Below, piece after piece: positions 1 through 64,000 of a stretch of 64,000 nucleotides of DNA (positions within the stretch are counted from its first letter, which is position 1; each line of letters opens with the position of its first letter). The stretch lies in NCBI GenBank assembly GCA_000146465.1, contig CP001952.1; one strand, given 5' to 3'. The notes beneath the pieces are model-generated. The model did not search any database and was not told where the DNA came from. It saw only the letters and a list, made by a program, of their open reading frames with translations. The position numbers and the translations under genes are program-made.

Positions 1-707
1 CTTTCCCCTATCATTCCCTTTCCAATTGATTCATGTCTATCTTTCTTCGATCCTAATGCCTCTTTACTATCGTTGATATGCATGGCTTTCAAAAAACTTA
101 GTCCAACTATCCTATCAAACCGTTCCATTACCTCCGTGAACTTCTCTTCTGTTGAAATATCAAATCCAGCTCCAAATAAGTGGCAGGTGTCTAAGCATAT
201 GCCTATTCTCTGTTTATCTTCAATGCCTCCTATGATATCCCTGAGCTCTTCAAAGGAACTTCCAAGAACATTTCCTTGCCCTGCCATGTTCTCTATCAAC
301 ACAGTGACACCCTGAACCCTCGAGAGTGCTGTGTTTATGTGGCTACTAACCCCTCTTAGGCACTCTCTTCTGTTTTTTCCCTTGTCACTCCCTGGATGCA
401 TGTTGTACATCTTAATCCCTAAAGACCTACATCTTTCCATATCGTCAACAAGACATTCCATGCTCTTGTCTATCAGACTGGGATTTCCAAAGTTTATAAG
501 ATAGGAACCATGAGGAACTATCAATTCTGGATGTAAAACATGTGCCTGGAACATCTCTGCAGCACCATCCTTCATGGGTGGTGCAAGATACCTCCTCTGG
601 CTCTTCAGAAATATGGCACATGTGTCCAACCCGAGCAATTCCATTTGTGCCTGGATTGTATGAATCCCCTTGCTTATCGATAGATGTGCACCAATTATCT
701 TTGCCAT
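1..707 (-). CDS. APN1: AP endonuclease, Endonuclease IV/Apn1 family. Partial: the C-terminus runs off the window start; start codon at 705-707.
   Basis: This gene is not in the supplied ORF track because it has no in-window stop. Reverse-strand translation from 707 gives MAKIIGAHLSISKG...HGSYLINFGNP...MHPGS...VLIENMAGQGNVLGSSFEEL...IGICLDTCHLFGAGFDI...MHINDSKE...GSKKDRHESIGKG. This aligns motif for motif with E. coli Nfo and yeast Apn1. The plus-strand ORFs 73-315 and 542-733 are antisense artefacts. Confidence 0.85.
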   Translation of the reverse strand, partial: MAKIIGAHLSISKGIHTIQAQMELLGLDTCAIFLKSQRRYLAPPMKDGAAEMFQAHVLHPELIVPHGSYLINFGNPSLIDKSMECLVDDMERCRSLGIKMYNMHPGSDKGKNRRECLRGVSSHINTALSRVQGVTVLIENMAGQGNVLGSSFEELRDIIGGIEDKQRIGICLDTCHLFGAGFDISTEEKFTEVMERFDRIVGLSFLKAMHINDSKEALGSKKDRHESIGKGMIGE

Positions 708-772
708 TCTGCCAAGGACTAGATCCCCACTGAAATGTTTAAAAATAAATCAAGCCATTGCCTTGACTGCAG

Positions 773-1597
773 ATGCAGGACTTTTTGAAGGACTCAAAGA
801 GAATCCTAAACGACATAGAGACACTGAACTCATATACAAATAGTATTGACTACCTAAGTTCACAGAAGAACAGTTCGGTTCTAAGTAAAGAGGAGGAGAA
901 GGGGCTTAATAACCAAATCGATGTGTTGAACGGACGGTTTCGAGTACTTTCAAGAAAGATCAAGGAAAGAATAGATAAGTTCTCCTCTGAAACAGTAGAG
1001 CTTGAGAAGCACAATCAGAAGGATAAGTTCTACCATGAAACAAGGAAGATTCATCTGCATGCCCAATCGAAGAAACTTACCGAGGCCATAAATAGATACA
1101 GAGAGTCACAGATCAAGCATCGAGAGGATGAAGTGGACAAATTCCGTCTCCAGTACATCATTGCAAAGCCAGATGCAACAGAGAAGGAAATAGAGGATTT
1201 CATCGGAGATGACGATGGGACAAAGGTGGCCTCTGCATATGCATTAGGGGCACATTCGGCACAAGGAATTCTCGAGGAGGCTGAGAATAGGAAAAAAAAC
1301 ATCAAGAAAATAGAAGAGATGGTCCAGGAGATCGTAGACTTGTTAAATCTGATCAGCCAGGAAGTCTCCAAACGCACGGAGGTGGTTGAGGCCATAAACG
1401 ATGATCTCATTGCTGGAGAGGAAAACACTGCAGCAGCAAATGCGGACCTTGAGTCTGCTTTGGAATACCAGATAAGAGCAACTAGAATCAAAAGAATATT
1501 TGTGTATGGAATCCTTATTATTGCACTTATATTCTTGATATACTTTGTTTTCAGAACTAACTTTTTCGGAGCTTTTGACAGAGTCCGTTATTACTAG
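773..1597 (+). CDS. Syntaxin-like Qa-SNARE (t-SNARE)
   Basis: 274 aa. A SNARE motif (IKKIEEMVQEIVDLLNLISQEV...ESALEYQIRATRIKRI) is followed directly by a C-terminal TM anchor (IFVYGILIIALIFLIYFVF). The N-terminal region is helical. Confidence 0.65.
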   Translation: MQDFLKDSKRILNDIETLNSYTNSIDYLSSQKNSSVLSKEEEKGLNNQIDVLNGRFRVLSRKIKERIDKFSSETVELEKHNQKDKFYHETRKIHLHAQSKKLTEAINRYRESQIKHREDEVDKFRLQYIIAKPDATEKEIEDFIGDDDGTKVASAYALGAHSAQGILEEAENRKKNIKKIEEMVQEIVDLLNLISQEVSKRTEVVEAINDDLIAGEENTAAANADLESALEYQIRATRIKRIFVYGILIIALIFLIYFVFRTNFFGAFDRVRYY

Positions 1598-1638
1598 CTT
1601 AGGAGTATCTCATCCCCTTTTCCTGCAGAATAATAGAG

Positions 1639-2721
1639 ATGTTAAATAAACTATTCCATTTATCTCCCAAGGTGCCGATGTTAGGGTTGAGCTCCAACAA
1701 GGTTGTGAAAAAGGAAAACATCATATGTATATATTTGAACCAACCGAAAGACTTTATATATGACATAGATGACATAGTGATAGAATATAACGAAGTTAAA
1801 AAAGATGTGGAAGTAGTTAACGACTCAATACCGGCGTTCATAAAGGCCAACATGAAAGGATTCTTTAGAGGAGATCTAGAAGAGTATACGCGATTTCTGG
1901 AGGAAAACTTGGAGATCTTCTTTAAAGGAGAGGTTCCCAAGACAAAAGAGCCAGAGAAAAAGGAGGAGGTGATAAGGCCGTTTGAGCTTCCGTCCGACTA
2001 CAAGTTTCCCATTGGCAGGAAAGGACCGATGAACATAAACATAGAGGTGGAAAAGAGATATGTTTCCATTGTTTCTTGCGAATGTCTTAACTTACAAGTA
2101 GGATGTAACAGATGTGGAAGAGTCCTAAGGATGCCAGGGGCTGGAGAATGCCCAGGGTGTAGATCTGTGCTTGAGATAAGGTACATTCCCTCTGTTGACT
2201 CCGAGTTTCTTGGGTCCTTAAGCTTCCATGGGTGTAGGTTTATCTGCTTCAACCCCTCCAGATACCAGCTTTCTTGCGATGGTTGCCATATGAACTACGA
2301 AACAAACGAACTAAGTATAGGTGATGCTTTTCGCATCAAATGCTATGAATGCCTTTCAAATATCTTTCTGAAGATATCTAGCATAAACCTCATACAAAGA
2401 AAGAGAGAAACACTAAAGCCAGGACAGCCCTTGCCTGAGAAAGGTACTTGCAGGCATTACAAGAAATCCTACAGATGGTTTAGGTTTCCATGCTGCAATT
2501 CTCTTTATCCCTGCGATATATGCCATGACGAAGAGAGTGGACATGTACATCAGATGGCTAACAAAATGGTTTGCGGACTCTGTTCAAAAGAACAGGGTGT
2601 AGGCAAGGAGTGTTCTTGTGGAATGAATTTAAAGAAGTCAACGTCGTTTTGGGAAGGGGGAAAAGGAACACGAAACAAGGCAACAATGAGCAGGAAAGAT
2701 AGGAAGAAATACACAAAGTAA
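1639..2721 (+). CDS. CHY zinc-finger domain protein with no RING domain
   Basis: C-terminal CRHYKKSYRWFRFPCCNSLYPCDICHDEESGHVHQ...VCGLCSKEQ matches the CHY finger of Pirh2/RCHY1 (CxHYxRxC...PCCxxxYxCxxCHDE). Additional CxxC pairs lie upstream. Confidence 0.55.
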   Translation: MLNKLFHLSPKVPMLGLSSNKVVKKENIICIYLNQPKDFIYDIDDIVIEYNEVKKDVEVVNDSIPAFIKANMKGFFRGDLEEYTRFLEENLEIFFKGEVPKTKEPEKKEEVIRPFELPSDYKFPIGRKGPMNINIEVEKRYVSIVSCECLNLQVGCNRCGRVLRMPGAGECPGCRSVLEIRYIPSVDSEFLGSLSFHGCRFICFNPSRYQLSCDGCHMNYETNELSIGDAFRIKCYECLSNIFLKISSINLIQRKRETLKPGQPLPEKGTCRHYKKSYRWFRFPCCNSLYPCDICHDEESGHVHQMANKMVCGLCSKEQGVGKECSCGMNLKKSTSFWEGGKGTRNKATMSRKDRKKYTK

Positions 2722-2744
2722 GACGGAATAATATTAATGTTCTT

Positions 2745-4619
2745 TTAAGAGAAGAAGTACTGGTTGTTTTCCTTTTGCATTCTATCCTTTGCAGACCCTG
2801 GCTTGTTGATACGGGGCCTTAGATTACTTGGATCCCTTCGGAAGGTCACATCCAAGTTCTTAAGGAAGATATTCATGCCTGTCAGAAGGTCCATTGGGGC
2901 CGAGGCCACACTTGAAACCCCGGGCTCTCCCTCAAACACAATCACCTTGTCTGCAAGATATGTCCCAACTATAAGGTCATGCTCGACAATAAATGCTATC
3001 TTGCCATTTGAATATATAAACTTCTTTATGATCTTCGATATTGCTATTCTCTGATCGGAATCGAGAAATGCCGACGGTTCATCAATAAGGTATATGTTTG
3101 CGTCTTTCCCAAGACATATGGCTATTGCAATCCTTTGGAGCTCTCCTCCACTCAAGTTCTGAACCCGCTGATCATAGGTATACTCGATTCCAAGTGGCTT
3201 TATAACCTCATTTACAAACGATTGGTCAAGAAACGACGATCTGATCTTTGACATAAAGAGCTCTCTGACAGTGCCCTTGTACTTGGGAAGTATCTTTTGG
3301 GGCTTCAAGCTATAGCTTAGCTTAGTAAACTCCTCTTCTCCGTCTGGCTTTATGAGACCGGCAATTAGGCCGACAAGAGTAGTCTTTCCCATTCCGTTTT
3401 CCCCTAGAAACACAATGATCTCGGAATCGCTGAAGCTCCCTTCCTTCACCTCCAGTTTAAATGATCCATGGGTCTTTGTCATGCCTCCATACCAGTACTG
3501 GGCCCTTTTCTCCATGTCCTTAGTAGGTCTTTCAGAAATGTCAAACTTGAGCTCAGAAGGTCTAAACCTCATGTTTTCCGTCGGGATGTAGCCATCGAGA
3601 AAGATGTTGATTGCAGACTTTATGGCATATGGCGCAGTAATCACCCCGTAAGCACCAGACTGCCCATATAGTACACATCCAAAGTCACTCATCAAATCCA
3701 GTATTGCAAGATCATGCTCGACAACAATCACATAGCTATTGTCTTCGCAAAGGTCTCTAATCTCCTTTGCAGCAGAAAGCCTCTGCTTGACATCAAGATA
3801 ACTCGAAGGCTCATCAAATATATATACATCGCTCTCTTGCATGCATGCTAATGCTAAGGAGAATCTCTGCAACTCTCCTCCACTTAGCTCTTCAACATCC
3901 CTATCGAGTATATTTCCAAGATACATTTTCTCTATGTAATAGCTCTTCTTCCCTCTTCGGTCCATCTCTTCAAGTACATCTTTGACAAGTAGCTTGTCAC
4001 TTAATGTTTCTCTGCTTTCGTCCAACGATAGGCTCTCCAGCGAACTCTTCAACTTGGCGTTAAATTTCTTCTTCAACAACTTTGGAAGCCTATCAATGTA
4101 CTGTATCTTAGATGTTATCTTCAGGTGTCCTTCAAGGATCTTGGTAAAATATCCTTGGAGCTCAGATCCCCTGAAATACCCCAGGATGTCCTCCCACCCA
4201 GGGGGATCATCATACTTCCCAAGATTAGGCTTTATTTCTCCAGAAAGAATCTTTAGTGCCGTACTCTTTCCAATTCCGTTTGTCCCTACTAGCCCAAGTA
4301 CCTTCCCAGGCCTTGGGATTGGAAGCCTGTGCAGCTTGAATCCATTCATTCCGTATCTGTGCGTTATCTCCTTATTCAGATTTGTTGGAAGATTGATGAT
4401 GGAAATGGCCTTGAAGGGGCATTTCTTCTGGCATGCAGAACACCCAATGCATAGGTTTTCCATTATTATAGACTTCTTCTCTATCTTTATGCATTCCTTT
4501 CCCGTCTTGTTCACAGGGCATGCCTTCCTGCACTCAGACGCACATTGGGATGGCTTACAAAGCTCGAAGTTAACAACAGCTAGTCTTGTAGGATTTGTCT
4601 TTTCCTCTCCTCTTCCCAT
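2745..4619 (-). CDS. RLI1: ABCE1 / RNase L inhibitor (Rli1): Fe-S ABC ATPase acting in ribosome recycling
   Basis: 624 aa. The N-terminus carries two 4Fe-4S ferredoxin cysteine clusters (CKPSQCASECRKACP; CIGCSACQKKCPF). These are followed by two ABC cassettes with Walker A motifs (GTNGIGKST; GENGMGKTT) and signature motifs (LSGGELQR twice). Confidence 0.92.
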   Translation of the reverse strand: MGRGEEKTNPTRLAVVNFELCKPSQCASECRKACPVNKTGKECIKIEKKSIIMENLCIGCSACQKKCPFKAISIINLPTNLNKEITHRYGMNGFKLHRLPIPRPGKVLGLVGTNGIGKSTALKILSGEIKPNLGKYDDPPGWEDILGYFRGSELQGYFTKILEGHLKITSKIQYIDRLPKLLKKKFNAKLKSSLESLSLDESRETLSDKLLVKDVLEEMDRRGKKSYYIEKMYLGNILDRDVEELSGGELQRFSLALACMQESDVYIFDEPSSYLDVKQRLSAAKEIRDLCEDNSYVIVVEHDLAILDLMSDFGCVLYGQSGAYGVITAPYAIKSAINIFLDGYIPTENMRFRPSELKFDISERPTKDMEKRAQYWYGGMTKTHGSFKLEVKEGSFSDSEIIVFLGENGMGKTTLVGLIAGLIKPDGEEEFTKLSYSLKPQKILPKYKGTVRELFMSKIRSSFLDQSFVNEVIKPLGIEYTYDQRVQNLSGGELQRIAIAICLGKDANIYLIDEPSAFLDSDQRIAISKIIKKFIYSNGKIAFIVEHDLIVGTYLADKVIVFEGEPGVSSVASAPMDLLTGMNIFLKNLDVTFRRDPSNLRPRINKPGSAKDRMQKENNQYFFS

Positions 4620-4684
4620 CTGATAGGGGATTCAACCATTTTGACTTCAAATCCGAAAGACCACAAAGATTTTGTCCTAAAGTA

Positions 4685-5521
4685 TTATTTATTACCAAAA
4701 AGATATACTTTATATATGCAGGTGTACTTCTTGTTTCCTCCGTTGCTTCGAACAACAATCTCAACAGAACTGATTGGTGTTTCCTCCCATTCAAAGGTCT
4801 GGAACCCACATGTGCTTGTGTCATATTCAAACCTCCCCAGAAGTAGATTTCCCTCAGGGCTATTAGAAAAAACCTCGAACTCACGAATTGCACTACTTGT
4901 ATCCTTTGTAACAGGGTGGTAGAGCCCAATCTTGCTGATAGCAGCTTCCTTCTCAAGATCGATGGAAAACTTACATCCAGCCCCTTTGAATGCTAGACAT
5001 TCTCCAATACCAACATTCTCATCAAATATAGTTGATGGTTCCTTGTGCTTTCTAAAGCCCAGAAATCCATACGAAAACAGCTGAGACATGCTTTCAATTC
5101 TTATTCTTGCCCCTTCTTCGATCTTCGCATAATTCACTTCCTTTATATGCTTCATCATTTCAATCTGGCTACTTATCCTAGAGTTTTCCTCCCTCAGTAT
5201 ATTTATTTCCTCCATCAGATTTGTCAAAATCATCGAGTCCATTGGCCTCTTTATGGCCATGTAGAAAAACAGAACATATGGAATGGCAATGGCCATGTAA
5301 ATGGGATAGTCTTTTATACCCTTCCTTTCCTGACCATATCCATTTCCCTCCATCGGCTCTACACTCTTGTTAGCCCTCGCCTTTGGAGCCGCCGCTTGAA
5401 GTATGATTGTTTCATCCATCCCCAAGTTCAATGTCGAGTCGGGGGTTCTCTTCACTTGAAGGCGGTCTCTTCTATTCATGTACCCATGGGAAGACGAAAA
5501 TTTAAAACTCTTGGAACACAA
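4685..5521 (-). CDS. SUN-domain (Sad1/UNC-84) inner nuclear membrane protein
   Basis: A TM segment (IYMAIAIPYVLFFYMAI) and coiled coil are followed by a C-terminal SUN-like domain. The domain ends in the family-typical ...FQTFEWEE...VEIVVRSNGGNKKYTCIYKVYLFG (compare ...NWGHxEYTCLYRFRVHG). Confidence 0.55.
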   Translation of the reverse strand: MCSKSFKFSSSHGYMNRRDRLQVKRTPDSTLNLGMDETIILQAAAPKARANKSVEPMEGNGYGQERKGIKDYPIYMAIAIPYVLFFYMAIKRPMDSMILTNLMEEINILREENSRISSQIEMMKHIKEVNYAKIEEGARIRIESMSQLFSYGFLGFRKHKEPSTIFDENVGIGECLAFKGAGCKFSIDLEKEAAISKIGLYHPVTKDTSSAIREFEVFSNSPEGNLLLGRFEYDTSTCGFQTFEWEETPISSVEIVVRSNGGNKKYTCIYKVYLFGNK

Positions 5522-5541
5522 TCAACTTTAATGTATTTTCC

Positions 5542-6867
5542 TCATCCGTCTATAGTTGTGCTCCCCCTACTCAGAAGGTACATGGCAAATGCAGCAGTAA
5601 TAAACAAGGTATTAACATAGAAGTATGACATCAGCTTCGACTTGACGCTTAGATTGTAAGCCTTCGAATAGTGAGTGATTGATATGTGTATAATTGATGA
5701 TACAAATAAATTGAATCCAAGAACAAACTTGTATCCAGATCCTTCGCATACGCTTTGCAGCCCGATATTTGATACTGTTTTGCATAAGGATGAAGACAAC
5801 GAGGCTAGAATATAAAACAGATATGAGTATGGCATAGAATTTGATGCTCCTAAGAGATATGTGAATGCCACTGTGGTTATCGATGTTAAAAATGCTAAGG
5901 AAACACATCTATTTTCTGGTACGAACCTTGATATCTGCAACCCGGCAAAAGAAGAAAGTATCTTTGAGCATCCTTCGATATATCCGTGAATAATGACGGG
6001 CTTGACTGGATTTGAGTGGTAAGATATCGAGTTGTCAAAATTGGAGAATATCTTAATTAATGCATAGGAGACAAGTCGCACAGGCTTTGCCACAAAAAAC
6101 AGCATTTTGTTGACCTTAATGCTGTTTTCCATTCCATTCTTCCTTTTCTCAAGGAATATTCCTGCCGAGTAAAAGGAAAGGCATATGTAAAGAATGCTTG
6201 CAGATGACGAGAGTAAGGACACAAGGACTACGTGGGACTTGTAAGTGTCCTTGATCTTTTTCCATGCATCCATAGGGTTCCACATGTAATCTATGAATTT
6301 CTCTTCTTTTTTACTTGGGGAAGTGGCAGGAAGTAGCAGTACAGTCAACAGAGCAAGAGATAGTCCAAGAAGAGAAATAGATATGTTTACAAAGTGGTTT
6401 CCCCCACACATTATGATATCCTGGCCAATCCATGATGAAATAACACCTACGGATGTTTTGATATTAATTGCCGTTGATAGAATCACTTTTTTGTCTTCTT
6501 TTTCTTCAGCAGTAGAGTTGAGAATCGACTTCATCACAACCCCAAAGGACGTTGTTGCCCCATGAAGCACATAGACAGTTTTTGTCAGAAAGGTATTTTT
6601 GAACGGCATGAACATAAATATCAGGTACACAAGTATCTCGATAAACGTGTCGACAAAGAGGCTCATTTTGTTTCCTAGAAGCTCGATTATCAGAAACGAG
6701 AAGAGAGAAACAACAATGGAGGACATAAAAAAGAGTGGGCTAAAGTTATTATGAAGCTCTCTATTATGGAATCCCTTCTGTTCTACAAGGTATGGAACCA
6801 TGAAAGAAAGAAATGGAGTAAAGGACTTCAAGCCAAAGTATTGATACAGCTTGATTGTCCATGACAT
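5542..6867 (-). CDS. Polytopic membrane transporter, SLC19 reduced-folate-carrier/thiamine-transporter-like
   Basis: 441 aa with about 12 predicted TM segments. The N-terminal block LYQYFGLKSFTPFLSFMVPYLVEQKGFHNRELHNNFSPLFF...LGNKMSLF aligns with the SLC19 block LCxYGFFxNLRPSEPFLTPYLxGPDKNLTxxEVxNEIxPVxTYSYL...LRYKPV. Confidence 0.5.
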   Translation of the reverse strand: MSWTIKLYQYFGLKSFTPFLSFMVPYLVEQKGFHNRELHNNFSPLFFMSSIVVSLFSFLIIELLGNKMSLFVDTFIEILVYLIFMFMPFKNTFLTKTVYVLHGATTSFGVVMKSILNSTAEEKEDKKVILSTAINIKTSVGVISSWIGQDIIMCGGNHFVNISISLLGLSLALLTVLLLPATSPSKKEEKFIDYMWNPMDAWKKIKDTYKSHVVLVSLLSSSASILYICLSFYSAGIFLEKRKNGMENSIKVNKMLFFVAKPVRLVSYALIKIFSNFDNSISYHSNPVKPVIIHGYIEGCSKILSSFAGLQISRFVPENRCVSLAFLTSITTVAFTYLLGASNSMPYSYLFYILASLSSSLCKTVSNIGLQSVCEGSGYKFVLGFNLFVSSIIHISITHYSKAYNLSVKSKLMSYFYVNTLFITAAFAMYLLSRGSTTIDG

Positions 6868-7020
6868 CTATCTTTGAGGGTCTCCAAAGAAATCAACTAA
6901 TAGAGACTCTTGAGAAATTTTTTGCCTGGGTTGATAAAACTATACACAACAATAAGTCCGCAGGAATTTGCCAATGCCGAGAAGTGCCCTCCATAATGGG
7001 AACAGTGAAATAGTCCCGAA

Positions 7021-7974
7021 ATGAAGAGTGGGGTGTGTGAAAACCTCGAGGATTTGGACGCAGAAAACACGGAGAGAAGATCCAAGGAAAAGCAAAGAAA
7101 AACATTCCAATGTCTTTCAAGAAGAACAGTTGCACTGAGAATATCCTACGATGGGCGAAGATATAGTGGAATGGCACCTCAGAGTGGAAAAGAGACTGTG
7201 GGAGGGCATCTTGAAAATGCCTTGAAGTTTACAGGACTAGGAGAAAAACTGGTGTATGCGGGAAGAACAGATGCAGGAGTAAGTGCAATAAGCATGGTGG
7301 TATCTGGAGTGTTTATATCGAGGATTGAAATGCCTAATAGAAGCTATGTTGTAACGGAAAGTGACTACAAAGAGTATAAGTACGACATGATATTAAACAG
7401 TCATCTTCCTTCAGATATACGTGTGATTGGATGGGCTCCTGTGCCAGATACATTTAGTGCTAGATTTACATGTATACAAAGGCAATATCGATACTATTTT
7501 CACAAAGAGGACCTTGATGCAGACAGAATGAGGGAGATGGCATCTAGAATTAAGAAAATGGAAAACTTCTACTATTTTAGCAAGCATTCAGACAAAAACG
7601 CTCGGTACGAAAGGAAGTTAGACGAGTGCAGGATAGTCGACGAGGGAGATGTATATTACCTAGATATAAGGGCCAGGGCATTTCTTCATAACATGGTCCG
7701 AAAGATTGTTTGGGCTATACAGAAAGCCGGAAAGGGAGAGACATATGATGCTGAGAGGGTAGGAACGTCGGAGCCGGATCCACTAGTCTTTTGTGGAGCT
7801 ATATATCCCCATGAGCTTTGTTTCATCAATAACCCTCGCTGCCATGAAGAATTTCGTCGACAAATGGAAAATGACCAGATCAGTTATAAGATATCGCAGG
7901 CTAGACTAGAGAGCCTTAGAAACGAACTTTGCAAAGAAACCAAGCGCAAAGAAGAAGAAGCATCACATAAATAA
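7021..7974 (+). CDS. tRNA pseudouridine synthase, TruA family (Pus3/Deg1-like)
   Basis: 317 aa. Carries the TruA catalytic motif GRTDAGVSA and an N-terminal ISYDGRRYSGMAPQ (YDGTxYxGWQ-like) block. The true start may be an internal Met. Confidence 0.6.
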   Translation: MKSGVCENLEDLDAENTERRSKEKQRKTFQCLSRRTVALRISYDGRRYSGMAPQSGKETVGGHLENALKFTGLGEKLVYAGRTDAGVSAISMVVSGVFISRIEMPNRSYVVTESDYKEYKYDMILNSHLPSDIRVIGWAPVPDTFSARFTCIQRQYRYYFHKEDLDADRMREMASRIKKMENFYYFSKHSDKNARYERKLDECRIVDEGDVYYLDIRARAFLHNMVRKIVWAIQKAGKGETYDAERVGTSEPDPLVFCGAIYPHELCFINNPRCHEEFRRQMENDQISYKISQARLESLRNELCKETKRKEEEASHK

Positions 7975-7980
7975 AAAATT

Positions 7981-8394
7981 TTATTCCCGAACTTTTTCAA
8001 TAATCTCCTTGACAACGGTTTTTCCCTTTTCTGTGAGCATGTCCTGAGGATGATCGTTTATCCACCCCATGTTCTTTAGATTCTCGAGTACAGAGATCCC
8101 TATTTCTGGATAAGCACCAACATACTTGCTGGGACGGCATCCTCTGTTTTTGGAGGAACCATATTTATTTGCAAGATACTCGGGAGTAACTGTGCCCCTT
8201 ATAGATATCTGCCTCACAATAGAGGCCATTCTCGTGAAATACCAGTCTTCATCAATAGGTGCTTGCTCCCGTCCTTCTCCCGTCTTCATGATATCATGGT
8301 CTTTTATAGGAACCACTTTGTTAGTTGATTTAAGATAAGATTTAAGTGCCTCGTTGAACTTTTCTGGCCTGACATCATAGATCTCTTCCATCAT
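7981..8394 (-). CDS. RPS19: 40S ribosomal protein eS19
   Basis: KDHDIMKTGEGREQAPIDEDWYFTRMASIVRQISIRGTVTPEYLANKYGSSKNRG...YPEIGISVLENLKNMGW matches eS19. The start is set at the internal MMEEIY Met. That Met is preceded by AAAATTTTCACCCCAG on the coding strand, which is the C-rich start motif. The ORF track's extension to 8454 is probably read-through. Confidence 0.85.
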   Translation of the reverse strand: MMEEIYDVRPEKFNEALKSYLKSTNKVVPIKDHDIMKTGEGREQAPIDEDWYFTRMASIVRQISIRGTVTPEYLANKYGSSKNRGCRPSKYVGAYPEIGISVLENLKNMGWINDHPQDMLTEKGKTVVKEIIEKVRE

Positions 8395-8464
8395 CTGGGG
8401 TGAAAATTTTGCTGTCGTCAAAACCAAAAGCCTTACAATTAGGGTGCCTACCATGAAACCCTAA

Positions 8465-8947
8465 ATGACGCCTTCATACTTCATATCGACAAAATGTTGC
8501 ATGGTTCCGCATATACCAGATGCCAAGTCTATTTCTTCCACAAACAAAAATATAAAGATATATGTAGACGATATTTTGTACAAAGATTCAGCCTATGACG
8601 GAGGATTCGACCTGCCGATAAGGGAGTTCTGCGCCATTTCCGATATAAAAACATGCCTTGGATTTAGAAACAAGCCTAGTGTTTTGGTCTCGAAGAGAGG
8701 ACACTACAAACTTAACAAAGAGAGATACGAAGGACTTCTTGAGGTTTGGAGACCGGACTACCATGCCGACTTTGAGACTGGGAAAATCATTATAGAAGGA
8801 AATGAATTGATTGAGCCCAAGGATACCAGAGACTTTGTTGAGCTTTTGAATAGCGGCCATTTGCTTTTTGGAACTGAATTCATTAATACTCTCGTGGAGC
8901 AGGGAATGATGCTAGCCCTTGAGGGGTGTAGACTCGATGTTCTCTAA
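8465..8947 (+). CDS. Hypothetical protein (160 aa)
   Basis: An intact ORF sitting tightly between eS19 and the next gene. I recognise no motifs. Confidence 0.35.
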   Translation: MTPSYFISTKCCMVPHIPDAKSISSTNKNIKIYVDDILYKDSAYDGGFDLPIREFCAISDIKTCLGFRNKPSVLVSKRGHYKLNKERYEGLLEVWRPDYHADFETGKIIIEGNELIEPKDTRDFVELLNSGHLLFGTEFINTLVEQGMMLALEGCRLDVL

Positions 8948-9117
8948 ATATTCGATTGCAAGTGCTGCGGAGATTTGTCTCCTGGGTATCTCAAGTATCT
9001 TTGGAGCATTCGAGAGATAAATGCACTAACATATCTTGTAATTCATAATTTTAATGTTCTTGACAGAATATTTGAAGGGATTGGGAACAATAAGTTAGAT
9101 GGTAAGGAAATAAAGAT

Positions 9118-9131
9118 GGGAATTAATTCCC
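9118..9131. promoter_or_regulatory. Perfect 14-bp palindrome GGGAATTAATTCCC in the 286-bp spacer upstream of the Pho88-like gene. A second TTAATTCCC half-site lies at 9176-9184.
   Basis: Read directly from the sequence. Flanked by the inverted 7-mers CCTACGCC at 9134-9141 and GGCGTAG at 9191-9197. Confidence 0.3.
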
Positions 9132-9233
9132 AGCCTACGCCGGCTCAATGATAGATAGAACTTTTAGTAGTGCTTTTAATTCCCGCTTGGGGCGTAGACA
9201 AAGGTTTAATATACTAGAAAATATTTACCCCAA

Positions 9234-9767
9234 ATGAGCTTAAGTGTTGTCTCTGTAGATCAGTTTGTAAACTTTGCTCTATCGATAGTGTCAATGAAGA
9301 TCTCTGGAAAACCAATGTTCCAGACACCAAAGGCAATATGGATACTAAGGGTGACTTATCTATGTTCCAATCTCATCCAGCTTATGTTCTCACTTTACAT
9401 AATGCAGAGAATCAAGAAGACAAATGATACTCGCAAGGTCAAAATCAAAAGAGAAGCCTCTCTGTTCCGAGACAACAATGAAGAGGAGGAGGAGGAAATG
9501 ACTTATGCTAGTTACGATGAATCGGAGCTCACCAAGATCAGTCGGACATCCATAATTCAATTCTTGATCATCACAGTGCTTCATTTGAAGTGGAAGGTAA
9601 TCCAGCCGCTTTTTGTCCAATCGTTCGTGCCGATAAGAAATCTCCTACTCAGCCCTCTCTATGCTGCGTATGTCTGGAACAGACCTGTCCTCCGGCCTTT
9701 TGAATCCAACATGTTGTTCCAGAAGGCCCCCACGCCATCTGAAAAGAAGAGGGTTAAGGAGGACTGA
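9234..9767 (+). CDS. Pho88/Snd3-like ER membrane protein
   Basis: 177 aa. YDESELTKISRTSIIQFLIITVLHLKWKVIQPLFVQSFVPIRNLL...VLRPFESNMLFQ aligns with yeast Pho88 YDLKEIDSAIKSIFTGMAMMGFMHLYLKYTNPLFMQSISPVKSAL...LKRPFKAPSLF. N-terminal TM segments are present. Confidence 0.55.
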   Translation: MSLSVVSVDQFVNFALSIVSMKISGKPMFQTPKAIWILRVTYLCSNLIQLMFSLYIMQRIKKTNDTRKVKIKREASLFRDNNEEEEEEMTYASYDESELTKISRTSIIQFLIITVLHLKWKVIQPLFVQSFVPIRNLLLSPLYAAYVWNRPVLRPFESNMLFQKAPTPSEKKRVKED

Positions 9768-9886
9768 TTAAACAATCCATAAATATCTTGTTCCTTTTGA
9801 GTCTATCTTCCCTCTGGAGAGGCTTGAATCCCAAGCTGTGTGTTCTGAAGAAGAAATAAAAGTTTGGCCTCAGTTTTAATCCCCAT

Positions 9887-10258
9887 ATGGGAAATGATAT
9901 AACCCAAGAAAAGAACGAAGATGCAAATGGAATACAAGAAGAAACAAACACAGTAGAAGGCACGCCAACGAGCCTCTATGGAGAAAGTGACATCATTGAA
10001 GAGGAAAGAAGCATAGTTCGTGTGAAGGTTCAGCAGAAGAAAGGAACAAAGAAGGTAACAATCATTGAAAACATACCAAAAGAGCTTAGGGAAAGTCTTT
10101 TGTCCTCTCTCAAAAAGGAGATGGGTTGTGGAGGAATACTCCTTGACGATAAGTCGTCGATCCAACTCCAGGGAGATAAAACAAATATGGGAATTGCCAC
10201 CTATTTAAAAAGATATATTAAAGGTTGCAAGGTCGAATTGAATGGCCGGATCAGATGA
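9887..10258 (+). CDS. SUI1: Translation initiation factor eIF1 (SUI1 domain)
   Basis: VTIIENIPKELRESLLSSLKKEMGCGGILLDDKSSIQLQGDKTNMGIATYL matches the SUI1 fold core (..TxVxGI...xxKKLxKxFKKxFACNGTV......IQLQGDQR). Confidence 0.75.
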   Translation: MGNDITQEKNEDANGIQEETNTVEGTPTSLYGESDIIEEERSIVRVKVQQKKGTKKVTIIENIPKELRESLLSSLKKEMGCGGILLDDKSSIQLQGDKTNMGIATYLKRYIKGCKVELNGRIR

Positions 10259-10334
10259 TGCAAGAGGAATTCAACTTCCTCCAGAGAAAAGGAGACGATC
10301 GAATTAAACGGAAAAATATTATTCTTTTAATGGG

Positions 10335-10931
10335 TTAGTTTGTGAAGTCTAAGGGTTCAAAAAGAATCCTATCTGGGGCTCGGAAAACTCGAGATGTTTT
10401 GTGCTTGAAAAGCTCGTTGAGAACATCAAAGTCATACCTTTTCCCTATCCTCTTCTTATTTTTGTTTTTAACTTCAAAGTCGTGTAGCTTGTGTTTTGAA
10501 TTGCACATTTCGTCCTTTGTTAGAATGTCTTTCTGCGACCTGTGCTCATGCAAGTACATGCAATCGCTGTTTTGGCACAATGCATTTCTCAGATAGAATG
10601 TACAATACTTTGTCGTTCCATAGGTACATTTTAGAACCTTCCCATCCAAAAGGCTTTCATCAACCTCCTGTATGCAGATCTTTGCCTCTTCGTCCGTGCT
10701 GTATGTAATATAAGCACTTGCTGTCGACTCCAGAGATGATGTTCTTTTATTGACTACTATCTTCCTTATCGCCCCAAATTGCCCAAAAAACTCGTGCCTA
10801 CTCAGTACACCTTCGTCAGCATACTTCTGCGGTATACATATTATGTAAACAAGATTCTTCTGCACCACTCTTACATTCGAGAAGTTTCCCCCCGGCTGCC
10901 CAGAGGCTATCAACATCGGTTCTTTAGGCAT
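10335..10931 (-). CDS. CCR4-NOT subunit NOT4/Mot2-like: RRM plus C3H zinc finger, lacking the N-terminal RING
   Basis: LVYIICIPQKYADEGVLSRHEFFGQFGAIRKIVVNKRTS...ASAYITYSTDEEAKICIQEVDESLLDGKVLKCTYGTTKYCTFYLRNALCQNSDCMYLHE aligns closely with the NOT4 RRM and C3H block (LVYVVGLSPRLADEEVLKRPEYFGKFGKI......GTTKYCSYFLKNMQCPKPDCMYLHE). The ORF begins just upstream of the RRM, and the 243-bp region upstream holds no RING-coding sequence. Confidence 0.6.
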   Translation of the reverse strand: MPKEPMLIASGQPGGNFSNVRVVQKNLVYIICIPQKYADEGVLSRHEFFGQFGAIRKIVVNKRTSSLESTASAYITYSTDEEAKICIQEVDESLLDGKVLKCTYGTTKYCTFYLRNALCQNSDCMYLHEHRSQKDILTKDEMCNSKHKLHDFEVKNKNKKRIGKRYDFDVLNELFKHKTSRVFRAPDRILFEPLDFTN

Positions 10932-11174
10932 CTTTGGGGATTGTCTGCAAAATTTAATATTTATTCGCGGTCTTAATAGACCTAAAGAAACCTATTAGAA
11001 GCCGAGTTTTCCTCCAACCTTCGGGCTTCTAGTTTACTCTAATAATTGCAAAAAAAGATCCTAAGGGTGTACCAATAATCAGCAGTCCCGTCTAATTCCC
11101 AAACACAGAACGGTGTTTTAAACAAGGCAACCTTTTCTAAAATTAAACACAGACCAAAAATTTGTCATATTGCT

Positions 11175-11867
11175 TTAATTCAAAAACATTCCCGCATCCA
11201 TGTTGTATACAACCTTTCCTGCCTCGAGAATCCATATCTCAACGTTCTCTTTGGTCAAAGCATCGTCTTCCGGGTGTGCATTCTTCAGAGCCATAATCCC
11301 AACCCTTACGAGTTCCTCAACATTCATCTTCTCGTACTCCGAGCAGTAGGCCTCCAATACAGTCCTGGACGATTGTGCTCTGCTACCTATGCTCATTCCA
11401 GAAACCTCCTTGGCATACCCCTTTGGGTTGAATTCAACGAGCCTTATTCCTTCATATTCCGCCATGTAAAGCCCCGAGACCCCATAAAGCCTTCTCCCAT
11501 CAACTATCGTTCTTTCAAAAGTATCTCTTAGCAGATCCTCAAAAACATCTAAAAAATGAATAGGTCTCCCTTTGATGACCTCTTCTTGGACGCTTTTGTC
11601 AATCAAGTAATCCACAATCTGTTGCCCATCATTGGTAATGCCAGAAAACGTAAACAGAGACCTTCGGTCAATTGGAAACACCTTTTTCTGGGTATCTGCA
11701 AGCTTCGATCTCTTTTCGTTGTGGGCAATCAATACCCCGGCTCCCTTGTTCCGAAGCCCAACAACTGTGTTTCCAAGCTCTGTTGTCTGTTGGATGAAGT
11801 CAAGCTGCTTCACATATCCCTCAGGATTGAATATCTTGAACATGTTATATCTTGCCTGAGATCCCAT
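11175..11867 (-). CDS. 20S proteasome alpha-type subunit (divergent)
   Basis: 230 aa. The N-terminal [21 protein letters not shown] is a degenerate YDxxxxxFSPEGRLxQVEYA proteasome alpha signature. Length and the G-rich loop GxxGxGVLIA fit. The C-rich motif ACCCCAGTTGAG lies just 5' of the ATG. Confidence 0.6.
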
Positions 11868-11930
11868 CTCAACTGGGGTCAGTCCTTAAAAACATTAAAC
11901 ATCATTGCATTTATTTGGAAATCTTGCTCT

Positions 11931-12389
11931 CTAGGATATGATAAATCTCACATGCTCTTGCAATATGGGGATGTCCATGTCTTCAATAAACTTCCCTAGG
12001 GACTCGGAATATAGTCGAATCACATCATCCATAGGGCTTCTTATGCTTCTTTCCATTGCCGATTCGTTAAGATCCCGGAGTTCCTTGAAGATCCTCTCCA
12101 CAAAATTGAACATTCGGAAGGCCTCGTTGAAGTAGAGGGAATCTGCCGGTGCCGCCTTCAGAATCTCTTGAAAATATCCTTTAATTCTTTCCTCTAGATC
12201 CTCAACAGTCTCCATCCGAGGCGCCTCCTCAAGTCTTTCAAATATCCCATTTCCCGTCCTGCTTGTAAACAGTTTAAATGTGTCCTCCCGGACAATGAGG
12301 TCCATAACCCTATAAAGCATCATTCTAGGGGCTAAAACCAAGCTCAAAATACCAATATACATTACAAGTTTATTTAAAATGACATACAT
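11931..12389 (-). CDS. Hypothetical small acidic protein. The true start is probably an internal Met, because the ORF-track start overlaps the neighbouring Myb gene by 16 nt.
   Basis: ORF only. No motifs recognised. Confidence 0.3.
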   Translation of the reverse strand: MYVILNKLVMYIGILSLVLAPRMMLYRVMDLIVREDTFKLFTSRTGNGIFERLEEAPRMETVEDLEERIKGYFQEILKAAPADSLYFNEAFRMFNFVERIFKELRDLNESAMERSIRSPMDDVIRLYSESLGKFIEDMDIPILQEHVRFIIS

Positions 12390-12988
12390 ATCCGCAGAAG
12401 GGCTTGGCTGGCAATCTCATCCATCTCATCAAAGTCGTCCTCGTCCAAGGACCCTCCATTAGGGACGTATTCCGGAAGATTCTGGACACTGATGCTTCTC
12501 TTGGTTTTCCGGCCCATGTCCCCTTTCTGAAGCCCAAAGCCATACTCACCTTTCTCCTGCGTTATCCCATGAGCCTTCTGAAATTCATCAATCGAACAGA
12601 ACATACTTCTTCTCCTTACCTTCTCGCTTCTCCTTTGTATCGACGAATTCCAATAATTCTTTATTGCATTATCCGTCCTTCCAGGAAGATACTTGGCTAT
12701 CTCCGACCATCTGTTGCCAAATTTCGAATGAAGTTCAATTATCAGTGCCTCCTCCTCTACAGTAAATGGTTTCTTTGTGATTTGTGGGTTAAGATGGTTA
12801 TGCCATCTCTCTCTACATTGCTTTCCAACTCTACTTCCAAGCCTCTTTGCAATAAACGACCAGTTCTTAGGGGAAAACTCCTTTACCAACTTTAATAGCT
12901 TCTCGTCCTCCTCATGCCTCCATGGACCCTTGACTAACTTGATGTTTGCATCCTTCTGATTCTGTGATAACTGATCCAACGAAGCCAT
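12374..12988 (-). CDS. Myb-type (R2R3 SANT/Myb repeats) DNA-binding protein
   Basis: Two Myb repeats with the regularly spaced tryptophans: KGPWRHEEDEKLLKLVKEFSPKNWSFIAKRLGSRVGKQCRERWHNHLNP, then KKPFTVEEEALIIELHSKFGNRWSEIAKYLPGRTDNAIKNYWNS. Confidence 0.8.
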   Translation of the reverse strand: MASLDQLSQNQKDANIKLVKGPWRHEEDEKLLKLVKEFSPKNWSFIAKRLGSRVGKQCRERWHNHLNPQITKKPFTVEEEALIIELHSKFGNRWSEIAKYLPGRTDNAIKNYWNSSIQRRSEKVRRRSMFCSIDEFQKAHGITQEKGEYGFGLQKGDMGRKTKRSISVQNLPEYVPNGGSLDEDDFDEMDEIASQALLRICMSF

Positions 12989-13471
12989 GAAATGGCACAG
13001 GGATTAAGGTTTATATTCTTTTGTTTACAAAATTAAATTTGGTGATATATTTGACACAATTTTGACTCCAAGATTTAATCATTCCCCAAATTACAAATAA
13101 ACTTATATGAGCCTGAACTTTTCAAGGCAGATGGAATAGATTCCACTCCATCCATTTTCTGTTAATCCCTTCAATTCTCCCCAAGGCTTTTCTTCCTATG
13201 TCTGTCTCTTCAATTCCAAAAAGGAACCATGTAATGAATTAGTACCGGGAGATTCTTTAATAAAAATTACTATTACATGGTATATGGGCGCCAAAGCCCA
13301 GTCTTCCTAAGATTCCCACTTTCCCAAACTAGTAAATTTTAATTGTTGCGGGAAAAGCTACAAGCCTGGCACACTGAAGATTGGAAACTGCATTTATTTT
13401 GGATCTTTCTATAATCAGTTTAGAAGGTATCAACCTTCAAGTACTGAAATAAATAGTACAGTCTTCTTACT

Positions 13472-14599
13472 TTAAATTCTATCTCTATAATACTCATATT
13501 CTCCATTTCTAAAGCACTCCACTACATATGAGACAATCCTTTCGACATCCACTTCCTTGGAATCCAAGGCTCCTATAAACTCAATGAGCTGCTCGCCCTG
13601 AAGCTCCAGTATTTTTTTTGCAAAGAACCTGAGGATGGCTGCAGCAAAGAACATAAAAACAGAGAAATCGAAGAACAGGAAAAAATCCCACATTCTTAGA
13701 GCCAACTTGATATCAAACCTTGTAAATAGCGTCAAATACCAGCCCACGGCATAAACCCCGATATCTATGCTCTGATGTAGTAGATGGCCATACACCTCAG
13801 GTATTAAAGCCCGGAAAATCTCATCCTGCACTCTCTGCACCCGAGGAACCTTGCTCAGCTTCTTGTCAAACAAGGCTTCTAGATTGTTGTTCTTGATGAT
13901 GCTGACAAGCATCTCAAAGGCTTCTTCCTCAGGGAAATACATTAAGAGCAATGCTGCAGCACTGGACATTCCTTGGCAGTATCCAACCTCCGGATTGTAA
14001 TTTGAGTATGCTGTAAGGATATTGAACAATTCGCATTGCCCTCTTCCATATTCTCTGCTGAAGAGACAGTGTCTTCGGAAAGTCCTCTGAACATCCACAT
14101 GGATCTGATGCTCATATCCACTCCTTTTTGATATTAGACTTGAGTAACTGAATCCCGAGGCCTTGGGAGTAAACAGTCCCCATAATCTGTACTTCAGGGA
14201 GAGAGGAATTCCTTGGTATATCAATCTTCTCGCAGCCTCGCTTCTTCGCAGCTTTTCTCCATTATTTTTGCATCTTGCTATGAGATCGTACCATTCGTTT
14301 TTGATGGAGACGGGATTGTCTCTGGCCTGGGAGTTGAAGCTATCTACAACGAATCCATACTCGTTTGTGCAAAAAATCTCTTCGGACATACTATTGGCAT
14401 TGTAGAGATCTCTTATGCATCTTTCGTTCTTCATGTTGTTTTCGAGCCGCATTTTTATAAATAGAGGATCTGAAACATCAAGAAAAGGCTGATTGCCCTC
14501 CAGATAGATGTGTTGTAACTCTTTGAAGTCCCTGCCCCGTGACACATGTGTAGAGTCCGGCCTGAAAATCTTGTCTGCTAACGCCTTGGACTGAAACAA
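13472..14599 (-). CDS. TBC-domain Rab GTPase-activating protein
   Basis: 375 aa. Carries the TBC arginine-finger (IHVDVQRTFRRH) and glutamine-finger (YCQGMSSAAALLLMY) motifs. Confidence 0.75.
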   Translation of the reverse strand: MFQSKALADKIFRPDSTHVSRGRDFKELQHIYLEGNQPFLDVSDPLFIKMRLENNMKNERCIRDLYNANSMSEEIFCTNEYGFVVDSFNSQARDNPVSIKNEWYDLIARCKNNGEKLRRSEAARRLIYQGIPLSLKYRLWGLFTPKASGFSYSSLISKRSGYEHQIHVDVQRTFRRHCLFSREYGRGQCELFNILTAYSNYNPEVGYCQGMSSAAALLLMYFPEEEAFEMLVSIIKNNNLEALFDKKLSKVPRVQRVQDEIFRALIPEVYGHLLHQSIDIGVYAVGWYLTLFTRFDIKLALRMWDFFLFFDFSVFMFFAAAILRFFAKKILELQGEQLIEFIGALDSKEVDVERIVSYVVECFRNGEYEYYRDRI

Positions 14600-14641
14600 T
14601 GCAAGAGATCTGTGTAAATTAAGAAAAACTCAATAGAACAT

Positions 14642-15223
14642 ATGCATCATAAGAGCACAGTCAAAAAGACATTCAAAGTCTTGTTTTTCTTTATCCAGGC
14701 ATTAGTGTTTATTTCAGGGGTTGGAGGGTCGATAGTTGGAACAACAGTCTATCTAACTGCACACGAACTCCTTCAGATACCTAAAAAGGCACTTGTGATT
14801 TCGTACACATTGGGAATTCTAGAAGTGACATCGGGGATTCTTGGATACACGGCATTGGTGTCGAGAAGAAAGATTCGAATGCTTGTCTACATCCTAATCA
14901 CACTTATCCTCATGAATGCCCAGGCCATGGCGGTGGTCAAGAACTCAGCTATCTACGAGAAGTCACATTCATGGGCAGATCAAAGATGGAGTTTATTGAG
15001 TGAAGAACAACGAAACTTTATTCAGATGAAGTTTAGATGCTGCGGGTTTTTTAACCCAGCCGACAGAAATGGATCCAGCTGTGGAGGAGAGTATGGATGT
15101 GCAGAAACGATTGATAAGCTTTCCAAGAGTACGGTAAAGCTTCTGCAAAAAATTCTGATGTTTTTGTTCTTCTTGGAGTCGGTTGGAGTTGGAATTTTGA
15201 GTATGCTAAGACTTAGAAAGTGA
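14642..15223 (+). CDS. Tetraspanin-like four-TM protein with a CCG motif
   Basis: 193 aa with four hydrophobic segments. A large loop between TM3 and TM4 contains FRCCGFFNP...SCGGEYGC, which is the tetraspanin CCG signature plus extra cysteines. Confidence 0.5.
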   Translation: MHHKSTVKKTFKVLFFFIQALVFISGVGGSIVGTTVYLTAHELLQIPKKALVISYTLGILEVTSGILGYTALVSRRKIRMLVYILITLILMNAQAMAVVKNSAIYEKSHSWADQRWSLLSEEQRNFIQMKFRCCGFFNPADRNGSSCGGEYGCAETIDKLSKSTVKLLQKILMFLFFLESVGVGILSMLRLRK

Positions 15224-15331
15224 AACTGGGGGAATTCCGAAATAATAAAAGTAGTTAGCTTTTGGTTTGGTCTGGGCTTAGGAGAGTATAACTAGAAGAA
15301 GGATTGAGATGAAAAGGAGTTGTAGTGCTGC

Positions 15332-16537
15332 TTGGAAGGAACTTATAATTTAAAAATTTGCCCCCTTATAATGCACCAGGAAAATAGAAAGAAACGGATT
15401 CCAGGTATTCACTCATACCTAGCAGTTATAGGAGAGCTTCGGCAAGAGCTTGGGAAGGTTAATGAGTCGATAAACGACCTCCGAGATAAGATATCAGCTA
15501 TTTACAAGCAGGAGAGAGAAAACTCCCCAAAGAATAATTTATACAAGAAGCTAGAAGAGCTGGGTAACGAGATAAAGGCATTGAAGGAGGATAGGTCGAA
15601 AGCATTTAACTCTAAAAACGATGTTGTGGGAGTATATGAGAATGTAAAGAGTGAGATCCAGCCGGAAAAGGGAAAGAAAATGATGAGTGCACAGGAAATC
15701 GATGCGCGCATGAAGGAGATAAACCTCAAGCTGATTTCTTCGAAATGTGATTCCAAAACAGAAAAGATATTTGAGATGGAAATGGAAAATCTTAGGAAAC
15801 AGAAGAAGAATATCGGGATGATGGAGCAGAAGAGCAAGCTTGCTGTAGATATGAAAGCCAAGCTTGATTCGTTGAATGCAGAGATTAAGGATCTGAGCCA
15901 GAAGATAGCAGAGAGGCAGTCTGTTGTAGATGGAATAAAGGCTGAGCTTAAAGAGATAAGCGACCAAGGAAAGCCTAAGAATCCGGCTGTTGAGGGGTAT
16001 GAGAAGAACATTCAGATACTCAAAGCCAAGAGAAGCGATCTTTCGGAGAAGATAAAGGCACAACAGGAGAAGATAAGAGAGAAGGAGGTTGAGTACGATA
16101 AATTCCTTGAAGAGATGGCTATTGCACAGGCACTTGAGAAGCAAAAGGAGGAGATTAAACAGAGAATAAATGCTCTTGAGGAGCAAAAGAACATTCTCTC
16201 TAAAGAGGAGTCGAAGCTTAATCCTTCGAAGTTTGATTCTATAATATTTAGAATGGGGTCTCTTAACCTGTCTGGAGAGAAGATCAGCCTTCCTGTCGAT
16301 CTAGCTCTCTATCTAAGTCAGCATAAGATTCCAATTCCAACATCCCCTAGTCAAGTGGAACCTACTATTGAGACACTTAAGTCTCAGAAGGAAAACTTTG
16401 CAAACCAAGTAGTTGAAAAGAGGAAGGAATTTGAAAGCAAGATCTCTGACCTGGAAAGAAAGATATCCGAAGAGAAGAAAACTTTAATGGAGATGCCTCC
16501 TACTGATATAAAGGTGTTGAAGTTCAAGCGGGATTAA
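15332..16537 (+). CDS. K/E-rich coiled-coil protein of unknown function. A likely alternative start lies at 15371.
   Basis: 401 aa of heptad-rich K/E/L sequence. The internal Met at 15371 is preceded by AAAAATTTGCCCCCTTATA, which combines AAATTT and the CCC motif. The antisense ORFs 15502-16011 and 15551-16186 are low-complexity mirror images. Confidence 0.5.
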   Translation: MEGTYNLKICPLIMHQENRKKRIPGIHSYLAVIGELRQELGKVNESINDLRDKISAIYKQERENSPKNNLYKKLEELGNEIKALKEDRSKAFNSKNDVVGVYENVKSEIQPEKGKKMMSAQEIDARMKEINLKLISSKCDSKTEKIFEMEMENLRKQKKNIGMMEQKSKLAVDMKAKLDSLNAEIKDLSQKIAERQSVVDGIKAELKEISDQGKPKNPAVEGYEKNIQILKAKRSDLSEKIKAQQEKIREKEVEYDKFLEEMAIAQALEKQKEEIKQRINALEEQKNILSKEESKLNPSKFDSIIFRMGSLNLSGEKISLPVDLALYLSQHKIPIPTSPSQVEPTIETLKSQKENFANQVVEKRKEFESKISDLERKISEEKKTLMEMPPTDIKVLKFKRD

Positions 16538-17395
16538 ACTTTGGTTGCATTTTGCGGTTTGATTTATTATATTTAGAAGAAACAGAACTTTCTTGGACAC
16601 TTCCAAGTAATCCCTTCTTTCAGGAGATGTTTGCTGGATGTTAATTATCTTTTCCGGAAGGACTTGGCAGTGCACAGCCAATAATCGTCGATTTCATGGC
16701 GGGTGCTGTGAGTATTTTCTTTTTTTGCTTATGTGATAGCCGAACGATGCGGACTGTTTCTAGGGAGGGGAGTTCTGATGGCCTTGGCGAATAGTAAACC
16801 CCTGCATATCTCTCGTTCATCTTATCGAGTGTTATTCTTGTTAACATTTTCTCTTCTTTGTTTTTACTCCCCTTGGGCTTATTTTGTTTTATATAGACAT
16901 ATGCTTCTGGAAAGTTCTATTGGTACAAACTATCTACTAAGGGTTTCATTGGTTAAAAAGAGGGCAGTGAATCTAAAAAAATCATAGGGCTAGGAGTTTT
17001 ACAACCGGTATAAAAAAGTAAAAAAAAGGCACCCCACTTACCACGTGGAGATGAAACAGCCTTCATGCGGTTTTCATCGTGAATGTCCAATTCTCACTAC
17101 ACAAAATGGAGCAATGGGCATTCATCTGGGCAACACCCTCCACACAATTTCTTTCCTGGGAGATTAAGCAAGATCTGCTTTCTCCTTATTATCTAAGGTT
17201 TGTATCTTTTCCAAGGCTGAGCAACTCTGGAATGGAGAGACATCTATAAGAGGCCAGGCCTGTCTTTCAGTTAACCTCCGTCTTTTAGGAGATAAGACAC
17301 AAATAAATATGTCTGATGATCCTTTACAAAAAGGAGATGCCCTTTTCAAACATTTATGAAAACACCCTTCAAATTCACCGGAATAGAAATTAGAA

Positions 17396-18982
17396 ATGAA
17401 GAGAGAAGAAATAGATGATAGTAACGATTGCCGCATCTACCACGATGACTTCCGCGGCGGCAGACATAGGCCCATATCTGCACCGCCAGTGGATAAGTTC
17501 TTCATTGAGGATGAAGTGGAGCTTGGGGATATACAAACAGATTTGAACTACTCTATTTTTTACAGAAGAAATTGTAAGAACGAGCCTCGACTGCAACCAC
17601 CGAGCTTTTTTATAAGGGGGCAAAGCGGATATTGGGCTAGCCAATATGATGACTTGATAACCAAGGCGTTCTCAAACACCGGGTTTTTTGACATAAAGGT
17701 TACTGGAGAGTCCTCTGCGGAGCTGGAAAATAACAGGTCTCTTGCAGAAAGAATTGACGAGGATTACCCGGAATCTGAGAAGAGTAGTGAGTATAAGGGC
17801 ACATCAAGAGCAACAACACCCATAGGGAATATGAATGTATTAGATACCGAGGCATTTAGTGCGATGCTAAATCTCAAGGGGGGAAAAGGAACAGAAACCA
17901 CTTCCCAAGGAAGCCGTCCCTCTCCTCCCGATGGGGGTATTGAAGGAATTCCTATGGACAGCAAGTTTCTGAGAGAGCTCCTAGAAGTATACGAGGAGCA
18001 AAGTGGAAGAGGAAGTAAAAACATATTTGGAGGTAATACCATGAAAGAGATATGTATCAATGTAAGCAAAGACCAGGAGGGAAGCAGATGCATCCAAAGA
18101 AAAATGGACAGCATTTCTAGGGAGGAGATTTCATGGTTCTTCAATAATATTGTAGAAGCGGCATCGGAATTATCTGCTAATCTGTTTGGAAACTACGTCG
18201 TTCAAAAGATTATACCTCTTTTAACCGAAGGAGAGAGAACAATATTAATAACAAAGCTGGTTGGGCAAATTCATCTTCTTTCTGTTCATCCTTATGGATG
18301 CAGAGTGGTACAAAAGCTGGTGGATGTTTCTTCGGATGTTGATTTTATCCTAGAGGAGGTAAAGGGCAACTTACTAGAACTAATAGAGGATCAAAATGGA
18401 AACCATGTTATTCAGAAATGCATAGAGAAGTGTAAAGACAGGAAAATTATCCTACAACAATTTTCCGAGAACTCTCTGTTTCTGGCCACTCACAAGTACG
18501 GGTGTAGAGTCATTCAGAGAATGCTCGAGTTCTGCAAGAAGGACGAAATCAAAGGTATTGTGGAAGTCCTCATAGGAAACATAAAGACACTTGTTGATGA
18601 CCAGTACGGGAATTATGTTATACAACATATTCTGGCAGTTGGAAAAGAAGAAGAAAGGAACCTTGTCATCGAAAGAATAATTGAAAAGAGCTATGAGCTA
18701 AGTAAATGCAAGTTCTCAAGTAACGTTGTTGAGCAATGTGTTAAGCTTTCAAACAATGGCCAAAGAGAGCAGTTTCTGGAGAAATTCTTGGAGCCTGTAG
18801 GTGGTAAGCCTGGGATGTATTCTATGTGCACCGACATGTACGGGAACTATGTTGTGCAGCGTCTGTACGATTCCTCTGGAGAAGGAGTACGGAAAGAGAT
18901 TAAGAACACACTAAGGCCTTTTGTCAAGGACCTCAAAAAATCTCCGTTTGCAAGACATATCCTCTTCAAAATCAACACATGA
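17396..18982 (+). CDS. Pumilio-family (PUF repeat) RNA-binding protein
   Basis: The C-terminal half carries about 8 PUF repeats with the characteristic spacing: FGNYVVQKII...HPYGCRVVQKLV...QNGNHVIQKCIE...HKYGCRVIQRML...QYGNYVIQHIL...KFSSNVVEQCV...MYGNYVVQRLY. Confidence 0.9.
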   Translation: MKREEIDDSNDCRIYHDDFRGGRHRPISAPPVDKFFIEDEVELGDIQTDLNYSIFYRRNCKNEPRLQPPSFFIRGQSGYWASQYDDLITKAFSNTGFFDIKVTGESSAELENNRSLAERIDEDYPESEKSSEYKGTSRATTPIGNMNVLDTEAFSAMLNLKGGKGTETTSQGSRPSPPDGGIEGIPMDSKFLRELLEVYEEQSGRGSKNIFGGNTMKEICINVSKDQEGSRCIQRKMDSISREEISWFFNNIVEAASELSANLFGNYVVQKIIPLLTEGERTILITKLVGQIHLLSVHPYGCRVVQKLVDVSSDVDFILEEVKGNLLELIEDQNGNHVIQKCIEKCKDRKIILQQFSENSLFLATHKYGCRVIQRMLEFCKKDEIKGIVEVLIGNIKTLVDDQYGNYVIQHILAVGKEEERNLVIERIIEKSYELSKCKFSSNVVEQCVKLSNNGQREQFLEKFLEPVGGKPGMYSMCTDMYGNYVVQRLYDSSGEGVRKEIKNTLRPFVKDLKKSPFARHILFKINT

Positions 18983-19075
18983 TCGGCTTCCATGTAAAAT
19001 TTTGAGAATAAAGGTAAAGGTTTAATCGGACTCTTTTTTTACCAATTCCCCTGGGATTCAACCAAGAAAGTAAAG

Positions 19076-20311
19076 TTGGTATGTAGCCCTGGAATGACCA
19101 AGGGTTTAAATAACAGGGATGCAATTATAGCCATGATTCTTGCGATGATGGGGACAGGGATAACCTTTATGCCATATGCATTTAAATCCGCAGGATATCT
19201 TAATGCAATATTTCTTATGATGTTCTTTGGAATGGGGACGGCCGTGTCATGCTATTGCATTTCTTATGCAGCAAAGCGTTCAGGCCAGAACCATCCCACA
19301 TATTCTAGCTTAGCATCCGATATTTCTACAACACTTGGGTATGCAGTAAACATTTCCATCTTCTTCAATGGATATCTTGCAGGTGTTAATTTCTACAGAT
19401 ATCTATCGGATCTAATTGTTAAGAACTCATACTATATCCAAAATCTTACCGGAGACTACGAGAAGTCTCGGAAGGCTGTTGTTCTTGCCCTTTCAATTCC
19501 ATTTCTGTATCTGTCCTTCAAGAAGACACTGTCGGGCCTTGTATTTACGTCTTATCTGAGTATTGCATCTGTATTATATCTGTCGTTTCTTATGATTTAT
19601 CTATTCCTTGTTGTAGGAACCTCGTCTGTGGGCGGAAAGGCAAGACCATTTAACGGATCCTTGGAGGAAGCCGTTCCCTTTTTCATTTCCTCTATGGTGT
19701 GCCAGGCAAATATGGTCAAAATATATACGGAAATGGAGAAGAAAGGCAACAGAAACATTGTGATTGTGTCTCTAGGTGCTGCCGTCGGAGGAATGCTCAT
19801 CAACTGTTTTATTGGACTTTTTGGATATCTCGTGTTTGGAAACGGTGTGTCTGGGGAAATTATAACAGAGCTCTCTGATATGGACAGCCCAATCAACAAA
19901 CGTCTCAGGGAAGGCTGGGATAAGAATAACATCATGTCTGGAATGGCAATCTATGGAATAATGATTACATTGTTTGGAGGGTATCCAGTTCAAGTCAATC
20001 CAGTCGGAGATATGATATTCAAGCTCCTTCCTTTGGAAAGGCGAACAGAACCCAACAGAAAGGCAATGGTTGTCTTACTGTGGTTTGTAGCCGTACTTCT
20101 GAACCTTATGAAAGAGCTTAAGACAAAGATAATTAAGAAATTTCTTGGAGCTACGTTTTCCAATTCTGTGGCATTTGTATATCCGTTTATATACTACTTG
20201 TCGATGAGAAAAACCAGATCTCTTGTGCCAACAATGGTATGTTGTTTTATGATAATAATGAGTATCGTAGTAAGCATCTATACTGTCTTTAGGTTTTCTC
20301 TAGGTGGCTGA
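19076..20311 (+). CDS. Amino acid transporter (AAAP/Aa_trans family)
   Basis: 411 aa with about 10-11 TM segments. The N-terminal AIIAMILAMMGTGITFMPYAFKSAGYLNAIFLMM matches the Aa_trans N-terminal block (NLxNxIIGAGILxLPYAFKxAG). Confidence 0.65.
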   Translation: MVCSPGMTKGLNNRDAIIAMILAMMGTGITFMPYAFKSAGYLNAIFLMMFFGMGTAVSCYCISYAAKRSGQNHPTYSSLASDISTTLGYAVNISIFFNGYLAGVNFYRYLSDLIVKNSYYIQNLTGDYEKSRKAVVLALSIPFLYLSFKKTLSGLVFTSYLSIASVLYLSFLMIYLFLVVGTSSVGGKARPFNGSLEEAVPFFISSMVCQANMVKIYTEMEKKGNRNIVIVSLGAAVGGMLINCFIGLFGYLVFGNGVSGEIITELSDMDSPINKRLREGWDKNNIMSGMAIYGIMITLFGGYPVQVNPVGDMIFKLLPLERRTEPNRKAMVVLLWFVAVLLNLMKELKTKIIKKFLGATFSNSVAFVYPFIYYLSMRKTRSLVPTMVCCFMIIMSIVVSIYTVFRFSLGG

Positions 20312-20349
20312 ATATAGATCAATAAAGCTTTATTTAGCAACAAGTAGGT

Positions 20350-22020
20350 CTAGCTTATAAAGGGACCTGCACACGATATTATGTTTCTATATCCAAACTT
20401 GGCACATAGAAGCGGTGTACTCTTGGTATAATATGTTCCTAAGCAACTTCCTTTGTGATCGGTTCTATCCCAAAGTCTGACGCTATTGTCTGCACCACAG
20501 GATGCAATTACACTTCCATAGAAGCAGAAGGACACAGAAAATACTGTATTTTCATGGCCTGCATACTTTCCTAGGAGCTTCGAGCTTTGAATGTCCCAAA
20601 GAAGAACCGTCCTATCTTTACTCCCACTGACCAGAAATTTACCGCAATGGGAAACATCCATACATGTCACCGTGTCTGTGTGACCACAGAAAATTCTTAC
20701 AACAGATGCCGTACTTATGTCATGCATCCTTATTCTGTGGTCGGAAGACCCTGTAAATAAATAGTTCGAGTTCGGATGGAACTTTACTGCAGTCACATCG
20801 CTTAGAGATGAGATTATAAGCCTTTCAGGCTTGGATGTCGCAACAGACCATATAATGGCTTGCCTGTCTCCTGCTCCGCTTGCAAAAAAGTAATCATTGG
20901 GAGCTGCATCCACACACCAGACTGGAAATGCATGTGCCTTGTAAACAGCAAGTAAGCACAAAAGATCAAGGCTCCATAAACATACTGTGCAGTCTTGGGA
21001 GCCTGAAACGAGAAACTTGTTGGAAGAGAAGAACTTCAGTCCATACACTGGCCCAGAGTGTCCAATAAGCTTGTAGCTGTTTCCAACCTCCTCAAATTTC
21101 TCTTCGTTTAGAGTCTTGATATCCGACTTCGCAAGTTCAGAGCTGCTTTTGAGTTTCTTCAAGGGCTCATTGGTTAGCGAATATACTTCTATGTAACTGT
21201 CTTTAAATCCACATGCTAATAGTTTTAGGTCGTTGCTGATCTCCGCCGCCGTTAGACCTTCGTAGGTGTTATGTATCGTATAACAGCAGATGCTAGGAAG
21301 GTTGTTTTTGTTCACGGCAACTCTCTTGCACAGGTCTTTCAGCTTCTCAATTTCCGCATGAATCTGCGATGCATTGGGCTTGTAAGCTGAATCCTTTGGT
21401 TTCATCTCCCTCTGTTTTCGGAGCTGCAGCACATATGTTTCAAGATGGTCGTACCTGTATTGCTCGTCTCCAAGTATGGCATCTTCACACTCCTTTGAAA
21501 CCAGAAAAGTGGTTAGGTCGATTTCGGCATCAACAACACTTGTCTCAATTCCCTGAGGCCTGTCCTCGCTCTTAGGTCCAATATACACCTTAATATCCAG
21601 GTGTTGGTTAAGTATCTTGAGTATGTATGTCAGATTCCTTTCTTCAAGGAAGTTTATAAGAAGGTCAAATGCATATCTTCCCATCGAAAGATGGTACTTA
21701 GAACTCTTGAAGGTGTAGGCAAAGTTGTTCTCATGGATGTGTTGCACCGTATAGATGCTTTCAAATTGTTTGATCTCTTCAGACTTGTTGTAATGGTCAT
21801 CTCTGTACTTCTCAAAGAACTCTTTTGCTTCGTTGGTCTTGTTCTGTTGTATTAAATCGAAGTAGATGTGAATAAACAGAGGATACAAAAGAGGGAGGAG
21901 ATCATTCTTGAATAAGTCAAGAGAGTCTTCAATCCATGTTTTAAGGCTAACATAAGATGTCTCCATTTGATCTTTGGACAAGGTCTTGCTTGAAGTGCTT
22001 TCTCTAATGCTCTCAGACAT
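20350..22020 (-). CDS. TAF5: TFIID subunit TAF5 (NTD2 plus WD40)
   Basis: The NTD2 block is LLPLLYPLFIHIYFDLIQQNKTNEAKEFFEKYRDDH. Six or seven WD40 repeats follow and align closely with TAF5: GHSGPVYGLKFFSSNKFLVSGSQDCTVCLWSL...YKAHAFPVWCVDAAPNDYFFASGAGDRQAIIWS... Confidence 0.85.
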   Translation of the reverse strand: MSESIRESTSSKTLSKDQMETSYVSLKTWIEDSLDLFKNDLLPLLYPLFIHIYFDLIQQNKTNEAKEFFEKYRDDHYNKSEEIKQFESIYTVQHIHENNFAYTFKSSKYHLSMGRYAFDLLINFLEERNLTYILKILNQHLDIKVYIGPKSEDRPQGIETSVVDAEIDLTTFLVSKECEDAILGDEQYRYDHLETYVLQLRKQREMKPKDSAYKPNASQIHAEIEKLKDLCKRVAVNKNNLPSICCYTIHNTYEGLTAAEISNDLKLLACGFKDSYIEVYSLTNEPLKKLKSSSELAKSDIKTLNEEKFEEVGNSYKLIGHSGPVYGLKFFSSNKFLVSGSQDCTVCLWSLDLLCLLAVYKAHAFPVWCVDAAPNDYFFASGAGDRQAIIWSVATSKPERLIISSLSDVTAVKFHPNSNYLFTGSSDHRIRMHDISTASVVRIFCGHTDTVTCMDVSHCGKFLVSGSKDRTVLLWDIQSSKLLGKYAGHENTVFSVSFCFYGSVIASCGADNSVRLWDRTDHKGSCLGTYYTKSTPLLCAKFGYRNIISCAGPFIS

Positions 22021-22208
22021 ACCAGGGCTTTGACTTGAAAATTTTAGCTTCCGTTACTATAACAGAAGAAGAGGCTGAAAAAAGCTTCAATGAACAACAC
22101 TTCTCTAGAGTGAAAAAATAGAATATAAGCATTAGTGAATATCTCTAAATTTCATTTATTTGTTTAGGAAATTATATGCTTGAGCTTGGCGATTATGATG
22201 AATTCAAG

Positions 22209-22628
22209 TCATGGTGTATAAGGTGGTGGAGGTCCATACGTATAACTCGGCTGAGGAGTTGCATCCGGACCGAACAAACTACTATAAGATGGCGGCGGTG
22301 GAAAGTCTGCGGGTGGATTTCCTTCGAATTGGAAAGGGGGTCTAGGGAATGAATGGGGACCTCCCGAAGACGATATCAGAGTAGGAGAATCTGCTCCTAA
22401 CTCATTTTGCGAAGAGTCTTTAAACACTTTGTAAAAATAAATAACTGCTACTACTATAACAATAATTGCAATCAAGACTAGCAAATCAATAGTTACTTCG
22501 TAAATTGATGGGATATGTTCCTTATTTTTATTGGCTCTCGAACTGTTCAGTATTGTAAGATGTTTCAATGTTTTTTTCTTCTTTTTCCTATTTCCATCGA
22601 GATGTTGAACTTTTGAAGTATTTTCCAT
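22209..22628 (-). CDS. Single-TM protein with a proline-rich tail carrying PPxY (PY) motifs
   Basis: 139 aa. One TM segment (LLVLIAIIVIVVAVIYFY) and a C-terminal ...PPPPSYSSLFGPDATPQPSYTYGPPPPYTP. These are potential WW-domain (Rsp5/Nedd4) ligand motifs. Confidence 0.4.
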   Translation of the reverse strand: MENTSKVQHLDGNRKKKKKTLKHLTILNSSRANKNKEHIPSIYEVTIDLLVLIAIIVIVVAVIYFYKVFKDSSQNELGADSPTLISSSGGPHSFPRPPFQFEGNPPADFPPPPSYSSLFGPDATPQPSYTYGPPPPYTP

Positions 22629-22705
22629 GGATTAAGCACAATTGAAATTTTTAGAATGGGTTTTTAAAAGGGAAAAGATTGTTAATTGGTTATGGTTCCA
22701 AAAAT

Positions 22706-24415
22706 TTAATTATCAATTCCATCAAAAAAGTCAACAATGATGGAATATGCTTTGTCCGAAACAGTTCTGTCGCTACTGTCCTGCAGCCCTTCTATTGCGT
22801 CGACTATATCTGCCTCAACAATCTTCTCATATATGGGATTCTTACCGTATCGGAGCTCCCACTGTCTTCCTCCATTCAAGGCGTATCTAAAGCAATCAAG
22901 TATTTGGCATTGCATTTCAGGAACATTTGGAACTACATCTAAATAGCTTTGCAGGGCATCAATGAAGCTATTGTCCATAAGAGTCTTAAGCCATTCAAAC
23001 TTCGTGTCAGAACTACTAGGGAGATTGTTACAATGATACATTAAGTTCAAAACTGCCCAGCAAGCTTCCTTTCTTATAAACAGCTCGTAGGACGACATCG
23101 AGTCAATGAGAAGAGGAACAAGATCCGCATCTACAACGGATTTTGCATGCTCTGCAGTTCCAGCCGTGATGTTCGAAAGTGTCCAACATATCTCCTTCCT
23201 TAGTCTTGGCTGCTTTTTGTTCTCCAGTCTGTAGAATATAGGTCTGAAGAATTTCATAAACCCCATTTGTATCAGAGCACTTGTCTGGTCATCGGAGCCT
23301 GTTACTATGTTTCCTATCATCCTTATTATTGGAGAAATTGCGCACAGGCATATCTTTGCGTCTTCCGACGAGTAAGATATTCCGATCAGTCGATTGGTAA
23401 GAGCTTCCAGGAGAGAATATGTTCTACTCATTGTTCCACTTCCAATCACTATGTCTCCACACTCCATGCTCACATCTACAATGTAACTAAGAGCCCAATA
23501 GGCATCACTAACAACCTCTGGATCTCTTATGTTAATTAGCTTGAAAAGGACCTCCAATGACTTTTTCATGTTCTGTTCATTTGGCGGTGGATTTCTCCCT
23601 CTGTTGAGATTCGAAAGGAGCCAGGTAAGATTTCTAACTATTTTTATGTGAATCACGCTTTCATGGAGTTTTTGAAGCAGTCCGAGAACAGTATCGATGG
23701 CTCCTGTTTCAAGTATTATATCTCTCATCCCCTCTGAATCTCCGGCAATGTTTCCCAAGGCCCATACACTTTGATCCAGAACTGCGTCATTTGTGTCCAG
23801 AAGCATCTGGATCAGAAGAGGGACTGCCCCGCAATCTATAACTACTTTTGTTTGCTGAGTGGATCCCGATGAGATATTTGTTATGACCCACGCAGCCTCT
23901 ACCCTAATTTTATTTATTATATCCATAGCAACACCAAACTCAGGCATATCCTGCTGTATCCTGGAGATTGGGATTCCGCTCATTGTCATTTCGGATGACA
24001 TTAAAAAGGATATATTCATAAGCTCTATAAACCTGGGAACACATCCAGAGTCTATGACTGGTTGAATCGGGGGAGAATCTTCTACACTCAGCAATGACCT
24101 GAACTCATAAACACCCTGATGAGCTTGCTCTAGATCGTTACTAAATAGCTTTTCCTTCATAGGGATGAAATTGGAAATGGTTGATGCAGAAATGGAAAGA
24201 TTTCTTTTCTTGTTCAAAAGCTCCTCTTTTTTTTGCTGTCGAAGCTCAACCTGCTGCTCCTCCCTCATTTTTCTTCTGTTTTCTGTTGTTTTACTATCAA
24301 ACATATAGGACCTGGCCATTTCGATGGGTTCAAAATTTACTCGCCTAAACACGTTTCTATGAAAGGAAGAGACAAAAGATGGTTGATAAAGGATCTCCGC
24401 AAAATAGAAACCCAT
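22706..24415 (-). CDS. SRP1: Importin-alpha (karyopherin alpha)
   Basis: 569 aa. The N-terminal IBB (RRKMREEQQVELRQQKKEELLNKKRN) is followed by armadillo repeats with conserved W/N positions (AAWVITNISSG...VWALGNIAGDS...CWTLSNITAGT...ACWAVLNLM). Confidence 0.9.
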   Translation of the reverse strand: MGFYFAEILYQPSFVSSFHRNVFRRVNFEPIEMARSYMFDSKTTENRRKMREEQQVELRQQKKEELLNKKRNLSISASTISNFIPMKEKLFSNDLEQAHQGVYEFRSLLSVEDSPPIQPVIDSGCVPRFIELMNISFLMSSEMTMSGIPISRIQQDMPEFGVAMDIINKIRVEAAWVITNISSGSTQQTKVVIDCGAVPLLIQMLLDTNDAVLDQSVWALGNIAGDSEGMRDIILETGAIDTVLGLLQKLHESVIHIKIVRNLTWLLSNLNRGRNPPPNEQNMKKSLEVLFKLINIRDPEVVSDAYWALSYIVDVSMECGDIVIGSGTMSRTYSLLEALTNRLIGISYSSEDAKICLCAISPIIRMIGNIVTGSDDQTSALIQMGFMKFFRPIFYRLENKKQPRLRKEICWTLSNITAGTAEHAKSVVDADLVPLLIDSMSSYELFIRKEACWAVLNLMYHCNNLPSSSDTKFEWLKTLMDNSFIDALQSYLDVVPNVPEMQCQILDCFRYALNGGRQWELRYGKNPIYEKIVEADIVDAIEGLQDSSDRTVSDKAYSIIVDFFDGIDN

Positions 24416-24462
24416 AAGAATGTATTTCCAAAATAAAACAATTCCTTTCCACCCTAGCCATC

Positions 24463-25758
24463 ATGGCAGGAATCTTGAAGAGTCTTGCAGGGCAGTCTCC
24501 TTCTCTCAAGCCTGCTCTTCCACCACAAATCCCTCCCGGCAATCTGGTTCAGAAGAGAATATTTTTTGATGCCCAATCGACTACTCCTGTCGATCCAAGA
24601 GTTCTTGATGCAATGCTCCCATTCTACACAACGGTGTTTGGAAATCCTCATTCAAGAACACATCAATACGGATGGCAAGCCGAAGCTGCAGTAGAGAAGG
24701 CCCGATCTCAAGTGGCTTCTCTCATCGGATGTGATCCGAAAGAAATAATATTTACCAGTGGAGCAACAGAAAGCAACAACTTGGCGCTTAAGGGTGTTGC
24801 TAGCTTTAAGCTCAAGGAAGGAAAACCTGTTCATATAATAACAGTTCAGACCGAACACAAGTGTATTCTTGATACATGCAGGAACCTAGAAGAAGATGGT
24901 GTGGAGGTTACATATCTCCCTGTTGGAAAGGATGGGATAGTTGATATTGAAGACATTAGAAGGAATATAAAAGACAATACAGTCCTTGTATCTATAGGAG
25001 CAGTAAACAGCGAAATAGGAACAATACAACCTCTCAAGGAAATAGGAAGGCTGTGCAAGGAAAAAAAGGTCCTTTTCCACACAGATGCAGCACAGGGGGC
25101 TGGAAAGATTAAAATCGATGTTAATGAAATGAACATAGATCTCCTAAGTATGTGTGCTCATAAAATCTATGGTCCCAAGGGAATAGGGGCTTTGTATGTC
25201 AGGCGACGGCCTCGAGTCCGAATGATGCCAATAATTAACGGAGGAGGGCAAGAAAGAGGACTTCGGAGCGGGACTGTTGCATCTCCTTTGGTTGTAGGGT
25301 TTGGAAAAGCTGCAGAGATATGCTCCAAAGAAATGAAAAGAGATTTTGAATACATTAAGAAGCTTTCAAATAAGTTAAAAAGCATGTTTAAGAAGAACAT
25401 TGAGGGAGTGATCATCAATGGGTCTTCGGAAGGAAACCCTGGATGTGTGAATGTATCGTTTCCATTTGTTGAAGGAGAAAGCCTTCTGATGTATCTGAAG
25501 GACATTGCACTCAGCAGTGGAAGCGCCTGTACATCGGCCTCTTTGGAACCATCTTATGTACTGAGAGCACTTGGCAGAGATGATGAACTTGCACATTCTT
25601 CAATAAGATTTGGAATCGGGAGATTCACCATACCCGAGGAGATCGATATAGTAGCAAGCAAGACTGTTGAAGCTGTCAAAAAGTTGAGAGAAATGTCTCC
25701 TCTTTACGAGATGGTCAAGGAGGGAATAGATCTAAGCAAAATCAATTGGGCTACATGA
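24463..25758 (+). CDS. NFS1: Cysteine desulfurase Nfs1/IscS (Fe-S cluster assembly)
   Basis: 431 aa. Class V aminotransferase fold with the PLP-lysine context [17 protein letters not shown] and the IscS active-site loop [21 protein letters not shown]. Confidence 0.92.
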
Positions 25759-25945
25759 TATTAAATCTAATCAAAGATATCACTCCTTTTTAATTTATAA
25801 AGTATAGTTAGAGACTATTAGAACCCTTTATGTATTTGATAAACTTAATAATCTTAAACGGCCATGAAAAAGCCAATAAGGCCTAAATGAATATAACATT
25901 ATTGGTTCATTTTGATACAAAAAACTATATAATCAAGAAAAAATT

Positions 25946-26971
25946 ATGTGCTTTATTATGGGATATATTAATATGAATAGCAGTAGCCTTATTAAGCCAT
26001 ATGATGGGGTTGAGCTTAATGAGTCGGGGAAAAAGTATAAGAAAATAGGGGAAGACATGCTTAAGCAAAAGAAGCTGGGTGTGGTGATAATGAGCGGAGG
26101 GCAAGGAACCAGGCTCGGCTCAGATGCTCCAAAAGGATTGTTCAAGATAAAGGGTAAGACTCTTTTTGAGTGGCATATGGAGACAATAAAGGAGCTTATA
26201 AGCAAGTACAGTGCAGATATAACTGTATTTGTCATGACGTCTTCATTTACAGATGAAGCAGTTAGAAATTACTTTCAGAAAGAGAAAGGGAACTTCGGCC
26301 TAAAGATTTATTTCTTCAAGCAGAAAAATTCCTTATGTGTGGGAACAGATGGAAAGCCTCTAGAACTCTACGATGGATATGCTGAATCTCCATATGGGAA
26401 CGGAGATATATTCAAGGCAATACAGCAAGTCAATTTTGAAGAGGTAGAGGTCTTGAATGTTATCTCCATAGATAACATCCTTGCAAGGATTCTTGATCCT
26501 GTGTTTGTTGGGGCATTTTACAGCGGAGATTACGACATTCTGAGCAAGTCTGTGACCAAGGAAGAGAAGGAAAGCGTTGGGGCATTTTTAATGAAGGAGA
26601 AACTTATAATCAAGGAGTATGGTGAGAACGACGCGAATGGACAAGGAATACAAGGTAACATCTGTAACCATCTGTTCAGAACATCATTCATAAAAAAAAT
26701 GAAGAATGTGGATCTTCCTGAGCACAAGGCATTCAAAAAAATCCCATACACTGAAAATGGAAAGCTTATAAAACCGGAAAAGCCTAACGGATTCAAGAAG
26801 GAGACATTCATATTTGATAGCTTTGAATACACAGAAAAGAACGGTGTGATGAACGTTCCTAGAGAGAAAGAGTTTTCTCCATTAAAGAATGGAATGGACT
26901 CAACCGTGGACAACCCATTGACATGTGCCTTGGCAGTTGAGAAGCATAGAATTCAAACTTCCATACAATAA
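25946..26971 (+). CDS. UAP1: UDP-N-acetylglucosamine pyrophosphorylase (UAP1-like), shortened
   Basis: Nucleotidyltransferase motif LGVVIMSGGQGTRLGSDAPKGLFKI. 341 aa, shorter than canonical UAP1 of about 480 aa. Confidence 0.7.
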   Translation: MCFIMGYINMNSSSLIKPYDGVELNESGKKYKKIGEDMLKQKKLGVVIMSGGQGTRLGSDAPKGLFKIKGKTLFEWHMETIKELISKYSADITVFVMTSSFTDEAVRNYFQKEKGNFGLKIYFFKQKNSLCVGTDGKPLELYDGYAESPYGNGDIFKAIQQVNFEEVEVLNVISIDNILARILDPVFVGAFYSGDYDILSKSVTKEEKESVGAFLMKEKLIIKEYGENDANGQGIQGNICNHLFRTSFIKKMKNVDLPEHKAFKKIPYTENGKLIKPEKPNGFKKETFIFDSFEYTEKNGVMNVPREKEFSPLKNGMDSTVDNPLTCALAVEKHRIQTSIQ

Positions 26972-27075
26972 ACCCTAACTTAAATGGTCTCCTGTAAGGA
27001 ACTCCAAAGTTAATATTAATTAAGGTCTTCTACCTGATAGAAAAATTCTCGAACAAGAAAAGTCATTGTTAATCA

Positions 27076-28668
27076 CTAAAACAGACTTCCGTTGAACTCT
27101 GGTTTATAAAGAATGGGCCCAACCCATTCCCAAGCCTTCCTACCTTCAACACAAGACTCTCTTATGTTGGAGTTTTTGAAAATGATATCTTCAACCTCCT
27201 TCCATATCTTTTTATCAACCCCGAAGCAATCTCTAAGCTGTTCTATATATACATAACTAGGGAAACTCGTATTCTTTGTAGACACATATATTTGTCTCAC
27301 TAGGACATCTGCAATGTCCTTTACTATTTTCCGTGCTGTCTGTAACCTTTCTTGCTTTTTCCTCCTAAACATTCTAATTACCCTGATTACAACCACTACG
27401 ATTGATAGTGGAATGGATATCATGAGTATTCTTTTGAAGTAATATCTAAAAAAAGTCTTCACAGACACTCTTGAATTTACGGAATAGATCATTTCATTGG
27501 AGATAATTATCCCAACTTCTTTTTTCAGTCTTTCTATTACTTCCGAGTCCTTAGTCAAGAGCTCAATTGGAATAGATTTGGTAGGAGCCATTCTATACAT
27601 GAAATCTCCACTCCTCCTCTCTAATATTTTTCTTAGTTCTTTTACCTTTTTTTCCATTTTCTTCTCCCGTCGGTCGTCTTTTATGCAGTAATCTTTGAAA
27701 ATCCCATGCCTGACCATAAAGCCCTTGTCACATACTAATCTTCCATCTACAATTCTGGAGTGCCTTGGAGGGGGAATGCAAGGGAGTTTATCTCCCGAAC
27801 AGTACGGACACACAAACCTAAAGTATATACCAACTGAAACCATAATCATTAAAAGAGTTGCAAAACACCACTTTCCTTTCCTTCTTTGTGGTCTAGGCCT
27901 ACTAATATTAATCCTTGTAGAGTTGCTGGACATCGACCTGGGAGAAGAATGCTTGGATTGAAAATCAGGTTTGTCCAGGGTTGGATCTGAAGTGAATGCT
28001 CTTTTCTTCATTTTTATATTACCAGTTTCTTTCTCGCTTCTTCTGGAAAGAGACGAACGTTCTTCAGAAGACGAAAGGATGAAAGATGACGAGAGCGAAG
28101 AACCTGAGAAATCAACTGTTGAGTTGTTAAACATGGTTGATCCAGGAGTTTGGTTTGAGGGATCTTGTTCTTCTGTTTCTTTTAAGGTATCTTTCTTTTC
28201 CTGGATAGGGGCATCTCCTGAAAAGCTAAAATCCCTTAAAGAGAAGTTTCTTGAGGGTGTTTCCTTAGAAGCTCTCTCTCCTTTTTTAGGAGTCCCTGGA
28301 CTAGATGATGTTCCACGAGACTTCCTATTTGGGATTCCGTCTTTATTATTCGTTTCTGGAACATCCGGAACTTCTGTAAAGCCATATTTCTTTCTTGGAG
28401 ACGCATTCTGGAACGAATTTTCCAAGGAGATGTTCTTCTTCCTACTTATCAACACATCAATGCGATCATGAATGTTCTCTTTATATGCTCTCAGTAGCTC
28501 CGACTTTTTGGATGTTGCAGGGGGAATAGGCTCAATTCCGTTCTCATACATAATTTTACGCAGCTGAGTCTTTGTTAGTTTGGTATAGTCGAAATCCTTG
28601 TTCAGGTAGTCCTCTAACACTGTGTCCTTCGACATCTTTCTAAGGGTAGTACAAATTTTATTTATCAT
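27076..28668 (-). CDS. HeH/LEM-domain inner nuclear membrane protein (Src1/Heh/MAN1 family)
   Basis: The N-terminal YLNKDFDYTKLTKTQLRKIMYENGIEPIPPATSKKSELLRAYKENI matches the HeH/LEM-like fold of Src1/Heh2. A long S/T-rich linker, TM segments (WCFATLLMIMVSVGIYF; ISIPLSIVVVVIRVI) and a C-terminal globular region follow. Confidence 0.45.
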   Translation of the reverse strand: MINKICTTLRKMSKDTVLEDYLNKDFDYTKLTKTQLRKIMYENGIEPIPPATSKKSELLRAYKENIHDRIDVLISRKKNISLENSFQNASPRKKYGFTEVPDVPETNNKDGIPNRKSRGTSSSPGTPKKGERASKETPSRNFSLRDFSFSGDAPIQEKKDTLKETEEQDPSNQTPGSTMFNNSTVDFSGSSLSSSFILSSSEERSSLSRRSEKETGNIKMKKRAFTSDPTLDKPDFQSKHSSPRSMSSNSTRINISRPRPQRRKGKWCFATLLMIMVSVGIYFRFVCPYCSGDKLPCIPPPRHSRIVDGRLVCDKGFMVRHGIFKDYCIKDDRREKKMEKKVKELRKILERRSGDFMYRMAPTKSIPIELLTKDSEVIERLKKEVGIIISNEMIYSVNSRVSVKTFFRYYFKRILMISIPLSIVVVVIRVIRMFRRKKQERLQTARKIVKDIADVLVRQIYVSTKNTSFPSYVYIEQLRDCFGVDKKIWKEVEDIIFKNSNIRESCVEGRKAWEWVGPILYKPEFNGSLF

Positions 28669-28790
28669 GGAGGACTTCCGAGTATAAGTCGAGTTTGTCT
28701 GAGGGAGTAAATGCCTTCTTCCTTTCTAAACCTCTGTTTGGAATTTTACACACTTGTTGATTTATTTAATCTTTTGGCCCAAAGGTCTCT

Positions 28791-29444
28791 TCAGGAAAGA
28801 ATCAGAAAGAGATTGATGAAGATTTGAATCGCTATTGTTCCAACAAAGACTATAGGTGCTTTTATGCTTGACATAAGCCATATCTTTATCACATCGCCTA
28901 TTATCCAACAAAAATATACTTCTTTCGGTGATCTTTTAGTCTCTTTCTTTGGAGACTCAAAAGTCTTTTCTTCTCTTTCCAGTACAAGCTGAAAAAGATT
29001 AACAGCTATTTCAAGAACCGATGAAAACCTTCCACAATGCTCGTAAGATCCATAGAGAGTCCCGTATAGATTTATGGAGAAAACAAAAACACATATTATT
29101 CCCAAAACACTTCCTTTTGGGCCATATCTTCTGTAGATCACCCTCATAGTTCTATTTCCAAGTATCTTTGCCTCATATGTACTTAAAGGCCTCTTATTTA
29201 TAGCTATAAGGAAGACATGCAGTATGATGGTGAAAACATATTGTGCCAAGAGAAATTGTGAGTATCTCTCAAAGCTGTAATGAAATATCTTGAGTATGTT
29301 TGTCATTATGAAGAATGTCGAAATAAGTGGGGAAAGAAGAATATCCCTTGCAAGTATTTGTGGGACATACCCGACTATTGGGGAGACAACAAAAGCAGCG
29401 TAAAGTGCCGGACAGTCTGTTCTTAGTAATTTTGCCGGGTTCAT
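28791..29444 (-). CDS. PQ-loop repeat membrane protein (MPDU1/Ypq-like)
   Basis: 217 aa, about 7 TM segments. There are two PQ-loop-like segments: GYVPQILARDILLSPLIS and IIGDVIKIWLMSSIKAPIVF. Confidence 0.35.
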   Translation of the reverse strand: MNPAKLLRTDCPALYAAFVVSPIVGYVPQILARDILLSPLISTFFIMTNILKIFHYSFERYSQFLLAQYVFTIILHVFLIAINKRPLSTYEAKILGNRTMRVIYRRYGPKGSVLGIICVFVFSINLYGTLYGSYEHCGRFSSVLEIAVNLFQLVLEREEKTFESPKKETKRSPKEVYFCWIIGDVIKIWLMSSIKAPIVFVGTIAIQIFINLFLILS

Positions 29445-29541
29445 ATTGTTTTTGCAGACAAAACAAATTATGTGAGGAGAAAATCAACAAATCTCCGATT
29501 TCTTCCAGGTGAACCAAACAAATCAATCCAAATGATCCCTA

Positions 29542-30420
29542 ATGATAAAAGAAATAGTAAAAAGGAAGGTTCTTCAACTATCGGATTACTACAACAAGTC
29601 TGAAATTTTGTTTCTTTTGGACTATAACCTAGAGGGTGGCAAGGAATTAAGATACAAGGCGTATATCCATGTTCTGAATGCACTGAATGGAGAGATGAAT
29701 GAAAAGAATCTTACGGTGGGATATACTATTGAATTACTCCAGGCAGCTCTACTTATTACAGACGACCTAATGGACAATTCGGAGGTGAGAAGAGAGAAGC
29801 CTTGCTACTATCTTAAGAGAGGAACAAAAGTGATTAAAGACGCTTTTTTTCTTTTAGGAGTTATAAGAAAGATGATAGACAAAAGGATGAAAAGGCCCTA
29901 TTCATACTCAATATTCAAGACCTGTATTGGACAAACACATGATACAATCCGAAAGACAAGGGCGGAATACAACATTGAAGCATATACTGCCATTGCGGAA
30001 AGTAAGACAGGTGCCTATACCTTTTACTTACCTGCCATCTTTGGGTATATATCTGCCAAAAAGAAGGAGCCAGAGTATCTTTGGGATTTCTGTAACCTCG
30101 GGGCTTTAATCTTTCAAATGCAGGACGATTATCTGAATTTCTTCCCCGAAAAATCCGGAAAATCGATGAATGATCTTGAGGAGATGAAGTGTACCTGGTT
30201 TACCTCAAAAATATCACAGATGAAAAATCCCGCTGTTGAAAGGTATTTTTCGAAGGGAGAAGTATCCTCGGATTTGCTCTCTATAGTAAAAGATCTTTTT
30301 AAGGAGTATTCCTTTACTCTTGATAAACTACTGGCAAGGCTTACCTTTGTGGTAGATGAAAATGGGAAGAAAGTACTTGGTGTTTTCATTTCATTTCTTG
30401 AAAAGAGAGCTCTGGTGTAA
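29542..30420 (+). CDS. ERG20: Farnesyl diphosphate synthase (polyprenyl synthetase)
   Basis: First DDxxD motif LLITDDLMDNSEVRR and second IFQMQDDYLNFF. Shortened to 292 aa. Confidence 0.8.
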   Translation: MIKEIVKRKVLQLSDYYNKSEILFLLDYNLEGGKELRYKAYIHVLNALNGEMNEKNLTVGYTIELLQAALLITDDLMDNSEVRREKPCYYLKRGTKVIKDAFFLLGVIRKMIDKRMKRPYSYSIFKTCIGQTHDTIRKTRAEYNIEAYTAIAESKTGAYTFYLPAIFGYISAKKKEPEYLWDFCNLGALIFQMQDDYLNFFPEKSGKSMNDLEEMKCTWFTSKISQMKNPAVERYFSKGEVSSDLLSIVKDLFKEYSFTLDKLLARLTFVVDENGKKVLGVFISFLEKRALV

Positions 30421-30535
30421 GCCTGGAACTTAGAGTATGGCAAGAGGATCGAAAAGGAAACAGATCTGAAATGCTCCCGTCCTTTTTCCGGCTAGAGATG
30501 GAATTATATTTATTGGAAGCGAACAACCCCTTGGC

Positions 30536-31918
30536 ATGAACTCCAATTTTTTCAATCAGCAAAACAGAGATGATAATAATCAGAAGAACCCATTTTTGAA
30601 CACACCTTTTGGATCTCAGCAAAATACATTTGGAAGCCAAATGAACAAGCCGAACATCTTTGGGAGCCAGCCTCAGCAGGGAGCCTTTGGGGCACAGCAA
30701 CCGGGAGGAATGTTTAATCCTTCATCATCTACAGGATTCGGAGGAAATGGACAGGGCTTTGGCTCACAAGGATTTCCTAATAAGCAAGACCAAAGTATTG
30801 GGTTTGGTTCACAGCAACCACAGGCTCAACCAACCTCTTTGTTTGGGAAGCCCGCAAGCATTCAGCCTAGTGGAAACACCTCAATATTTGGAGGCCAGAG
30901 CACTCTTCAACCATCAACAGACCTATTCAAGCCACAGACTGCCGTTCCTCCTTCTTCTGGGGTGTTTGGATCACACCAAGCAAGCAATACATTTGGGACA
31001 CAGTTTCAACCACAAACAAGTAACATCTTTGGAGCACAGGGAGCTGGAGTTGGGCAAGTTACTAACCCATTTACTACATCTGCACAGAATTCCCTTTCTG
31101 TTGGAACACAGTCTGCACCGAGTCAAGGGACGGAGTCTTCGGGAATAGGATCAATTAGCGGGGTAGGAACTTCACAGCCCCTTGGAGGAATTCCAGGCCT
31201 AAAACCCCAGGCAACACAGGCAGGAGGAAACAATCTCCAAGCTTCAAACCCATTTGCTAATACAACATCAAGCATGGCACCAGCTACGGGAATACAAAAT
31301 AATTCGCCTTCGTTTGCTGCACCAATGCAAGCTCCACATATTGGGAGTAACGAAACATTCAATTCACAAGCATCTCCCTCTACACCAGACACCTTGGGCC
31401 AGGCACTTGAGACAAAGGACTCAAGCTCTTCTGGCAGAAAGGCCAGAACACCTGCTTCTGTTTTCAATCAGCCTGTAGGAGAGAAGGGTGTGAGCTTCAT
31501 ACAAATGACACTTGGAGAGATTATACAACAGCAGACAAGAAAGCTCGAAGAAAACATAAGGGTCTTCAAAGAGAAGGCAAAGGAGGTTTTCGAGCAGGAC
31601 GAAAGAATAATCAGATCATTGAACAACTATAAGTTAATAAGAAACAAAATTGAAGAGGAAGAGCGTGTAATTGCAGAAACAGAAGAGAATGTGGACTTTT
31701 TTGAAAAGTGGCTGTGCAGCTTCCAGGAAGAGGTTCCTGAGGGGACTGGAGACGAGCTTCTAACATGTATTCGAGAATTCGAAAGAGTGTGCGACAAATA
31801 TAACAAGACTATTGAAACTCTCAAGGACGAAGAAGATGAAGTTATGTGTCTAGTTAACGAAAATTATAATCTCATAACCACTATCGAGGAGAAGCTTGAA
31901 CTTCTTGAGAAGTACTAA
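30536..31918 (+). CDS. NSP1: FG-repeat nucleoporin, Nsp1/Nup62-like
   Basis: The N-terminal ~330 aa contain more than 15 FG repeats (FGSQ, FGAQ, FGGN, IFGGQ, VFGS...) separated by polar Q/N/S/T spacers. The C-terminal ~120 aa form a coiled coil (IQQQTRKLEENIRVFKEKAKEVFEQDERII...) as in the Nsp1_C domain. Confidence 0.75.
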   Translation: MNSNFFNQQNRDDNNQKNPFLNTPFGSQQNTFGSQMNKPNIFGSQPQQGAFGAQQPGGMFNPSSSTGFGGNGQGFGSQGFPNKQDQSIGFGSQQPQAQPTSLFGKPASIQPSGNTSIFGGQSTLQPSTDLFKPQTAVPPSSGVFGSHQASNTFGTQFQPQTSNIFGAQGAGVGQVTNPFTTSAQNSLSVGTQSAPSQGTESSGIGSISGVGTSQPLGGIPGLKPQATQAGGNNLQASNPFANTTSSMAPATGIQNNSPSFAAPMQAPHIGSNETFNSQASPSTPDTLGQALETKDSSSSGRKARTPASVFNQPVGEKGVSFIQMTLGEIIQQQTRKLEENIRVFKEKAKEVFEQDERIIRSLNNYKLIRNKIEEEERVIAETEENVDFFEKWLCSFQEEVPEGTGDELLTCIREFERVCDKYNKTIETLKDEEDEVMCLVNENYNLITTIEEKLELLEKY

Positions 31919-32049
31919 GTAAAGGTATTTATTTCCTCTTCGAAAGAACTTCCATAAATCAATAAAATGCAGGCTCAGGTATGAACCCTTCTTTTTAACC
32001 GATTTTTCTAGAACTTTCAAAAGATAAAACAGGGCCTAGTGGTGTCCCC

Positions 32050-34044
32050 ATGGAGTTTGTTGGAGTTGACGTTGGAAACTATAAAACAGTAATAGCATCC
32101 TCCAAGGACAACGGAAAGGTGTATGGGGACGAGCAAGGAAAGAGGTCTATAAAGACCATAATGGAGCTTAGCATGCCGATACGACGGTTTGGAAATAGTG
32201 TGACCAATGACACAGAAAACTCGCTTGAAGTAAGAAGCAGAAGCTTCAGGGACTCTCTGTCGGACAAGAAGGATTGGGGGAATTTCGGGATGTTTATGAA
32301 GTATATTGATAGGGTAGTGAAAAGGAATACACCTACCCATCCTCCTGTGTGTATGACTATTCCGGTTTATTTTAAGGAAAAAGAAAGAAGAACCCTAGTG
32401 GATATTGCAAATGCTATGGGCTTCAAGCTTGAGGGGCTTGTCGCAGACATATCTGGAATGGGAATGTTTGCATGTGTCAGGAGAGAGGGTATGCCTAGCC
32501 AGTTCCTTCTTTTTGATTTCGGATATTCTAAGTCTACTGCTGGGATCTTTAGTTTTGAAAAGAACGTGTTCAAGCCTCTATATACCAAGGCTGTGAAGAT
32601 AGGATCTATGCAGTTTGATGAGAAGCTGATTGACATCATCATCGAAAAGCATTCTCTGGAAAAAAGCCAACTGATTCGAGAGAGAGTTAAAAGAAACCTT
32701 GACAAAATCAAAACAACACTGAACTCCACCAAGTGCTGCAGTATCCAACTGTTTATTACTGAAAACCCTTTGGAGGTGGTTGTTACACAGGATGAATACA
32801 AGGAAGCAGTTGAGACTTATCTAAATGATCTAGGTTCTTTTGTTGATTCTGTTATGGAAGAAACAAAGTTTGATGGGCTGATCGAGGTTGTTGGGGGAAA
32901 TTCAATTTCGTTTCTTATTAAGAATATGCTGAAAGATAAGATCAAATACCAGTCTACATTGGATGTTTCGGATGCCTCTGCCATCGGAGCAGCCCTCGGA
33001 CTTGCATGCAGATCCTTACGGGCAAGATATCTACTCCATGACATTGTTGGAAGAGAAATTTCCATAAAGATTGAAGGAGAGGATGTTAACCCCACAGTTA
33101 TTTTCAGTCCCACCGAACTGATTGAAGGAAATCCAAAGAAGATTACATACAATAGAAAGGGAAGCTTTGGAATAGAAATTCTAGAGGATGGGGAAGTTAT
33201 TTCGACTCTTGAAATCCAGAAGATGGAGACAGAGGAGCCAAAGGCAATCCATGTGTCTTTTTCGATAGGAAAGTTTGGAACAGTATGTGTAACCTCTGTG
33301 GAATGTGAAGATTCTGTAGATTACAAATACAAGCCTTTCGGGCTGTCGGAGATTGACATGGACGATATTAAGGCACTAGAGATAAAGTATCGAGACGAGG
33401 AGTTGGGCCTTGAAAGAATAGGAGCAATGAGAAATGAGCTAGAAACTATGGCAGTAGGGCTTGGGGATGTTTTATATAGTAGATTTGGAGATATAATAAG
33501 TGAAGACGAGCTAAATACTGTCAAGGAAGTGGCCATGGACTTGTTTGACATGGCACAATCCGAGACTGTAGCCCAAGAAGAGGAGGTTAGGAATTCCATC
33601 TTATCGAGGTTTGAATTTGTGTCGAAGAAGCTTAGCGACTATGAGGATGCGGTGTCTGAGGACCTTAGGAAGCACAAGGAAGCCATCGAAGAGTTCAAAA
33701 GAGAAAACTCCAAGGTTTTTACACCTAGTTTCTACAAGTTGCAGGGGCTTCTTTACAAACTAGACGAGTATCTCAAGACCTTTGATCTGAATTTATTTAA
33801 TGTAGAATCGTTTGATGGAAACTTTATAACCGAGGTCAAAAGTGACATCCAGAAGTATCTAGAAAAGGCTAAAGCGGAGGTTGAAGAGAAGAAAAGAGAG
33901 GCCGAGAAGGAAAAGGAGAAAGAAGATGAAAAGACCAAAGAAAAATCCGAAGAAGATACTAGTGATGACTCAAAGAATAAGAAAGAGTCTGAAAGTAAAG
34001 ATAATAGCCATGAGGAATCTGATGTTGCAAGCATCGATGAATAA
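32050..34044 (+). CDS. Hsp70-superfamily chaperone, Hsp110/Sse-like
   Basis: 664 aa. The N-terminal actin-like ATPase (FVGVDVGNYKTVIA, then DFGYSKSTAGIFSF) resembles Hsp110 more than canonical Hsp70. An acidic K/E-rich C-terminal tail is present. CCCC lies immediately 5' of the ATG. Confidence 0.7.
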   Translation: MEFVGVDVGNYKTVIASSKDNGKVYGDEQGKRSIKTIMELSMPIRRFGNSVTNDTENSLEVRSRSFRDSLSDKKDWGNFGMFMKYIDRVVKRNTPTHPPVCMTIPVYFKEKERRTLVDIANAMGFKLEGLVADISGMGMFACVRREGMPSQFLLFDFGYSKSTAGIFSFEKNVFKPLYTKAVKIGSMQFDEKLIDIIIEKHSLEKSQLIRERVKRNLDKIKTTLNSTKCCSIQLFITENPLEVVVTQDEYKEAVETYLNDLGSFVDSVMEETKFDGLIEVVGGNSISFLIKNMLKDKIKYQSTLDVSDASAIGAALGLACRSLRARYLLHDIVGREISIKIEGEDVNPTVIFSPTELIEGNPKKITYNRKGSFGIEILEDGEVISTLEIQKMETEEPKAIHVSFSIGKFGTVCVTSVECEDSVDYKYKPFGLSEIDMDDIKALEIKYRDEELGLERIGAMRNELETMAVGLGDVLYSRFGDIISEDELNTVKEVAMDLFDMAQSETVAQEEEVRNSILSRFEFVSKKLSDYEDAVSEDLRKHKEAIEEFKRENSKVFTPSFYKLQGLLYKLDEYLKTFDLNLFNVESFDGNFITEVKSDIQKYLEKAKAEVEEKKREAEKEKEKEDEKTKEKSEEDTSDDSKNKKESESKDNSHEESDVASIDE

Positions 34045-34105
34045 AGTATGACATAATTTGCTTTTATTAGGCTTTTTTTGCAAAATCCTTCTTTGGATCT
34101 CTTTG

Positions 34106-34801
34106 TTAGGAGGTCTGCTTGGTCTCTGGGAACATTTCTCCCTTTTCCTCAAAGCCAAAGTAGTTCTTTTGTATGAGACTTTGGTACATCTTCAGGGTTG
34201 TTGTAAATACCAGTCCAGCCAGTAAGAACAGAATTCCTCCAAGCAGTGCCCTTGTCCCGAAGTCTCTAGTAACTGGAAGATTCTCCTCCCCATCCTTTGG
34301 AATGATTTTTTCCTTGATATTGAAGTTGATTATTTTCCTTCTACCATCATCAATGACTCTTTTCTTTATGAGAAAAAGGTCTCTGTATCTTCTGTGGTCA
34401 ACATTGTTACGTTCCAGGGTGTTTACAATCTTGTTGTGAAGGTCAGGACTCATGTCTGCCATCTCACGGTGGATCAGGTCGTTAATACTCTCGGGATTAA
34501 TCTTAAACTTTCCTATTCTCAGAGATTTGATGGCTCCAGCAGGAGATTCAGCTTTACTTGAGTCTAAGGTAGAAAAGTCAAGATCTTTGCTCTTTTCGCC
34601 AACAATGGTCTCTTTTGAGGCGTTGTTTTCCCCAGCCTCAAGCAAGTTGGACTCACTCACGGATATCATCGAGGATTCTCCATTGTAGTCGGAATAGGCC
34701 TCCCTGTTACTTATTCTGTCTATGTATGGGATAAGATTTTGGTTGTAGTACTCTGCAATTGCAGTAACCGAGCCAAGTATTAAGAATGTATTGAATAACA
34801 T
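34106..34801 (-). CDS. Hypothetical protein with an N-terminal signal peptide and a C-terminal TM anchor
   Basis: The N-terminal MLFNTFLILGSVTAIA is hydrophobic and the C-terminal LLGGILFLLAGLVFTTTL is a TM segment. No recognisable domain. Confidence 0.4.
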   Translation of the reverse strand: MLFNTFLILGSVTAIAEYYNQNLIPYIDRISNREAYSDYNGESSMISVSESNLLEAGENNASKETIVGEKSKDLDFSTLDSSKAESPAGAIKSLRIGKFKINPESINDLIHREMADMSPDLHNKIVNTLERNNVDHRRYRDLFLIKKRVIDDGRRKIINFNIKEKIIPKDGEENLPVTRDFGTRALLGGILFLLAGLVFTTTLKMYQSLIQKNYFGFEEKGEMFPETKQTS

Positions 34802-34898
34802 TTTCGATTCATTTCATCGATATTTTAAGCACTGTTGAAACACGGGGCTAACGCGGTTTCACATCAGAGAAAAAGTTACAGTTGTATCAAAGAATATT

Positions 34899-35213
34899 TT
34901 AATTCCTGTTTTTCAATCCAGAAATTGGACCCTTAGATGCTAAACCTGAGTGTCTTCCCCTCAAGAAATGGTTGGCCGATATTTTAAAAGGACTTAAACC
35001 GCTTCTAGACACTAGGCTACTCCCTTGTTGGTCTAGGACTTCTCCTGTGTTATTGTCGTCAGATCCGCTTTCCGACGGCATAGCCATCTCGCTTCCTCCT
35101 GTGCCTTTCGTATGAGGTATATCAATGGTCTTGTTCTGATTGTTCATTAAGGACACCACAAGTGTCATGGTGGAGACAATCAGAGTTAGCAGACTTATTA
35201 TAAATTTTAACAT
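34899..35213 (-). CDS. Small hypothetical protein with a signal-anchor sequence (104 aa)
   Basis: The N-terminal IISLLTLIVSTMTLVVSLM is followed by a G/S-rich polar tail. Confidence 0.3.
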   Translation of the reverse strand: MLKFIISLLTLIVSTMTLVVSLMNNQNKTIDIPHTKGTGGSEMAMPSESGSDDNNTGEVLDQQGSSLVSRSGLSPFKISANHFLRGRHSGLASKGPISGLKNRN

Positions 35214-35259
35214 AAACTTTGCATCTTTCCAAATTAAATACTACGAATGAAACAAAGCC

Positions 35260-35784
35260 TCATCTACCTGAGACAAACTTGTCAAACAGTATCAAGATGC
35301 ATACAAGTATAAAGACAAGGAGGGCCGCTAAGACTAGAAATCCTTCGATTTTTTCCTGTCTTTGGCTCTCCTTGAGTTTTTTTCTTGTGTCCATTAGAGC
35401 TTTTTCGATGTCAGTGTTCGTATAGTTCAATCCCATGAGCTTTAAGGTACTTTTCCCTAATATTTGTTGATTGGAATCGGCCTTTCCTATTTGTCTGTGA
35501 ACAAGCTTTATTGTATTCTCTAGTTCATCGATGTTCTCCATACTTTCAGAAGTTTCCTTGTGCTCTTGAATGATCCTGTATACTTTATTTCTCCAATCTT
35601 TAACTTTGTTCTTAGACAGGTCATCGTATTCTCCTCTCTCGTAGAGATCCTTCTCATAATCTCTTATCATTGTCTGTATAAGCGACACATGGTTTCGAAG
35701 GTCTTCTTGAGAAGCAAACTCTTTTTTCAAGAGCTCTTCGTTTATCTTCTTCTCCATTCCTTGGGGCAAGGTAAGGAATGACAC
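35260..35784 (-). CDS. Tail-anchored coiled-coil membrane protein (possible SNARE-like)
   Basis: 174 aa. Helical heptads lead directly into a C-terminal TM segment (GFLVLAALLVFILVCILILF). Confidence 0.35.
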   Translation of the reverse strand: MSFLTLPQGMEKKINEELLKKEFASQEDLRNHVSLIQTMIRDYEKDLYERGEYDDLSKNKVKDWRNKVYRIIQEHKETSESMENIDELENTIKLVHRQIGKADSNQQILGKSTLKLMGLNYTNTDIEKALMDTRKKLKESQRQEKIEGFLVLAALLVFILVCILILFDKFVSGR

Positions 35785-35844
35785 TCTAAGGGAGATGCTG
35801 AAAAAAGCAGTTTAGATAGAAAATTAAAATCTACAAGAAAGCTT

Positions 35845-37251
35845 CTATTTATTTGCCACTCCCTCTTCTTGGGATTCTATTATTGCTTTCTTTTCTTGAT
35901 CTGTGCTATGCCTGGATATCCGGTCCAGAATGAAGTATTTGTAGACAAATAATCCCGTGGTTACAGACGCAAAGCAGATATTTACAAAGAAGAACAACTT
36001 ATAGTTTGCAGCTCTATCTTCTATAGGAATGTCCTTTCCTTTCATCTTGTCTTCGGAGAAAAGATTTCCAAATACAAGAGAGGTAGCAAGAGATCCAAGA
36101 GCCGTGAAGGTTCCGTGGTAGATCATCTGAGAAGTGGATTTGAGATGTGGAGGGCAAAGGTTCATGGCTAGTTGAACTGCAGATGGCTGAAGAAGCCCAA
36201 AGTATACACCCCTTGTAAGTTCAATAAGGCAACAGTACAAAAACACATTAGGATCGTCGTAGTCTAATACGAAATAGCATCCGACCCTGAGTATCTGGAA
36301 AAGTTGAGCAATGAAAAAGGGCCAGACTAGCCCAATTCTTTTGCTTATAGCAGGGAAATTATAAAGCATTATAACTTCAAAAACCATTCCACACATGGTT
36401 GTTGTGGCTACTGGAGATTCATTAAAAAAGCCAACTAAAGATTGAAGCCAGGAGGGCCATGTGTCAGGGAGATCGTATCCTTTGATCTGTAACACATCTG
36501 TTAGATATACTGTATGGTATATAGACAATGCCTGTCTTGTTATTCCGTTCAAAAGTATCATGAGTATGAAGAACAGATAAGATCTGTTTCTCATTAGTTC
36601 CTTGCAGTTTGCAGTTATATCTCTCCTAACAGCCCTTCCCTCGCTTGCAGGAGATTTGAGCAAGAGAAACACTAAGGATGCCGATATAGCAGTGGTCACT
36701 AAAGAGTAGTATCTCAGATTCTCAAATTTGAAATCATCTCCAAACTTGATGCATTTTTCTATTACCTTACAAGACAAACCGTATCCTGCCGTTCCCCACA
36801 ATTTCTGCTTTCCGTAGGCTCGGGCCCCCGCCTCAGGAATCCCATTCAGGTAATCTAATACAGCCTTGTCGAGCAATGGAGGAATCCCATTATTAAAAGC
36901 CATGTAAAGGAGAAAGTTGATCCAGAACATCCCCGGAAAGATACCTACATACAAATCCACATAGAACAGCTGAAGAAGAGCGCAGGTAAGAAGAAGAGCA
37001 CCAACTATAAATAGATGGGATCTTCCGAATTTGTCATTCATCGTACCAATGAAAATATTGGTAAAGAATATTGTCCCAAGCATCGGGCCCATGTATTTTG
37101 CAAGATCCCCGTCCGAGGCTCCAAACTTCTTTTTTGCAAATACCCCTCTGAACTGATGAAGAGTGTAGTACTGGAGATTCACAAAAAAGTACAAAATTTT
37201 TGGCGTAATTAGAAACTTCCTGTTTAGTTTTTTTATAGACTCTATCATCAT
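35845..37251 (-). CDS. MFS transporter, paralogue 1 of a tandem pair
   Basis: 468 aa, about 12 TM segments. Shares blocks with the adjacent gene (QYYTLHQFRGVFAKKKFG / TMNDKFGRSHLFIVGALLLTC / KQKLWGTAGYGLS). Confidence 0.7.
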   Translation of the reverse strand: MMIESIKKLNRKFLITPKILYFFVNLQYYTLHQFRGVFAKKKFGASDGDLAKYMGPMLGTIFFTNIFIGTMNDKFGRSHLFIVGALLLTCALLQLFYVDLYVGIFPGMFWINFLLYMAFNNGIPPLLDKAVLDYLNGIPEAGARAYGKQKLWGTAGYGLSCKVIEKCIKFGDDFKFENLRYYSLVTTAISASLVFLLLKSPASEGRAVRRDITANCKELMRNRSYLFFILMILLNGITRQALSIYHTVYLTDVLQIKGYDLPDTWPSWLQSLVGFFNESPVATTTMCGMVFEVIMLYNFPAISKRIGLVWPFFIAQLFQILRVGCYFVLDYDDPNVFLYCCLIELTRGVYFGLLQPSAVQLAMNLCPPHLKSTSQMIYHGTFTALGSLATSLVFGNLFSEDKMKGKDIPIEDRAANYKLFFFVNICFASVTTGLFVYKYFILDRISRHSTDQEKKAIIESQEEGVANK

Positions 37252-37495
37252 TCTCCAAACATGAACTTTTATTTATAGATTTCTAGTAAATTAAATTTAA
37301 TATATTTAAGGAGTACATCAACTTTATATTTAGAGTCAAAAATCTTTCCCATCAAATTAATTTTTGATATTCATTGGACGGCGCGGAATTATTGCCAAGA
37401 TAGCCTTGGTTAGGTTCTTTTCTCGCTTTTTTTTCGGCTTTGGGTAGTACCAAATGGCGCTTTGATATTTTACTTCAAAGGCGGTTTGATTTCAT

Positions 37496-38962
37496 TTATG
37501 CTTTTTGAGATATTCTTCTACAGAAAAAAAGAACATTGAGTGGCTTCTTATCTCTAACTCCATACTTAATAAGGAAAAGAAAGATTGAGATGGTAGTGAC
37601 AAGGATGTTTGACATAAAAAATATCCTAAATGACTCGATTCTCCTGGCAATAATCTCTTCTGGGTCTAAGGTTTCATTGTTTCTGAATACATACCGGAAA
37701 TAGAGCCCCGCTGTTACTGAACTAATAGCGGTAAATGCACCGTTGTATATCATCTGAGATGTAGCCTTTAGATGAGGGGGACATAATTTCTCGGCCAGTT
37801 GCACTCCAGCCCCATGGGAGAGGCCGAAATTTATTCCCTTAAATATCTCAAACATACAACAAAAGGCGAACACATGTGGATTAGTAGGAGGGAGAATAAG
37901 ATACAGTACAAATCGGATCGTCTGGGATATCTGAGAAAGAAGTAGTGGCCAGAGAAGACCTGTTTTCTTGGAGACTATATCGAAATAAAACAGAATTCCT
38001 ATTTCGAGGGAGATTTCAAACATGGTGATAGTCCCAAATGGAAAGTTGTTAAGAGCCCATAAACTGCTTCTTACCCATGCAGGCCAAGATGCAGGGAGTA
38101 TGTATGGTTTCACTTTAAGTACATACTTAACATAGATCGGAAGGTAAAGTGTCATTGCAGCACGCGTGAATCCATTCAGGAAAATTATAAGTATGAAAAA
38201 CAAATACTCTCTATTTCTCAGTAATTCCTTCCATTCAGACATAATGTTGTAACTGGGTCCTCTGCACTCGCTTTTTGAATCCTCTAAAAGTGTAGCCACC
38301 AGAATGACTGCGATTATTGTTGTCGCAAGAGAATAGTATCTGAGACCTGAGAAATCAATTCCACTTTTGGAATTCGTTGTTCTTATGATTCCCTCAAGAG
38401 CAAAGATGCTGATCAAATACCCGGCTGTCCCCCAGATTCTCTGCTTTCCATAGGCCTTGGTGTTTTCATCTGAAAACTTGTTTAGATAGTCCAGCACAAT
38501 CTTGTCCAGTAAGGCCATGATTGGCGTATTAGTTCCTAGATAAGCAAATAGATTTATCCAGAACATAGAGCGGACTCCTTTGAAATATCTTTCTATATAG
38601 AACAGCTGGAAAAAAATACAGGATAGAGACAACAGGGCAACCATGAAGATCTTTGGCCTTCCAAACTTATCGTTCATTGTTGCGAGAAGTATGTTGGTGA
38701 AGAAAGTCACAAACAATAAGATCCCCATTGCACCCAACTCGCTTTCTCCAATTCCAAACATTTCTTTAGCAAACAGAGGCCTGAACTTGTGCAATGTGTA
38801 GTACTGCATGCTAATCGCAACATATAAGGCCTTTGGACCTAGTAGATATTTCTTGTTTAACCTTGAAAGTAGATCCATCCTAGAGATTGAAGGGGGCCTT
38901 TTATTATTTTGATTCACCAATTTTGAAAAATTTTGATGAACTTTGACTCTTGGGATTTCCAT
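37496..38962 (-). CDS. MFS transporter, paralogue 2 of a tandem pair
   Basis: 488 aa. Blocks QYYTLHKFRPLFAKEMFG / TMNDKFGRPKIFMVALLSLSC / KQRIWGTAGYLIS are collinear with 35845-37251, at roughly 35-40% identity by eye. Confidence 0.7.
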   Translation of the reverse strand: MEIPRVKVHQNFSKLVNQNNKRPPSISRMDLLSRLNKKYLLGPKALYVAISMQYYTLHKFRPLFAKEMFGIGESELGAMGILLFVTFFTNILLATMNDKFGRPKIFMVALLSLSCIFFQLFYIERYFKGVRSMFWINLFAYLGTNTPIMALLDKIVLDYLNKFSDENTKAYGKQRIWGTAGYLISIFALEGIIRTTNSKSGIDFSGLRYYSLATTIIAVILVATLLEDSKSECRGPSYNIMSEWKELLRNREYLFFILIIFLNGFTRAAMTLYLPIYVKYVLKVKPYILPASWPAWVRSSLWALNNFPFGTITMFEISLEIGILFYFDIVSKKTGLLWPLLLSQISQTIRFVLYLILPPTNPHVFAFCCMFEIFKGINFGLSHGAGVQLAEKLCPPHLKATSQMIYNGAFTAISSVTAGLYFRYVFRNNETLDPEEIIARRIESFRIFFMSNILVTTISIFLFLIKYGVRDKKPLNVLFFCRRISQKA

Positions 38963-39063
38963 TAGATGTTCTATGTGCTCCTTTATATTAAGTTAATTGG
39001 TTAATTCCAGAGTGAAGAGGGGTAGCTTAGAAGTACAAAAACTACAGCCCATAGATAGAGGGC

Positions 39064-39660
39064 ATGGAGAAGAAGGTTAAGGCAGGTTTAGTGAATAGTG
39101 TTTTAATTTCCATAATTATTATTCTCGGGATCATAATCACGCATCTTTCGTTTTACAATAGCCTCCGGGATATGATTTTCAAGAATCCAGAGAATATAAT
39201 TCTAATGAACAAAAGGGACATAGAAAAAAATATCTATGGAGATAGAATGAAAATCCAGATTCCTCCCGAGAGCCTATCTGAGGAAATGTGGGCGGGGTTT
39301 GAAAGCTTGTGCACAAATGCAATTATAATTGTCTCCCAGGGAGACTATGTTAAGGTCTTCAATATTATCTCTAGAAAGATGAACCAGTATAAACATAACG
39401 AATACATTAAGCATCTAGAAAGTATTGGAAATTATCTGTTTTTCTTGAACAACTCCAATTATAGCATTCGCAACTTTCTAAGAGATTCATTGGGATATGA
39501 CGGGCGAAACGTAATTGAGGATTCCCCCATGATATATGGATGTCTAATACTTCCTAACACAGATGGAGGACTCAAATTCATGTCGAAGTCAAAGATAATG
39601 GATGTCAACTGCAATTGGGAAAATATTATGGGATATATATATCTCGACCAGAATATGTGA
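39064..39660 (+). CDS. Hypothetical protein with an N-terminal signal-anchor sequence
   Basis: 198 aa. N-terminal hydrophobic segment LVNSVLISIIIILGIIITHL. No recognisable domain. Confidence 0.35.
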   Translation: MEKKVKAGLVNSVLISIIIILGIIITHLSFYNSLRDMIFKNPENIILMNKRDIEKNIYGDRMKIQIPPESLSEEMWAGFESLCTNAIIIVSQGDYVKVFNIISRKMNQYKHNEYIKHLESIGNYLFFLNNSNYSIRNFLRDSLGYDGRNVIEDSPMIYGCLILPNTDGGLKFMSKSKIMDVNCNWENIMGYIYLDQNM

Positions 39661-39755
39661 GTACGAAATAAATTATATCGGCACATATGGTTTTATTAGT
39701 CTGGGATTAGTCTCTGTGGAGACCTAAGAATAAATAAAAATTACCTGGGAAGGGC

Positions 39756-42700
39756 ATGGAGAAAGCGGAAATGAATATAGAGGCAGGACTTATGGAAAGA
39801 CTGAGCTCGAAGAATTGGAAGGATAGACAAGAAGCATATAACATGCTTGGTTCCTTCTGGAAAGAGGGAAGGGCTGTAGAGCCGGAGGTTGTCCAGATGC
39901 TCCAAAGTGAGGGAAATATTCCTGCATTGGAGGCAGCAATAGATGCTCTTTTAAATGTAAATAATCTCAAAGTCGGCGATGTCAAAAAGATTTTTGGCAA
40001 CATTGGGAACTCCAAGACTAGTATCAAAACAAGGATCGATGCATTGATTGGCAGACTGGAAGATACCGAAGAACTTATGGATGCTTTGTGTGAAATTTTG
40101 GATTCTAAGTCTCCTAGAAATGTATCTGGGGCATTATCGGCCATCTGCAACGTTGTTAGAAGTAGAGGATGTGGCTTGAAGCCCATTGGTGAAAGGATAG
40201 GGGAAGTAATGGGGCATGCGGACAAGGGAGTCAGAAATGAAGGATTCAAGCTATGTATAGAGCTTTACAAAAGGAATGGAGAATTGCTCTTGCCATACCT
40301 AAGTAATTTGAAGCCAATACAGCAGAAAGAGTTAATGGAAGAGTTCGGGAAGTGTAATCTTGTTGAAGAGAAGGAGGATAAAAAGGAGCTTGTGGGTCTA
40401 TCTGGAGACCTTCTTAAAGGAGCTTCCGATGATAACTGGAAGGTCCGATTAGAAGCCATGCGTGGGATCAAAAAAATAGCTAGATGTGTTGAGTACAATA
40501 GTGAGCTGAATAGTCTTCTTTGTAGAAGAATAGGGGATGTTAACAATCAAGTATTTTATACAACTTTGGAGGTTCTTGGAGAACTAAAGCCTAGGAACAT
40601 TGAAATTATAAAGGGGCTTGTTGAGAGGCTCAAGGAGAAGAAAGATGTAACCTCGGAGAAGATAAAGGAAATCCTTTTTAAGGTTGGGGTTAGGATAAGT
40701 GGGAGCAATGCCGAGTTTCTAGGGCATAAAAATCCCCAGGTTAGACTAAATTTGTTAGACTACTCATTGAGAGATTTGCAGAATGACAAGGAATTCATCA
40801 AGATGGTAGGAAACTGCCTTCTTGATCCGGTTGGAGAGGTCAGAAACAAGGCAATGGAAGTAGTTTCTGAAATCCACAAGAAGTACGGAAACATATTTGA
40901 AGGCACGGTCACTCATAATGCTCTTCCTCGAATCAATAAAATAATAGGAAACAATAGCAAAAAAGAAGCAGGAGATGGAAATTCTTCCGGCCTGGAAAAA
41001 AAGACTACACCAGAAAGACGAATGAAGATAGAAGACCCCGATACTAGGGATAGCAAAGTCTTGAGGGGAAAAAAGAGTACACCTTCTAACCACACAAGAG
41101 AGAATTCTAAAGATGTGGCTTTGTCTTCCCGAGAAGACGACTCTGCAAGCAAGAAGAAGCATTCGAAGGTGGGAATGGATGTTTTACTCAATAACATCAG
41201 TAGGCAAAGGGCCAAGGGAAGTGGAAATAGAGAAGAGATTTTCACTCCTCAGTTTATCCAAATGATGGACAAAGGGCCTTTTCATCAAGTCTACGACCTA
41301 TTCGACAGTATAGATAAGACGATTGTCAGCGATTTTCTCATAGATTTTCTTATTCAATCGAATGCTTCAGAAGCATTTATCAACTCGACACTCTTATCGT
41401 TTATTTCTAATAAGTATATTCTGAAGGAGTTTGAATGCAAAAAGCTTGTGGAGTATCTTCTATCTAACGGAATGAGCGAGGAGTTGGGGATGATGGACAG
41501 GGTCTATCCTGTTACAAAGCTTTTTCTGGTCTACCAAAAGATAGGCAATAAGGAGGCCAATAATGAGATACTAAAGCTAGTAAGGAAGTACAGAATGTTC
41601 CGAGGGGACAAGAAGCAATTTATTGAAGGGATTAAGAAAAGAGGAAAAACAGAGGTTGAAGATGCGATAAAGGGATGCCCAGACTTCCTAAGCTTTGTAG
41701 ATGAGCTTGAGGGAAGTTTTATGTCTACAGGAAATGAAGATTGTGATGATGTAAAAATAGAAAAGAATTTTGAAAAAACATCCGATGAGGTAGGCTCTCA
41801 GAAATCGGAATACATAGAAAAGGTAATTGATGGAGAGGAAATAGACATGGAGGTTCCATCCATTCACGATGACTCCTTTGTGGTTGGAGATGCCGACATT
41901 GAAGCTTCTTTTGAGGCCTTGAGCATACATTCTGTCTCCGGAGTTTTCACACCAAACTCGAAGAAAGTTAGAAAGGAAGTTATTCCCCCTGAAAAGCAAA
42001 GAAGGGAGGTAAGCGGTTTGGAGCTTGTACTAGATCATCTTATTGACTCCAATCCTGGGGTCAGCGAAGTAGCCTTTAAAAGACTCATGAACATCATAGA
42101 TTCAGAGATTGGATCTCTTTTGTCTTTTTCAAACTCCATTGTTAGTTCTATTTCAATTCAGCTTTTTGATGTACTCCACAATCCTTCTTTTTCGGACTTG
42201 ATTCTTCAAGTTTTCTTCAAACTCAGCCAGAACAAGCTCTTCTGTGGGCAGCTAAGAAAAGAGACCCTGCTCAGTGCCAACACAGATCTCGTAAAGATAA
42301 TGAAAAGACAGAATACCAAGGATTATAATGCAAAGGTATCTTCTCCAGGCTTTTTTTCTCGAGATACCTCGCTTATAGGAGAAATTCTGATTAATCTTTG
42401 CCTCAATTCCAGGCCCAGTCTTGTCTTAGAAGTATATTTAGAAATGCTGGTCTCTTCTAAGGAAGAAATTCTGTTAAAACTTATATGGAGACATTCCAAG
42501 TCGCTAAAAATGGATGATAGAGAGGAGCTGTCGAAGGTTCTGGATGTATTAATGCGCTTTTATGATAGCAACTATCATTCTATTCTTTCAGAAGACAATG
42601 TCACCCTGAAGATATTACAGCTTCATTTGAAAGAGATGGTTAAATTTTATAGAAAAGATATATACGAGTTTGGAATTCGTGGTCTCGCCAAAGTATTTGT

Positions 42701-42767
42701 GGGATCTATGATAGGAAACACAGAATCCATACATCGGCGAGAGACCAAGAAGGTTGATTCCAACTAA
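39756..42767 (+). CDS. TOG/HEAT-repeat microtubule-associated protein (Stu2/XMAP215/Dis1 family)
   Basis: 1003 aa. The N-terminal LMERLSSKNWKDRQEAYNMLGSFWKEG is the hallmark opening of a TOG domain (LxHKNWKxRxEALExL). A second HEAT block begins SDDNWKVRLEAMRGIKKI. The remainder is helical repeat. Confidence 0.6.
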   Translation: MEKAEMNIEAGLMERLSSKNWKDRQEAYNMLGSFWKEGRAVEPEVVQMLQSEGNIPALEAAIDALLNVNNLKVGDVKKIFGNIGNSKTSIKTRIDALIGRLEDTEELMDALCEILDSKSPRNVSGALSAICNVVRSRGCGLKPIGERIGEVMGHADKGVRNEGFKLCIELYKRNGELLLPYLSNLKPIQQKELMEEFGKCNLVEEKEDKKELVGLSGDLLKGASDDNWKVRLEAMRGIKKIARCVEYNSELNSLLCRRIGDVNNQVFYTTLEVLGELKPRNIEIIKGLVERLKEKKDVTSEKIKEILFKVGVRISGSNAEFLGHKNPQVRLNLLDYSLRDLQNDKEFIKMVGNCLLDPVGEVRNKAMEVVSEIHKKYGNIFEGTVTHNALPRINKIIGNNSKKEAGDGNSSGLEKKTTPERRMKIEDPDTRDSKVLRGKKSTPSNHTRENSKDVALSSREDDSASKKKHSKVGMDVLLNNISRQRAKGSGNREEIFTPQFIQMMDKGPFHQVYDLFDSIDKTIVSDFLIDFLIQSNASEAFINSTLLSFISNKYILKEFECKKLVEYLLSNGMSEELGMMDRVYPVTKLFLVYQKIGNKEANNEILKLVRKYRMFRGDKKQFIEGIKKRGKTEVEDAIKGCPDFLSFVDELEGSFMSTGNEDCDDVKIEKNFEKTSDEVGSQKSEYIEKVIDGEEIDMEVPSIHDDSFVVGDADIEASFEALSIHSVSGVFTPNSKKVRKEVIPPEKQRREVSGLELVLDHLIDSNPGVSEVAFKRLMNIIDSEIGSLLSFSNSIVSSISIQLFDVLHNPSFSDLILQVFFKLSQNKLFCGQLRKETLLSANTDLVKIMKRQNTKDYNAKVSSPGFFSRDTSLIGEILINLCLNSRPSLVLEVYLEMLVSSKEEILLKLIWRHSKSLKMDDREELSKVLDVLMRFYDSNYHSILSEDNVTLKILQLHLKEMVKFYRKDIYEFGIRGLAKVFVGSMIGNTESIHRRETKKVDSN

Positions 42768-42852
42768 GATTGGCAATAAAAGAGCAGTTTGATATATTTT
42801 TGGCATCCAAGATCTTGAAGGACTGATTTCTTTTCTTAGGAGCCCATTCCCA

Positions 42853-43674
42853 ATGAATAGAAGAAAGAGAGAGAGAAGAGAATATTTGCTCCAAAAAGAA
42901 AGAGAAAGGTTTGACAAAGAAATGGAGGGAAAAAAGCAAAAGCTAGACGAAGCATTGGAGTCCAACACAAAAATCCCTCACGACATTAAAAAAGACGCAG
43001 CTACATTGCTGAACGAAATGATTTACGAAGGGAAAATTGAGGAAGAGCATAGACTTCCAAAGATAATGGTCACTACATCGAGAAGTCCGAGCTCGCAACT
43101 TCTGCATTTCTCAAAGCATCTATCTCTAGTATTGAACGGTGAAAATGTCATTCGTGGACAACTATGCGAGGAAGAAATAAGTGACTTGGCACACAAACAT
43201 GAATACACATGTGTTATCATTATACATGAGAATAGGGGGAGGCCGTCTGCTCTTGCGGTTTCCTACTTTCCGTTTGGGCCTACGATGAGATTCACAATAA
43301 TAGATCACTTCTTGACAAGGAGATCCCATCCTCTTTCCCCTAAGATGTACTTTGTGTGCGACAATATGGAGGGACCCGTCGGGATAAAAATCAAAGAGAA
43401 AATGGCGCTACTATTTCCCCGATGCGATGGAGCAAAAAGAATAGTTAGTTTAGTAAACAGAAACGACACTATTGCATTCCGGCACTATTTAATAGAGAAG
43501 GGAGATAAAACCACTTTAAGCAAGAGTCTTGGAATGGACCTTAGAGCATATGAAATAAGAAAAGGAACTTTCGAGGTGGATGGGGAGTTTGAATGGGCTT
43601 ATAAGCCATATATGAACTCAAGAAGGACCCGGGAGGAAATAGGACGTGCACCCAAGGAACAATTAAAGTTATGA
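42853..43674 (+). CDS. IMP4: Brix-domain U3 snoRNP protein Imp4
   Basis: KIMVTTSRSPSSQLLHFSKHLSLVLNG...CVIIIHENRGRPSALAVSYFPFGPTMRFTIIDHFLTRR...RIVSLVNRNDTIAFRHY...FEWAYKPYMNSRR is collinear with Imp4 (KIxITTSRDPS...LIIvHExRGxPxGLxISHLPxGPTAxF...RVITFANQxDYISFRHH...EWxxRPYMNT). Confidence 0.8.
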   Translation: MNRRKRERREYLLQKERERFDKEMEGKKQKLDEALESNTKIPHDIKKDAATLLNEMIYEGKIEEEHRLPKIMVTTSRSPSSQLLHFSKHLSLVLNGENVIRGQLCEEEISDLAHKHEYTCVIIIHENRGRPSALAVSYFPFGPTMRFTIIDHFLTRRSHPLSPKMYFVCDNMEGPVGIKIKEKMALLFPRCDGAKRIVSLVNRNDTIAFRHYLIEKGDKTTLSKSLGMDLRAYEIRKGTFEVDGEFEWAYKPYMNSRRTREEIGRAPKEQLKL

Positions 43675-43731
43675 TTATTTGTTGATTTTGGTATGGCATC
43701 CTCATAAATTTGCATTCTCTTATATCCCTAA

Positions 43732-44775
43732 ATGAACAATGATCTTCTTCTTGGACAGATACTCCGGGTTCCTCCTATCACAAGATGCATGGTTTTACTT
43801 ATAACAATGGTATCTCTTCTTGTGTATGTGGATGCTGTATCTCCATACAGCCTTTATTATTCTCCCTTGTTTCTTAGGAAGTTCGAAGTATGGAGAATAT
43901 TCACATCGTTCCTTTATTTTGGAAAACCAACATTGGACATGTTCATGCATGTGGTTTTTTTGTACCGCTATTCTAGGATGCTCGAGGAGGGATGCATTAA
44001 CACTTCCGAATATTTCTGGTTGGTATTGGTAATATCATCTACTCTTTTTGCCATATCGAACATCTACGGTATATCGGCACTAGGAACATCATTTTCTTCA
44101 ACTATAACATACATTTGGACAAAGAGAAATCCAAGAGCCATTGTTCAGATATTTGGATTTATTTCGTTTCCTGCATTCTATCTTCCATTTATTCTTCCTG
44201 GATTCATGCTATTAACAAGGAGATCAATATCTATAGATGATGTGCTAGGAATAGTTGTTGGGCATTTGTTTCATTATTTCAAGGATATTTATCCAAGATG
44301 GGGACGCGATATTCTGAAGACTCCGTGTTGGGTTAAGAAACTTTTCAAAGAACATCCTTCTGGCTGCTGCAAGACTCAGAAGGGAATCACCATAAGAGAA
44401 GGGAGAGAAAAGTACAAGAGAAACATTGAAAACGGAAATTTTGCTAAAACCGATGAGAACAATGAAGTGGGACTCATAGATGCAACAGATCCTGAAATCA
44501 ATAAAGTAGATGATGAATATGTAGGAGAGGAGAGCCCAAGCCAGAGTTGCACAGAATCTTTAAGGGAAAAGGATTTATCCATTGCATTCTCTCAAAGACC
44601 TTCAATAGTCTCTTCTACAGTGATGACTTCCTCGATAGGACCTGAAGAAAATTGCTTGGGCGTTGTGGAGGCTTGCAGTAGCAAAGAGCCGGTGGCAGGA
44701 AATGACCCCGAGAGTCGGTCTAACGAAGAATGGGATGAGAAATGGGGAGAGAGCGATAATGAAAGTACCGGATAG
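43732..44775 (+). CDS. Derlin (Der1-like ERAD component) with a long acidic C-terminal extension
   Basis: The N-terminal PPITRCMVLLITMVSLL...LYYSPLFLRKFEVWRIFTSFLYFG...DMFMHVVFLYRYSRMLEEG matches the derlin TM1-TM3 blocks. Total length is 347 aa against about 210-250 aa typical. Confidence 0.75.
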   Translation: MNNDLLLGQILRVPPITRCMVLLITMVSLLVYVDAVSPYSLYYSPLFLRKFEVWRIFTSFLYFGKPTLDMFMHVVFLYRYSRMLEEGCINTSEYFWLVLVISSTLFAISNIYGISALGTSFSSTITYIWTKRNPRAIVQIFGFISFPAFYLPFILPGFMLLTRRSISIDDVLGIVVGHLFHYFKDIYPRWGRDILKTPCWVKKLFKEHPSGCCKTQKGITIREGREKYKRNIENGNFAKTDENNEVGLIDATDPEINKVDDEYVGEESPSQSCTESLREKDLSIAFSQRPSIVSSTVMTSSIGPEENCLGVVEACSSKEPVAGNDPESRSNEEWDEKWGESDNESTG

Positions 44776-44864
44776 GGAATTAACTCTTTGCCCTGGGGAA
44801 AGCCGTACATGTACTTGGCTACCAAGGAATCCTTGATGGTTATCATCCTCATCAAAAAACCCTG

Positions 44865-46604
44865 TTAATAAATTTTTCTGGAAAGTTGATCCATAGGAAG
44901 ATGTACCACAGGGCCTTTAGTAGATCTTACAACTCCAAAGTCTCCATTGATAGCTATTAGAATCCCACATGTTCCTTTCTTTTCTCCGTCTAGCACACAG
45001 ACAAGGTCATTTTTTTGAGGCTGAACAAACGAAACCTCAGAAAAAGAAAAGGTCTTTTCCTTTGTAATAAACAAAGCATCTTTGTAATCTTCAAGGATTA
45101 ACTCTTTTTCTGAAACCCGGATCAGAGTACCTCTGTATGGATTATTTTCTTCTCCGAGCCAGTCCATTCCAACATCTTCAGAAGCATAAATACTAGGTGT
45201 CTTGTACCCCGGAGTCTTGTATCCAGGTGTTCTGTATCCAGGTGTTTTATATCCTGGAGTTCTGGATACAATCGATTCATTGTACCTTAATGGCCTGCTT
45301 GATATTTCTCGGCTTGGCGTAATTATATGATCCTTTTCTACAAGCACAAACTTCATATTAGAATTTAACTGAATCCTGCATATGCTTCTATCTACTTCCT
45401 TGACTATACCGCTATGACCTTTATACTCTCCAGACAATATTTGTACTTCTTTGTTAATTAATGGGTCTCTTCGGACCTTTTTTCGTTCAATCCCACTAGG
45501 CCTTTCCTTTTTTGGGCTAGCTGTAACCGGGCCTTTCAGATCATCAATGTTGACCTTTAACTCCTCGGTAAAGTCCCTTATAGCAATTATACAGCTCTTT
45601 TTGTCTATTTTTACAACCACTCCATTCTCTCCCTTATAGGATACCATCTCGCCTACATCAAAATTCTTGACGAGCCCCGTACTCTGAATCTCAAACTTCC
45701 CGTCTTTACCCTCAACAACAGCAATACTCCCATTGATGCTTCGAACAATTCCTTTTACTCCTATAAGCTCTCCTCTGGTTACTCGAACCTTGTCTCCTAC
45801 AGATATAGGGCAGATTTGCTGAAACTCCTCAAGCTCCTCGAAAGTCGGCTCCACATCAAAGTCAACACTACTCTTTAAAACATCCTTTTCCAAGAATCCA
45901 TCTACATATGTGTCTCGCTTGTACACATAGTATCCCCTAGACTTTATGACACTTCCGCTTTTAAAGTTATCGGGGTTGAAAAGCTTTTTTTCTCCGTCAA
46001 TCCTCGGAACTGCTCTTATCCTTACCATTTCCTCATCATACTCAATGATCTTAACAAGATCGTTCTTGTATTTTCCTTTTCTTATCCTTCCCCATTCCCC
46101 ACATATCTTCTGTTCATGGTACGTCATCGCTTCAATCATCTCCTTCGGAGGAACAACAGATACACGGTTTCTGCTAACTCCCCGGAGTGACTCTAGTGCA
46201 TCAATAATATGTTGCTTTTGGAAGGCTTCTACGTATAGATATCCTTTCAACCCATCTTTACAGACTATACTGAATATATTCTTAGGATCGTTCTCTACAA
46301 TTTTCATCAGAATCTCTCTTTCAGATCCTCTCTTGACTCTTACAATAAACAATCTTGGGGATGTGTTTCTAGGAACTAAATTTGCCTGCTTAATGCCATG
46401 CTCAACAGTTTCCTCTTCTTCCTCGTCAATCTCCTCGTCTTCGGGTATGGATCCATATTTTTCTTCAAGCTCCTTTGTAAGCTTGGTCCAATCTCTACGA
46501 GGCACCACAGACTCTTGAACCTCATCTAAATCCTCATGGCTAAGCTCAGAGTCTTCTTCGGATGCTTCTATGCTTATGTACTTACTTCCAGGCCTCTTTG
46601 CCAT
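44865..46604 (-). CDS. SPT5: Transcription elongation factor Spt5
   Basis: 579 aa. An acidic N-terminus and an NGN domain are followed by multiple KOW motifs (VGDKVRVTRGELIGVKGIV; EMVSYKGENGVVVKI; QILSGEYKGHSGIVKEV). The C-terminal repeat region is SRTPGYKTPGYRTPGYKTPGYKTPS. Confidence 0.9.
   Translation of the reverse strand: MAKRPGSKYISIEASEEDSELSHEDLDEVQESVVPRRDWTKLTKELEEKYGSIPEDEEIDEEEEETVEHGIKQANLVPRNTSPRLFIVRVKRGSEREILMKIVENDPKNIFSIVCKDGLKGYLYVEAFQKQHIIDALESLRGVSRNRVSVVPPKEMIEAMTYHEQKICGEWGRIRKGKYKNDLVKIIEYDEEMVRIRAVPRIDGEKKLFNPDNFKSGSVIKSRGYYVYKRDTYVDGFLEKDVLKSSVDFDVEPTFEELEEFQQICPISVGDKVRVTRGELIGVKGIVRSINGSIAVVEGKDGKFEIQSTGLVKNFDVGEMVSYKGENGVVVKIDKKSCIIAIRDFTEELKVNIDDLKGPVTASPKKERPSGIERKKVRRDPLINKEVQILSGEYKGHSGIVKEVDRSICRIQLNSNMKFVLVEKDHIITPSREISSRPLRYNESIVSRTPGYKTPGYRTPGYKTPGYKTPSIYASEDVGMDWLGEENNPYRGTLIRVSEKELILEDYKDALFITKEKTFSFSEVSFVQPQKNDLVCVLDGEKKGTCGILIAINGDFGVVRSTKGPVVHLPMDQLSRKIY
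45196..45270 (-). repeat. Five tandem 15-nt units encoding the Spt5 C-terminal TPGYK/R repeats
   Basis: The plus strand reads ggtgtcttgtacccc / ggagtcttgtatcca / ggtgttctgtatcca / ggtgttttatatcct / ggagttctggataca. Confidence 0.8.
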
Positions 46605-46656
46605 TCAATGAGGGTTGAACACTTAAGACGATTAACTAACAGAATCTTCAGCCCCA

Positions 46657-46917
46657 ATGGAATTGAAGAAGTTGAAGAAGGCAGCAAAACTTAGAAACAT
46701 CGATCAGATGATTTCTCTTATAGAAAAAATACCATCGAAGAACGCAGCGGATGCAGAAAAATTTTTGTCTGATTTCTACAATCATGAGGTATCTGTAGCC
46801 AATGCTGTCTTCGAATTAACATCATACTCAAAAATACATAAGACAAAGGTAAAACTTCCTCTCAAAGGCTGTTTCACCCTTATTATTCCAAATCCAAAGG
46901 AACGATCTGCTTTTTGA
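46657..46917 (+). CDS. Small hypothetical protein (86 aa)
   Basis: An intact ORF that fills the spacer between Spt5 and the Brix gene. No motif recognised, so it could be spurious. Confidence 0.25.
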   Translation: MELKKLKKAAKLRNIDQMISLIEKIPSKNAADAEKFLSDFYNHEVSVANAVFELTSYSKIHKTKVKLPLKGCFTLIIPNPKERSAF

Positions 46918-46967
46918 TAATAAAACCATATTCCGTTAATTCGTAGATAAAAGCTATCCCCGGAAGA

Positions 46968-47516
46968 ATGAGAGTGTCTATATCGATTCCGCATAATCCT
47001 CATAAAGATACAACGGCACTACAAAAGGAACTCTTAGATATAATTCCAAACTCTTATGGTGGAGATCCCGATGAGAGGTCCGAGGTGATCATAAGAATAG
47101 TTGAAGATGTGGGGCCTCAGTGGATAGTTTTTAAGGATGAGAAGATACAGCTGGTTCTAAAGATAGTCCAGTACAAATCCAGAGACTATCTAAGGGTGTC
47201 CAAGCCCATTTCAAAAGATCATCCACCTCAACTCATTGTAAATAACTTCACAACAGATATAGGAATGCAGGTAGTTGAATTTCTAGCTGGTATGTTCCCA
47301 TTCCATCCAAGCTCTAGACAAGTTGTAAACTTCACCGTCCAGGGTGATTTCATCTACTTCAGATTATATAGATACTGTTTTGGGGAAAAGAGTCCTATTA
47401 TGGAGAATGTTGGGCCGCATCTGACTCTTAGGCTCTGGAAAATAATAGAATACAGTGGAAATGAGAAGAAAGTCATGAATTTCAAGAAGTTTATCAAAAA
47501 CTCAAGCATACTATGA
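46968..47516 (+). CDS. Compact Brix-domain ribosome biogenesis protein
   Basis: 182 aa. PQLIVNNFTTDIGMQVVEFLAGMFP and GPHLTLRLWKI match the Brix-domain C-terminal blocks (PLLVLNNF....F...FP; GPRFxLKLxKI). TCCCCGGAAGA lies just 5' of the ATG. Confidence 0.5.
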   Translation: MRVSISIPHNPHKDTTALQKELLDIIPNSYGGDPDERSEVIIRIVEDVGPQWIVFKDEKIQLVLKIVQYKSRDYLRVSKPISKDHPPQLIVNNFTTDIGMQVVEFLAGMFPFHPSSRQVVNFTVQGDFIYFRLYRYCFGEKSPIMENVGPHLTLRLWKIIEYSGNEKKVMNFKKFIKNSSIL

Positions 47517-47563
47517 GGTGGAAAAGATCCAGCCAATTTTGACAGAGTGGATATTCATAGAAT

Positions 47564-48652
47564 CTATTCTACCTGGAGGGATTTTTCTACCTGCTTGCCG
47601 AGATCATTTATCTCATGGCCTCCTTCACTTAGCTTTTCATTATAAAATCTTTCCATCTCTATTTCTTCCTCCCTTAGAGCTTTTATCCTGCTCTCATACT
47701 TATCGTTGAGGATCCTTATGGTTTCGGTCCTGAGCTTGAGATATCTAGCTTCTTTCATTGCTCCACAGTCTTTTTCAATGTCGAAAATCTTCTTCCTATA
47801 GGTATTGTAGAACATGTGGTTTGTCTTTGTTACTAGCTCGTCAAGATTTGTATATATAAGAAGGCGTTGGAGTCTCTTAAAGTCATTACTCTCCTCAAGA
47901 TCTATATTAATGAATCCCCAAATATATTTTCTTCCTCGTACAATCTCTCCCCCGTGTTCATACATGGTTTCGCTTGCAATTACTGCAAAAGGCATGTTTT
48001 CAACTATGTCTGTAATCTCTTCCGTGAGATCTCCATCGTTCTCGTTGAAGTATGGTACAAAGAAAAATATGTTGTTTTCTGATAAGATTTGCTTTACAGA
48101 CTCCTTAACGCAAGCCAACTCGTCAGGAGTGTACATGTCCGCCTTTGGTATTATTGGTACGAGATTACAGCACTGAGAAAGCTCGTACATGTTTTTTATC
48201 TCTTGGTCTGTAAGCGTGTCGGATGGAAGAAGATAAAGACAGACATGGATTCTGTTGTCCTTAAATGTTTTGTAGAGGCCTTGCTCATTGTCAAAATATT
48301 CTCTGTTCATGGCATTTATGTAATCTAGGACTGGGCTTATGTCTAGCTCGTGGTATGTCACAATAGAGATGTCTAAAGAAATATCGTTTTCAACAATCTC
48401 GTTTCTTGTTACTGTGATTGTGTTCGGCCTTTTCTTATCAACCAAAGGCGCAGCAAATATCGAGTTGATTAGTGTGGATGTGCCAAGTCCTCTTCTTCCA
48501 ACAGCCAATACATTTAGCTCAAATCCCCTAGCCATCGAACTTTCCCTTACTTGGTCTGGAACAGAAGAAAATCCCACACGGTTCTTGATGTTAATTGTCC
48601 CGAGATTTCTAACTATAGTTGGTATGTTTTTCATGTTTGTTTGTTGTGACAT
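47564..48652 (-). CDS. Septin GTPase
   Basis: 362 aa. G1 motif GRRGLGTSTLINSIF (compare GESGLGKSTLINTLF). The septin fold is collinear and a C-terminal coiled coil follows. Confidence 0.75.
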   Translation of the reverse strand: MSQQTNMKNIPTIVRNLGTINIKNRVGFSSVPDQVRESSMARGFELNVLAVGRRGLGTSTLINSIFAAPLVDKKRPNTITVTRNEIVENDISLDISIVTYHELDISPVLDYINAMNREYFDNEQGLYKTFKDNRIHVCLYLLPSDTLTDQEIKNMYELSQCCNLVPIIPKADMYTPDELACVKESVKQILSENNIFFFVPYFNENDGDLTEEITDIVENMPFAVIASETMYEHGGEIVRGRKYIWGFINIDLEESNDFKRLQRLLIYTNLDELVTKTNHMFYNTYRKKIFDIEKDCGAMKEARYLKLRTETIRILNDKYESRIKALREEEIEMERFYNEKLSEGGHEINDLGKQVEKSLQVE

Positions 48653-48868
48653 CTTTATTTATCGCTTGGATTGATATGGAGAAAGAACATCCCTGAAAAG
48701 AGAGAAAACTTCGCAAGGTACAAAGAAAGAGAAACCAAATGGAAACTCTTCAGCAACTATTTGGCCAGAAGATGGTAAGAAACTGTAAGAAGACGTATTA
48801 CAAAAGTAAGGTTTAACCAAAGAGAAGTAAAGGTCATTAAAATAAAAGTTTGTTTATGGAATGCCCCA

Positions 48869-49858
48869 ATGGAATTGAATAGGATAAAGGAACTTCAGAA
48901 GGAAAGGAAATGGATGCAATTTTGTAATGCAATAATCGATTCCATGGATTCTTTTCCTTTAAACGAGCTCTTGGACGCTTTTCTAGAAAGCGCAGGGCAA
49001 ATTCATCCTAGATCTTCATACGAAGTCTTTCTCGCGTTTTCGGAGAGATTGAATCCGGAAGAAGGCATAAGAGTCTTAGCACTTGGAGAAGAAACTATAA
49101 GAAACTCTGTTCTGTATTCTGAAACCTTCGAAGTAGAGAAGATGTTTCTGGAAATGAAAAGATGCCTACTTCTAATTGAGATAGGTGAACTCAGGGGGAT
49201 TGAAAAGAAGCTATTTGAGTGGAAAGGTTTTAGAATGCCAAAGAACGTGAGAATTATGTATAATTTTTTTGGGTTTAAATTGTACCAAAAGATTCAGAAT
49301 GTTGAAGAAGCTTTTTCTCATCTCCTAAGATATGTAAACTTATCGGGGTCTGAGGAATTGATGGATTGTCTTGTGGAGTATGCTTTACTTAGCAAAGAAT
49401 TTTTCAACTTTACCTTAATAACATCACTGCCTGGGTTCGATAAAATGAATAATAGGGATCTGAAGGAAATATTCTTAATGTTTAGAGAAGGAAATGTAGA
49501 GAGACTGGAAGAAAAGTATGGGAAATTTACTGAGATCTTTGGAAGTAACGCCGACGTAGTCAAAGAAAAGGCCTATATGATAGCCCTAATAAATATATGC
49601 TTTTCGGAGGCCGAAAAGAAAGTATCGATCAAGAAGGTTGAAGAGTTGTTGAAGATACCAAACAAGATGGTTATCTACATCATCTTAAAGTCCTTTGGCC
49701 TGGGGCTTATAAGCGGATGGATTGACGGAGAGAAGGGAATTCTTTACTTCGACAGCCTTATTCCAAGAGCGCTACAGAAAGAAGAAATTCAGAAGCTCAA
49801 GGAAAAATACGAGATCTGGGAAGGAAAAGTGCAGGAAATCGTTGCTATGCTAAAATAA
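48869..49858 (+). CDS. PCI-domain protein (26S proteasome lid / CSN / eIF3 family subunit)
   Basis: 329 aa. Helical TPR-like repeats precede a C-terminal winged-helix PCI segment (KVSIKKVEELLKIPNKMVIYIILKSFGLGLISGWIDGEKGILYFD). Confidence 0.5.
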   Translation: MELNRIKELQKERKWMQFCNAIIDSMDSFPLNELLDAFLESAGQIHPRSSYEVFLAFSERLNPEEGIRVLALGEETIRNSVLYSETFEVEKMFLEMKRCLLLIEIGELRGIEKKLFEWKGFRMPKNVRIMYNFFGFKLYQKIQNVEEAFSHLLRYVNLSGSEELMDCLVEYALLSKEFFNFTLITSLPGFDKMNNRDLKEIFLMFREGNVERLEEKYGKFTEIFGSNADVVKEKAYMIALINICFSEAEKKVSIKKVEELLKIPNKMVIYIILKSFGLGLISGWIDGEKGILYFDSLIPRALQKEEIQKLKEKYEIWEGKVQEIVAMLK

Positions 49859-50701
49859 CTAAATATGTTGATCTTTTTCCAAAAACTCTATGTTTTTGTC
49901 TACTCCTCCACTAATTATTTTCTCCTTGTTAGCCGTAGTCTTTAGAACATTGGCTGGTCCTGCTGTTTCAAGCTGGTAGTCTGGTCCTCCCTTCATTCTA
50001 GATTTTATAAAAATACACTTCTCACTCCCGACTAAATAGTGACTGTCGCTATAGCTCCCCAATGACAGGGCGTTTAGCCCCAATCCGATTTCATAGGAAC
50101 CATCTTTGCATTCAAATACTTTCTTCCCAGTCGAAACAAATAACGAACCTCCACATGTACACATAGAAGTAACACTTGAAGGAAAAGCAGCGATAGCAGT
50201 GCTGTTGCTTCTCTCATCCCAGAGACGTACGCTCCCATCCATAGAACAACTGTAGATAAACCCGTTGTCGAACATGACATGAGTAACTGGAAGACTATGT
50301 CCTTTCATGACAGATACATCGTTTCTGGCTCTAATGTCCCAAACTCGCACAGTACAATCGGAAGATCCACTGAAGATCCTTCTATCGTATGTATCTAGAC
50401 ATAGAACAGAAGACATGTGCCCGTAATACTCTCTTATAAATTCCCTGTCGACAAGATCATAACACTTAATCAATCCATCGAGTAAGGCGCAAAAAGTATA
50501 CGGATGAATCTTGCTGAACTTGATCTCCTCACAGACACTTTTCAGAGGAATAGTGGCTAAAAGCTGCTTTGTCCCTATGTCCACGATTCTTGTTGTTCCG
50601 TCCATAGACGAAGATGCAAGGAGAGCATCATAAGGATCTATATCTAATGATTTTATCCAACTGTTATGAATTTTTAATATTGCTGTGAGTTTATATTTCA
50701 T
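49859..50701 (-). CDS. WD40-repeat protein, Prp46/PLRG1-like (NineTeen complex splicing factor)
   Basis: 280 aa. WD repeats HNSWIKSLDIDPYDALLASSSMDGTTRIVDI and GHMSSVLCLDTYDRRIFSGSSDCTVRVWDIR...GHSLPVTHVMFDNGFIYSCSMDGSVRLWD align with the PLRG1 core ([45 protein letters not shown]..). Confidence 0.45.
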   Translation of the reverse strand: MKYKLTAILKIHNSWIKSLDIDPYDALLASSSMDGTTRIVDIGTKQLLATIPLKSVCEEIKFSKIHPYTFCALLDGLIKCYDLVDREFIREYYGHMSSVLCLDTYDRRIFSGSSDCTVRVWDIRARNDVSVMKGHSLPVTHVMFDNGFIYSCSMDGSVRLWDERSNSTAIAAFPSSVTSMCTCGGSLFVSTGKKVFECKDGSYEIGLGLNALSLGSYSDSHYLVGSEKCIFIKSRMKGGPDYQLETAGPANVLKTTANKEKIISGGVDKNIEFLEKDQHI

Positions 50702-50758
50702 AACAAGGAGATTAACAAAAGGCCGTTTTTTCTTCAGTTTTGTAACAAGTATTGTATT

Positions 50759-51775
50759 CTATTCAATGGAAAAAGGACAGAGAATGGATATAAGTTTATA
50801 CCACAAAGAAACCGCAATAAGTCCGGTGCTTTCTTTGATTTCTCCACTATCTGTTTCTTTATAATTCCAAAATTCTTTTTTGTAGCAGAGAACTTTGTCC
50901 AAAAGACTGTTCAGGTATCGATAGTCAGGTTTCTCTAGGAATTCCAGACGTCGGACATATTCGAAGAATTTTATAAGATGCTCCTTTCCGCTTATCCCAT
51001 CGCATAACTCATGAATGGATAGACTTTCTTTTACCTTTTGAGTTTTCGTTTTCTGTCTTTTTGACATGGAAATTCCAACTTCAACCCATGGCAATTCTGA
51101 CTTATAGAGAAGGATCAAAAGATAAAACAAACTTTCAATATCGTCTCTTCTGGATTGCTCCACTCCTTTATGAGTGTTTATCGACATATACCAGAGAGTT
51201 CCCGAAATACTTCTTCCCCTTAGCTCAGGGATGTGATCTCCATTGTCCTCGAGGTAGGGCATAGACATGCCAAAATCTATGAGATATATCTTATTATTGT
51301 GATCAAACATGATGTTCTCAGGCTTGATATCCCTATATAGTCTTCCTCTCCCGTGTATCAACTCGATGATGCTAAGAAGCTTCTTTCCAAGGATTGTGGC
51401 TGATTTCCTTGTGAAGAATTTTGGATTTCTTTCTAGGACGTCCTTCAATGAATATCTAAAGAGAGGGAGGACAAGAAAAGCCAGGCCCTTATAAAAACCA
51501 TAGTCCACAAGATGCGGGATTCCATCACAACCCTGAAGCTCCCTATAGGCCTGTATTTCGTCGACCATGGCTCTCCTTCGGGTTCTCGCTGTATTGTTTT
51601 CTATTTTTAGTGCATAAGTTTTATAGTCCACTTTTTTTCTTACCTTATACACTGTTCCAAAACCTCCTCTTCCAACTTCGTAGTGTATGTCGTAGCCCAT
51701 TACTTCACCCCTCATATTCTGATACAGAGTATTATTTTCAGATGTCTTTTTATTCCTTATTTTTGTTGAAAACAC
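50759..51775 (-). CDS. Casein kinase I-like Ser/Thr protein kinase
   Basis: Glycine loop VGRGGFGTVY, the ALKIE lysine, catalytic loop YRDIKPENIM, then DFGMS. The overall CK1 architecture is present. Confidence 0.75.
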   Translation of the reverse strand: MFSTKIRNKKTSENNTLYQNMRGEVMGYDIHYEVGRGGFGTVYKVRKKVDYKTYALKIENNTARTRRRAMVDEIQAYRELQGCDGIPHLVDYGFYKGLAFLVLPLFRYSLKDVLERNPKFFTRKSATILGKKLLSIIELIHGRGRLYRDIKPENIMFDHNNKIYLIDFGMSMPYLEDNGDHIPELRGRSISGTLWYMSINTHKGVEQSRRDDIESLFYLLILLYKSELPWVEVGISMSKRQKTKTQKVKESLSIHELCDGISGKEHLIKFFEYVRRLEFLEKPDYRYLNSLLDKVLCYKKEFWNYKETDSGEIKESTGLIAVSLWYKLISILCPFSIE

Positions 51776-51911
51776 GCTGCCTTGGTTGCAGAAGATACTG
51801 GAATGGAGAACATTTCAAAAATATCCCTAGGCTTGCCATCTCGGTATGTATGCACGGTTGGAGAAATTGAAACAAGATCCTGATTTCTCAAGATATTTGT
51901 TTTTATGAAAA

Positions 51912-52439
51912 ATGAAACCCACAAACCTCGTAATGGGTGAAGCTGGTTCTGATAGTGCTGCAATTAAAAGGATAAAAAAAGAATATGCATTGCTTGAAAA
52001 TGATAAGAGCGATGAGAAAAAGAAGGATTCAACATCCAAGTACATCAAGATCATTCCCTTTGTTTCAGGGGACTTGTTTACCTGGGAAGCATACCTTACG
52101 GCTCCAGAAGAAAGTGTCTACAAAGGAGGGATTTTCAAGCTTCTTATAACATTTTCAAACGAATATCCTTTCAAGCCTCCCAAGATAACATTCCAGACAC
52201 CTATCTACCATCCAAATATAAATTCTTCAGGAATGATTTGCATAGACATTCTCGGAAAAGAATGGTCTCCTGCACTTACGTTGAATAGTGTATTGTTATC
52301 TCTTCTCACCCTTCTTGATGATCCAAATGCCGATGATCCCTTGATGCCCGAGGTTGCAGATATATATAAAACGAATAAAGAAGAATACCGACTGAGATGT
52401 CAGGAATCTGCCCGAAAGGCCATGGAGAACCGAAAATAA
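51912..52439 (+). CDS. Ubiquitin-conjugating enzyme E2 (Ubc4/5-like core)
   Basis: HPNINSSGMICIDILGKEWSPALTLNSVLLSLLTLLDDPNADDPL is the UBC active site (HPNI...GxICLDIL..xWSPAL). An N-terminal extension of about 30 aa is present. Confidence 0.85.
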   Translation: MKPTNLVMGEAGSDSAAIKRIKKEYALLENDKSDEKKKDSTSKYIKIIPFVSGDLFTWEAYLTAPEESVYKGGIFKLLITFSNEYPFKPPKITFQTPIYHPNINSSGMICIDILGKEWSPALTLNSVLLSLLTLLDDPNADDPLMPEVADIYKTNKEEYRLRCQESARKAMENRK

Positions 52440-52498
52440 ATACTTTTGAAATTTGCCTTACCGTCTTTCATCGAAGATTGGGAGTATGGAGTGTATGA

Positions 52499-55400
52499 AT
52501 GGAAATTAGATTTCGTTTTCGATCCCTAATGCCGGGGTTTAAGGATGGAAATGTTGTATCAATGGAGCTGGAGAACTTTCAAACATTTAGGAAGATATCT
52601 CTTAAGTTCTGTCCGTCTTTTAATTTTATAGCGGGACCCAACGGATCTGGAAAGAGTAGTATAGCGAATGCAATGGTCCTTGCGTTTGGGGGAACACCTC
52701 GGATAATAGGTAGAGGAAAAAGCATAGGAGAGTATGTGAAGTTTGGAGAGAATGAAGCAAGAATAAAAGTGGTTGTATGGATTGAGGGGAGAGAAACCAA
52801 GATTAGTAGACATATATCCAAGGATAATCAAAGCAAATATTTTATTGATGGAAAGGCATGCAGAAAAATGGAGTACGAAGAACTTATAGGAAGACTTAAG
52901 GAGAACATAGGAAATTTATGTCAATTTCTTCCCCAAGAGAAGGTTTCAGAGTTTACAAGGCTTTCCCCAGAAGATCTTTTAGTAGAATTACTGCGGGCAG
53001 TGGGGGAGGAAGAGATTGTGGAGAAATTGGGAAGGTTAGAGGAGTTAGAAACAGGAAGAAACAAGTTGATAGATATGCTTGACTCATGCGTCCGAAAAAA
53101 AGAATGCGTGAAAAGAGCAATAGAAGTGCTAGAAAAAGACGTTGAAAAGGCCAGTGAAAAGAAAAGAAAGGAGGAAAGGATAAGAATGATGTATGAAAAG
53201 CAGGACTGGATTCGCTATAAGTTTTATACGGATGAATATGCCAGCATTAAGAAAGATATAAGTTCATTGAAGAAGCAAGTTGAAGAGAAAAAAGAAGAGA
53301 GTTTGAAGATTGAAAATAAAATAATGGAGCTAAGATCGTCAGAAATTTACAGTGAAAGCGATAGGTTATGCAACATTCTTGGAGAGTACGATGAAAATTT
53401 AGTTCATCTGGTTGAAAGACTTCGAAGTGTTCAGCAGGAAACTGAAATACTGAAGGTAGACGAAGAATCGCTCAAAAACAAAAAGGAGAAAAGAACAGTA
53501 AATGCAGAAAGGCTGGAAAAGGAGATTTTAGGTCTTCAAGATGAAATTTCCAAGGTGGAAGTTCCTCCACAGCCTCCAAAACTGGACGAGGCTAGAATTG
53601 GGGTTCTAGAAGAGAAAATGTCCAACCTAATGAGAATAAGAGGGAAAATCCAGCACGAGTCTTCTGAGCTGAAGAAACTGGTGGATGACCTTAGTCTAAA
53701 AAAGAAGAAGTTCCACGAGATGGATGAAATGAGGCTTCAAATGCTTAGAAGATATCATGATGACACATACAAGGCTGTATGCTGGCTTCGAGAAAACAAA
53801 CATCTATTCAAGGATGAAATAATAGAGCCACCATTTGTTCAACTAAGGATAAAGGATGCTAGATACTCTCTTGAAGTTGAAAACTTTCTAGGGTTCCAGT
53901 CGCTGTCACCGTTTATTTGCAAGTCAGGAAAGGACTTTGAAACCTTTGTTCGAATTATGAAGGATGAAAAGAAGTGGATGATTAATGCCATTGAAGCTAT
54001 CAAGATGAATGAAGGACTTCATAAAGGAGAAGAAAGTGTTCCTAGGGAGACATTGAAAGAGTTAGGCTTTGAAGGAGTGCTAAGTGATTTTATAGAATGT
54101 AGAGAGGAAATTATGAATTACTTGATAGTGGCTGGGCATTTTGATCAGATCCCTGTTTCAAAGGAAAATGTTGATGAGGGCCTAGTATTCAGAAAAACGA
54201 ATGTAAAAAAGATGGCAGCAGGAGGAAGATACATTGAAATCAAGAAGAGTAGATATGGTTCAGAGCATGCCATTATTTACAATCCTCTAAAGCCACGGAA
54301 TTTGTTCTCGGAGAGCCTGTCTCTCCAAGAGCTGGAGACTATTGAAGAAGAATTGTCAAAAAAGAACTCGACAAGACGAGAGAACGAAGAAAAGCTAAGG
54401 GAGATTTTGAAAGATGGGGAAGTCATTGACAAGGAACTTCAGGGACTTTATAAAGAAAGAAGTTGGTACAATTCTCAAATGATGGAAATAAAAAGAAAGG
54501 AGACACAAATTCGGGTCTTAAAGGGATCAATAGACAGAAAAGGGCTTGAGCTAAAAATGCTTTTGGATGCAAAGGGCCTGGACGAGGAAGAGGACCGAAT
54601 AAAGGAGGCTAGAAGAGTGTTAGAAGTTAAATGGAAAAAGGAATGTGATAAGCTTAGCGAATATCTTTCAGAGAAGGAATATTTCGATGTGTTTCGTACT
54701 GCAGCCAAGCTGTTTAGAGAGATTACGAACATTAAGAAGGATATTGAACTTTTCTCGGAATCCAAGAAGACGCTAGAGGAAATAAGTGAAGAATTAGAAA
54801 AGAAAATAATCGAAAAAAAGAAAGAGAACTTTAAACTTAAAAAAGCAATAGGGGAGAAGAAGGAACGGCTCGAAAAGATAGAGAAAACAGAGGAATATGA
54901 TAAAGCTCTGAGCCTACTTCCAAGTACAATGGATGAGCTTGATGAGGAAATAATTAAGGAAAAGGCCCAGCTAAGGTTTTATAATATTGATCATAAAGCT
55001 CTGGGAGAATTTGAGATCAGAGAACAGGATGTAAAAGATCTTGAGGAAAATATCTCCGAGTATTCTAAGGAGTTGGAACGTACTGAAAAAGAAGGGACAA
55101 ATATAAGGAGCATTCTTGTTAGCAGGATTGAGGAAATGGTATCCAGAATAGATGAACAGTTCAAAAATTTATTTAGAAAGGCCGGAGGAGATGGGAAGAT
55201 TGTATTTGTTCACGAAGGACTTGATGCTTGCAAGTGGAGGCTCAACATAATGGTCAAATTCCGTGAAAGTGACGATTTTGAAGTCTTAAACTCCCACAGA
55301 CAGAGTGGGGGTGAAAGGTCGGTTTCCATCATCTTGTTTTTGCTAGCCATTCAGAATTATAGACCTTCCCCATTTCGTCTTGTAGATGAAATAAACCAAG

Positions 55401-55606
55401 GAATGGACAAGGAGAATGAAAAATTAGTCCATGACATTTTGGTTGCACTTAGTAAAGAAGGTAAAGAGCAATTTTTTATGATTACACCAAAAATAGCACC
55501 CAACCTGAGCTATAGTCGAAATATGAAGGTGATTGTGCTTTATTCTTCCCCAGGCTGCGGAGACCAAGAAGACTTTGTAAAATACAGGTTAAAAGTACTT
55601 ACATAG
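52499..55606 (+). CDS. SMC5: SMC5 (Smc5/6 complex ATPase)
   Basis: 1035 aa. N-terminal Walker A FIAGPNGSGKSSIANAMVLAFGG. About 700 aa of coiled coil with a central hinge. C-terminal signature and D-loop QSGGERSVSIILFLLAIQNYRPSPFRLVDEINQGMD. The DEINQGMD block is typical of Smc5. Confidence 0.8.
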   Translation: MEIRFRFRSLMPGFKDGNVVSMELENFQTFRKISLKFCPSFNFIAGPNGSGKSSIANAMVLAFGGTPRIIGRGKSIGEYVKFGENEARIKVVVWIEGRETKISRHISKDNQSKYFIDGKACRKMEYEELIGRLKENIGNLCQFLPQEKVSEFTRLSPEDLLVELLRAVGEEEIVEKLGRLEELETGRNKLIDMLDSCVRKKECVKRAIEVLEKDVEKASEKKRKEERIRMMYEKQDWIRYKFYTDEYASIKKDISSLKKQVEEKKEESLKIENKIMELRSSEIYSESDRLCNILGEYDENLVHLVERLRSVQQETEILKVDEESLKNKKEKRTVNAERLEKEILGLQDEISKVEVPPQPPKLDEARIGVLEEKMSNLMRIRGKIQHESSELKKLVDDLSLKKKKFHEMDEMRLQMLRRYHDDTYKAVCWLRENKHLFKDEIIEPPFVQLRIKDARYSLEVENFLGFQSLSPFICKSGKDFETFVRIMKDEKKWMINAIEAIKMNEGLHKGEESVPRETLKELGFEGVLSDFIECREEIMNYLIVAGHFDQIPVSKENVDEGLVFRKTNVKKMAAGGRYIEIKKSRYGSEHAIIYNPLKPRNLFSESLSLQELETIEEELSKKNSTRRENEEKLREILKDGEVIDKELQGLYKERSWYNSQMMEIKRKETQIRVLKGSIDRKGLELKMLLDAKGLDEEEDRIKEARRVLEVKWKKECDKLSEYLSEKEYFDVFRTAAKLFREITNIKKDIELFSESKKTLEEISEELEKKIIEKKKENFKLKKAIGEKKERLEKIEKTEEYDKALSLLPSTMDELDEEIIKEKAQLRFYNIDHKALGEFEIREQDVKDLEENISEYSKELERTEKEGTNIRSILVSRIEEMVSRIDEQFKNLFRKAGGDGKIVFVHEGLDACKWRLNIMVKFRESDDFEVLNSHRQSGGERSVSIILFLLAIQNYRPSPFRLVDEINQGMDKENEKLVHDILVALSKEGKEQFFMITPKIAPNLSYSRNMKVIVLYSSPGCGDQEDFVKYRLKVLT

Positions 55607-55676
55607 GAGATTGGTATGGTAATGGAGTTTATATCAATAAAGAGTAAATAAAAACATGTTTATCTGGGCTTAACAC

Positions 55677-56087
55677 TTATAGTTTGGTTATGTGCTTTTT
55701 AAGTATGCCGTTAATTTCCTCAACCATTCCCTTATACTCCTTTCCATTCCATGGCCCAACAACCTTAAGGCCATCACCGTCAAATATAAATGATTGATCT
55801 TCGACCTGCAACATTACAGAAGGCCTCTTCTTCACGTCTTTAGGAGTCCTCCTGGAGACTATCCCTTCATTTTTCTTAAGGATCACTGCTTTACCCGTGT
55901 AGTTTCTTTCAAGCCCCTCAATAAGAGATAGAAATGGCAACCCTTTCACTTCCGTCGGAATTAGGTCAAATGCCTCTCTCAGCCTTTGCCTCATCTTCTC
56001 AAGAGTGGCTCTCTTTATTTCGGTTAGCTCTGCGGTGACTTTTTTTCGAATATCTTGCAGATGTTCTTCTTTCATGAAGGGATTCAT
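55677..56087 (-). CDS. Hypothetical protein (136 aa)
   Basis: Intact ORF with no recognisable motif. Confidence 0.3.
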   Translation of the reverse strand: MNPFMKEEHLQDIRKKVTAELTEIKRATLEKMRQRLREAFDLIPTEVKGLPFLSLIEGLERNYTGKAVILKKNEGIVSRRTPKDVKKRPSVMLQVEDQSFIFDGDGLKVVGPWNGKEYKGMVEEINGILKKHITKL

Positions 56088-56169
56088 GGAAGGTATCTAA
56101 TAAACATCTCTAGGCAGAACATTCTAATATTGATAGCAGATTGTTTTCACCACCCTCAAAAAGAAGGTT

Positions 56170-57825
56170 ATGGAAAAGGCACCCATCCAAGCCTACATAC
56201 GTATAAAGCCTGGGAAAAGTATTCTGAAATACACAGACCGGACTGTTTTGGTATCGAAAGAATGTGGAGAGACTGTAAAATATGAGTTTGACGGAGTTTT
56301 TGGGCCTAGCTCCACTCAAGACCAGGTATTTGAGAGGTTCAGATGTATTGTTCCAAAACTTATAAAGGGGCATAACCAAACATTATTCTGCTATGGTAGC
56401 ACAGGAGCAGGAAAAACACACACCATGGTTGGCCATAGTAAATCCCATGGACTGATGTACAACCTGGTGAAGGATGTACTAACACATGGAGGATTTCTCG
56501 TTTCCTATATGGAAATATACAATGAGAAAATTTACGACTTATTGGATCCCAAGGAGCTAGTTCTAAGGGAGTGTAATGGAACAATAGTGATTCCAGGCCT
56601 CTTCACCAAGCGTGTTGAAAGTATAGAGGAATTTGAAGAGATGTTTAGGCGAGGAACCAAAAACAGAACTACGGCAGAAACAAGGCTCAATAAGAGTAGT
56701 AGTAGAAGCCATGGAATATTAAGAATAGGAGTTGGAGAGCACAAGCTCAATCTAATTGACCTAGCAGGGTCGGAAAATAATAGGAAAACGGGAAACGAAG
56801 GAATTAGGCTTACAGAATCAAATAGCATCAATAGAAGCCTTTTTGTTCTAGGAAAAGTCGTAAATGCCATTCTTAAAGGGGAGAAAAGAATACCTTATAG
56901 AGACAGCAAGCTGACAAGACTACTGCAAGACTCCCTTGGGGGAAATAGTCTCTGTTATATAATTGCCAATGTTGTCGGAGATCTGTCCAGTCTGGGAGAC
57001 TCGATAAACACTCTTAGCTTTGCATCGAAATCTAGAAGTATTGTAAACGTACTTGAAACTATACCTAGAAATAAGAGCTTGAAGAATAAAGGGAAAGGCT
57101 CTTCCAATGCTGCTGAAAGGAGACCTTTATCTTTAAAGACAAATATGAAGTTCAACATTCAAAGAGAGAATGATATGATTGTGCGAAAGAGGGAAAAAGA
57201 GAATAGCTCTAATCAAGAATCTTTACTTTTTGGGCTTTTTCCAAGAGAAGCCCCGGGAGAAAACGGGAAGAAAAGAAAAAAGGCCCAGTCTACCGATAAA
57301 AAACAGGAGGAAGATAGCAGGAAATGCATTTCTAAAACAGATAAAAGCAAACATCCAAAAAGTTCAGGACAAACTACCAATGGGAGCTCATTGATTCTAA
57401 AAACTCTTCTTGAAAAGCCCGATATTGTATTATCTCCACGCACGAAAGAAAAAAGCTATAGGGCATTTCTAAAAAGAGCTCAGGAGCTTGAACTAGCCCA
57501 AAAGTATCGATTGGCTCTTGAGGATTACAAAACTATGCAAAAGTTCTGTGATAATGACTTCATCAGACAGAAAATAGAAAAGATAGGGATTCTTCTTAAG
57601 AAATCTCGAAAAAAACCTGAAGTTCCAAAGGAAGATGTCTTGGAAATTCTTAATAGGGGAAATTTCTTCGACATAAAAAAGCTACCGAAAGTTGGAGATA
57701 AGAGAGCTCAAGCAATTGTAGATTTTGTAAGCGGGGGGAATTTCTTTGAAACACTGAGCGACTTGAAACTGCTGTTCAGCGAAAAGATTGTAAATTCTAT
57801 TCTTCTTTCTATAGATGGCAGATAA
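56170..57825 (+). CDS. Kinesin motor protein with a C-terminal helix-hairpin-helix-like segment (kinesin-10/Kid-like?)
   Basis: N-terminal motor domain with P-loop GYNQTLFCYGSTGAGKTHTM, switch I NKSSSRSHGIL and switch II LIDLAGSE. The C-terminal tail is basic and ends in ...KLPKVGDKRAQAIVDFVSGG.., which is HhH-like. Confidence 0.75.
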   Translation: MEKAPIQAYIRIKPGKSILKYTDRTVLVSKECGETVKYEFDGVFGPSSTQDQVFERFRCIVPKLIKGHNQTLFCYGSTGAGKTHTMVGHSKSHGLMYNLVKDVLTHGGFLVSYMEIYNEKIYDLLDPKELVLRECNGTIVIPGLFTKRVESIEEFEEMFRRGTKNRTTAETRLNKSSSRSHGILRIGVGEHKLNLIDLAGSENNRKTGNEGIRLTESNSINRSLFVLGKVVNAILKGEKRIPYRDSKLTRLLQDSLGGNSLCYIIANVVGDLSSLGDSINTLSFASKSRSIVNVLETIPRNKSLKNKGKGSSNAAERRPLSLKTNMKFNIQRENDMIVRKREKENSSNQESLLFGLFPREAPGENGKKRKKAQSTDKKQEEDSRKCISKTDKSKHPKSSGQTTNGSSLILKTLLEKPDIVLSPRTKEKSYRAFLKRAQELELAQKYRLALEDYKTMQKFCDNDFIRQKIEKIGILLKKSRKKPEVPKEDVLEILNRGNFFDIKKLPKVGDKRAQAIVDFVSGGNFFETLSDLKLLFSEKIVNSILLSIDGR

Positions 57826-57924
57826 CCTTATTATTGGAAACCATACTTCAGAATTTTATGGGCATCACCTCTCATATCGATTTCTTAAGATTCCAGTCAA
57901 TATAAATGGTCTTTTAAGTTTATT

Positions 57925-59094
57925 CTATTTTTGGAGACTACCTTTCGCGTTTGGAATCAAAGTGACGCCATCATGGGGAATCCTTTGGTTAGCTCCTTCC
58001 TTGAGAGAACTTCTAGTTTCGTCCTCTCTTCCTCTCTTTTCCGCCCGATTCTTGAGGAAGTCAAAGTCGTCAAGCGAAAATCCATCAGGAAGGTCTTCAA
58101 GGAATGAAGATGGTGCTATGTTATAGTCTTTACTCCGCTTAGGAGAAGCTGCATCTAGGTTTACTGAAGGCTTTTCTATTATTGCAGTGCTGAATAAATC
58201 ATTACATAGGCCATCTGTTCGATGGAGATCATACTCCAGCTGTTGATCTCCTGATGAAAACAATTTATCCTTAATGTTGAATGCGGGAAAAGCCTGTTCC
58301 AAAAATCCATTTTTCTGTATTTCCTCGAATTGCTTGTCATATATATTTGGAGATGATTTTGGAACAGATGGTGCAGTAGGTGTTTTTTTCTGCATTTGCT
58401 GGTCGAAAAGGATATCCTGCTGTGGCATCGTCCTTCCCTGGCTGTACATCATCCCCATTGGCAGGACTTTATTTTCTATCCCCCTTAAATATCGCGGGTC
58501 CACATCTCCTCCCATTCTTTTGCTATTCTGCCTTGTATGGCTTACAAATCCAACCATTCCATGAGGCAACATGCTATTTCTTGTGAGATTATTAATATAC
58601 TTATTATACGTAAATAGGTTTGTTTCCCGTCTCAAATCCCTTTCTAATGCATCACAAAACAAAGCGTCGTGTGGGACACTATACCAGTAAAAAACCTTCT
58701 GCTTCTTTTGAGTTCTTATGCAACCGTTCTTGTATAGAAACTCCAAAAACTCGCTTCTAGGACCCTCAAGCGTTGCATCTATCCCCGGTTTCAAGTTTCT
58801 CAGATCAGAAAACACTCCCTCCTCAAATTTTTTTAGACTTGTAAGGCATCTTCCAGCATTTTGGAACCTCCAAACTAGTATTTTCACTATGTCTGTCCCT
58901 GTAATGAAGAAATGCATGTTCCATAATACACAATGAATATAATCTCCATTCTTCAGCTGAAACTTCTTGATTCTTTCACCGTCCCGAAACTCCTTTGGGG
59001 CATTGGATAGAAACTCAAACAGTTCCTTATCACTTTGGGCATTCATCTTTATTTGTTTATTACCATTTGTTTTTATATCCAAGACACAAAACAA
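57925..59094 (-). CDS. STE12: STE12-like transcription factor (STE homeodomain-like DNA-binding domain)
   Basis: The N-terminus matches the fungal STE domain almost block for block: FQLKNGDYIHCVLWNMHFFITGTDIVKILVWRFQNAGRCLTSLKKFEEGVFSDLRNLKPGIDATLEGPRSEFLEFLYKNGCIRTQKKQKVFYWYSVPHDALFCDALERDLRRE. Yeast Ste12 reads ...FVSCVFWNNLYYITGTDIVKCCLYRMQKFGREVVQKKKFEEGIFSDLRNLKCGIDATLEQPKSEFLSFLFRNMCLKTQKKQKVFFWFSVAHDKLFADALERDLKRE. Confidence 0.85.
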   Translation of the reverse strand: MFCVLDIKTNGNKQIKMNAQSDKELFEFLSNAPKEFRDGERIKKFQLKNGDYIHCVLWNMHFFITGTDIVKILVWRFQNAGRCLTSLKKFEEGVFSDLRNLKPGIDATLEGPRSEFLEFLYKNGCIRTQKKQKVFYWYSVPHDALFCDALERDLRRETNLFTYNKYINNLTRNSMLPHGMVGFVSHTRQNSKRMGGDVDPRYLRGIENKVLPMGMMYSQGRTMPQQDILFDQQMQKKTPTAPSVPKSSPNIYDKQFEEIQKNGFLEQAFPAFNIKDKLFSSGDQQLEYDLHRTDGLCNDLFSTAIIEKPSVNLDAASPKRSKDYNIAPSSFLEDLPDGFSLDDFDFLKNRAEKRGREDETRSSLKEGANQRIPHDGVTLIPNAKGSLQK

Positions 59095-59522
59095 AGAATT
59101 GTTTATCTTGTTTCATATCAATATCTCCTTATGTCACTGTCCTACGCCTTCTTTCTGCCTCATCTTCCATTTCTCCCGTTTTCTAACAACGTTATAATTA
59201 AAACCTCTAAAATCAAGGGTTATATTGAAAATAAGCCCTTAATACTAACAATGCCAAAATGCTTAAAGCAAAATCTCAATCATTAAATTTTCTGAAAAGG
59301 ATACTTCTACTAGGCGTTGGATATAAAAGATGGCCTTTAGCCTAATCCATTGGCGTTAAGGGATCATCATATTCTCCTTAAGAGTTTCCATAATCGGTTA
59401 TAATTATCCCGCCTTTGCTAATTGTTTAAAAAGGACATAGCTCCTTTCAGTTTCCTTTAACCAACCAACAAAAAATGCCCGTAAATTTGAGGAGTATATA
59501 CTTGAATTTTTAGCAGTAAAGT

Positions 59523-60134
59523 ATGAGAGCTCTCAAATGTACATGTATTCTTTCGATCAAGACTATTTTGTGCATACGAGGGGGCTTTGCGCTTTTTGAG
59601 TTTGAGGATCCGCCTGAGGACAATCTAGAGAGATTTAATGGTATGACCAGCATGAAGATTTTAGAATTTATAAAAGAACAGATGGAAGATATAGAGCAAG
59701 CTGTTGATGATATCATAAATAAAAGTGAGGAAAGGAATGAAGAGGAGGAAGACGAAGATGAAGAGGTAGATGAAATGATGGAAGACGAAGATGGTTTTGA
59801 AAGCTCAAAACAAAAATCCATACTTTGTGAAAATTGTTCATGGGCTACACAAACCCTAGAACCTTGCGATATTTGTAAAGAGAAAAGAACACTAAAAGAA
59901 CTTGCATACGGACTAGTTTGTATAGGTGAAACTTTAGTAAGCGGGGAAGTTCAAGTGTGGGAAGTCAATGAAAAAATTCAATTTTTGATAGAGTCAATTC
60001 TTGTAAAAGCCATTGAAGAAGAAAAACAAGAAGATACCGTGTCTATAATGAACATAAGAACTTCACAAGCAGCGGTAGTTCAAGCCATAGTTTTTCTTGA
60101 GTCATTAGTTGGGTCTCTTGATATTTACAGTTAA
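59523..60134 (+). CDS. Hypothetical acidic protein (203 aa)
   Basis: An E/D-rich stretch (EERNEEEEDEDEEVDEMMEDEDG) and a CENCSW...CDIC pair. No recognisable domain. Confidence 0.35.
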   Translation: MRALKCTCILSIKTILCIRGGFALFEFEDPPEDNLERFNGMTSMKILEFIKEQMEDIEQAVDDIINKSEERNEEEEDEDEEVDEMMEDEDGFESSKQKSILCENCSWATQTLEPCDICKEKRTLKELAYGLVCIGETLVSGEVQVWEVNEKIQFLIESILVKAIEEEKQEDTVSIMNIRTSQAAVVQAIVFLESLVGSLDIYS

Positions 60135-60169
60135 AATTAAAGGGATACATACTATGTGTAAGTAGATGT

Positions 60170-60775
60170 ATGTATCCTCCAAACTACCCCTTTCCGAATC
60201 GAACGATGAAAACAAAAATCAAATCTCTTGTAATAGAAAATCTTAAATACAAAGTGTCTAAAGACCAGGTAATAAAAATCCTCAAGAGTGAAAACATATC
60301 TTTAAAAGCATATAATAGCTTCCTTTTCAAGATATTGTTAGAACTTAGGAATCAGTTCGAAGTTATTGGACCTACAAAAAAGTTCAACGTTGGTACTTTC
60401 TTGGATAAAGAATTCCTTCAGGGAGACTTATTGTTAGAAAATAGAAGGAAAAGGGAAGAAGCTCAAAGAAACGACACTTTGTTCGAGAAAGAAAATATCC
60501 CAACAAAATATTATGCCAATACAATGCATCTGTCATATAGATTACTCGGTAAAATGATAACAAAAGACGAGGTTCTAGAACGGTTTAAAGAATGTTCTAC
60601 CATATTGGGGTTGAACAGAGATATTGGAGAAAAATGCGCAGAGCACTTAGAGGAAGGGCTGCAGACGTACATTCTAAGAACCGTGAGTAAGTGCAATGGA
60701 AGAACGACCGTCCCAAATCTTAAAACCAGTTTGGAAAAATATCTACGTTTATTTAACGGATTAGATATGTTTTAG
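60170..60775 (+). CDS. Hypothetical protein (201 aa)
   Basis: Intact ORF. Its 3' end overlaps the convergent exosome-subunit gene by about 23 nt. Confidence 0.35.
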   Translation: MYPPNYPFPNRTMKTKIKSLVIENLKYKVSKDQVIKILKSENISLKAYNSFLFKILLELRNQFEVIGPTKKFNVGTFLDKEFLQGDLLLENRRKREEAQRNDTLFEKENIPTKYYANTMHLSYRLLGKMITKDEVLERFKECSTILGLNRDIGEKCAEHLEEGLQTYILRTVSKCNGRTTVPNLKTSLEKYLRLFNGLDMF

Positions 60776-61451
60776 ATATAATCTCCTGTATAATACTTGA
60801 AAGTGTTTTTTCTTCAAAATTACAAATTCCTTCGCAAAAACAGCCCATCAATATACCTTCATTGTTACTAAATATATGTATTAGTCCACAAGACGCTTCT
60901 TCCTCAATTCTTGTTGGATCCATCACAAAATGGCCATTGTCAAACAAAGCAACTGTTTTCGAGGTTGGGATGCTTATTTTTTGTTTTTCCGTTTCTTTCA
61001 GATTACCTACTATAGGAATATCAAGATTTTCGAGCAAAGCACCAAGACTGATAAAAAATAAATCAAAAATGTTTCCATCATTACTTAGTATGCTGAACTC
61101 TATTCTTATGCCTATTTTATATGGAGCTAGCAAATCCAAAATTATAGAGGAAATGGTATTTGGAATTGCAATTTTAGAAAATTCTATAGACTCAGCAGAG
61201 AATTCGTTTCCATCAAAGTTTTCTTTGAGTATCCCGGAAGCTTCCAGGGTTTCGGCAGTCTCCTTGAACTGTACAGATACTTCTATCTCAGATAGCCCAC
61301 GTCTAATCTTGATGCTTCCATCACTTTGTGCTATGTCTGTATGGACTACGTTTGTCCTTCTTGCTTCTCCATTCTTCCTCAGATCCGCCCGGAGTCCGTT
61401 TGCTATCCCATTTCTCACAAGCGCCAGCTCGTCCAGCCCAAAGGCTTCCAT
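60753..61451 (-). CDS. Exosome complex RNase PH-like subunit (Rrp41/42/45 family)
   Basis: 232 aa. The N-terminal LVRNGIANGLRADLRKNGEARRTNVVHTDIAQSDGSIKIRRGLSEIEVSVQ resembles the RNase PH domain-1 opening of exosome ring subunits. Length fits. Confidence 0.45.
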   Translation of the reverse strand: MEAFGLDELALVRNGIANGLRADLRKNGEARRTNVVHTDIAQSDGSIKIRRGLSEIEVSVQFKETAETLEASGILKENFDGNEFSAESIEFSKIAIPNTISSIILDLLAPYKIGIRIEFSILSNDGNIFDLFFISLGALLENLDIPIVGNLKETEKQKISIPTSKTVALFDNGHFVMDPTRIEEEASCGLIHIFSNNEGILMGCFCEGICNFEEKTLSSIIQEIISKTYLIR

Positions 61452-61868
61452 GGGCTTTCTTGCCAGGGCTTATTTCTTCCCAGACTCCCTCCTACAATCT
61501 AGCTTCTCTTGATTTTCGACTCTGTCTTTGCAAACGACTTGTCTATTCTCTTCCCAACCATCCCTCTGCTCTTGCTCTTCCTTCCACTAATCATCCGAGG
61601 AAGTGTTTTTATAACTGTAATGGCAATCACAAAAACCAGAAGGACAATGGAGAATGTGTGGAGAACTGCAATTACACTACTTCCTTCAACCCCGGGGAAA
61701 AAAGCCATTTTGAAAGGAAGTGTTTTGGATGTATTTAATAGTTTTTGATGTGTCTGGCAGAGGCCTATTGGTCACTTCTGTGCATGGGCGACCACTCATC
61801 CCGCAGAGGTGCCTTCATCCGCCGCCAGGTTGTCTGGGATGTAATCCCTTGGTGCAGAAGCCCTGGAA

Positions 61869-62669
61869 ATGGGACACCTGTGGAAGACAGCCTTGGACTG
61901 GGCAGGGGTGCTTGGACAGAATCTCAGGAAGGAGTTTGATGGCAACGCCAGGCTCAAGGATGCATGCTCGCGGATTGCAAGGGAGTGGAGCGAGTGGAGA
62001 GAAGGGGTGGAGAAGACCGGTGTGTTCTGGCTCGGACAGAGGGCTGGGGAGATATCGGGGAGAGTAATGAGGCTTTCGGATGCCTCGATGGGACTTGCAC
62101 TGGAGGCAGCAGGGATTGGGAGAGTGTGGCGGGGACAGAGGGAGTTCCAGAAGAGACTGAACAGGATGTTCAGGATTCCGCAGTACTACGGAGGGATCCG
62201 GAAGAGTGAGGGGGAAAGCGGCAGAGACAGGAGGGCCGGGGGACTGGTCCAGTTCAGGCCCAGCCTCATGGGAATGGGATGGAGAGTTTACTCTTGGATC
62301 AGGCGGGGATTTGGAGTGGGGTGGAATGACCTGGACATAGAAGAGATCGAGAATGAGCAGCTGAGCAGGATATTTGAAGGGATGGAAGGACAGGGGGAGT
62401 CTGGGCCATGGACGGAGGAGGGGGCGGCAGACATTCACAGCCTGTGGAAGGAGATAGGGGGTTCTGGGATGTCTGTTGTAGACATCAGGAATGTCTCGAC
62501 GGTGGGGAGTATTGGGAGACGGAGGCTTGAGTCTGGATTTGAAGTGGAGATTGCAGGACAGAAGGGGGGGAAATGGACCAGACATGTGTTTGTGATGCAG
62601 GCGGTGTTTGAGCGCGGGGCAGACGGGAGATGGAGTCTCGGCAGACTCAGATGGACAAGGGTAGGATAG
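61869..62669 (+). CDS. ORF of uncertain coding status in the GC-rich, purine-skewed segment. The predicted protein is G/R/E/W-rich and low in complexity.
   Basis: 266 codons. It is divergent from the exosome gene and convergent with eL35 at a 22-nt spacing, which fits the local packing. However, the antisense strand also carries a 256-codon P-rich ORF (61815-62585), so the open frame may be compositional. Confidence 0.25.
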   Translation: MGHLWKTALDWAGVLGQNLRKEFDGNARLKDACSRIAREWSEWREGVEKTGVFWLGQRAGEISGRVMRLSDASMGLALEAAGIGRVWRGQREFQKRLNRMFRIPQYYGGIRKSEGESGRDRRAGGLVQFRPSLMGMGWRVYSWIRRGFGVGWNDLDIEEIENEQLSRIFEGMEGQGESGPWTEEGAADIHSLWKEIGGSGMSVVDIRNVSTVGSIGRRRLESGFEVEIAGQKGGKWTRHVFVMQAVFERGADGRWSLGRLRWTRVG

Positions 62670-62690
62670 GACAAGATGGAAGAATGCAGT

Positions 62691-63059
62691 TTATTCATTA
62701 TAGGCAAATATGACTTTCGGGAATTTACGCTCTTTGGCTCTCTGTCTTGCTGTTTTCCTCCTGAGCTGGTGCTTTGTGAGGGCCTGTCTCTTTGCCCTGT
62801 TGAGCCTGGGCCTGAGGATGTTTGGGAGCTTGTGGACAGGAATCCCCTTGTACTCGTCGACCAGCTTCTCAAGAATCTTCTCGCGGCGGATGGTGAGCAG
62901 ACGAGCCAGATTCTTCCTGGTTGTCTTGATGTCGTCCTCTCCGACATCTCCACTGTTCTTCTTCTGGCGGAGGGCTGCCAGGTCGGCCTTGATCTCCCTG
63001 GCCTTCTCCTCGAGCTGCTCAACACTCAGCTGCCTGAGCTCGGATGCCTCGATCTTCAT
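62691..63059 (-). CDS. RPL35: 60S ribosomal protein eL35 (uL29 family)
   Basis: MKIEASELRQLSVEQLEEKAREIKADLAALRQKK...IKTTRKNLARLLTIRREKILEKL...KYKGIPVHKLPNILRPRLNRAKRQALTKHQLRRKTARQRAKERKFPK is collinear with eL35 (MAKIKAxELRxKSKEELLKQLxDLKxEL..LRVAK...IRVVRKSIARVLTV..). The start is set at the internal MKIEAS Met, which is preceded by GCCCTA. Confidence 0.8.
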   Translation of the reverse strand: MKIEASELRQLSVEQLEEKAREIKADLAALRQKKNSGDVGEDDIKTTRKNLARLLTIRREKILEKLVDEYKGIPVHKLPNILRPRLNRAKRQALTKHQLRRKTARQRAKERKFPKVIFAYNE

Positions 63060-63142
63060 TAGGGCTTCTGGAATGCAAAGATTTGAAGCAAAATCTGCAG
63101 GGGACAAAAACGGACAGGGAGGGCGGCAAGGAACAGGCGTGG

Positions 63143-63355
63143 TCAGAGGGTCGGGGACATGGCGACAAAGAGAATGTTCTCGCCCCTCAGAAACAGGACG
63201 CGGCCTGCAGAGTTCTGGACATCGTGGCTTTGCAGCATCAGGTTGATGTGCTCGTCAAACCCCTCCAGAGTGCCTGTATAGACATCGCCGGTCTTTGTTT
63301 TTATCTCGACCCTCTCGTTTAAGTACATCTTGAGAAAGCAGAACGGATCCAGCAT
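63143..63355 (-). CDS. Sm/LSm-fold protein
   Basis: MLDPFCFLKMYLNERVEIKTKTGDVYTGTLEGFDEHINLMLQSHDVQNSAGRVLFLRGENILFV carries the Sm1 and Sm2 motifs: V.IKTKTG..Y.G.L..FD.HMNLVL in Sm1 and RGENI in Sm2. The 273-codon ORF in the track extends upstream as read-through. The start is set at MLDP, preceded by GCCCTGCACTTCTG. Confidence 0.65.
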   Translation of the reverse strand: MLDPFCFLKMYLNERVEIKTKTGDVYTGTLEGFDEHINLMLQSHDVQNSAGRVLFLRGENILFVAMSPTL

Positions 63356-63448
63356 CAGAAGTGCAGGGCACGGTAAAATTTTCTTATGGACGGCAGAGCA
63401 CACGGGCGGAGCAGAGGCAGGATTTATGGCCGGGGCAGGCAGCCCTTG

Positions 63449-63943
63449 ATGAGATATTTGGAGATGAGCTGCATATCGAAAACAAACAAACTGTTCCAGA
63501 AGCTCCAGGACATCAATCCGCAGCTCAACATCGAGGTGGAGGCATACTCCTGCAAGTCGAGCAGGAAGCAGAGGGGACAGAGGGATGTGGAGAAGCCTCT
63601 CCGGTACCTGCAGTCTGCGCTGGGGCTGCGGTTTCCAGACTACGACTTCCATGGGGAGCCGTGGAGGTCGTTTGAAAGGAAGACGCTGGAGGAGGTGCTT
63701 CGGGAGGTGGCATATTCGATCAGCACAACACACAAGAACAGCGAGGATGTAAAGGAGTTTGTGGGGTTTCTGGAGATGATTCTGGACAGGTCGATCAACA
63801 CGGGGTCGTGCTTGATATTTTCGTACAAGAACCGGATGGGGCCTTTTGAGGACTGCTTCTGGTACTTTTCGTTCCTGCTGTTTAGCAAGAGGCAGAAGAG
63901 AGTGGTGATGCTCAATGCATTTATGAGCAGAAGCGATGTGTAA
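63449..63943 (+). CDS. MAF1: Maf1, RNA polymerase III repressor
   Basis: MRYLEM...IEVEAYSCKSSRK (Maf1 box A, ..RIEAYSCK..), then PDYDFHGEPWRSF (box B, SDYDFS), then the C-terminal GPFEDCFWYFSFLLFSKRQKRVVMLNAF (box C, LWSFNYFFYNKKLKRIV). The start is set at the Met preceded by GCCCTTG. Confidence 0.8.
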   Translation: MRYLEMSCISKTNKLFQKLQDINPQLNIEVEAYSCKSSRKQRGQRDVEKPLRYLQSALGLRFPDYDFHGEPWRSFERKTLEEVLREVAYSISTTHKNSEDVKEFVGFLEMILDRSINTGSCLIFSYKNRMGPFEDCFWYFSFLLFSKRQKRVVMLNAFMSRSDV

Positions 63944-64000
63944 ATACCTGCGGGAGCAGGACATTAAAGTTCTTAATTGAGATTGAGTGTTGTGTGGTTT

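Follow-up and report, generated by a model that had tools for sequence, protein, structure and literature searches.

A conserved gene of biased composition in a subtelomeric repeat of Encephalitozoon intestinalis, with a tentative resemblance of its product to Tim44

The sequence reported here has its closest described counterparts at the chromosome ends of Encephalitozoon genomes. A T2T study found chromosome-end duplicates that are at least 96.5% identical and reported GC/AT, GT/AC and GA/CT shifts, together with the duplicated ends, in all three Encephalitozoon species; the subtelomeres have also been proposed to be heterochromatic (PMC10158259). The block that concerns us was described in E. 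cuniculi by Dia et al. (2016) as EXT6 (PMC4704409). The subtelomeric compositional regime, in which a GC jump goes together with an excess of G, is thus already published (PMC4704409, PMC10158259), and one-directional replication toward the telomere (for E. cuniculi) and GC-biased gene conversion have been proposed as its causes. The EXT6 paper does not discuss the product of ECU07_1810/ECU11_2050 (PMC4704409), the E. cuniculi orthologues of the gene described below, and in the literature we found no paper that names the locus tags of this family.

Positions 61324–64000 of the window, the whole stretch of 64,000 nucleotides of E. intestinalis DNA that we analyzed, are the proximal part of a subtelomeric EXT repeat, the counterpart of EXT6. 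Identity with other chromosome ends begins at 61324, and from there to position 64000 two further E. intestinalis ends (L001 and L002) match the window at 99.85%, so that three ends share the sequence. The genes upstream of the repeat differ, with a DUF1686 gene at one of the other two ends and an Arf GTPase gene at the second. The shared block measures at least 8.5 kb and reaches the Inter-family genes on its distal side. Its GC content jumps from about 0.34 to about 0.57, starting near 61300 (0.30–0.34 at 60.1–61.2 kb versus 0.55–0.59 at 61.8–62.5 kb), and G, as well as G+A, is in excess on the strand running from core to telomere. As in EXT6 of E. cuniculi, the block carries a 69-aa gene, Eint_111970 or its orthologue, eL35, LSm and Maf1, followed by Inter-family genes, and its three junctions lie beside DUF1686, Arf GTPase and RNase_PH genes. 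There are two differences: the E. intestinalis repeat extends 128 bp into the RNase_PH coding sequence, whereas the EXT6 junction in E. cuniculi lies just outside it, and the E. intestinalis copies are distinct from those of E. cuniculi, with 44–45% protein identity. This duplicated, GC-rich and G-skewed block is the main context that the original prediction had overlooked.

On the core side, an RNase_PH-like exosome subunit gene (60753–61451, minus strand) shows weak Pfam matches to RNase_PH and RNase_PH_C, both with scores just under the gathering thresholds. The core/repeat junction falls inside its 5′ end, and its GC content is 0.34 in the core part versus 0.52 in the shared 128 bp. It is followed by a called and conserved gene for a 69-aa protein (61499–61708, minus strand) with a basic tail and a single hydrophobic segment, which is predicted to be probably membrane-spanning. 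This protein, for which Pfam has no family, is kept in E. hellem and E. cuniculi, where the proteins align well; two further microsporidian relatives have 70-aa orthologues, and in Ordospora tblastn finds the gene (E = 2.6e-11) at a locus that carries no annotation. From the coordinates of the reading frames, 160 bp of divergent intergenic sequence (61709–61868), a putative promoter, separate it from Eint_111970 (61869–62669, plus strand), the first plus-strand gene of the block. A snoRNA-like Rfam match in this intergenic region scored 15 bits versus a gathering score of 45 and was dismissed as sub-threshold. Downstream, and all inside the repeat, lie the genes for the ribosomal protein eL35 (62691–63059, minus strand, 122 aa; Pfam Ribosomal_L29, E = 2e-11), which is called in L001–L004, for an LSm/Sm-like protein (63143–63355, minus strand, 70 aa; a called gene, PF01423) and for Maf1 (63449–63943, plus strand, 164 aa; a called gene, Pfam Maf1, E = 6e-16). 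[quoted passage not shown] The original prediction had seen about 1.2 kb without a recognizable gene between the exosome subunit and eL35, a gap that the 69-aa gene and Eint_111970, both called in public assemblies, fill.

In Ordospora and two relatives the order of genes runs from RNase_PH through the 70-aa gene (located in Ordospora by tblastn only) and the Eint_111970 orthologue to eL35/eL31 and LSm/Maf1; the orthologue is single-copy where examined in these genomes, and its GC content is that of its flanks. The search in Ordospora returned one locus, which lies among kinesin, STE and RNase_PH genes as in the window, and in one relative the gene sits inside a 71-kb contig, flanked by RNase_PH and the 70-aa gene and, on its other side, by eL31 and Maf1. 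Because of this single locus and this contig-internal position, Eint_111970 looks like an ancestral core gene that was later caught in a chromosome-end duplication common to the three Encephalitozoon species. E. hellem and E. cuniculi share the rise in GC content into the repeat, which Ordospora lacks. In E. hellem and E. cuniculi the same block occurs at the same three junctions, and since all three species share these chromosome-end junctions, the block was most likely triplicated before they split. Copies of the repeat within one species are 99.85–99.9% identical, while the protein is 44–49% identical between species, from which we infer ongoing homogenization; gene conversion, probably GC-biased, would keep the copies nearly identical. 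Every locus of eL35, LSm, Maf1 and Eint_111970 found here lies in the repeat, so that housekeeping genes sit, in three near-identical copies, in a region proposed to be heterochromatic.

The plus-strand reading frame at 61869–62669 comprises 266 codons, and its translation is 100% identical to the NCBI "uncharacterized protein Eint_111970" of E. intestinalis ATCC 50506, which places the window at the right end of chromosome XI. Nine relatives were recovered by exhaustive HMMER searching, and seven are essentially full length: E. hellem (EHEL_111960, 49% identity), E. cuniculi (ECU07_1810 and ECU11_2050, 44–45%), Ordospora colligata (M896_121930, 27%) and four further sources, with identities to the full-length homologues ranging from 27 to 49%. 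A word-indexed profile search added only Ordospora pajunii to the family. The original prediction had listed a lineage-specific low-complexity protein gene among its options, and this comes closest, in that the gene is real and restricted to a clade; the description as low-complexity did not hold, as shown below.

Several comparisons show that the plus strand is the coding strand. The Ordospora orthologue is AT-rich (GC 0.33, G 0.16, purine 0.55), and there 287 codons of the sense frame run without a stop, against 10–26 stops in each of the other five frames; two further orthologue loci (L011 and L012) show the same pattern, with the sense frame alone open. When the three Encephalitozoon genes are aligned simply as nucleotides, all of the 13 gaps have lengths that are multiples of three. 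Codon periodicity and Ka/Ks against the relatives both support the plus frame: the differences fall most often on the third codon position, then on the first and least often on the second, and the dN/dS of the plus frame is 0.41–0.49 (about 0.45), with dS nearly saturated. The purine bias, too, has the direction expected if plus is the sense strand. On these comparisons of sequence, Eint_111970 is a real plus-strand protein-coding gene of the Encephalitozoon/Ordospora lineage, an old one that is restricted to this clade and a few relatives. We assign a probability of roughly 85% to the reading in which this coding gene, sitting in a subtelomeric repeat, owes both its composition and the long open frame on its antisense strand to a regional bias. 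The finding is then correctly observed yet ordinary, an annotated hypothetical gene in a compositional domain that has already been described, and a Tim44-like assignment of its product could be the only potentially new element.

To consider what the gene encodes, we compared AlphaFold models, which agree between the E. intestinalis and Ordospora proteins: in both, the N-terminal part forms long helices, and a linker that is predicted poorly leads to a C-terminal domain predicted with confidence. The N-terminal helical region (residues 1–80, positions 61869–62108, plus strand) is predicted to form helices at residues 2–25, 27–48 and 51–80, with pLDDT values of 51–80, and carries the conserved motif LF.RNLR.EYE.N..LK; N18, L19, E22 and L29 are nearly invariant in the family. 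The C-terminal domain (residues ~150–266, positions 62316–62666, plus strand) is predicted with pLDDT values of 85–94 over most of its length in the E. intestinalis model, as helices followed by four long strands. We are confident in describing this predicted domain as an NTF2-like α+β cone, in which helices precede a curved antiparallel sheet. Members of the NTF2-like superfamily (TraM/VirB8/DotI, the CaMKII hub, ketosteroid-isomerase-like proteins, NTF2 and Mtr2) share 5–19% identity with Eint_111970, and no catalytic or binding residues could be assigned to it. The N-terminal helical extension is foreign to these proteins. Pfam gave no match for either of the two translated frames or for any member of the family, and NCBIfam gave nothing relevant for the family. 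In a PDB sequence search with the family profile, matches to helical-repeat proteins and cullins were judged spurious.

Tim44 works on the matrix side of the inner membrane of mitochondria or mitosomes, where it binds mtHsp70, Pam16/18 and the Tim17-family channel. Its C-terminal domain has the NTF2-like fold predicted for Eint_111970, and the UniRef name of the E. hellem orthologue is "Tim44-like domain-containing protein". A published survey found no Tim44 orthologue in microsporidia (PMC5455965). A precedent is GiTim44 of Giardia, a mitosomal Tim44 whose divergence hid it from sequence searches until biochemical work, by co-purification, brought it to light (PMC6200312); our candidate comes from sequence and predicted fold.

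When run without filters, the HMM of the Eint_111970 family matches yeast Tim44 with 12.3 bits in two collinear pieces, family positions 12–150 with Tim44 51–178 and 153–230 with 272–351; within the region of residues 1–80, the alignment, to yeast residues 51–78, is weak. The best of 2400 shuffled sequences scored 8.7 bits and the best reversed sequence 0.3 bits. Scores of at least 7 bits were reached by 11 of 24 Tim44 sequences versus 1 of the 2400 shuffles, and the 122 natural open stretches taken from the window stayed at or below 4.0 bits. Human Tim44 scored 6.9 bits, with 3 of 2000 shuffles higher; its N-terminal half, used in a provisional sequence, gave 1–3 bits. The yeast sequence used was checked to be identical to PDB 8e1m_C, and the C-terminal domain of human TIMM44 was checked against 2cw9. 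The conserved residues coincide as well: family E22, L29, E183, D205 and R207 align with Tim44 E61, L68, E319, D345 and R347, which are invariant in an alignment of fungal Tim44 sequences and whose family counterparts are nearly invariant, and the family motif Y-x-x-P-x-I-F aligns with Y296-I-V-P299-E-I-L302 of Tim44.

Other searches gave no such signal. No Tim44 chain appeared among the PDB sequences matched by the family profile, and Tim44 was not among the best 50 structures in a Foldseek search of the PDB. A fungal Tim44 HMM gave no signal against the family. Alignment of the family with yeast Tim44 or with the 24-sequence fungal Tim44 alignment in hhalign gave probabilities of only 0.03–0.05, with a local match at the N-terminal domain at 0.045; in global mode the real score of 22.7 against 16.5 for a control with reversed columns is uninformative. 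We do not file Eint_111970 as a Tim44 member, because the Pfam model PF04280 gave no match in any of the 10 members even at E ≤ 10.

The strongest alternative, to which we give close to an even chance, is that the gene is real but encodes a lineage-specific NTF2-like protein unrelated to Tim44, so that the resemblance would amount to a shared fold plus a chance similarity between helical regions. Such a protein might serve as an NTF2/Mtr2-type adaptor in transport or export, or as a membrane-associated scaffold. The behavior of the two halves of the protein argues against a shared fold as the whole explanation: the N-terminal half, which lies outside the NTF2 fold, scores a mean of 7.7 bits (maximum 13.6) against N-terminal halves of Tim44, and C-terminal halves score a mean of 4.2 bits against each other, whereas swapped halves give about −1 bits and the family N-half HMM gives −1.2 against Tim44 C-halves. 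The coincidence of the conserved residues and the naming of the E. hellem orthologue as Tim44-like by an independent pipeline count against this alternative too.

Against it we set, tentatively and at somewhat less than even odds, a reading in which Eint_111970 is a shortened and very divergent scaffold of the Tim44 type that would link mtHsp70 with the mitosome's single Tim17-family channel. With equal reserve, Eint_111970 and its orthologues may be the "missing" Tim44 of microsporidia, lacking a presequence, shorter by one-third (266 aa versus 431 aa in yeast Tim44) and present in triplicate in a fast-evolving repeat. If true, the Tim44 reading would overturn the published view that Tim44 was lost in microsporidia, fill a reported gap in the mitosomal import machinery and offer a concrete protein to test.

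The composition of the gene can be considered separately from its product. The strong purine skew reported for this segment of about 800 bp is confirmed, with 66.8% purine, 42% G and 57.3% GC in 61869–62669 (A 0.246, C 0.151, G 0.422, T 0.181) and a GC skew of +0.42 to +0.55 in 200-bp windows across 61900–62699. The purine fraction lies at the top of the normal range and not outside it: for the window's 51 longest reading frames, the mean sense-strand value is 0.562 ± 0.045, with 61869–62669 as the maximum, and values of 0.67–0.68 are also reached in 800-bp windows at 52.7–54.4 kb, in a long plus-strand frame (52499–55606). What is unique is the G content rather than the purine fraction alone; at 0.42, versus a window mean of 0.21 ± 0.04, it is the highest of all 801-bp windows sampled every 50 bases.

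This excess of G is a regional, strand-specific mutational or repair bias, reflecting neither selection on Eint_111970 nor a transcription-coupled process, since G exceeds C at fourfold-degenerate sites in the direction of the telomere whatever the orientation of the gene. Measured on the plus strand, the GC skew at these sites is +0.48 in Eint_111970, +0.77 in Maf1 and +0.68 in a 270-aa gene, all encoded on the plus strand, and +0.58 in eL35, +0.31 in LSm and +0.84 in DUF2463, all encoded on the minus strand; it is −0.23 in the adjacent, proximal 69-aa gene and −0.10 in the RNase_PH-like gene of the adjacent core, both on the minus strand. E. hellem behaves likewise, the skew is weaker in E. 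cuniculi, and Ordospora has no consistent skew. The asymmetry may arise from replication or repair that proceeds in one direction toward the telomere. In Eint_111970, the regional bias and the usual purine richness of coding strands act in the same direction and sum to 42% G, which drives the protein toward Gly, Arg, Glu and Trp and removes from the gene the codons complementary to stops, opening the antisense frame. Between the proteins, the fraction of GARP residues is 0.35–0.44 in Encephalitozoon (0.35 in E. intestinalis) versus 0.14 in Ordospora, and FYMINK residues shift in the opposite direction. A bias that ignores gene orientation has in this way remodelled the composition of a conserved protein.

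That the composition was instead selected at the level of the DNA, as a structural element prone to triplex, R-loop or G-quadruplex formation, strikes us as highly improbable. Such an element would fit the 42% G on the non-template strand, given that the gene is presumably transcribed, and the place of the segment at the boundary between core and subtelomere, to which recombination sites have been mapped in E. cuniculi (PMC4704409). The triplex or R-loop potential that had been suggested is nevertheless not borne out: a motif scan found no canonical G4 motif in the segment, its longest homopurine run is 14 nt versus up to 25 nt elsewhere in the window, Tandem Repeats Finder found no tandem repeats and there are no mirror repeats. 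The skew at fourfold sites, moreover, spans the whole repeat of at least 8.5 kb and is not local, and the composition is wholly absent from the Ordospora orthologue.

Long reading frames do occur on both strands, as originally noted, the plus frame of 266 codons being opposed by a minus frame of 256 codons at 61815–62585. This minus frame is a by-product of the G-rich sense strand and not a gene. It is free of stops in E. intestinalis because the sense gene contains no TTA, CTA or TCA codons; E. cuniculi likewise has 0 of them, while E. hellem has 3 and Ordospora 17. In the codon-aligned antisense frame, stops accordingly number 3 in E. hellem, 6 each in L011 and L012 and 17 in Ordospora. Conservation of reading frame in related genomes therefore holds for the plus frame, which is always intact, and fails for the minus frame. 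A spurious antisense frame of this length shows the need for care when genes are predicted in skewed regions.

The open frames on both strands in E. intestinalis and E. cuniculi are what could suggest a non-coding or antisense transcription unit, in which the minus frame is real or neither frame is translated. We regard this possibility as close to negligible: the minus frame is broken in E. hellem, L011, L012 and Ordospora, all indels come in threes, the dN/dS of the plus frame is below 0.5, the purine bias is oriented as expected for a plus-strand gene, and Rfam (E ≤ 1) shows no family match for the segment.

An equally weak alternative, that the product is a low-complexity protein of the nucleolar GAR-like, spore-wall or surface type, has in its favor a content of 15.8% Gly, 12.4% Arg and 5.3% Trp, and is scarcely tenable for a protein in which, as read from its 266-aa sequence, there is no RGG triplet and no N-terminal hydrophobic stretch resembling a signal peptide, which lacks tandem repeats and has a predicted folded NTF2-like domain, and whose composition is lost in the Ordospora protein, rich in Ile, Lys, Ser and Asn with a GARP fraction of 0.14. 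Richness in Gly, Arg, Glu and Trp thus stands as a description of Eint_111970, but low complexity does not, given the absence of repeats, a sequence entropy of 3.94 bits and the NTF2-like domain.

The remaining feature, reported as a polypyrimidine tract preceding the gene, is explained, like the antisense frame, without recourse to a new element. The stretch at 61452–61620 is indeed rich in C+T (68.6%), but pure pyrimidine runs in it reach at most 11 nt, and a skew as strong occurs in 90 of the 3192 windows with the length of this stretch (2.8%). It is mostly the complement of the purine-rich sense strand of the minus-strand 69-aa gene, and its remaining 47 bp adjoin the start codon of the RNase_PH-like gene on the upstream side.

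In Encephalitozoon intestinalis, the junction between the chromosome core and the subtelomeric repeat lies at window position 61324, inside the coding sequence of the RNase_PH-like exosome subunit (60753-61451, minus strand), of which 128 bp fall on the repeat side. The GC content of this coding sequence is 0.52 in the shared part versus 0.34 in the core part. At the other two chromosome ends this shared 5' fragment is all that is present of the gene; at one of them, L001, a 56-aa ORF has been called over this fragment (9413-9583). In E. hellem and E. cuniculi, in contrast, the shared block begins outside the RNase_PH-like gene, by roughly 20 bp at least.

All loci for the housekeeping genes eL35, LSm, and Maf1 found here are located within the subtelomeric repeat (window 62691-63943, with the corresponding segments of L001 and L002, the two other E. 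intestinalis ends, and of L005-L009, further loci carrying the block), and each of three Encephalitozoon species has three near-identical copies. It has been suggested previously that this repeat is heterochromatic. A GC peak of 0.54-0.61 is limited to its first 2-3 kb, as seen at window ~61800-64000 and at three further loci with the block (L003 10000-12000; L006 6000-8000; L008 6000-9000). This interval contains the four ancestral core genes; in the distal Inter-family genes, the GC content is back down to 0.39-0.50. The peak might sit at the proximal edge because the ends of conversion tracts are concentrated in that part.

At fourfold-degenerate sites, G well exceeds C on the telomere-directed strand (window 61869-64000; L003 10001-16313; L006; L008). 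This holds for both gene orientations, and the silent sites of minus-strand genes (for example eL35, LSm, DUF2463) are therefore C-rich. The skew, which Ordospora lacks, sets in between the 69-aa gene and Eint_111970.

The 69-70-aa protein encoded next to this onset (window 61499-61708, minus strand) is conserved and contains one hydrophobic segment, which probably spans the membrane; no Pfam family was matched. In all species examined, its gene and Eint_111970 are transcribed in divergent directions; in Ordospora colligata, the copy at L010 (~5680-5850, minus strand; tblastn E 2.6e-11) is apparently unannotated. Within the divergent intergenic region (61775-61823, minus strand), Rfam gave a hit below threshold to sR43, an archaeal C/D-box family. 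It scores 15.3 bits (E 0.73), whereas the gathering score is 45, and is almost certainly due to chance.

Two microsporidian loci from Logan assemblies, L011 (SRR21023573; ~54% GC) and L012 (DRR353006; ~40% GC), keep the order RNase_PH, 70-aa gene, Eint_111970 orthologue, eL31, and Maf1, with eL31 occupying the place that eL35 and LSm have in Encephalitozoon and Ordospora. At L011, an additional MRG-domain gene lies ahead of the orthologue, and the block takes an internal position in a 71-kb contig.
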